DNA of 27,411 nucleotides from contig JBEKBM010000030.1 in NCBI GenBank assembly GCA_050015395.1, positions 1 to 27,411 on the forward strand. The letters are read 5' to 3'. Below, piece by piece: positions 1 to 27,411 of the stretch. A program made the translations under genes and the position numbers. The DNA comes from Candidatus Bathyarchaeia archaeon (lineage in GTDB: Archaea; Thermoproteota; Bathyarchaeia; Bathyarchaeales; Bathycorpusculaceae). The notes under the pieces were generated by a model. That model made no database searches. It had not been told where the DNA came from and saw only the letters and a list, made by a program, of their open reading frames with translations. Position 1 is the stretch's first letter. Each line of letters starts with the position of its first letter.

Positions 1-1564
1 CGAAAACTTTAGCTCCTGAAATACGTAAATCGCGGCTGGCTTCTGCTGCTGGAACAGACCCCATTTCAAAAAGTAACTGCTTAACTCTATCAGGATTTAC
101 GCCAACAGCTATGGAAGCTGACAGCGCTAAATTCTTGACTAAGCCACAATTAGAGCCTTCAGGAGTTTCGTTTGGACACAAACGTCCCCAATGGGTTGGG
201 TGTAAGTCTCTGGCTTCAAAGTTAGGTTGGCTTCTGCTCAATGGCGACTGAAGCCTACGCAAGTGGCTTAATGTTGAGATGTAGTTTGTTCGGTCTAAAA
301 GCTGGGTGATGCCGACTCTGCCTCTTCCCCAGTTGCCCGTTGCCAACGCATGCTGAAAACGTTCAGTTATTATGCCGGGGCGAACTGCGGCTGAAACGGT
401 TATGATTGGGCCTTTAACACCTATGCGTTCAAGCTGGTACTTTATGTCTCTGGTTAAGTTTCTGAATGATACGCGGAAGAGGTCTGCTAGAAGTGGACCA
501 CCGAGGCGCAAACGTTTGTTCTTGAAATGGTCTTTATCGTCAGGTTGCCTTCTACCTGTTTTCAACTGTAGAACACGGTATGCCATTTCTCCTAGGAAAA
601 TTGCTTTTTCCTTTCGGTTCTTTTCGCTTCTGCCTAAGTGGGGCAGGAAGTTTTTGTCGAGGGCGGTCTCAGCTTTTTGTAAGCGGTACTCTTCGACTTG
701 TCCGTGGGCTACACGGTTGCCAATGAATAGGATTGCGTCTGCAGGTGTGTCTACACCTATGGCTTTTTCAAATGAAGCGGCTAATTGGCTTTGCATTTCG
801 CTGTCAAGCGAGACTGCTTCTGCAATATCTTTGTCTTTTTCTAGGCTTAAGGCGCGCATTATGACAACGAACGGGATTTCTGTCGGTACTCCGGGCATGG
901 TGACGTAGATGGCGTCGTCTGATTTGAGTTTAAGTTCGATTCTTGCCCTGAAGCCGACGGTGGTTGAGAAAATTTTTGCTTGATAAACTGGTGAGGTCCC
1001 TTTCTCGTCTATGTCTACAATTACGCGGTTAGGCGCCAAGTCTTCCATAGCGACAATGACGCGTTCAGAACCGTTAACAACAAAGTATCCGCCCTGATCA
1101 TCGGGATCTTCTCCAGCAGCAATAAGTTCTTCCTCTGAAAGCTGGGATAAGAAGCAAAGTTTCGATTTAAGCATTACAGGAATGTTGCCGATGTAAACTA
1201 GTTCGGTGTCTTGCTCTCTTCCATCGATGACAGGGGTCATTTCCAAAGCTATAGGCGCCGAGTACGCTAAGTTGCGCAGTCGGGCTTCCATCGGGTAAAT
1301 TTCATGTTTTGTACCGTCTACCTCGGTTACGTACGGGCTGGTTATTCTTGATTGAGGGTCAATTACCCATATTTGCCCAAGTTTTACTTTGTATGGGTTT
1401 TCTGGAACTTCAATGGGGATTTCTGCGACTTCATCAACTACTTCTTGTAAGCCGTGGTCGATGAACTCGTTGTAACTGTCAAGGTGTTGGCGCACTAAGC
1501 CTTTCTCTTTGAAAAAAGTTTTCAATAACTCATGAATATCTTCTTTTTGTATGAGGCTGGTCAA
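1..1564 (-). CDS. rpoB: DNA-directed RNA polymerase subunit B (Rpo2), 5' portion; runs off the window edge
   Basis: Not in the ORF track (no stop in window). Manual translation from TTG at 1564 gives MTSLIQKEDIHELLKTFFKEKGLVRQHLDSYNEF...YPMEARLRNLAYSAP...GGYFVVNGSERVIVAMEDLAPNR...EARDLHPTHWGRLCPNETPEGSNCGLVKNLAL, all hallmark RpoB motifs. The frame appears to continue past the usual euryarchaeal B''/B' split point. Confidence 0.97.
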   Translation of the reverse strand, partial: MTSLIQKEDIHELLKTFFKEKGLVRQHLDSYNEFIDHGLQEVVDEVAEIPIEVPENPYKVKLGQIWVIDPQSRITSPYVTEVDGTKHEIYPMEARLRNLAYSAPIALEMTPVIDGREQDTELVYIGNIPVMLKSKLCFLSQLSEEELIAAGEDPDDQGGYFVVNGSERVIVAMEDLAPNRVIVDIDEKGTSPVYQAKIFSTTVGFRARIELKLKSDDAIYVTMPGVPTEIPFVVIMRALSLEKDKDIAEAVSLDSEMQSQLAASFEKAIGVDTPADAILFIGNRVAHGQVEEYRLQKAETALDKNFLPHLGRSEKNRKEKAIFLGEMAYRVLQLKTGRRQPDDKDHFKNKRLRLGGPLLADLFRVSFRNLTRDIKYQLERIGVKGPIITVSAAVRPGIITERFQHALATGNWGRGRVGITQLLDRTNYISTLSHLRRLQSPLSRSQPNFEARDLHPTHWGRLCPNETPEGSNCGLVKNLALSASIAVGVNPDRVKQLLFEMGSVPAAEASRDLRISGAKVF

Positions 1565-1565
1565 T

Positions 1566-1697
1566 TTACCAATTCTCCATAAATTTTAAGTTTTTGTGAT
1601 TAGCTAAGCTCGTTTCTTTCAAACTTTCAACTCCTTCGATATGGGGATCATCCAACTTGAAAAAGGATTCTGCTGACTTTTCTAAGAGCACAAACAC
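1566..1697 (-). CDS. possible 43-aa small ORF directly upstream of rpoB
   Basis: GTG...TAA, VFVLLEKSAESFFKLDDPHIEGVESLKETSLANHKNLKFMENW; stop is 1 nt before the rpoB start. No homology recognised. Confidence 0.2.
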   Translation of the reverse strand: MFVLLEKSAESFFKLDDPHIEGVESLKETSLANHKNLKFMENW

Positions 1698-1909
1698 ATG
1701 CTACATAGCTCTCTAATAAACCTTATTATGCATATTCAGGCTAAAATGAAGGACTGATAAACTTTCATAGAGCCAAAGCTTCAAAAAAACTTTGCGGTTC
1801 CGCCGTTGCATGAAGTAAAATGCGAAAGAAACGCAAAAACGAAGCGTAACCTGAAAAATGGTTTTGCCAGAATGCAATTTAAGAAAGCGGGTTATCTAAA
1901 CAGATTTTT

Positions 1910-1946
1910 AAGTTGCGACTTTGCGGTTTTGTAAAGTTGCGACTTT
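1910..1946. repeat. two copies of near-palindromic AAGTTGCGACTTT, 24 bp apart
   Basis: Exact 13-mers at 1910-1922 and 1934-1946; AAGTTGCGACTT is self-complementary except for one pair. Confidence 0.75.
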
Positions 1947-2006
1947 TAGCTTATCTAATTAGCCCACTACGAGGTAAAGTCGAATAAAAAGTTACATTTA
2001 AGTCGT

Positions 2007-2363
2007 CTAACTGATTATTCGTATTTTCCTTTGTGTTATAATAATGAGTTGGTTGTGAGTTTTCTTCAGGTTTATTTTTTCGTGCGCTCGACTTAGTGTT
2101 TCGAGAATCGCAGCGGGGGTTGAGTGGCTCACTCTTATGACTATAATGCTGAGCGTGCCTTTTGGGGAGTTATGATAAATTTGGGCAAAGTCAGTATCAA
2201 GCGTAAGAATAGTCATATCGTTTTTTGCTGCGTATTCCGCTATTTCTTGGTCTTTTGCACCTTTAAGGTTAGTATCAGAGACGTTGATTGTATCAAAACC
2301 TTGCTTCTTGAGCCATTCCCTGACGTTTCTTGTTACACTTTCGTCAACGAGCATATGAGGCAA
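2007..2363 (-). CDS. DUF5615 family PIN-like protein (VapC45-like putative toxin)
   Basis: LVDE..., GAKDQEIAEYAAKNDMTILTLDTDF motif; directly downstream of DUF433, its usual partner. Confidence 0.88.
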   Translation of the reverse strand: MPHMLVDESVTRNVREWLKKQGFDTINVSDTNLKGAKDQEIAEYAAKNDMTILTLDTDFAQIYHNSPKGTLSIIVIRVSHSTPAAILETLSRAHEKINLKKTHNQLIIITQRKIRIIS

Positions 2364-2378
2364 GTATTTGCACCCAGA

Positions 2379-2606
2379 TTACATGGTAACTGTAACTTCT
2401 CGATCAAGACATTTTGAAGCGTAAAGAAGGGCAGCTTTAATGTCCTCTCTCTTAAGTGTGGGGTACTGGTCGAGAATCTCTTCTTGGGTCAATCCGTTAG
2501 CTAGAAATTCGATTATGAGATAAACTGGAATCCGCGTACCCTTTATGACTGGCTTCCCTACCAGAATCTCAGGGTCAACAACAATCCTGTCCATTAGCTT
2601 CTCCAT
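2379..2606 (-). CDS. DUF433 domain protein (putative antitoxin)
   Basis: IVVDPEILVGKPVIKGTRIPV...YPTLKREDIKAALLYA signature. Confidence 0.93.
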   Translation of the reverse strand: MEKLMDRIVVDPEILVGKPVIKGTRIPVYLIIEFLANGLTQEEILDQYPTLKREDIKAALLYASKCLDREVTVTM

Positions 2607-2860
2607 TCATCAGCCACCAATAAGAGTCTTAACGCATAATTATAAGTCCTCGACATATTATAAATTATTCCTAAGAAAAGTCGTCAAAATAGAATACATA
2701 GCCCCCACCAAAATAGGAAACGCCCAAGCATACAAGTTCCTAGTCGAAAACCACCTAAGTGGATTACTATCCTGCGGCGCTGAATTTCAAAGAAACCGAA
2801 CAGACATTTGAACGAAATCTAACGTTATCACGCCGACATATCAATTGGATGTCTCTTGTT

Positions 2861-3262
2861 TTAAGTAGTCAACACAAGCTTGCCACTCGCCCGATTTCCA
2901 AAGTTGCCTATTTTCTTGTTTATAATCGGTAGAAGGCATGGATCTGTTTCGAAGCCTATGCTGTTTCGTTCGTTCTGCATGGCTATTTTTGCTGTTGTGC
3001 CTGGGCCCAGAAACGGGTCTAGTACTGTGTCGCCTTTGATGCTGAACATTTTGATAAGGCGGTCGGCGATTTCGTCGGGGTAGGCTGCCGTTCTTCGTTC
3101 CAACTGGCTTGCGGTTTGGCGTGTTCCCTTCAGCGTCCAGATTTGACTGAACCATTCGTCACGCTATGGCTTGGTGAATTTGCTGTCGTATCGTGTTTGG
3201 TCGTGGGGTGGAAATTTGCGGAGACTGCCTTTCCTGAAAAGGAGAATGAATTCGTGATACTG
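2861..3262 (-). pseudogene. 5'-truncated beta-class N4-C/N6-A DNA methyltransferase with an in-frame stop
   Basis: Frame reads HEFILLFRKG...KFTKP*RDEWFSQIWTLKG...AAYPDEIADRLIKMFSIKGDTVLDPFLGPGTT...NSIGFE. TAG at 3164-3166; upstream TAA at 3263-3265; the catalytic SPPY half is absent. Confidence 0.85.
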
Positions 3263-3460
3263 TTAAGTTCTTTTGTCATGGACATGGCAGAGCTCTTGTT
3301 AAAACGCTTTAATCTTGTCTATTTGTATGTTATTTATGCATTTTCTAGTTTATCTAGCAAAAGCTCAGATAGTAATACACAATCTTTTAAAGTTTTTATA
3401 TCTATTTCTAGCAATTTAGACACGAACGATTCGACAATACTTATCTAGAATTTATGCATA

Positions 3461-4462
3461 TTGTTCTTTATGCTTGAACAACCAACAACTGAGCTTAATT
3501 CTAGTTTTATCCCTAACTCAGTTCACAAGATTTATTTCAAAGATTCTCAATGTATGAAAGAGGTATTAGACAAAAATGTCCATCTCGTAGTGACCTCGCC
3601 GCCTTATTGGAACATAAAAGACTATGGGCATCCAGAGCAAATAGGCTACAGAGATGATTTGGAAGAATACCTTGCAAAACTCGATAATGTATGGTCTGAA
3701 TGTATCCGTGTGCTTGCGCCAGGTTGCAGATTATGCATTAACATCGGCGACCAATACCTAAGGGCAAACAGCACCGAAAACAAACCATACCAGATAATTC
3801 CATTACACGCCTATTTAGTGAATCATATAATGCAACGGCATATTGATAACGTAATTTACCTTGGAAGCATAATTTGGAACAAAATTCCAACAACAAAAAC
3901 AAGTGGTGGTGCAAGCGTTATGGGTTCTTACGGCTTCCCTCGAAACGGCTACGTAAGTTACAATTATGAATACATTGCCATTTTTAAGAAAAAAATAGGA
4001 AAAGGCGAAACCGAACCTAAACCAAAGCCAGAAATCAAACAAAAGGCATTCATAAACCTCTCACAGTGGAGGGAACTATTTAACGGAATATGGAGTTTTA
4101 ATGATAAATCAGACACCGAACAAAAGGCATCCATAAATCAATCACAGTTGATAGAAGATTTTAATATAATCTGGAGTTTTAATGGCGCTAGACAAGTTAA
4201 CCACGTAGCCACGTTCCCAGATGAATTGCCAAAACGACTGATGCAAATGTTCACTTATGAAGGAGATACCGTTCTCGATCCATTTCTAGGAAGTGGAACA
4301 ACAACGAAAGTAGCCTTAGAACTTGGACGTAACAGTATAGGCTATGAGATTGGGTTTAAATCGCCAAACTTAGATGACACAATAAAAGTAATAAAAGAAA
4401 AAATACATTTTGATGATGTTCCTACAGAATTGCGGAAGAAAGTTTTTCCCACTCTTTCTTAG
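3461..4462 (+). CDS. site-specific DNA methyltransferase, beta class (N4-cytosine/N6-adenine)
   Basis: Motif IV VVTSPPYW precedes motif I DPFLGSGTT; HVATFPDELPKRL and RNSIGYE present. ATG at 3470 is an alternative start. Confidence 0.93.
   Translation: MFFMLEQPTTELNSSFIPNSVHKIYFKDSQCMKEVLDKNVHLVVTSPPYWNIKDYGHPEQIGYRDDLEEYLAKLDNVWSECIRVLAPGCRLCINIGDQYLRANSTENKPYQIIPLHAYLVNHIMQRHIDNVIYLGSIIWNKIPTTKTSGGASVMGSYGFPRNGYVSYNYEYIAIFKKKIGKGETEPKPKPEIKQKAFINLSQWRELFNGIWSFNDKSDTEQKASINQSQLIEDFNIIWSFNGARQVNHVATFPDELPKRLMQMFTYEGDTVLDPFLGSGTTTKVALELGRNSIGYEIGFKSPNLDDTIKVIKEKIHFDDVPTELRKKVFPTLS
4040..4184 (+). repeat. 81-bp-period (27 aa) diverged tandem duplication inside the methyltransferase
   Basis: CAAAAGGCAT at 4040 and 4121; TGGAGTTTTAATG at 4091 and 4172; protein QKAFINLSQWRELFNGIWSFN vs QKASINQSQLIEDFNIIWSFN. 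Confidence 0.9.
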
Positions 4463-4488
4463 AAGCGTAAAATCGTTTTAGAAAACAG

Positions 4489-4515
4489 AAATGCCTCACC
4501 ACATGGTGGGCATTT
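4489..4515. terminator. hairpin followed by a T-rich tract between convergent genes; possible terminator
   Basis: AAATGCC-T-CACC ACAT GGTG-GGCATTT, then TATTT. Confidence 0.4.
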
Positions 4516-4610
4516 TATTTCCAAATAGCGCCGAATCAGCAAATTCGCCTCTATTTTTATCTCTGAGCCAGAAGTGTCACATAAGAAATGAATCTTCTCC
4601 TGCTTAGTCA

Positions 4611-4964
4611 TTAAATTTCCTCCTCATTTCCAACGAAATCTTGTTTATAGTAGTTTTCAAAGTATACAATAGCTCGTGCTTTTCGAGTTGTTATCCCATT
4701 TGCTCTCCTATCAAGCATTTTTGCGTAATCGTTAAGTTCCTTTTGATTTTCAATTATGAAATAACCGCCATTGTCTAGTGCTCCAATTGGCAACTGTTTA
4801 TTCTTCATCAGTTTTCTAATCAACATTCGGGTGTTGATGAAGGTATCATTATCGCGTATGCCCACTTTTTTAGAAATTTCACGAGCGGTAATTCGGTTCT
4901 TTTTTCCTATTCGTTTAAGCAGAATTGCTTCAATTTCTGCCATTTCTTTTTCTTCGCGTTCCAT
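4611..4964 (-). CDS. winged helix-turn-helix-like DNA-binding protein
   Basis: RITAREISKKVGI...TRMLIRKLMKNKQLPIGA...GGYFII pattern. ATG at 4964 is preferred because GAGGTGAT (4969-4976) matches the anti-SD. Confidence 0.65.
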   Translation of the reverse strand: MEREEKEMAEIEAILLKRIGKKNRITAREISKKVGIRDNDTFINTRMLIRKLMKNKQLPIGALDNGGYFIIENQKELNDYAKMLDRRANGITTRKARAIVYFENYYKQDFVGNEEEI

Positions 4965-5122
4965 TTTTATCACCTCGATGATAGTCATTGTATACTGTAT
5001 GCGTTTTACCTTTTTGGTGCATTTCCTTGCGGTAGCAGAAAATGATTAATATGATGGAATAAAGTATTGGGGAAACCCAAAATAGCCAAGCCGAGTTTAA
5101 TCTTATTGTAAAGTGAATCAAA

Positions 5123-6910
5123 ATGACCAGCCTTCAACAGGAAATAACATGGGATCTAACGGAACTTTTCCCCAGCATCAACGACGCATCCGTTGAAAAA
5201 GCAATTAATGAAACTAAAGCTTTGGCGGACGTTTTCGAGAAGTCATACCGAGGAAAAATAGCCTCCCTTGACCCCGCCAGCCTGCTGCGGTGCATCCGAG
5301 AACTGGAGGCTTTTGAAGTTAAGCTGGGCGACGTATCGCTTTTTGCAGGCTTGTCTTTTTCTGCTAACATGACGCTGCCCCAGGCGCAGGCGCTCTACGA
5401 CAGGGTGAGCAAGTTTGAGGCGCAGCTGGGTAAGCAGCTGGCTTTCTTTTCGCTGGAACTCGGCGCGCTCGTTAAAGCCAAACCCGAAATTGTTGCGGAG
5501 CCAGTTTTGGCTGGGTACCGTCATATGCTTGAGCGTGTCCAACGGCGGGTAACCCACCAGTTGACGGAGGTGGAGGAGCAGATTATCATCGAAAAGGACC
5601 AGTTCGGCGTCCAAGCTTGGGAGGAACTACAGAGCAAATGGCTCAACACCCGCCTCTTCGACGTTGTAGTCCTGGGCGAAAAAAAGACGCTTAGTTACGG
5701 CGTAGCGAACGGGTTGCTGCCTCATCCTGATAGAGCAACAAGGGAATCCGCGAACCGCGCGATTTACGGCTTGCTTGGCAGAGACGGTGAAATCTTCGCT
5801 TCAGCCCTGCGCAGTATCTGCAACGACTGGGTCACCGTTTCACAGCGCAGAAAATACGCATCGCCTATGGAGCCGAGCCTCATAAGCAATGATACCGAAC
5901 AGGCAATAGCTGAGAATTTGCTCGGGGCAATACAGGACAACGCGGGCACATATCGCCGTTATCTGAAACTGAAAGCTAGACTCATGAGCCTGCCCATTCT
6001 GGGAAACCATGACATCGTCGCGCCCCTGCCAGATGCACCTGAGTTAAAATTCACCTTTGAAGAAGCAAAAAGCCTCGTTACACGGGCATACAGCCGCTTT
6101 GACCCTGAATACGCCACCGCGGTTCAGGAAATGTTTGCGAAACGCCGCATCGACGCCACGCCCAGATTTGGCAAACGCAACGGTGCCTTCTGTGCAAGCT
6201 GGTACAAAGGCAAATCCGCCTTCATCCTCGACAGCTTCAACGGCACCTTAAACGATGTCTACACGTTAGCACACGAGTTGGGACACGCCACCCATGACTA
6301 CTATGTCTCCCGCAGCCAAACCCTCATGAACACAAGCATCCCGTCTATTGTGGCGGAGACTGCGTCGATTTTCGGCGAGCTCTTGCTTACGGACCTGCTG
6401 CTGGACGAGGCAAAGTCGGATGCGCAACGCAAAGCCGTTCTCTGCTTAGTTCTCGATGAGGCAGGCATGACAACGTTCCAAGTCACCGCTCGTGTATGGT
6501 TTGAGCAGGCACTCTACGCCTCCATTCAGCAGGGAGAATACCTGGATTACAAGACCATCTGCAGCCACTGGACCCGGGCGCGGGACCGCATCTACGGCAA
6601 CGCAGTCACATGGTTCCCCGAAATGGAAGCCGAATGGACAATGAAACCGCACTATTACATGGCGAACTACCGCTTCTACAACTACCCCTACGTCTACGCC
6701 CAAATGTTCGTTTACGCCCTCTACGAGCGGTACCTGCAGGAGGGCAAGACGTTTGTGCCTAAACTGGAGAAGGCGTTGTCGGCGGGCAGCAGCATATCGC
6801 CACTGGAAATCGGTAAAATCGTCGGCTTAAACGTGGCAGCACCCGACTTCTGGAACTACGGTTTAAAAGTGTTTGAACGCTTCATCGTTGACTTAGAGAA
6901 AATTATCTGA
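5123..6910 (+). CDS. pepF: M3B family oligoendopeptidase F
   Basis: WDLTELFP N-terminus, GKRNGAFC, zinc motif TLAHELGHATH, AETASIFGE, PHYY..FYNYPY. Confidence 0.93.
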   Translation: MTSLQQEITWDLTELFPSINDASVEKAINETKALADVFEKSYRGKIASLDPASLLRCIRELEAFEVKLGDVSLFAGLSFSANMTLPQAQALYDRVSKFEAQLGKQLAFFSLELGALVKAKPEIVAEPVLAGYRHMLERVQRRVTHQLTEVEEQIIIEKDQFGVQAWEELQSKWLNTRLFDVVVLGEKKTLSYGVANGLLPHPDRATRESANRAIYGLLGRDGEIFASALRSICNDWVTVSQRRKYASPMEPSLISNDTEQAIAENLLGAIQDNAGTYRRYLKLKARLMSLPILGNHDIVAPLPDAPELKFTFEEAKSLVTRAYSRFDPEYATAVQEMFAKRRIDATPRFGKRNGAFCASWYKGKSAFILDSFNGTLNDVYTLAHELGHATHDYYVSRSQTLMNTSIPSIVAETASIFGELLLTDLLLDEAKSDAQRKAVLCLVLDEAGMTTFQVTARVWFEQALYASIQQGEYLDYKTICSHWTRARDRIYGNAVTWFPEMEAEWTMKPHYYMANYRFYNYPYVYAQMFVYALYERYLQEGKTFVPKLEKALSAGSSISPLEIGKIVGLNVAAPDFWNYGLKVFERFIVDLEKII

Positions 6911-6979
6911 GGCAAAGCAACGAAGCGGCAAATGATTAATAAGAAAGAATACGGAAAAGTCTGTAGCCCATAAACGTGT

Positions 6980-7100
6980 GCTGCGGTAACCAAGCCAGGT
7001 CAAAGGTGAAGGACTCAAGATCGACGCTTTGACTTGAGCGCCCAGATGGGAAATCCTTTCCCGCAGGGGTTCGCAGGTTCGAATCCTGCCCGCAGCACCA
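6980..7100 (+). tRNA. tRNA-Leu(CAA) with a 33-nt intron (7020-7052) at position 37/38 and encoded CCA
   Basis: Acceptor stem GCTGCGG/CCGCAGC-A-CCA; anticodon stem AAGGA/TCCTT; CAA at 7016-7018; long variable arm; T arm GCAGG-TTCGAAT-CCTGC; BHB from AGA bulge, CTCA/TGGG helix and AAA bulge. Confidence 0.95.
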
Positions 7101-7187
7101 TGCAATCATTAAGCAATCTTTACCTTTTTAGGGAAATTTTAATACTGCACAAGCCTGTAAATAAGGAGAGTAACTTGGTGACTAGAG

Positions 7188-7418
7188 TTGGTTGAAGCTG
7201 TCTTCACGGATGAGGATAAGAAAAACCTCAAAGTCATAGCTGAGGAACTGCCAAAACTCCGCTCGCTTGTCGAGGAGCTTATGGAAACTGTTGAAATTCT
7301 AAGTGACGAGAGACTGCTGAAAAGTATTAAGGCAAGCCTGAAGGACCTTCAAGAAAACAAAGTGCTTAGCTTTAAGGAAGTTTTAGGCGAACTGAGCGTA
7401 GATGAAAAAGAAATTTGA
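7188..7418 (+). CDS. putative antitoxin of a RelBE-like pair
   Basis: Small helical protein with ETVEILSDERLLKSIK, resembling Phd/YefM-type C-terminal toxin-binding segments; overlaps the downstream toxin. Confidence 0.7.
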   Translation: MVEAVFTDEDKKNLKVIAEELPKLRSLVEELMETVEILSDERLLKSIKASLKDLQENKVLSFKEVLGELSVDEKEI

Positions 7419-7659
7419 GCTATTATTCACTAGGGAATTTCTAAAACGATTGAAGCGCTTTGATAGGCAAACTCAAATTAGAGTACTTAGAGAGCTGAGG
7501 ATTCTAGAGGAACAGCCTTTTGCAGGTAAACAGTTAGTAGGACGTCTAAGTGAGCTTAAGTCCCTTCGAATAGGGGAATACAGAGTAATCTATCAACGGT
7601 CTAAGCAGACAATTATTATTCGAACCATTGGTCACCGCAAAAAAGTCTACGATAAATAA
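7402..7659 (+). CDS. relE: RelE/ParE family toxin
   Basis: Basic 85-aa protein with GKQLVG...SLRIGEYRVIY...IRTIGHRKKVY. Confidence 0.9.
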   Translation: MKKKFELLFTREFLKRLKRFDRQTQIRVLRELRILEEQPFAGKQLVGRLSELKSLRIGEYRVIYQRSKQTIIIRTIGHRKKVYDK

Positions 7660-7702
7660 AGCAGTAAATTCCTGAAATTTGAAAAAGCATTTTCTTATTT
7701 CA

Positions 7703-8119
7703 TTAAATTATTTTTTTTATAAATATGACTTCTTCAAGGTCCCGGAAATGCTCATCTCCAGTCACTACTTTTCCCTTAACACTTCTCGCCGTGCAAAGAA
7801 CTATTGAATCCGCTAATCTCCAATCTTTCGCTTTCTTTTTCATTTCACAATCCGTTTTGCCTGCTGTAACTGCAAGTTCGAAATCCAGCTCTGTTACCTG
7901 GCTGGTTGCGCTTATGAATTCTAGGCGCTTTAGTCTTCCGTCAGGGGTCTCGTTTCCAAGCTCTATTTCTTTTTGCAGTTTCCTGCTTATTTCTGAAATA
8001 ACAATTGTTGGAGTTATTGAATCAGGGCTCTCTATGTATTTTTTTGCAAGTTCCCCGTATTCTGAGGCTCTAAAGTACTCTATCCAAGCGTAAGCATCAA
8101 TAACGTACTTAGAGGTCAT
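7703..8119 (-). CDS. vapC: VapC family PIN-domain toxin
   Basis: VIDAYAWIEY, TIVISEI, LADSIVL, VVTGDEHF acidic PIN motifs. Start MTSK (8119) is preferred over 8137. Confidence 0.9.
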   Translation of the reverse strand: MTSKYVIDAYAWIEYFRASEYGELAKKYIESPDSITPTIVISEISRKLQKEIELGNETPDGRLKRLEFISATSQVTELDFELAVTAGKTDCEMKKKAKDWRLADSIVLCTARSVKGKVVTGDEHFRDLEEVIFIKKII

Positions 8120-8309
8120 GGAATTCGGCCTCATCACGTCCTGAAAAAGGCTTTAATTTACGGTTTGATCCAAACATGGAGCAAGGAATTTTTTTCCTTT
8201 CTAAAATTAACGTTTTTATAACTTGGTCGTGGCTACTTGCGTTCATTTCTTTCTTGATTTTGTTAAGCATTTGAAGAGTTTTTTCGTCCACTTGTACGGT
8301 TGTCGGCAA
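8109..8309 (-). CDS. VapB-type antitoxin (RHH-like)
   Basis: From TTG at 8309: MPTTVQVDEKTLQMLNKIKKEMNASSHDQVIKTLI; overlaps vapC; GGGGA SD-like sequence upstream. Confidence 0.75.
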   Translation of the reverse strand: MPTTVQVDEKTLQMLNKIKKEMNASSHDQVIKTLILERKKIPCSMFGSNRKLKPFSGRDEAEFHDL

Positions 8310-8407
8310 AACCAGTTCCCCGCTGCATATAACTATAACTATAGATAATATAAGACTTACTTCCAATAAACGCAGGTCAGCAAGCACCATTCAAACTGTT
8401 AATCAAG

Positions 8408-8451
8408 CCTTTCCCTCTCCAAGGTTCGAGCATCAAATCCTGCATGTGCAC
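8408..8451 (+). repeat. degenerate copy of the tRNA-Leu 3' half (possible att remnant)
   Basis: Colinear blocks CCTTTCCC, GGTTCG, AATCCTGC, GCAC at offsets 0/15/28/40, versus 0/13/27/40 in the tRNA (from 7055). Confidence 0.55.
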
Positions 8452-8725
8452 AACCGGTCTCGTTTTGACCTTATCTTTAAAATTTGTAATAAAATTTAAC
8501 CATTTTTCAAAGTAATGATTTAAATTTTTTTAACCTTGCACAAATCAAGTATTTAGACGAAAATAATGAGCGGAATGTATAAAAAAATGAGCGATTTTTA
8601 AATTTTCTGAGACAGGAGCGTTAGAACAATCAGCGGAGCAGAAAAAACTGCTTTCAAAGGCAAAGGAAATTCTTAAGCTAAATAGCTCTTCTTTGATTGA
8701 TTAATAGCTGCTGGTTTTTTCTTGC

Positions 8726-9550
8726 TTAGAAGCCTAAGAGTGCCAGAGTTATCAGGACAACTCCAAGGGCAAAGGTATACACGGCAAAGTAATGGTACTT
8801 CTTGTTTAACACAAGCTTTTTCACCAGCACGATGGCAAAATAGCCTGCAATCACCGTAAATACCAAACCCACCAAAAGATTCAGTGAACTGACGCCGACA
8901 CCTTGAGAAACCAAGCTTCCTCGCTCGAGGTAGGCATCAACGCCTAAATCGCCTATTATAGCGGGAATAGATAGTAAGAATGAGAACTTGAAAGCCATTT
9001 CCCGCTTGACGCCTTGCAGAAGCCCGCTTGAAATTGTTGAACCGCTTCTTGATAGTCCCGGAAAACTTGCGGCTCCTTGGGCAGCCCCCATGACAAGTGC
9101 TTTTCGGTATGAAACTTGAGTTTGATTTTCCTTGCCGAATTTGGAGGAAAACAGCAGGGTCGCGCCGACTAGAAAAGTGATCCCCATGATCAAGAATGTT
9201 TGATAATTGTCTGCCAGAAACTTATCGTAGAGCAAGCCTATTATGCCCGTGGGGATAGAAGCAACAACAATTAAAGGGATAAATCTGCCATACTCTGAGT
9301 GAAAATCCAGATGCACAAGATCAGTAAGTATGATTTTGATCTCACGCCTAAAATAAAATATTACAACCGAAAGCGTGCCTATATGCAAAAATACGTTAAA
9401 GAGCGGTGTTGCTTGAAAACCCAAGAAATACTCGGCAATTCTCAGATGAGCAGTGCTTGAGATGGGCAGCCACTCTGACACACCCTGAATCAAACCAAGG
9501 ATTATTACTGTGAATAGCTGGTTAAGCAACAAACGCTGGGGCACCTGCAA
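8726..9550 (-). CDS. uppP: undecaprenyl-diphosphate phosphatase (BacA/UppP family)
   Basis: LGLIQGVSEWLPISSTAHL and PGLSRSGSTI motifs, FSFLLSIPAI; polytopic membrane protein. Exact start uncertain. Confidence 0.93.
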   Translation of the reverse strand: MQVPQRLLLNQLFTVIILGLIQGVSEWLPISSTAHLRIAEYFLGFQATPLFNVFLHIGTLSVVIFYFRREIKIILTDLVHLDFHSEYGRFIPLIVVASIPTGIIGLLYDKFLADNYQTFLIMGITFLVGATLLFSSKFGKENQTQVSYRKALVMGAAQGAASFPGLSRSGSTISSGLLQGVKREMAFKFSFLLSIPAIIGDLGVDAYLERGSLVSQGVGVSSLNLLVGLVFTVIAGYFAIVLVKKLVLNKKYHYFAVYTFALGVVLITLALLGF

Positions 9551-9779
9551 ATATTTTTGTGTTGGCTACAGTTAGCGTATTCTTATTAATAGCTTTTGCA
9601 AAAATCTCACATCATGCCCTATACCGTTAATATTCAGTTTTTAGCCGCCAAGTCCTTGAAAAAGAATCGAAAAGGAGCAAGAATGTAAAAAACCAAGCGG
9701 CGGCATGTTCAAAAAAACAAAATTTTTTAGGTATAGATATTAACCTTGGTTTACTTTTATTCTTGAAGCGTGGATTAAA

Positions 9780-10190
9780 ATGAGTGTTAGGCTGCAAATT
9801 TTCGAGCATAACGGTAAGGATGATAATCCTTTTCGAAGAAACTTTCGCTTCGCTGTTGTTGACTACAGTAAGTCTCAGAGTTACCCCTCAAACTTCGTTT
9901 GCATGTTACCGTTAAAATTAGGCGTGGGAAAACCAGATAGCGTTTTCTTGAAGGTTTACGGGAACAGAAGTTTAGAACAAGCTAAAATATTGTTAACTGG
10001 AGCTTTGAAGGCCGAAAATGATGCTGAAATCAAAGCTGAAATTGAAAGAAGACTAAAACTGCTTGATCCTACACATTCAACGCAAATCAAGTGCAGTTCC
10101 TGCGGCAAACTTTTTCAGCCTCAAAGAATAAGACGGTATAAAAAAAATTTTTGCCAAGTTTGCATGAGAAAAAGGTACGGAAACCGATAA
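9780..10190 (+). CDS. hypothetical protein with C-terminal zinc ribbon
   Basis: CSSC...CQVC at the C-terminus; 136-aa ATG-started ORF. Confidence 0.7.
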   Translation: MSVRLQIFEHNGKDDNPFRRNFRFAVVDYSKSQSYPSNFVCMLPLKLGVGKPDSVFLKVYGNRSLEQAKILLTGALKAENDAEIKAEIERRLKLLDPTHSTQIKCSSCGKLFQPQRIRRYKKNFCQVCMRKRYGNR

Positions 10191-10321
10191 GTTACTCTCG
10201 TTTTGCGCAGCCTTTTTAGTGGTCTGAGACAGGGTTAACTTTAGAATTTTGATATTAACATTTTATTAAAATTAGCCATATTGCTCGAACGTATACCATT
10301 TAACATTTGGCAAAACCAAAC

Positions 10322-10576
10322 TTAATCTTTTGATTCAATCATTCCGTTTGGGTGCTTTCCCATCCAGTCCAAGGCGAAGGCTTCGGCTTTAGTCTCCTTG
10401 GAGAACTCGGGCGAGATTTTTTTACTCTCAGCTTCATCCGTTTGCTCTCCAGCAAAGAGCAATACATGGTAGTTTGCACTGAATTCTCTTTTGGAAACAA
10501 TTAGAGTTTGCCCTGTGTTTTCGTTAACATAGCCGCCTTGATTGCTTATTTTCTTCCATCCTTTAATGATCTTCAA
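10322..10576 (-). CDS. hypothetical protein, 84 aa
   Basis: Protein-like composition, GAAGGCG SD-like sequence upstream, co-oriented with upstream small genes. Confidence 0.65.
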   Translation of the reverse strand: MKIIKGWKKISNQGGYVNENTGQTLIVSKREFSANYHVLLFAGEQTDEAESKKISPEFSKETKAEAFALDWMGKHPNGMIESKD

Positions 10577-10662
10577 ATTATTCGCCTTCTTGTAAGCCTA
10601 TTACAAGCCTTCATGCCATTAGAAATAGAAGTTAAAGTAAATAAAAGGCGTTTAGGCTACTG

Positions 10663-10857
10663 CTATCTTCGTCGTGCCCACGCCTGTTTTGGCTCAAAAT
10701 TAGCGTGTGTATTTGCGGTTTTTAGGGGTTGATTGGTTAAGTGTTTGGAAAAGCAAGCTTTGCAGTAAACTGGCTTGCCTGGAGTAGGCTTGAAGGGTAC
10801 AATTGCGATTTGATTGCAAGAAGTACATTTTACCTCATAAACATTCCTTTGAGACAT
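10663..10857 (-). CDS. CxxC-x17-CxxC zinc-ribbon protein
   Basis: CTSC-NQIAIVPFKPTPGKPVY(17)-CKAC with the VPFKP and PVYC signatures; GAGGTGA SD. Confidence 0.9.
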   Translation of the reverse strand: MSQRNVYEVKCTSCNQIAIVPFKPTPGKPVYCKACFSKHLTNQPLKTANTHANFEPKQAWARRR

Positions 10858-10924
10858 TATTTCACCTCGTTTATCCTACAGTAAGAAAAATTTAGCCTTA
10901 GAATTCGGGAATCTTGATTATGAA

Positions 10925-11059
10925 TTAAGCCTTTTCGCCTTTTTTCTTGTTATCGGTAAAGCTTTTCTTTGATGCTTTCTTCCTATATACACAATTTAGC
11001 CGTACAGAAGACTTGCATCTGCGACAGTTCTTAACTAAACCCGCTCTCAATATACACAT
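10925..11059 (-). CDS. small basic 4-Cys protein, 44 aa (absent from the ORF track)
   Basis: MCILRAGLVKNCRRCKSSVRLNCVYRKKASKKSFTDNKKKGEKA*; GAGGT SD upstream of the ATG; co-oriented with the CxxC-x17-CxxC gene. Confidence 0.55.
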   Translation of the reverse strand: MCILRAGLVKNCRRCKSSVRLNCVYRKKASKKSFTDNKKKGEKA

Positions 11060-11394
11060 TTACATTTACCTCAATATTTTTTTGAAAAGAATCAGTTATA
11101 CGAAGGGGTAAGCCTAAGAGGATAAGAGAAACTCTTCAACCTATGAATTCTCTCACCATGCTTATAAAGCCATGCCACAGAAAAATGCTTTTTTAAAATG
11201 ATAAAAAGTTTTGCGGTAAATTTAACAAACGTAAAATAAACCATAGAAAAACGATTTACTCCTTAGCTATGCTAATATAGTTCTACACACCTTTTTGTGT
11301 AAGGATTGGAATTCTTTAGGGGAAGAGTTAGATCGGCCATTCGCAAGTTTACTTTTTCTCCAGACTGTTCTATAAAAAAGAAGTGCAGAGAAAA

Positions 11395-11700
11395 ATGGGT
11401 AAAAGGAAAATTACAAATGAGGGCAACCTCGAAAGGATGGTTATACCTTCCTCAAATGACGTATTAGGCGTAGCCGTAAAGATGCTTGGCGCCGAAAGAA
11501 TCATGGTTAAATGCCAAGATGGCAAAGAACGATTATGTCGAGTTCGTGGGAAACTAAAAAGGCGTGTATGGATTCGAGAAGGAGACATCGTTTTGATTTC
11601 ACCTTGGGATTTTCAGAAAGAAACCAGAGGCGACATATTCTGGCGTTACCGTAAAAACCAGTCAGATTGGCTTAGAGACCACAATTATCTCACAATGTAA
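11395..11700 (+). CDS. eif1a: translation initiation factor aIF-1A
   Basis: [54 protein letters not shown]; ATG at 11395 preferred over GTG at 11383. Confidence 0.96.
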
Positions 11701-11717
11701 GCAAAGAGGCAAAAAAA

Positions 11718-11894
11718 ATAATCTTAAAATGTTTAGAATGCGGAAATACTTTCAAAATAAATGATGTTAAAGAGGGCGAGATAGTTGCCTGCCCGATTTG
11801 TGAAGCTGACTATAAAGTGGTAGTTAAAGGTGGAAAAGTTCGGTTAGAAGAGTACGTGTATGAAACCGAAGACTTAGGCGAATTATCAAAATAA
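11718..11894 (+). CDS. LysW-like zinc-ribbon protein with a non-canonical (probably ATA) start and atypical C-terminus
   Basis: [58 protein letters not shown]. No ATG/GTG/TTG in frame between the upstream TAG (11673-11675) and the first CxxC; GAGG at 11706-11709. Confidence 0.75.
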
Positions 11895-11942
11895 CGCTTA
11901 CTTTGGGCATTAATTTTTATTTTTAATCAAAAACAAACTGCG

Positions 11943-12212
11943 TTAACTTGCTAATTCAACCCGTGTACCTATCGCTTGACCAGGAACACCATGCGAGAAT
12001 CTTACTCGAACCATACCGTTTCTACCGTGGGCACCCATAACTCTTCCAACAAATTTATTATTGCCACTTGTCCAAGTTACCTTTTGCCCCACGAGTTTGC
12101 CCGCCAAAGATGCAGTATCAACCGTTTCAAATTCAATTAAGCATTCTCTTGATGTTTGTGATTTTGGACCTGTTCTGTAATTAACTATTCTTCCGTGTAC
12201 TATTTGGGTCAA
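11943..12212 (-). CDS. rpl35ae: 50S ribosomal protein L35Ae
   Basis: GRIVNYRTG..SQ, LVGQKVTW, GAHGRNGMVRVRF, PGQAIG. Confidence 0.93.
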   Translation of the reverse strand: MTQIVHGRIVNYRTGPKSQTSRECLIEFETVDTASLAGKLVGQKVTWTSGNNKFVGRVMGAHGRNGMVRVRFSHGVPGQAIGTRVELAS

Positions 12213-12268
12213 AATATTCGCCGCTTCGCTGCCCCTGTTAAGGTATACTAGCTTTTAAAGCTGCACTA

Positions 12269-12514
12269 TTACGCTTGGATGACGACGCCGATTTTTTGAA
12301 CAGCCAATTCTAGTAAATTTACCGCTTCCTGAACTTTCATTATTTCTTTTTCTATGGTTCCGTCTTTGTCCTTTAAACCAATACTTGTGCCGCAAACGCT
12401 GCATTGAATAGTTTCTCCTCGCTTCAGTTGTATAAGGGTCGCTTTGTTTTCATTATTGCATTTTAGGCAATGTACAGTGATACCCCATAAATCTACATTA
12501 ATCATGTTTATCAT
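12269..12514 (-). CDS. small zinc-ribbon protein with a C-terminal helix
   Basis: CLKC...CSVC followed by an amphipathic helix. Confidence 0.65.
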   Translation of the reverse strand: MINMINVDLWGITVHCLKCNNENKATLIQLKRGETIQCSVCGTSIGLKDKDGTIEKEIMKVQEAVNLLELAVQKIGVVIQA

Positions 12515-12802
12515 GTACTGGTTAGGGTGTATCTGCTCTAAAATATTGCGATAAATTTTTTTTCTGTCAGTTGTTAGGAAACTTTTAGGCGGCTATTGCT
12601 TGACCCCAATGTTACCGTTTTCCTTTTGATTTTTCGGTTTTTCAGTACTTGCTTAGAGATTGCAGCCGCCATTTCTGCCATTTTTGTCGCGGTATCATGC
12701 CCCATGCCAGGAAGCCAAGTGGAAAACCTCACAAAATGAGATACCGAATTTTGGTTTTCGAGAGCCTTTGTTTACTTAGTTTGTTTTAAGCAATAGTATC
12801 TT

Positions 12803-13723
12803 TTAGTTGGGCACATGTTTCCTCAAAAAGCCAATCCTCGAAGTTAGTAAGGGCAAGAGTTTATCTGCTGCAATGAACGCGATTGTGGCGTAGGCGATTC
12901 CGCCTAAGACGTCAGTAAAAAAGTGTTCGCCTAGGTAGACTGCGCTAAACCATGTTCCGACAGGAATCGATAACGCTGGGAGTGCTTTCCATTTCCAAAT
13001 TTTGAACGCGAAAAGAAAGACCAGCCAAGGCATAGCTGAATGCATACTGGGAAATGCAGCGTATGCATTTGGGCTTAAAAAATCAAACAAGGTCCTGTAA
13101 ACAGGAAGACCTAAGTTAGCATCAACTGACCCAGTTAAGATTCGAGTAACGTCTGGAACCGCAATCCATGGGGGTGCAACAGGGTAAAAGATGAAAGTTA
13201 TCAAGGCACTGTACGTTAATACGGCGAAGCCAACGGTGTATTTCCAGTAGTTCTTAGGGCTTTTTTTCCAAACAATATAAGCAAAGACGGTTGGTACAAA
13301 AAAATATATGCCGTAGAAAACGGCTCCCATGTAATTTAAAATAGGCATCTTTATCGTTTGTTGAAGAACAAGGCTGGGAACTTGACCGAACATTAGCACA
13401 TCGAAATTGTATGGTCCTACATGAAGGTTGTACTGTGAGATAGTGCCTATGAAACTATACATAACTTCATAAGAGACAAACACCGTAACGAATGGAAGCC
13501 AATCTTTAAGGGCATGCCAGGTCCGTTCATTATACGTACAGTAAATTAGGATGCCTAAAACTAGAAATTCAGGCCCCGGAATAATTTTGTATTCCACGCA
13601 GAAGATAGCCACGGCCACTATGTATAGTGACGATAAAAGAAGAGAGAAGAAGCGGGTAGAGTGATAATTAATATTTTTTAATGCAAGCCTGGATTTCTCG
13701 TCTTCTTCTTGTTTTTTTTCCAT
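12803..13723 (-). CDS. PAP2-superfamily membrane enzyme (Aur1/IPC-synthase-like)
   Basis: YPVAPPW, AAFPSMH and YLGEHFFTDVLGG motifs; multiple transmembrane segments. Confidence 0.88.
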   Translation of the reverse strand: MEKKQEEDEKSRLALKNINYHSTRFFSLLLSSLYIVAVAIFCVEYKIIPGPEFLVLGILIYCTYNERTWHALKDWLPFVTVFVSYEVMYSFIGTISQYNLHVGPYNFDVLMFGQVPSLVLQQTIKMPILNYMGAVFYGIYFFVPTVFAYIVWKKSPKNYWKYTVGFAVLTYSALITFIFYPVAPPWIAVPDVTRILTGSVDANLGLPVYRTLFDFLSPNAYAAFPSMHSAMPWLVFLFAFKIWKWKALPALSIPVGTWFSAVYLGEHFFTDVLGGIAYATIAFIAADKLLPLLTSRIGFLRKHVPN

Positions 13724-14067
13724 TATGTAATCGTTACCAGCAAGTTAGCTTGTTTGTTGCTTTTTAAATGCTTTTTCCCAATTCCACCCCTAAAAAACAA
13801 AATACTTAGACAAATGATGGATTAAAATAGATACCTGCAAGCCCGTACCTTAAAACAAAAGAAATATGATGGTTTATAGCCCTATATAACAGGACGCGAT
13901 GCTCTCCAGCAAAACTTTTCTTTATACTTTTGACCTAAAGCACTTTGACCTCTAAATACTCAAGGACTCAGGCTCTTTAAATAGCCATTTCGCGGGTATT
14001 CGGTTCCGTTTTTCAGCGTTAGCCACAGTGAAGCGGGGGGGCGGGTCAATTTAACTAGCGAAAACTT

Positions 14068-14246
14068 GTAGCTAAATGAGGGGAGGGGTAGGCTATTTTT
14101 AGCTAGTGAAACAAGTCTAAAAGTGAACTGCCGATGTGATAGGCGCAATTTGTTCAAGAAATTTTTCTATCAATTGGAGTATCCCTCTGTGTCAGGCAAT
14201 CCAGGAAATGGACTCCTTCAAGCAGCTATGAGGGGCAGAGTAGGCT
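14068..14246. repeat. two copies of AGCTA(AA)TGAGGGG-N4-GTAGGCT in a long intergenic region
   Basis: 14068-14094 GTAGCTAAATGAGGGGAGGGGTAGGCT and 14222-14246 GCAGCTATGAGGGGCAGAGTAGGCT. Confidence 0.7.
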
Positions 14247-14289
14247 TTAGGTGACCATTTGCTGCGCATTAAAGAGTGCAGACGAAAAT

Positions 14290-14925
14290 TTAGGCTGACA
14301 TCAAATAGCTTGAGTTGCCGTAATAAGCAACGTTTCTAGCCACGGTTCTAGCTGCATGTGAGCTTTGGCAAAGCTTGCCGATATTTGCCATGAGCTGATA
14401 AGAAGCCTTCAACGCTAAGTTCAAGTTGTTGTTTGTTAAGAATTTTGCTTCTATGTTAAGCGCTGTTCCTTGAATGTTTGCGGCTATTTGGATGCCACCG
14501 TCTTCCGTGATCCACTTTAAGGTGACGCCTTGACTATTTTCTGATATGCCTAGCCAACGTAGCAAACCGAACCATTTGCCTTTAAGCGCCAAGATGAGTT
14601 GTTGCGTCATAAGGTCTGATGGAAGGAAAGTTTGAATCAGCGGCGTTGTTGGTTCTTCTTTGCGTGCTTGGTTAAGTTTTAGTTCAGTTATCTTTGGAGT
14701 GACCCTGTAGCCTTCGGGTCCTTTTTTCACGATGCCCTCTTGCTCCAGTCGGGCAAGTATGCGAGAGAGCGTTTCCGGATGCAGTCCTGTTCTTCGTTTT
14801 AACCCGTCGAATGTGAATATAGCTAAGTCTTCGTTTTCTATTAGCGCCAATACGTCAGCATCGCGTTCGCTAAGGGAGTAGTCGGCTGGAAGGCTTTGCC
14901 AATTAACATTCAGAACAGGTATCAT
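14290..14925 (-). CDS. winged-helix DNA-binding domain protein
   Basis: FTFDGLKRRTGLHPETLSRILARLEQEGIVKK..GY wHTH plus an unassigned C-terminal domain; ATG at 14925 preferred. Confidence 0.75.
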   Translation of the reverse strand: MIPVLNVNWQSLPADYSLSERDADVLALIENEDLAIFTFDGLKRRTGLHPETLSRILARLEQEGIVKKGPEGYRVTPKITELKLNQARKEEPTTPLIQTFLPSDLMTQQLILALKGKWFGLLRWLGISENSQGVTLKWITEDGGIQIAANIQGTALNIEAKFLTNNNLNLALKASYQLMANIGKLCQSSHAARTVARNVAYYGNSSYLMSA

Positions 14926-15144
14926 TATTTTAATGTTTTTGAGACGTCGCTTTTGAATGTTATCCCATCTTTGCAAGAAAAGCAACGTTCAATATTGTTG
15001 AATACTTTGGTTAACTTAATTAAGATTGCATTTGATGGAAAGTCTAAAGAAGCCCCTTATGTCATAAGAAATAATGTTCTGTGAAGTCTTCAGCTGATTT
15101 GGGGTTTCTTGTGAAATTTTGGTTGGCGATTTTTGTTTTGATTG

Positions 15145-15798
15145 TTACCTTAAGGTCACTTTTTCGCCGGTGGCAATGTAGACTACGGCTTCCATGATGT
15201 GCGTCGCGTGATCCGCAATACGCTCAAGATATCTTACTACGAGCGTGCTGGAGATAGTGCACTCGTTCGTGACGCCTGCCTCCTCCACAAGTTTGCCCAG
15301 ATACTCAAGGTACATGTCATCTACTTCTTGCTCTGTTTTAGTCATCGTCTTAACGAGTTCCGTATCTAGGCTTTTAAGGGAGTTAATGCTTATCGTGACC
15401 ATTTGAAGAACTTTTTCAGCCATTTTCCCGATGTACTCATATATCCATTTATCACAAGTGCTTAGCCCATTGAAACGCGTGCTGATAAAGGATATGTCCC
15501 AAGCATACCTGCCGTAACGCTCAAAATCGTAGGCGACTTTCATGTAAGAGTTTATGATTCGTAAGTCAGAAGCTACAGGCTGATACTTTGCTATCAAACT
15601 AAAAGCTTTTTCCTCAACCTCAACAGTCCTGCCTACGAGAATTTCGGAGAGTTCATGCACATCCTCGGATGCGTCTTTACCTTCAAGAAATCCTCTTACT
15701 GATATTGCCACGGCTTTCTCGGCGACTTTACCCATCTTGTAAACCATTGCTGTAAATTCTTCTAAGCCTTTATCTAACAGTCTTTGCATAATGTTCAC
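15145..15798 (-). CDS. phoU: phosphate signalling protein PhoU
   Basis: QPVASDLR, DFERYGRYA, RYLERIADHATHI; last gene of the pst operon. Confidence 0.93.
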   Translation of the reverse strand: MNIMQRLLDKGLEEFTAMVYKMGKVAEKAVAISVRGFLEGKDASEDVHELSEILVGRTVEVEEKAFSLIAKYQPVASDLRIINSYMKVAYDFERYGRYAWDISFISTRFNGLSTCDKWIYEYIGKMAEKVLQMVTISINSLKSLDTELVKTMTKTEQEVDDMYLEYLGKLVEEAGVTNECTISSTLVVRYLERIADHATHIMEAVVYIATGEKVTLR

Positions 15799-15799
15799 T

Positions 15800-16567
15800 T
15801 TATCCGAACTTTCCAGTTATGTATTTTTCTGTTAATTCACTTTTTGGGTTCTCGAATACTTCTGAAGTTGTGTCAAACTCTATAAGCTGACCCAGATACA
15901 TGAAAGCAGTGAAATCCGAAACCCGAGCAGCCTGCTGCATATTATGCGTCACAATTACAATTGTAAAGTCCTTCTTAAGCGCAACAATTGACTCTTCAAT
16001 TTTAGCTGTGGCGATAGGGTCAAGAGCGGAGCAGGGCTCATCCATAAGAATAACTTCTGGCTCAACCGCAAGAGCTCGTGCTATGCATAGTCTCTGCTGT
16101 TGTCCCCCCGACAAGTTAACTCCAGGTTTCTTGAGATCATCTTTGACTTCGTCCCAGAGGAAAGCCATTCGAAGACTTCTTTCGACCACGCTGTCGAGTG
16201 TCTCTTTGTTTCTTACACCAGCGAGTTTCAAGCCTGCTATCGCATTATCATATATAGACATTGTAGGAAAGGGATTGGCCTTCTGGAAAACCATACCTAT
16301 TCTTCTGCGGATTGCAACTGGATCAACTTGTGGAGAATAAATGTTTACTCCATCTAAAATGACCTCTCCTTCGACTTTTGCATTCGGAGTCAATTCGTGA
16401 ATTCGGTTGAGGCATCTTATGAACGTAGTTTTTCCGCATCCGGAAGGACCCATAATTGCAGTTATGCTATTTTCAGGGAAGTTTAGGTTAATCCCTTTCA
16501 GAACTTGTACTTTGCCAAATCTAGCTTTCAAGTCTCTCGTTGCTAGTTTAACTGTCGATGAATCCAA
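15800..16567 (-). CDS. pstB: phosphate ABC transporter ATP-binding protein
   Basis: [51 protein letters not shown]. Confidence 0.97.
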
Positions 16568-16645
16568 GTTTTTATATTTACTTATTTTTAATTGTCCCTC
16601 CTAACTTGATTTTGTATGTAGCCTATTGAATTTTTGGCCGTTACC

Positions 16646-17518
16646 CTACATCTCCATTCTTGTTCCTGTTAGACTTCTTCCTATAGTAAGCTTGACCAAA
16701 AGATTCAAGCCAAGCATAATGAGTATTAGGACTAAAGCTGCTCCCCACGCCTGAGCTTGCCAAGTTGCGTACGGAGAAGTACCGTAATTGTAGATGAGAA
16801 CTGTCAATGAGGCTGTTGGCTGAAATAAACTTGTTGCAAAGTAACTGCTTGTAGCCGCTGTATATAGTAATGGAGCTGTTTCTCCTGTTGCACGCGCCAC
16901 GCCCAATAGTATGCCAGTTAAGAGCCCATTTTTCCCTGTGCTTATAACGACTCTGAGCACGGTTTTCCATCTTGGGATTCCAAGCGCCATCGAGGCTTCT
17001 CTCAATGTCATTGGGACAAGCTTAAGAGATTCATCTGTTGTCCGTGCAATGATAGGAATCATTACAAAACTCAAAGCGACACCACCTGCAAAAGCAGAAA
17101 ATTCTTTGGTAGTCAATACAATTACAATGAAAACGAACAGCCCTAATACCATTGAAGGAAATCCGGTAAGTACATCGTTCATAAAACCTGAAACGGTAGA
17201 AAGCTTAGATGAAGGCCATTCTGAAAAAAAGATGCCTGCTCCAACACCGATTGGTATGGAGATAAGGGCGGCTAAACCCACCATCGTGAAAGATCCAACT
17301 ATTGCATTGGCTATTCCTCCACCTGGAAAAGTCGGTGCAGTCGGCAAATGAGTTAGGAACCCCAAATTTATGGCTGACGCTCCCTTTATGAAAATGTCTC
17401 CGAGTATGAGTACTAAGGGTACTATTGCTAGAACTACAGCTGCGATTACTGCAATGGTCATTATCTTGTTAACAACTTTCCGCCACATCGAAATTCTCGG
17501 AGGGTTAAATTTTGTCAT
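16646..17518 (-). CDS. pstA: phosphate ABC transporter permease PstA
   Basis: LREASMALG, GVARATGETAPLL; ATG at 17518 after GAGGAG (ORF track begins at 17536). Confidence 0.95.
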   Translation of the reverse strand: MTKFNPPRISMWRKVVNKIMTIAVIAAVVLAIVPLVLILGDIFIKGASAINLGFLTHLPTAPTFPGGGIANAIVGSFTMVGLAALISIPIGVGAGIFFSEWPSSKLSTVSGFMNDVLTGFPSMVLGLFVFIVIVLTTKEFSAFAGGVALSFVMIPIIARTTDESLKLVPMTLREASMALGIPRWKTVLRVVISTGKNGLLTGILLGVARATGETAPLLYTAATSSYFATSLFQPTASLTVLIYNYGTSPYATWQAQAWGAALVLILIMLGLNLLVKLTIGRSLTGTRMEM

Positions 17519-17532
17519 TACCGTAGCTCCTC

Positions 17533-18531
17533 TCAAATCTTAACCCGCGTACCACGAGTCATCCTCCAAAGCAGAAGTCTTGCAAAAATGTTGATTACTA
17601 GCGCCACCAAAAACAGGATTAGTGCTATTTCAATTATGGCAGATTGATAAAGTCCTGAAGACTCCCCGAATTCATTTGCTATTAGCGAAGATAAAGTGTA
17701 GCCACCCGAAAATAAGTTTGCAGTAATTCTAGGAGTGTTGCCAATCACCATAGTGACCGCCATTGTTTCGCCGACAGCACGCCCCAAGCCAAGAATGAAC
17801 GCGCCAAATATACCTGACCGAGCATAGGGCAAGACACTTTTCTGCGTAACTTCCCATTCCGTAGCGCCAAGCGAGTACATTGCTTCCCGCTGACTATTTG
17901 GAACGGCGTTCAAAACGTTCCTAGAAACGGCAGACATTGTTGGAATTATCATTATCGCTAATATAATTCCAGCAGTAAAAAAATCCAATCCAAAAGGAGT
18001 TCCTGAGAATAATGGGATGAAACCAAGAGACTGATGTAAGGGCTTTTCCACATAATCACGTAAGAAGGGACTTAGGATTAACAGTCCCCATAGACCATAA
18101 ATAACACTGGGCACTGCCGCAAGGAGATCGACAACTGTTCCCAATAAATAACCAAAGCCTTGGTGGCTTTTCAGCCTCTCTGAGATAAAGATTGCTACTC
18201 CCAGACTGATCGGGAGTCCTATAAGAATAGCAATCGCAGACGTTAACAATGTTCCATAAATAAACGGCAAAGCACCAAAAATTTCATGTACTGGATCCCA
18301 GGTTCGCCCAATTAAAAAGGCTGGCCCAAATTCACCTATGGAGGCAGCTGAACCTGCATAAAGCTCGACTGCAAGTGCAACAAGAAGACCTATTATGAAT
18401 AGAGCTGCAGCGGCAACAATTACTTTTAGGATTACGTCTCCTCTTAGCACTTTGATATGCAATTTAGGCCTTGCCTCATTATTTTTCGGTGATAATAAAA
18501 AAATAGGGAAAAATATCCAATTAAAAGCCAT
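17533..18531 (-). CDS. pstC: phosphate ABC transporter permease PstC
   Basis: LAAVPSVIYGLWG, LGLGRAVGETMAVTMVIGN, IANEFGE; the true start may be further downstream. Confidence 0.95.
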   Translation of the reverse strand: MAFNWIFFPIFLLSPKNNEARPKLHIKVLRGDVILKVIVAAAALFIIGLLVALAVELYAGSAASIGEFGPAFLIGRTWDPVHEIFGALPFIYGTLLTSAIAILIGLPISLGVAIFISERLKSHQGFGYLLGTVVDLLAAVPSVIYGLWGLLILSPFLRDYVEKPLHQSLGFIPLFSGTPFGLDFFTAGIILAIMIIPTMSAVSRNVLNAVPNSQREAMYSLGATEWEVTQKSVLPYARSGIFGAFILGLGRAVGETMAVTMVIGNTPRITANLFSGGYTLSSLIANEFGESSGLYQSAIIEIALILFLVALVINIFARLLLWRMTRGTRVKI

Positions 18532-18536
18532 GCTCC

Positions 18537-19661
18537 CTACTTTATGGGCGTTCCATTGTATGTTATCTGGCCAATGGTTGTGTTGTCAATTGCGATTATA
18601 TTAGCTGGCAACGGAACATAGCCTAATCCACTTCCATCTGCCTGGCCTGTATTCACGATCCATGAAATGAAGTTAACGAGTGCGGCACCTTGAACATCAC
18701 TAGTCTGTTGTTGATATACCAGAAGGTAAGTGAGCGTCGTGATCGGATAGGCGTTTGTTGCTGCTGTATTGCTGTATATGCTGTCGACTATAGAGACCTT
18801 TGTCCATGCTGCGTTCCCTGCTGGAAGACCAGAAGAGGCCCCGGCTTGAAGCGCGGCTGCTATGTTTGTCACGTTGGCTAAGATGTAGTTGCCAGCGGCA
18901 TTTTGTACTGCTCCATATGAGATTTGATTTGGGTTCTGTATTTCATAGGCTATTTCAAGTGGACCAATTGAGCCAGATGTATCAACAATCCCGGCTGCTA
19001 CACCAGCATTTTTTGGTTCTCCTATGCCGACTGGCCAGTTAACAGATGTTCCTTTTCCAACCGTTGTGTTCCATACACTACTTGCTTGAGACAAGTAATC
19101 AGTGAAGGCATACATGGTTCCGCTTCCGTCAGACCTGTGAATTACGGTTATTGCTAGATTGGGCAAGGTTGTGCCTGGGTTTAGAGCTGCAATGGCTGGA
19201 TCGTTCCAATTAGTTATTTTCCCCAAGAAAATGTTGGCTAGAAGTGCGCCCGTGAAATTGAGGCCGTTACTTATTCCCGGTATGTTATATGCTGGTACGA
19301 CTCCGCTGGCGGACTCGGGTATTGTCAAGACTGTTGAACCAGCTGCCGTGTATTGTGCCGCGGTCATTGGCGCGTCTGAAGCGCCGAAGTCGACTAATTT
19401 TTTAGTAAGGTCAGTGATGCCTGTTCCACTTCCAACGGGGCTGTAGTCAACTTTTATGTTGGGTTGGGCCTGCGCATAGACAGGTGTCCAAATAGACATA
19501 AGCGGGAAGACAAGTGTAGATCCTGCTCCGGTTAATGTTGCTGCCGCTAGTGTTGAAGTAGACGTCTTTGCGGGAGTTGATAAGGATATGTAAGCGAAGA
19601 CTCCTCCTATGATAATGACGATTACAACAATTGCTGCTATAATTATATACATATTTTTCAT
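18537..19661 (-). CDS. pstS: phosphate ABC transporter substrate-binding protein with an N-terminal membrane anchor
   Basis: GAGST, GSGTG, DFGASDAP, HRSDGSGT, YPI motifs; ATG at 19661 or GTG at 19685. Confidence 0.96.
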   Translation of the reverse strand: MKNMYIIIAAIVVIVIIIGGVFAYISLSTPAKTSTSTLAAATLTGAGSTLVFPLMSIWTPVYAQAQPNIKVDYSPVGSGTGITDLTKKLVDFGASDAPMTAAQYTAAGSTVLTIPESASGVVPAYNIPGISNGLNFTGALLANIFLGKITNWNDPAIAALNPGTTLPNLAITVIHRSDGSGTMYAFTDYLSQASSVWNTTVGKGTSVNWPVGIGEPKNAGVAAGIVDTSGSIGPLEIAYEIQNPNQISYGAVQNAAGNYILANVTNIAAALQAGASSGLPAGNAAWTKVSIVDSIYSNTAATNAYPITTLTYLLVYQQQTSDVQGAALVNFISWIVNTGQADGSGLGYVPLPANIIAIDNTTIGQITYNGTPIK

Positions 19662-19715
19662 TCTTTTACCCTTCAAATAAACCACTATTTAGCGCTTCAT
19701 TATATGAGTGTGCTC

Positions 19716-19739
19716 TCCATAAACATTATAGACTATATA
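19716..19739. promoter_or_regulatory. candidate phosphate-regulon operator, copy 1 (pstS promoter)
   Basis: TCCATAAACATTATAGACTATATA; palindrome TATAG-A-CTATA; overlaps a TTTATATA TATA-like box on the minus strand. Confidence 0.55.
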
Positions 19740-20083
19740 TAAAATCAATGCACGTATGTATAATAGCGTAATATTATATAACGACAGAGACATCTGACCA
19801 TAAAATGCATAAAAAATGCTTTAGATGCGACAATTACAAATGCAACAGAAAACAAGGAACAAAGAAAATTCTAAGTTACAAGTGGATCTGCATTATTCTT
19901 TCACTGCCAAATTAATTGATAACGCGAAATCAGCTTAAAGGGTGGAGCCTGCACCAACTCCATTTAAGTTATTGATAGGTTGTGAATCGGTTTGTGATAG
20001 GTATGCGTGTGTTGCTACTGCATCTATTATTTTGGCTTGGAATTATTGCGATTATAGCTGTGCATTCAGGTTTCTCATAGTTT

Positions 20084-20331
20084 TGATTCATCGTGAATAT
20101 TTAGCTCTTGTTTTTTCTTCTTTAGTGCTTTTTTTCTACATTAAAAAACAGATTTTTCTATGTTGAAAAGCACCGTTCTGCATGCAAAGTGCGCGGTCTT
20201 AGTTCTATGCACATCTATGTTGAATCATATTTGAAGCATATTAGAAGCATCTAGTAGACCGGGTAGGTAGGCTGAGCACACACAAATACCCTTAAGACAA
20301 AAAACGAGAGCTAAATACACACGATTCATCA
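20084..20331. mobile_element. 248-bp element bounded by 33-bp imperfect inverted repeats (MITE-like or long RNA stem)
   Basis: The reverse complement of 20084-20116 matches 20299-20331 at 28/33 positions; no coding capacity recognised inside. Confidence 0.5.
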
Positions 20332-20381
20332 TTTTTTTATAACTAAAAAGCCGAGATTTTATATAGTAAATTTAGTAAATA

Positions 20382-20405
20382 TCCATAAAGTTTATAGTCT
20401 ATATA
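20382..20405. promoter_or_regulatory. candidate phosphate-regulon operator, copy 2 (regulator promoter)
   Basis: TCCATAAAGTTTATAGTCTATATA; 21/24 identical to copy 1. Confidence 0.55.
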
Positions 20406-20420
20406 GATATAACTAATATA

Positions 20421-21506
20421 TTGATGAACCATAAAAGAGCTAACTTGGAGTCAAACGTGACTAAAGAAGCAGAAAAACTAAACGAAGAGCAACGCAAGCT
20501 TCAGGTGACAGGCGGATCAACATTCATACTCTCATTACCTAAAGATTGGGCGATTCGAAATGAGCTTAAAAGAGGAAGCTCAATGGTGGTCCGCGAGGAA
20601 GACGATGGATCCCTATCTATAGCGCCTTCAAAATTTGTAAAGAAAGAGAAGCAAGATGAAGCCTACATCAAAGCATCGTTAAACGACAATCCTGACGCTG
20701 TCATGAGAACGGCAATTTCTGCCTATTTAGACGGCTTCAACATTCTGCACATTAGAGCGCAAGGACAAAAAGTGCTCTCCTCAAAACTTCGAAACCACCT
20801 CAAAACTTTTGCCAGACACTACTTGGTCGGAACAGAAATCGTAATTGACACCCCAACCGAATTGACCCTGCAGGTTTTACTTAATTATCCTGAACTCACA
20901 GTTCAAAATGCACTAAGCCGAATGTCAATAATCGCCTCCTCTATGCATAAAGAAGCTATAGCAGCGCTAAAGAAGCTGGATTATTCAGCTGCAAAATCGG
21001 TTATTGAAACCGACCGTGAAGTCAACCGCTTCGGCCTATACATAGTGCGGCTGCTGAAGCTGGCAGTTTCAAACCCAAGAATCGTTAAAGAAATCGGATT
21101 AAACAACCAAAAAGACTGTTTGGGGTATAGGCTTATAGCGAAAGCCGTTGAGAGAACCGCAGACCACGCAACCAAAATCGCTGAAAACACCCTTCTCCTG
21201 AAAGAGATAGTAAATGTGGAGCTTCTAGAAAAAATAAGTCAGTTAAGCGGTTTGGCTAATTCAATGTTTGAGACCTCTATGGACGCGTTATTTCGGCATG
21301 ACTTTAACTTGGCTGAGAGCGTAATTGAAAAGATAAGCCTAGTACATAAATTGGAGAAAGAAACAGTTCTTTACTCGCAAAATGTAAAGATTGAAGAAAT
21401 CGCTAACTTGAGGCTACTGATTGAGAGTGTTAGGAGAACAGCAGAATACGCCAGTGACATTTCCGAAGTTGTGCTAAACTTGAACGTTGAATCAGTTCTG
21501 AGCTAG
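20421..21506 (+). CDS. archaeal phosphate uptake regulator: AbrB-type N-terminal domain plus PhoU domains
   Basis: RKLQVTGGSTFILSLPKDW AbrB-like N-terminus; DREVNRF, VERTADHATKIAE and RRTAEYASDISE PhoU repeats. Confidence 0.9.
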   Translation: MMNHKRANLESNVTKEAEKLNEEQRKLQVTGGSTFILSLPKDWAIRNELKRGSSMVVREEDDGSLSIAPSKFVKKEKQDEAYIKASLNDNPDAVMRTAISAYLDGFNILHIRAQGQKVLSSKLRNHLKTFARHYLVGTEIVIDTPTELTLQVLLNYPELTVQNALSRMSIIASSMHKEAIAALKKLDYSAAKSVIETDREVNRFGLYIVRLLKLAVSNPRIVKEIGLNNQKDCLGYRLIAKAVERTADHATKIAENTLLLKEIVNVELLEKISQLSGLANSMFETSMDALFRHDFNLAESVIEKISLVHKLEKETVLYSQNVKIEEIANLRLLIESVRRTAEYASDISEVVLNLNVESVLS

Positions 21507-21844
21507 TTTGTTAATGACCTTTTTTCTTGACGCTCGGTTAAGAATGTTATCTCTTTGCGTTTATATGAATGAAAAATAACGGTTGGGGTTTGATTGTTTA
21601 TGTTGGAGATGTTGGAGATAATATTTGTCCATTAAAGGTTATTTATTGAATGGGGCTTCACCTATTTGGACAAAGTTTGATGGCGGAAAGCAAAGGCTAA
21701 TCTTTATGCCAAGTTTTGGCTGCCTAAGATTTTACATGTTTATTCGTTTTTTTCTCATATTTTTCGATTTTAAGAAAATAAAGTAATATATGCCTGCTCT
21801 GTCTCTCACCCATTTAGAGACATGCTAAGTTAAGCTATTCCGGT

Positions 21845-22018
21845 TCATTGAAAGGCTTCAAAGAAACAGATTACATCGAGGCTTTGATTTATGCTGTAAT
21901 TATCAATCAGGTGAGCTGTTCCGTCTGGGCAGTAGACTTTGTCGCCTTTTAAGGTTTTTTTGTATCGTACACTGCATTCCTTAAGCATGGAGCAGCCATC
22001 GCAATCTCTTGAGAGCAT
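21845..22018 (-). CDS. small Cys-rich protein, 57 aa
   Basis: From ATG at 22018 after a GAGGTGA SD: MLSRDCDGCSMLKECSVRYKKTLKGDKVYCPDGTAHLID... Confidence 0.65.
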   Translation of the reverse strand: MLSRDCDGCSMLKECSVRYKKTLKGDKVYCPDGTAHLIDNYSINQSLDVICFFEAFQ

Positions 22019-22183
22019 TCTTTTTTCACCTCTACACATTTTCAAAGTAGAAAATATGTTGAGGCTCCTATAGAGATTCTCTTCATAATCTATATAGAAA
22101 TAATACAGCAAGATTAATTCATCAAAAACTATAAGAAACGTTTAAGAAATAAGGAACCACTCTCAAGAGACAGAGACAGCCTG

Positions 22184-22840
22184 ATGAACGAAAACGGATT
22201 TAAAGTAAAAGGCATTTTCTTAGACTTAGACGGTACAATAGTTGACTCCAGAGAAGCCTACATAGAAGCAGCAAGAATAGCATTCGAAGCCTTCGGGCAA
22301 AAACCGCCAGGAGAGAAGGCTGCATTTGAGATTCCTAGAAGGCTCGAACAAGGTCTCACAATCAGCGACCTCGTAAAGGGCGACTCCAAAAAATTCCTAA
22401 GCATATACTTTGAAACTTACTACTCAATCAGCCGAGAAAAAACCAAACTTATACCTAACGTTTCAGCAACACTTGAAACCTTATCGGCAAAAACTAAACT
22501 CGCCCTAATAACCATGCGGTATATCCCAAAACAAGCCATAATAAAAGAGCTAGAGTGCTTTGGCATATCAAAATATTTTACTCATGTTGTAACCGCTCTG
22601 GATACTTCTAAGCCTAAGCCTTCGCCTGAAGCATTAATAGCATGTGTCCAAGCCCTAGATGTTGAAATCTGCGAATGCGTTATCGCAGGAGACTCAGTTA
22701 ACGACGTGCGGGCTGGGAAAGCCGCAGGCGCAAGAACTGTAGCAGTTTTATCTGGGCTTTTTCAATGCGAAGAGCTTTTCAAAGAATGCCCAGATTTGAT
22801 TTTAAACGATGTCAATGCACTTCCAAAGTTTATCAAATAA
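22184..22840 (+). CDS. HAD-superfamily hydrolase (phosphoglycolate phosphatase-like)
   Basis: DLDGTIVDS, KPKPSPE and GDSVNDVRAGKAAG motifs. Confidence 0.92.
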   Translation: MNENGFKVKGIFLDLDGTIVDSREAYIEAARIAFEAFGQKPPGEKAAFEIPRRLEQGLTISDLVKGDSKKFLSIYFETYYSISREKTKLIPNVSATLETLSAKTKLALITMRYIPKQAIIKELECFGISKYFTHVVTALDTSKPKPSPEALIACVQALDVEICECVIAGDSVNDVRAGKAAGARTVAVLSGLFQCEELFKECPDLILNDVNALPKFIK

Positions 22841-22974
22841 TTCTGTGCTATATATCAGAATTTGAAATATTGCTAGAACCCGACTAGCCAGTTATATTCC
22901 TCAATAAAAATAAAGTTTAATATAAACCTTAATCTTAAATCAATATTGGAGAGGGCTTCAGAGCGGGAATCAGA

Positions 22975-23589
22975 ATGAACTTTGTTGAATTGATGATAGG
23001 GGAGAAATTGAAAGAAGCGGATTCAGCCCTAGATATTATGGGGTCAGACCGCAAAGTTTTGCAGGTTGCTTGCCAAGACTTCACGAATTTCCTTAAATTC
23101 CATTGGAACCTGATGGGGAAAGAAGCAAGCCAATGCGAACTAGTTGAAAGATTGGAGAACATTTTCAAGGAAGATTCATCGGAGCTAGACGCGTTCTTAA
23201 CTGTTTGGATTGGCATCTGGTTCAAAAAATGGAAGGAACGAGTCAAGCTTCTCATAGGCGACCAGAACGCTAGCCGATGGAATAAAGTTTCAAAAACTCT
23301 CGCTAACGCTGAACCACTATGGAAGAGAATTGAGCATAAGCAAGAACTCCAAGAGATTATAGTCTCTACGTTGGTTAAAAACGGGGAAATATGCGGAACC
23401 GAAATCTTATCTGAAAATCTATTGAAGTTGGAGCTTGGAGAAAGCGGCGTTCAAAACCTAAGTGACAGAGAAAGAGTTTTCACTGTAGTTAATGAGGCGT
23501 TGAGGAAAGCTCGTGAGATGGCGCAAAGTAAAGGTCCGCTAATCTTTGTCAAGATAGACAAAGGCTACTATAGCTCAGGAACCGAGTAA
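22975..23589 (+). CDS. hypothetical protein, 204 aa, predicted helical
   Basis: Long ATG-started ORF with protein-like composition; no family recognised. Confidence 0.75.
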   Translation: MNFVELMIGEKLKEADSALDIMGSDRKVLQVACQDFTNFLKFHWNLMGKEASQCELVERLENIFKEDSSELDAFLTVWIGIWFKKWKERVKLLIGDQNASRWNKVSKTLANAEPLWKRIEHKQELQEIIVSTLVKNGEICGTEILSENLLKLELGESGVQNLSDRERVFTVVNEALRKAREMAQSKGPLIFVKIDKGYYSSGTE

Positions 23590-23660
23590 GCGTTCTGCTT
23601 ACTTTCTAGTTTTTTTTTAAAAAAAGCAGATTTATTAGCTATCCGCTTTACTGTTTTTTC

Positions 23661-24218
23661 ATGGCTCGTTTTGTTGTTTTCCTTCGGGCGATTAACGTGG
23701 GCGGCCACACTGTCACTAAGGCAAAGTTGCAAGAAGCCTTCATCTGCTTAGGATACCAAAACTTTTCGACACACAAACAAAGCGGCAACGTAATTCTCGA
23801 AATCGACGAGGCAAATCCAAAAGAAATTAAGAGAAAAGTAGAGAACAAGCTTCGCGAGCTGTTGGGTTACGATGTGTTAGCGTTTGTGCGCACAATCCCA
23901 CAGCTCAAAGCAATAGTTAATCTTGAACCCTTCAACGGCTATGATAAAGAAGGGGCAAGTTTTCTGGTAACGTTTCTTGCTGACGCGCCCTTGGAGTTTC
24001 CGCTCAAGTTGCCTCTAAACATTCCGAAATCTACGGCGCAAATAATTTCAGTGAAGGACGGCGAGGTTTTCAGTGTGACTCATGGTGGCGGTGAAGGAGG
24101 GCTACCTAACCCTTTTCTTGAGTCGAAGCTAAAACTGAAGGCGACCACCCGAAACATGAACACAATTGCTGAAATAGTGGAAAAGTTCCCTGAAAGAGAG
24201 GCGAAGGAAAAAAGCTAA
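23661..24218 (+). CDS. DUF1697 family protein
   Basis: VVFLRAINVGG, QSGNV and ATTRNMNT signatures. Confidence 0.9.
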   Translation: MARFVVFLRAINVGGHTVTKAKLQEAFICLGYQNFSTHKQSGNVILEIDEANPKEIKRKVENKLRELLGYDVLAFVRTIPQLKAIVNLEPFNGYDKEGASFLVTFLADAPLEFPLKLPLNIPKSTAQIISVKDGEVFSVTHGGGEGGLPNPFLESKLKLKATTRNMNTIAEIVEKFPEREAKEKS

Positions 24219-24298
24219 GAAAAAGTTTGGCAGAAACTGCTTGGCGATTCTTTCTTAGCAACGAATAAAATTAATAATAAAGTAATAGAACTTGAGGA

Positions 24299-24487
24299 TT
24301 AGACGACTCTTACTCTTTGGAGAGTCTTTCTCATCCAAGCGTAGTGTCGGATGGTCGTGGTTTCTCCGTAACCGCAAGCTGCACAACGTTTATGGCGTAC
24401 GTGATATGCGCGTCTTCCGCAGCGCCTGCATTTTATGTGAACGGTTTTGCCTTGGCGCTTGCCCATTGATGGTGTGCCTTTTCCCAC
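24299..24487 (-). CDS. rpl37e: 50S ribosomal protein L37e
   Basis: [35 protein letters not shown]; GTG at 24487 after AGGTGA. Confidence 0.96.
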
Positions 24488-24492
24488 GGCGG

Positions 24493-24720
24493 TCACCTGG
24501 GCGAGGGTGAAATAAGGACTACGTTGTCTCCGCGGACGATTATTAGTCCCAGTCTCTTTTGGTTGTCAATGTTTGTTGTGTCTTCTGTTTCTTCTAGAAC
24601 TAGGTTTAGGTGCTGGTCGAAACCCTTCAGTTTTCCCCTGAGGCTTTTTCCGCCTTTCAATCGTACAAGTACGACTTTGCTAAGGTTCTGTTCAAGGATT
24701 TCGGTTGTCATTTCGCTCAT
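24493..24720 (-). CDS. Sm-like archaeal protein (Lsm/SmAP1)
   Basis: [14 protein letters not shown] and IVRGDNVV Sm1/Sm2 motifs; the conserved position upstream of rpl37e. Confidence 0.95.
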
Positions 24721-25036
24721 TCTGGAATCCTCACGTATCTATATCTCTTCTATACTTGAACTCTCCACATTTAAACCTATCGAGCATGAGTTAGGATTCT
24801 TTTAGCTGGCTTAGGTTAAGTTATCTTTCTATGTGGGAGAGGTGTGTTTTAAGCTGGTGTTTTTAGTTCTGTAGTTGCAGTTACGCTTTTAGCATGGCAG
24901 CTTTTTTGTTGCTCTTTTTGTGGTTGATTTTTGCCACAAATAGTAGGGTAGGTCTATAGGTAGCGGTTTAGGGTCAGGGCTTGTTTTGGGTTGATTTTCT
25001 GGTTTAGGGTTTGAATTGGTTGCAGGTTGAGGCTAG

Positions 25037-25072
25037 AAAAGGTGCAAAAAGGTAAAAAAGGTGGAATAAGGT
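25037..25072 (+). repeat. four phased A(A/T)AAGGT repeats
   Basis: Copies at 25037, 25047, 25056 and 25066 (periods 10, 9, 10). Confidence 0.65.
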
Positions 25073-25199
25073 GCCAGCGGTGGATTCAGGTAAGTGGTTG
25101 GATAAAATCTTCAAAAGACTGCCACTTCATAAAAAGCGGCTCAGTGATGTAGCGCAAAGTTAAATTTAACGCCTGCAGTGACTTACAGAGAGAAACATT

Positions 25200-25721
25200 A
25201 TGCCTACAAAGCAGCGAAGATACCCCATAAAAGCGAAAGAGGCAAAACAAGTTCTAACCGAAGCCCAAGCAAAACTAAAACTTGACCTTGACGCGCTTTT
25301 CGGCGCTAAAGCAAACGTTGAAGTTGTTGAATCCGAAGTAGGCTTAATTTACCTTATAGGCGGAAAACCCCTACTCTTCAAGTCGGGCGACAAGGTTCTG
25401 CCCACGCTGCTTTTTAGCGAGTTCACGGCTAAAGCACCAAAAATAGTGGTTGACATGGGTGCCGTACCATATGTTTGCAAGGGCGCAGATGTTATGGCGC
25501 CAGGCATAGTGCGGATTGAAGGAGAATTTAGTAAAGGCGACCTCGTCCTTGTGGTGGATGTGAAGTTTGGCAAAGCGTTAGCGCTGGGCGAAAGCCTCAT
25601 GGACACAGAAACCGCCAAAGCCACCAAGAAAGGACCAATAGTTAAAACGCTGCATTATGTAAGCGACAAAATCTGGGACTACACCAAAATACTAACGAAT
25701 AACCCCGATTTGAAAGCATAA
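25200..25721 (+). CDS. PUA-domain RNA-binding protein (DUF1947+PUA, MCTS1/Tma20-like)
   Basis: PTL...VVDMGAVPYVCKGADVMAPGIV...LHYVSDKIW. Confidence 0.92.
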   Translation: MPTKQRRYPIKAKEAKQVLTEAQAKLKLDLDALFGAKANVEVVESEVGLIYLIGGKPLLFKSGDKVLPTLLFSEFTAKAPKIVVDMGAVPYVCKGADVMAPGIVRIEGEFSKGDLVLVVDVKFGKALALGESLMDTETAKATKKGPIVKTLHYVSDKIWDYTKILTNNPDLKA

Positions 25722-25883
25722 GCGGTTAAGATAGCTGGCGCAAAAAAATTACAGGAGTTTCTGGACTTGTTTTGCGGTTATTTCGTTTAACAGGGTTTGT
25801 TTCAGGCTTTGCTTATATGTCACGCATCAACACTGAAACTATTCAGTCAAAAACAACGCAACCTGTCACTATAGACTCAAGTT

Positions 25884-26798
25884 TTATCTGCCCAGCACTT
25901 CCACTAAGGTTTCGACTTCTTTGATCCATGTGTTTATTGTTTCGAGGTTCTCGCTCTGGTTATGTGACACTTTCTGCATTCCCTTCAGTTGGTCAAGTTG
26001 GTGTTTGTAGTACCCAGCCAATAGGTTCAGAGGTTTTATGAACTGGGCTGTTGATCCGTGTTGTTCCAGCTTGTCGCCTAAGTTGTTAAGCGTAGTGAGC
26101 ATCTCCTCCACGGTCATATCAGTGGTTTTTTTAAATTCTTGGAGCACCCATTGTTTGACAACCATGTTGCGGCTTTTCCAACCATTGGATTGCTCAGTGA
26201 AGGTTTTGAGCACGGCTTGGTATAATTGGGTGACATGTGTGTCAAGTGCGGGTGTTTGAGGCGCTAAAGTGCCGCTTGTTACCTCTGCCTGAGAGTCATA
26301 CCGTGGCTCAGCAGAGGAGACGTTTAAGCTCACGGAAAGTTTAAGTGGGGCACCCAACGCAATCCACAGTTTGCTTAATTCATCTAAAGAAAGCGAATCT
26401 ATTTTCACTGTGAGCCTGATATTGTTCTTTTCATCTGAACTAGCAATCGACGGCGTAGCTAAAAGCGTATGAATTATTTTATCAAGTAATGAGTGGTCGT
26501 CTTTGTCGTTTCCAGTAAATGGTGTAACAAGATAGTGCAGGGCAAAAGTCGTTTGAGTTGTCTTTTTTGTGGAGTAATCTACGGTTGAAGGCATGTTTCT
26601 TGCTGTTTCTTCGGTTAGGTTGTATAGAAAAATCGAAAGTTTTCTGGTTCCTTGAGTGCCGGTGGCTTTTGGAGAGGAAAACGAAATCTGCTCTCGGCTT
26701 GAGATTATGTTTTTTACTGAGGATTCATTTTCTATGCCGTTCCAGATAAGGTTTGCCAGCGCCATGTCGATATCCGATATGAAGGCTTTTTGACTCAT
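25884..26798 (-). CDS. DUF4255 (Pvc16 N-terminal-like) domain protein with a helical C-terminal extension
   Basis: LSIFLYNLTEE, FALHYLVTPF, DDHSLLDKIIHTL and LSLDELSKLWIALG..LKLSV match the DUF4255 pattern. Confidence 0.8.
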   Translation of the reverse strand: MSQKAFISDIDMALANLIWNGIENESSVKNIISSREQISFSSPKATGTQGTRKLSIFLYNLTEETARNMPSTVDYSTKKTTQTTFALHYLVTPFTGNDKDDHSLLDKIIHTLLATPSIASSDEKNNIRLTVKIDSLSLDELSKLWIALGAPLKLSVSLNVSSAEPRYDSQAEVTSGTLAPQTPALDTHVTQLYQAVLKTFTEQSNGWKSRNMVVKQWVLQEFKKTTDMTVEEMLTTLNNLGDKLEQHGSTAQFIKPLNLLAGYYKHQLDQLKGMQKVSHNQSENLETINTWIKEVETLVEVLGR

Positions 26799-27052
26799 GA
26801 ATATCGCTTAATTATTTTGTCAGGTTACTAAAAAGAGTTTTTAGCCAAAATTCTTTTCAATTGCTCTTCCTGAAATAAAAAACAAAAGTGGCATAAACTT
26901 TTGGATATCAATTTATCTTTCCAAAAGAAAGAAATAAAGATTTAACCCGTTTTTGGCTATAGATTGCTATGTTTATTGGGCTTTGACGTATCCTGTGTGT
27001 TTTTAATGTTCTCCTTGCTCCTCCAATCAAGCACTCTTCATGCTTTTTACTT

Positions 27053-27411
<359 letters not shown>

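Follow-up and report, generated by a model that had tools for sequence, protein, structure and literature searches.

The pst locus and its promoter features

The window, the whole 27,411-nt stretch of DNA that was analysed, comes from Candidatus Bathyarchaeia archaeon (contig JBEKBM010000030.1, assembly GCA_050015395.1). Its home genome is a MAG of 2,594,141 bp in 42 contigs, with a GC content of 42.6%, a completeness of 98.9% and a contamination of 3.3%. Gene identities were assigned from Pfam and NCBIfam matches, and the genes that concern us here are the following (type-A and type-B loci are defined below).

12803-13723, minus strand: PAP2 gene
14290-14985, minus strand: gene for a MarR-like wHTH protein, 160 nt downstream of phoU
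15145-15798, minus strand: phoU (the pst operon spans 15145-19661)
15800-16567, minus strand: pstB, phosphate ABC transporter operon
16646-17536, minus strand: pstA, phosphate ABC transporter operon
17533-18531, minus strand: pstC, phosphate ABC transporter operon
18537-19661, minus strand: pstS; its start ATG at 19661 is kept in 15 of 15 type-B loci
20457-21506, plus strand: AbrB(SpoVT/MazE)-PhoU regulator gene, by Pfam (listed ORF 20421-21506)
21845-22039, minus strand: Cys-rich ORF of 64 aa, a conserved partner of the HAD gene by tblastn across the genus loci
22184-22840, plus strand: HAD-family phosphatase gene (Pfam HAD_2)

The order pst, regulator, Cys-rich ORF and HAD gene is kept in related loci, which come from Candidatus Bathyarchaeia/Bathyarchaeota MAGs whose isolates are labelled, for example, bog, palsa and SPRUCE. 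The regulator is paired with pst in all 14 relatives examined (over stretches of 14-17 kb); in each of these, one of which belongs to another family, and also in the window, it is divergent from pstSCAB-phoU. In the home genome, pstS is present as a single copy. The Cys-rich ORF matched no Pfam or NCBIfam family, and its Protein Atlas scores were below 0.8. An Rfam scan of 19500-22300 returned one sub-threshold chance match and nothing else. Archaea generally lack PhoBR. The PhoB-type Trans_reg_C domain (PF00486) had no match in the home genome, and the same search matched 10 of 14 control genomes.

The regulator combines a DNA-binding domain of the AbrB/MazE/SpoVT type (PF04014 at residues 28-71, scoring 34.8 bits where 24.7 is the cut-off) with two C-terminal PhoU repeats (PF01895, 77.2 bits). 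Its best sequence matches in the PDB are the PhoU homologues 1t72 and 1xwm; the search by sequence returned PhoU homologues only and no solved AbrB-PhoU fusion. Translation most likely starts at GTG 20457, which is preceded by GGAG at 20447-20450, and not at 20421 or 20424. Of the 51 loci compared, 48 have a start codon (GTG, TTG or ATG) at the GTG 20457 column, and 14 have in-frame stops that separate the upstream ATG position from that column. A leaderless-mRNA reading of the regulator promoter was dropped because this comparative analysis moved the start to GTG 20457.

Around these genes lie the features on which the argument turns, with every promoter element assigned by inference from its position.

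19700-19708, minus strand: predicted pstS TATA (TTATATGAG on the plus strand), ~43 nt upstream of the ATG and conserved in the type-B alignment
19716-19739, plus strand: box 1, pstS-proximal, 55-78 nt upstream of the pstS ATG
20063-20083, minus strand: type-A pstS start-like stretch (~5 codons plus the start), a probable operon-replacement scar
20084-20331 (248 nt), no strand assigned: MITE-like repeat with ~33-nt terminal inverted repeats, between the boxes and outside the control element
20359-20366, no strand assigned: TTATATAG element upstream of box 2, the predicted minus-strand pstS TATA in compact loci
20382-20405 (20406 with the full CTATATAG), plus strand: box 2, regulator-proximal, in the regulator promoter
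22067-22105, plus strand: third site, consisting of CCTATAGAG, a 6-nt spacer and the short box TTCATAATCTATATAGAAATAATA (22082-22105)

The position of the pstS TATA implies a leader of ~17 nt with an SD-like GAAGGG, and box 1 begins 7 nt past this TATA, at the end of that promoter's BRE. Box 2 overlaps two TATA-like elements of the regulator promoter, TTTATAGT (20391-20398) and CTATATAG (20399-20406). If either of them is taken as the TATA box, the regulator TSS is predicted near 20421-20430, and box 2 would thus cover the BRE/TATA and the sequence just downstream, which is the classical repressor position.

Two boxes and their conservation

The original prediction had described boxes 1 and 2 as 24-bp elements that are 21/24 identical and share the palindrome TATAG-W-CTATA, and our sequence check confirmed the coordinates, the identity and the presence of the dyad TATAG-N-CTATA in each box. 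Both boxes are on the plus strand and consequently have opposite orientations relative to the two divergent genes. When the window was scanned with a degenerate 24-mer at up to 3 mismatches, boxes 1 and 2 were the only matches (0.01 expected), and two or more window matches occurred in 0 of 100 shuffles; at up to 4 mismatches, they were the sole matches in the whole home genome. When scored with a weight matrix derived from 19 unique orthologous sites in regulator promoters, box 2 reached 38.7 bits and box 1 28.7 bits. The next best match in the home genome reached 15.9 bits and lay within a coding region, and a Markov-simulated genome yielded 0 matches above 12 bits. We regard the two boxes as certainly a functional element.

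Could the boxes be copies of a generic BRE/TATA, as the original prediction had allowed? Based on crude gene calls, we used overlapping background sets of 2266 upstream regions in total and 1570 with a free upstream region. The 7-mers enriched in promoters of the home genome are CTTATAT, TTATATA, TTAAATA and TTTATAT, with a peak 30-50 nt before start codons, and the boxes do not match the resulting generic consensus (CTTATATA / TTAAATA / TTTATAT). The genome contains 24 copies of the octamer CTATATAG, and 6 of the 2266 upstream regions have it; TATATAG is present in 19 of the 2266 and in 9 of the 1570 free regions (2.2 expected). Boxes 1 and 2 account for two of the four genomic occurrences of the dyad TATAG.CTATA. 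The difference from the genome consensus and the confinement of the full box to this locus in the home genome speak against a generic BRE/TATA and support the view that the boxes are a specific, selected cis-element. The box contains TATA-like octamers and overlaps the core promoter without being only that; as a result of this overlap, part of its conservation is attributable to core-promoter function.

The comparative sample consisted of the regulator orthologues, found in 41 of the 41 genomes searched (24 of the same genus), and of 40 species-representative loci; after the removal of duplicates, 54 unique genus loci remained. The motif proved to be kept in orthologous promoters: a box of at least 20 bits lies at the same position of the regulator promoter in 49 of the 54 unique genus loci, and in 29 of the 32 outside the matrix training set, counts that overstate independence because the loci are kin. 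The five loci without a box at this threshold are L008, L014, L048, L050 and L067. The architecture recurs in another family, where the promoter of a regulator of 56% identity has a box of 30.6 bits. More distant orthologues (38-51% identity) are without the full box, and 6 of 7 carry one or two TATATAG within ~200 nt around the projected gene start.

The loci fall into two main types. In type A (25 unique loci), the gap between pstS and the regulator is 73-105 bp and holds a single box. The type-A alignment contains a block of ~57 nt that is 80-100% conserved (TTATATAG, 6 nt, TCCATAAA, 3 nt, TATAG-N-CTATATAGA.ATA.CTAATATAAT), and the stretch beside the pstS leader is variable. Type B comprises 15 unique loci, the window among them; here 500-760 bp separate pstS from the regulator, and next to pstS stands a second module, made up of TTATATGAG, 7 nt and then box 1. 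This module is clear in 14 of the 15 loci, with box 1 at a constant distance from the pstS TATA and recognizable by the signature ..AAACAY.ATAGAC..TATAT; L044 has diverged. A further 14 loci, with no pstS in the upstream flank examined, were left unclassified. The region between the two type-B modules cannot be aligned among the more distant members.

How did two boxes arise in one intergenic region? Between type-A genomes and the window, the five pst genes are 42-71% identical, compared with 79-92% for the regulator and 58-89% for the HAD gene. The motif TATTTAG.TTTCAT, moreover, lies at an equal distance from TTATATAG in type-A and type-B loci, so that type-B loci retain a stretch that resembles the first codons of type-A pstS (20063-20083 in the window), and TTATATAG is still conserved in the window, where no pstS follows it. 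We infer a replacement of the pst operon in the window's lineage, in which the newly acquired operon either brought a TATA-plus-box module with it or kept one. A divergent replacement operon with its own module would account for the two boxes in this genome. Of 52 unique loci, 36 have a spacing of 31 nt between TTATATAG and CTATATAG; the spacing is 40 nt in the window's clade, and 38 and 39 nt in two others.

The window's extra intergenic length is due to the 248-nt MITE-like element, which has at least 20 near-full-length copies of 82-96% identity across the home genome and is absent from other type-B loci. We rejected the idea that the 33-nt inverted repeat at 20084/20299 is what remains of a gene, as the repeats are the ends of this multi-copy MITE.

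These observations also bear on the idea that the two boxes are a neutral relic, that is, direct repeats left by a duplication or by the insertion of foreign DNA between pstS and the regulator. The boxes are indeed direct repeats that flank a gene-less 642-bp segment containing a MITE, and the lineage shows signs of operon replacement. However, both copies, each with its own signature, persist in 14-15 species in which the intervening sequence is beyond alignment, the single-box compact loci are equally conserved, and a third related site is present elsewhere in the locus. We regard a neutral relic as very improbable.

The third site and the extent of the proposed regulon

The original prediction had also named two looser copies of the motif, and both are present as written. 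The copy at 22084-22097 (CATAATCTATATAG) is part of a conserved module, the third site, in which CCTATAGAG is the predicted TATA of the Cys-rich ORF on the minus strand. The short box that follows is box 2 minus 9 nt, with 21 of 23 aligned positions identical (counted by eye). A loose pattern of the module was found in 40 of 45 unique loci, at a fixed 24-32 nt from the start of the Cys-rich ORF, and the five misses are near-misses or diverged versions of it. The spacing between the elements is 22 nt in the Cys-ORF form (counted by eye), and two loci (L101 and L104) have a long form with the 31-nt spacing of the pst module. The copy upstream of the PAP2 gene (13873-13888), on the other hand, was discarded as part of the system: it is absent from all 16 full-length orthologous upstream regions compared (two further loci were truncated), which share a different conserved motif.

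The HAD gene, which diverges from the Cys-rich ORF, has its own promoter-like element, TTTAAGAAAT at 22141-22150, ~45 nt downstream of the short box and conserved as GAAAC.TTTAAGAAA. Consequently, control of the HAD gene by the short box is uncertain.

The same geometry of a minus-strand TATA, 6-7 nt and the box recurs at type-A pstS, type-B pstS and the Cys-rich ORF, and the positions TCC..AG.CT are kept across three promoters with different partner genes. To judge from these positions, the edge of the box would abut the BRE from its upstream side at pstS and at the Cys-rich ORF.

Could the box, then, be only an elaborate core promoter (a BRE, a tandem TATA and a proximal element), perhaps for a particular TFB/TBP paralogue and kept for promoter strength or bidirectionality? 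Two TATA-like octamers stand at a plausible distance from GTG 20457, with the predicted TSS at ~20421-20430, and the ATAAAG upstream of them resembles a BRE. Furthermore, CTATATAG is palindromic and could serve both directions, and the conserved block extends to the predicted TSS. Against this, the box is unlike the generic TATA consensus of the genome and is confined to this locus, and its ~25 conserved positions exceed a TBP/TFB footprint. Box 1 is kept although no plus-strand gene follows it, so its conservation is not explainable as that of the regulator's core promoter, and it lies upstream of the pstS TATA rather than at it. The retention of TCC..AG.CT at promoters of different partner genes likewise argues for more than a core promoter, and we consider the core-promoter explanation fairly unlikely.

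How far does the motif extend beyond these promoters? In the home genome, no match of the matrix outside the locus exceeded 16 bits. With the loose pattern CATAW-N0-12-CTATATA we obtained 8 matches, 3 of them in this locus; two of the other five adjoin PCNA/TFS-like and PQQ-propeller genes, and the remaining three comprise two inside ORFs and one intergenic. Within the 14-17-kb stretches of the 14 relatives, matrix or short-form matches were found almost only in the two intergenic regions of the locus, the exceptions being one match upstream of a second pstS (L095) and two weak ones elsewhere.

Five relatives were also searched genome-wide with TATAGNCTATATAG at up to 1 mismatch. The pattern is exact at the regulator promoter in the four genomes of the same genus, with one extra exact match in G016 (C9:55272). 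In the fifth (G040, from another family), the regulator-promoter site has 1 mismatch and exact matches lie elsewhere. The other matches in the five relatives are about as many as those of a reversed-pattern control, and the five of them that we examined adjoin an ORF without a known family or genes of the SMODS, GNAT, GIY-YIG or GDT1-like kind, none of which is related to phosphate.

The genome-wide enrichment at phosphate genes that the original prediction had looked to was thus not borne out, as we found no further sites in the home genome or at phosphate genes of the five relatives. The "regulon" accordingly comes down to three promoter regions in one locus. The proposed phosphate regulon with autoregulation is supported by the location of sites at pstS, at the regulator's own promoter and at the Cys-ORF/HAD region, and is unsupported for PAP2 and for members outside the locus.

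The binder and the proposed switch

Could the protein encoded next to the boxes be the one that binds them? Taken together, the boxes are very probably a switch that controls the pst operon and the regulator gene, as their placement and conservation suggest. Our main reading, to which we assign a probability of roughly 60%, is that the box is the operator of the adjacent AbrB-PhoU regulator, overlapping the core promoter of its gene and abutting the BRE of pstS and of the Cys-rich ORF. AbrB-PhoU as the binder and phosphate as the signal are candidates proposed from synteny and from haloarchaeal precedent. The location of the box at the regulator's own promoter and at pstS fits the autoregulation that had been predicted, and the AbrB/SpoVT/MazE family is one that autoregulates via its own promoter.

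A genuine operator could also be read by another protein, for example the MarR-like winged-helix protein encoded at 14290-14985 or an unlinked regulator. Winged-helix dimers more typically have a short perfect dyad as their site than characterised AbrB proteins do, and the dyad would suit such a binder. The MarR-like gene lies close behind phoU, and a homologue is found a few kb from the locus in 7 of 14 relatives. However, the 14-17-kb stretches of the other 7 relatives yielded no homologue, no box lies near the MarR-like gene, and it is the AbrB-PhoU gene that carries the box in its own promoter (49 of 54 loci) and has a paralogue with a related dyad. A different binder therefore seems unlikely to us.

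Within the genus, the RKLQVTGGSTFILSLPKDW core of the regulator's AbrB domain hardly varies, so the regulator is not tied to the box by any protein-site covariation; none was seen between the AbrB domain and the box variants, including the 5 loci with a degenerate box. The other three AbrB-PhoU paralogues of the home genome have no comparable box.

With the AbrB-PhoU regulator as the binder, the boxes would be an operator specific to the lineage, serving a small local phosphate regulon in a genus of Bathyarchaeia from peat soil. In the ancestral state, a single box would have occupied a divergent pstS/regulator promoter of ~99 bp. On the regulator side, the box would overlap the TATA region from which the regulator gene itself is transcribed and would thus be well placed for autorepression. 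On the pstS side, the edge of the box would lie 6 nt past the TATA and abut the BRE; archaeal factors at such a site are known to either recruit or exclude TFB/TBP. Phosphate status would plausibly be signalled via the PhoU domains. In the window's lineage, the divergent replacement pst operon with its own TATA-plus-box module would have led to two boxes, and a shortened module would control the small Cys-rich ORF divergent from the HAD phosphatase gene.

The box may either activate or repress pstS. In archaea, regulators whose site overlaps or lies downstream of the TATA repress, and those whose site lies immediately upstream of the BRE activate; TrmBL1 and SurR are position-dependent in this way, and Ptr2 and TFB-RF1 are BRE-adjacent activators. 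As with these proteins, the position of the site relative to the BRE/TATA would decide the outcome here, and one site serving two divergent promoters would be expected to have opposite effects on them. The folds differ, with a swapped AbrB hairpin in our regulator and a winged helix in the TrmBL1/SurR/Ptr2/TFB-RF1 group.

The regulator shares its N-terminal domain family (PF04014) with the bacterial AbrB/SpoVT/MazE regulators. Unlike them, it is fused to two PhoU repeats, and its proposed site is a well-defined dyad, whereas the sites of AbrB have been described as loosely defined. The bacterial Pho box with PhoB-PhoR offers another parallel, namely a shared box before pstS and other phosphate genes and a regulator encoded beside the transporter operon. 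In contrast to PhoB-PhoR, however, no OmpR/PhoB-type domain is present in the home genome, and the basal machinery differs. The box described here is a dyad that overlaps archaeal TATA boxes, whereas the bacterial Pho box consists of direct repeats that replace the -35 element.

The closest precedent is found in haloarchaea. According to the relevant passages of PMC6560208 (citing Furtwangler et al. 2010), up-regulation in H. salinarum requires the pho-boxes of its two pst promoters, and the same passages describe PhoU transcription factors as conserved in haloarchaea. For Halobacterium and Haloferax, parts of PMC6560208 and PMC6267482 report pho-boxes in pst promoters together with PhoU-type regulators that have a DNA-binding domain and are syntenic with pst. 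Extracts of two other papers place PhoU among the near-universal (core) archaeal families of transcription factors (PMC2872624) and a SpoVT/AbrB-PhoU regulator among the chromatin-associated proteins of T. kodakarensis (PMC7325993). The idea of pho-boxes combined with PhoU-type regulators is thus not new in kind, as both have already been reported in haloarchaea.

Like the haloarchaeal pho-boxes as those passages portray them, the element described here is a cis-element in archaeal pst promoters that would operate without PhoBR. The pst-promoter location was found both for box 1 at pstS and for the single box in the compact pstS/regulator promoter of 25 loci. The element differs from the Halobacterium pho-boxes, to the extent that these are covered there, in belonging to Bathyarchaeia and not to Halobacteria, in being present also at the regulator's own promoter and at the Cys-ORF/HAD promoter, and in being known from its sequence alone. 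In the literature, we found nothing on phosphate regulation in Bathyarchaeia, and no defined operator of an AbrB-PhoU protein or defined site for such regulators outside the haloarchaeal pho-boxes.

Archaeal phosphate sensing and the switching of pst are poorly understood, and Bathyarchaeia are abundant, uncultured organisms of importance to the turnover of carbon in peat and sediments. An operator so precisely delimited, with its three natural variants, would offer a cheap entry point for binding studies, and the motif could be used to read phosphate limitation from peat metatranscriptomes. The loci also present a natural experiment in promoter evolution, with one versus two boxes and 9-nt indels.

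Do these indels reveal anything about the way in which the site is read? Their length of about one helical turn hints at a protein that contacts TTATATAG and CTATATAG on one face of the DNA, a hint drawn from two 9-nt events only; the 38-39-nt spacings that also occur count against helical phasing. A more detailed version of the operator reading, which we put forward tentatively and consider somewhat doubtful, is that one AbrB-PhoU oligomer reads a phased ATAG/CTAT array (TTATATAG ... TATAG-N-CTATATAG) over back-to-back core promoters, silencing its own gene and recruiting TFB/TBP to pstS and to the Cys-rich gene. The module would be portable, having travelled with the replaced pst operon, and would tolerate indels of about a helical turn (9 nt gained in the window's box 2 spacer, 9 nt lost in the Cys-ORF form), and paralogues would use the ATAG-N-CTAT core with different flanks. 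If this is true, the core and its flanks would constitute a recognition code for a family of transcription factors present in almost all archaea. In 3 of 4 loci, a regulator paralogue of 54% identity, found in three relatives and divergent from a pstB-like gene, has the related dyad CATAG-A-CTATG in its own promoter.

The pst operon and the intergenic region

Sequence comparison suggests a replacement of the entire pstSCAB-phoU operon (15145–19661) in the lineage of the window. The operon's genes share 42–71% identity with those of congeners that have a compact locus (L094–L107, orthologous loci from relatives), and the flanking regulator, an AbrB-PhoU gene, is 79–92% identical in the same comparison. 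Furthermore, a short scar at 20063–20083 is similar to the old pstS start. In L107, pstB is 82% identical and phoU only 51%, and this relative looks mosaic.

Between the two copies of the box (the 24-bp candidate operator, at 19716–19739 and 20382–20405) lies a MITE-like element of 248 nt (20084–20331) with terminal inverted repeats of ~33 nt. The genome of the window, a MAG of 42 contigs, carries at least 20 near-full-length copies at 82–96% identity, plus numerous fragments, and these are spread over most contigs. The orthologous position in the other type-B loci, which have a long gap and a second box, is without the insertion.

The annotated-looking start of the regulator, TTG 20421 or ATG 20424 (region 20421–20459), is probably wrong. 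In the column of GTG 20457, a start codon (GTG, TTG or ATG) is kept in 48 of the 51 loci and is preceded by GGAG; stops occur upstream of this column in 14 of the 51.

Paralogues and other promoter elements in relatives

The compact, one-box (type-A) loci L095 and L097–L102 contain a solitary second pstS paralogue (~46% identity) on the minus strand, located between the regulator and the Cys-rich ORF. The region upstream of this paralogue is without the box and carries CTATA-rich repeats, e.g., CTATATTGAACTATAG, with the arms CTATA/TATAG. A second AbrB-PhoU paralogue (54% identity) is found in L111, L112, L113 and L028, where it is divergent from the gene for a pstB-like ATPase; its specific, conserved promoter motif includes the dyad CATAG-A-CTATG. 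With the query used, this paralogue was not found in the genome of the window.

The PAP2 gene has a promoter-like element, AATTGGGAAAAGGCATTTAAAAAG (~13760–13786, minus strand), that is strongly conserved in nearly all orthologues. This element is unrelated to the box.

Neighboring ORFs

Three ORFs lie close to the HAD gene:

21845–22039, minus strand: Cys-rich ORF, 64 aa, six cysteines
22975–23589, plus strand: 204-aa ORF downstream of the HAD gene, no family
23661–24218, plus strand: DUF1697 gene, downstream of the HAD gene and the 204-aa ORF

The Cys-rich ORF matched no family in Pfam or NCBIfam and had no informative Atlas neighbor; it is kept throughout the genus, in every case paired divergently with the HAD gene. 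Gene order is conserved as far as the 204-aa ORF in most relatives. The DUF1697 gene was seen in L094 and L096 only, the compared stretches of the relatives often ending short of it. In this archaeal MAG, a further ORF (25884–26798, minus strand) scored 98.3 bits for Pvc16_N, a domain that belongs to contractile injection systems of the phage-tail-like type.
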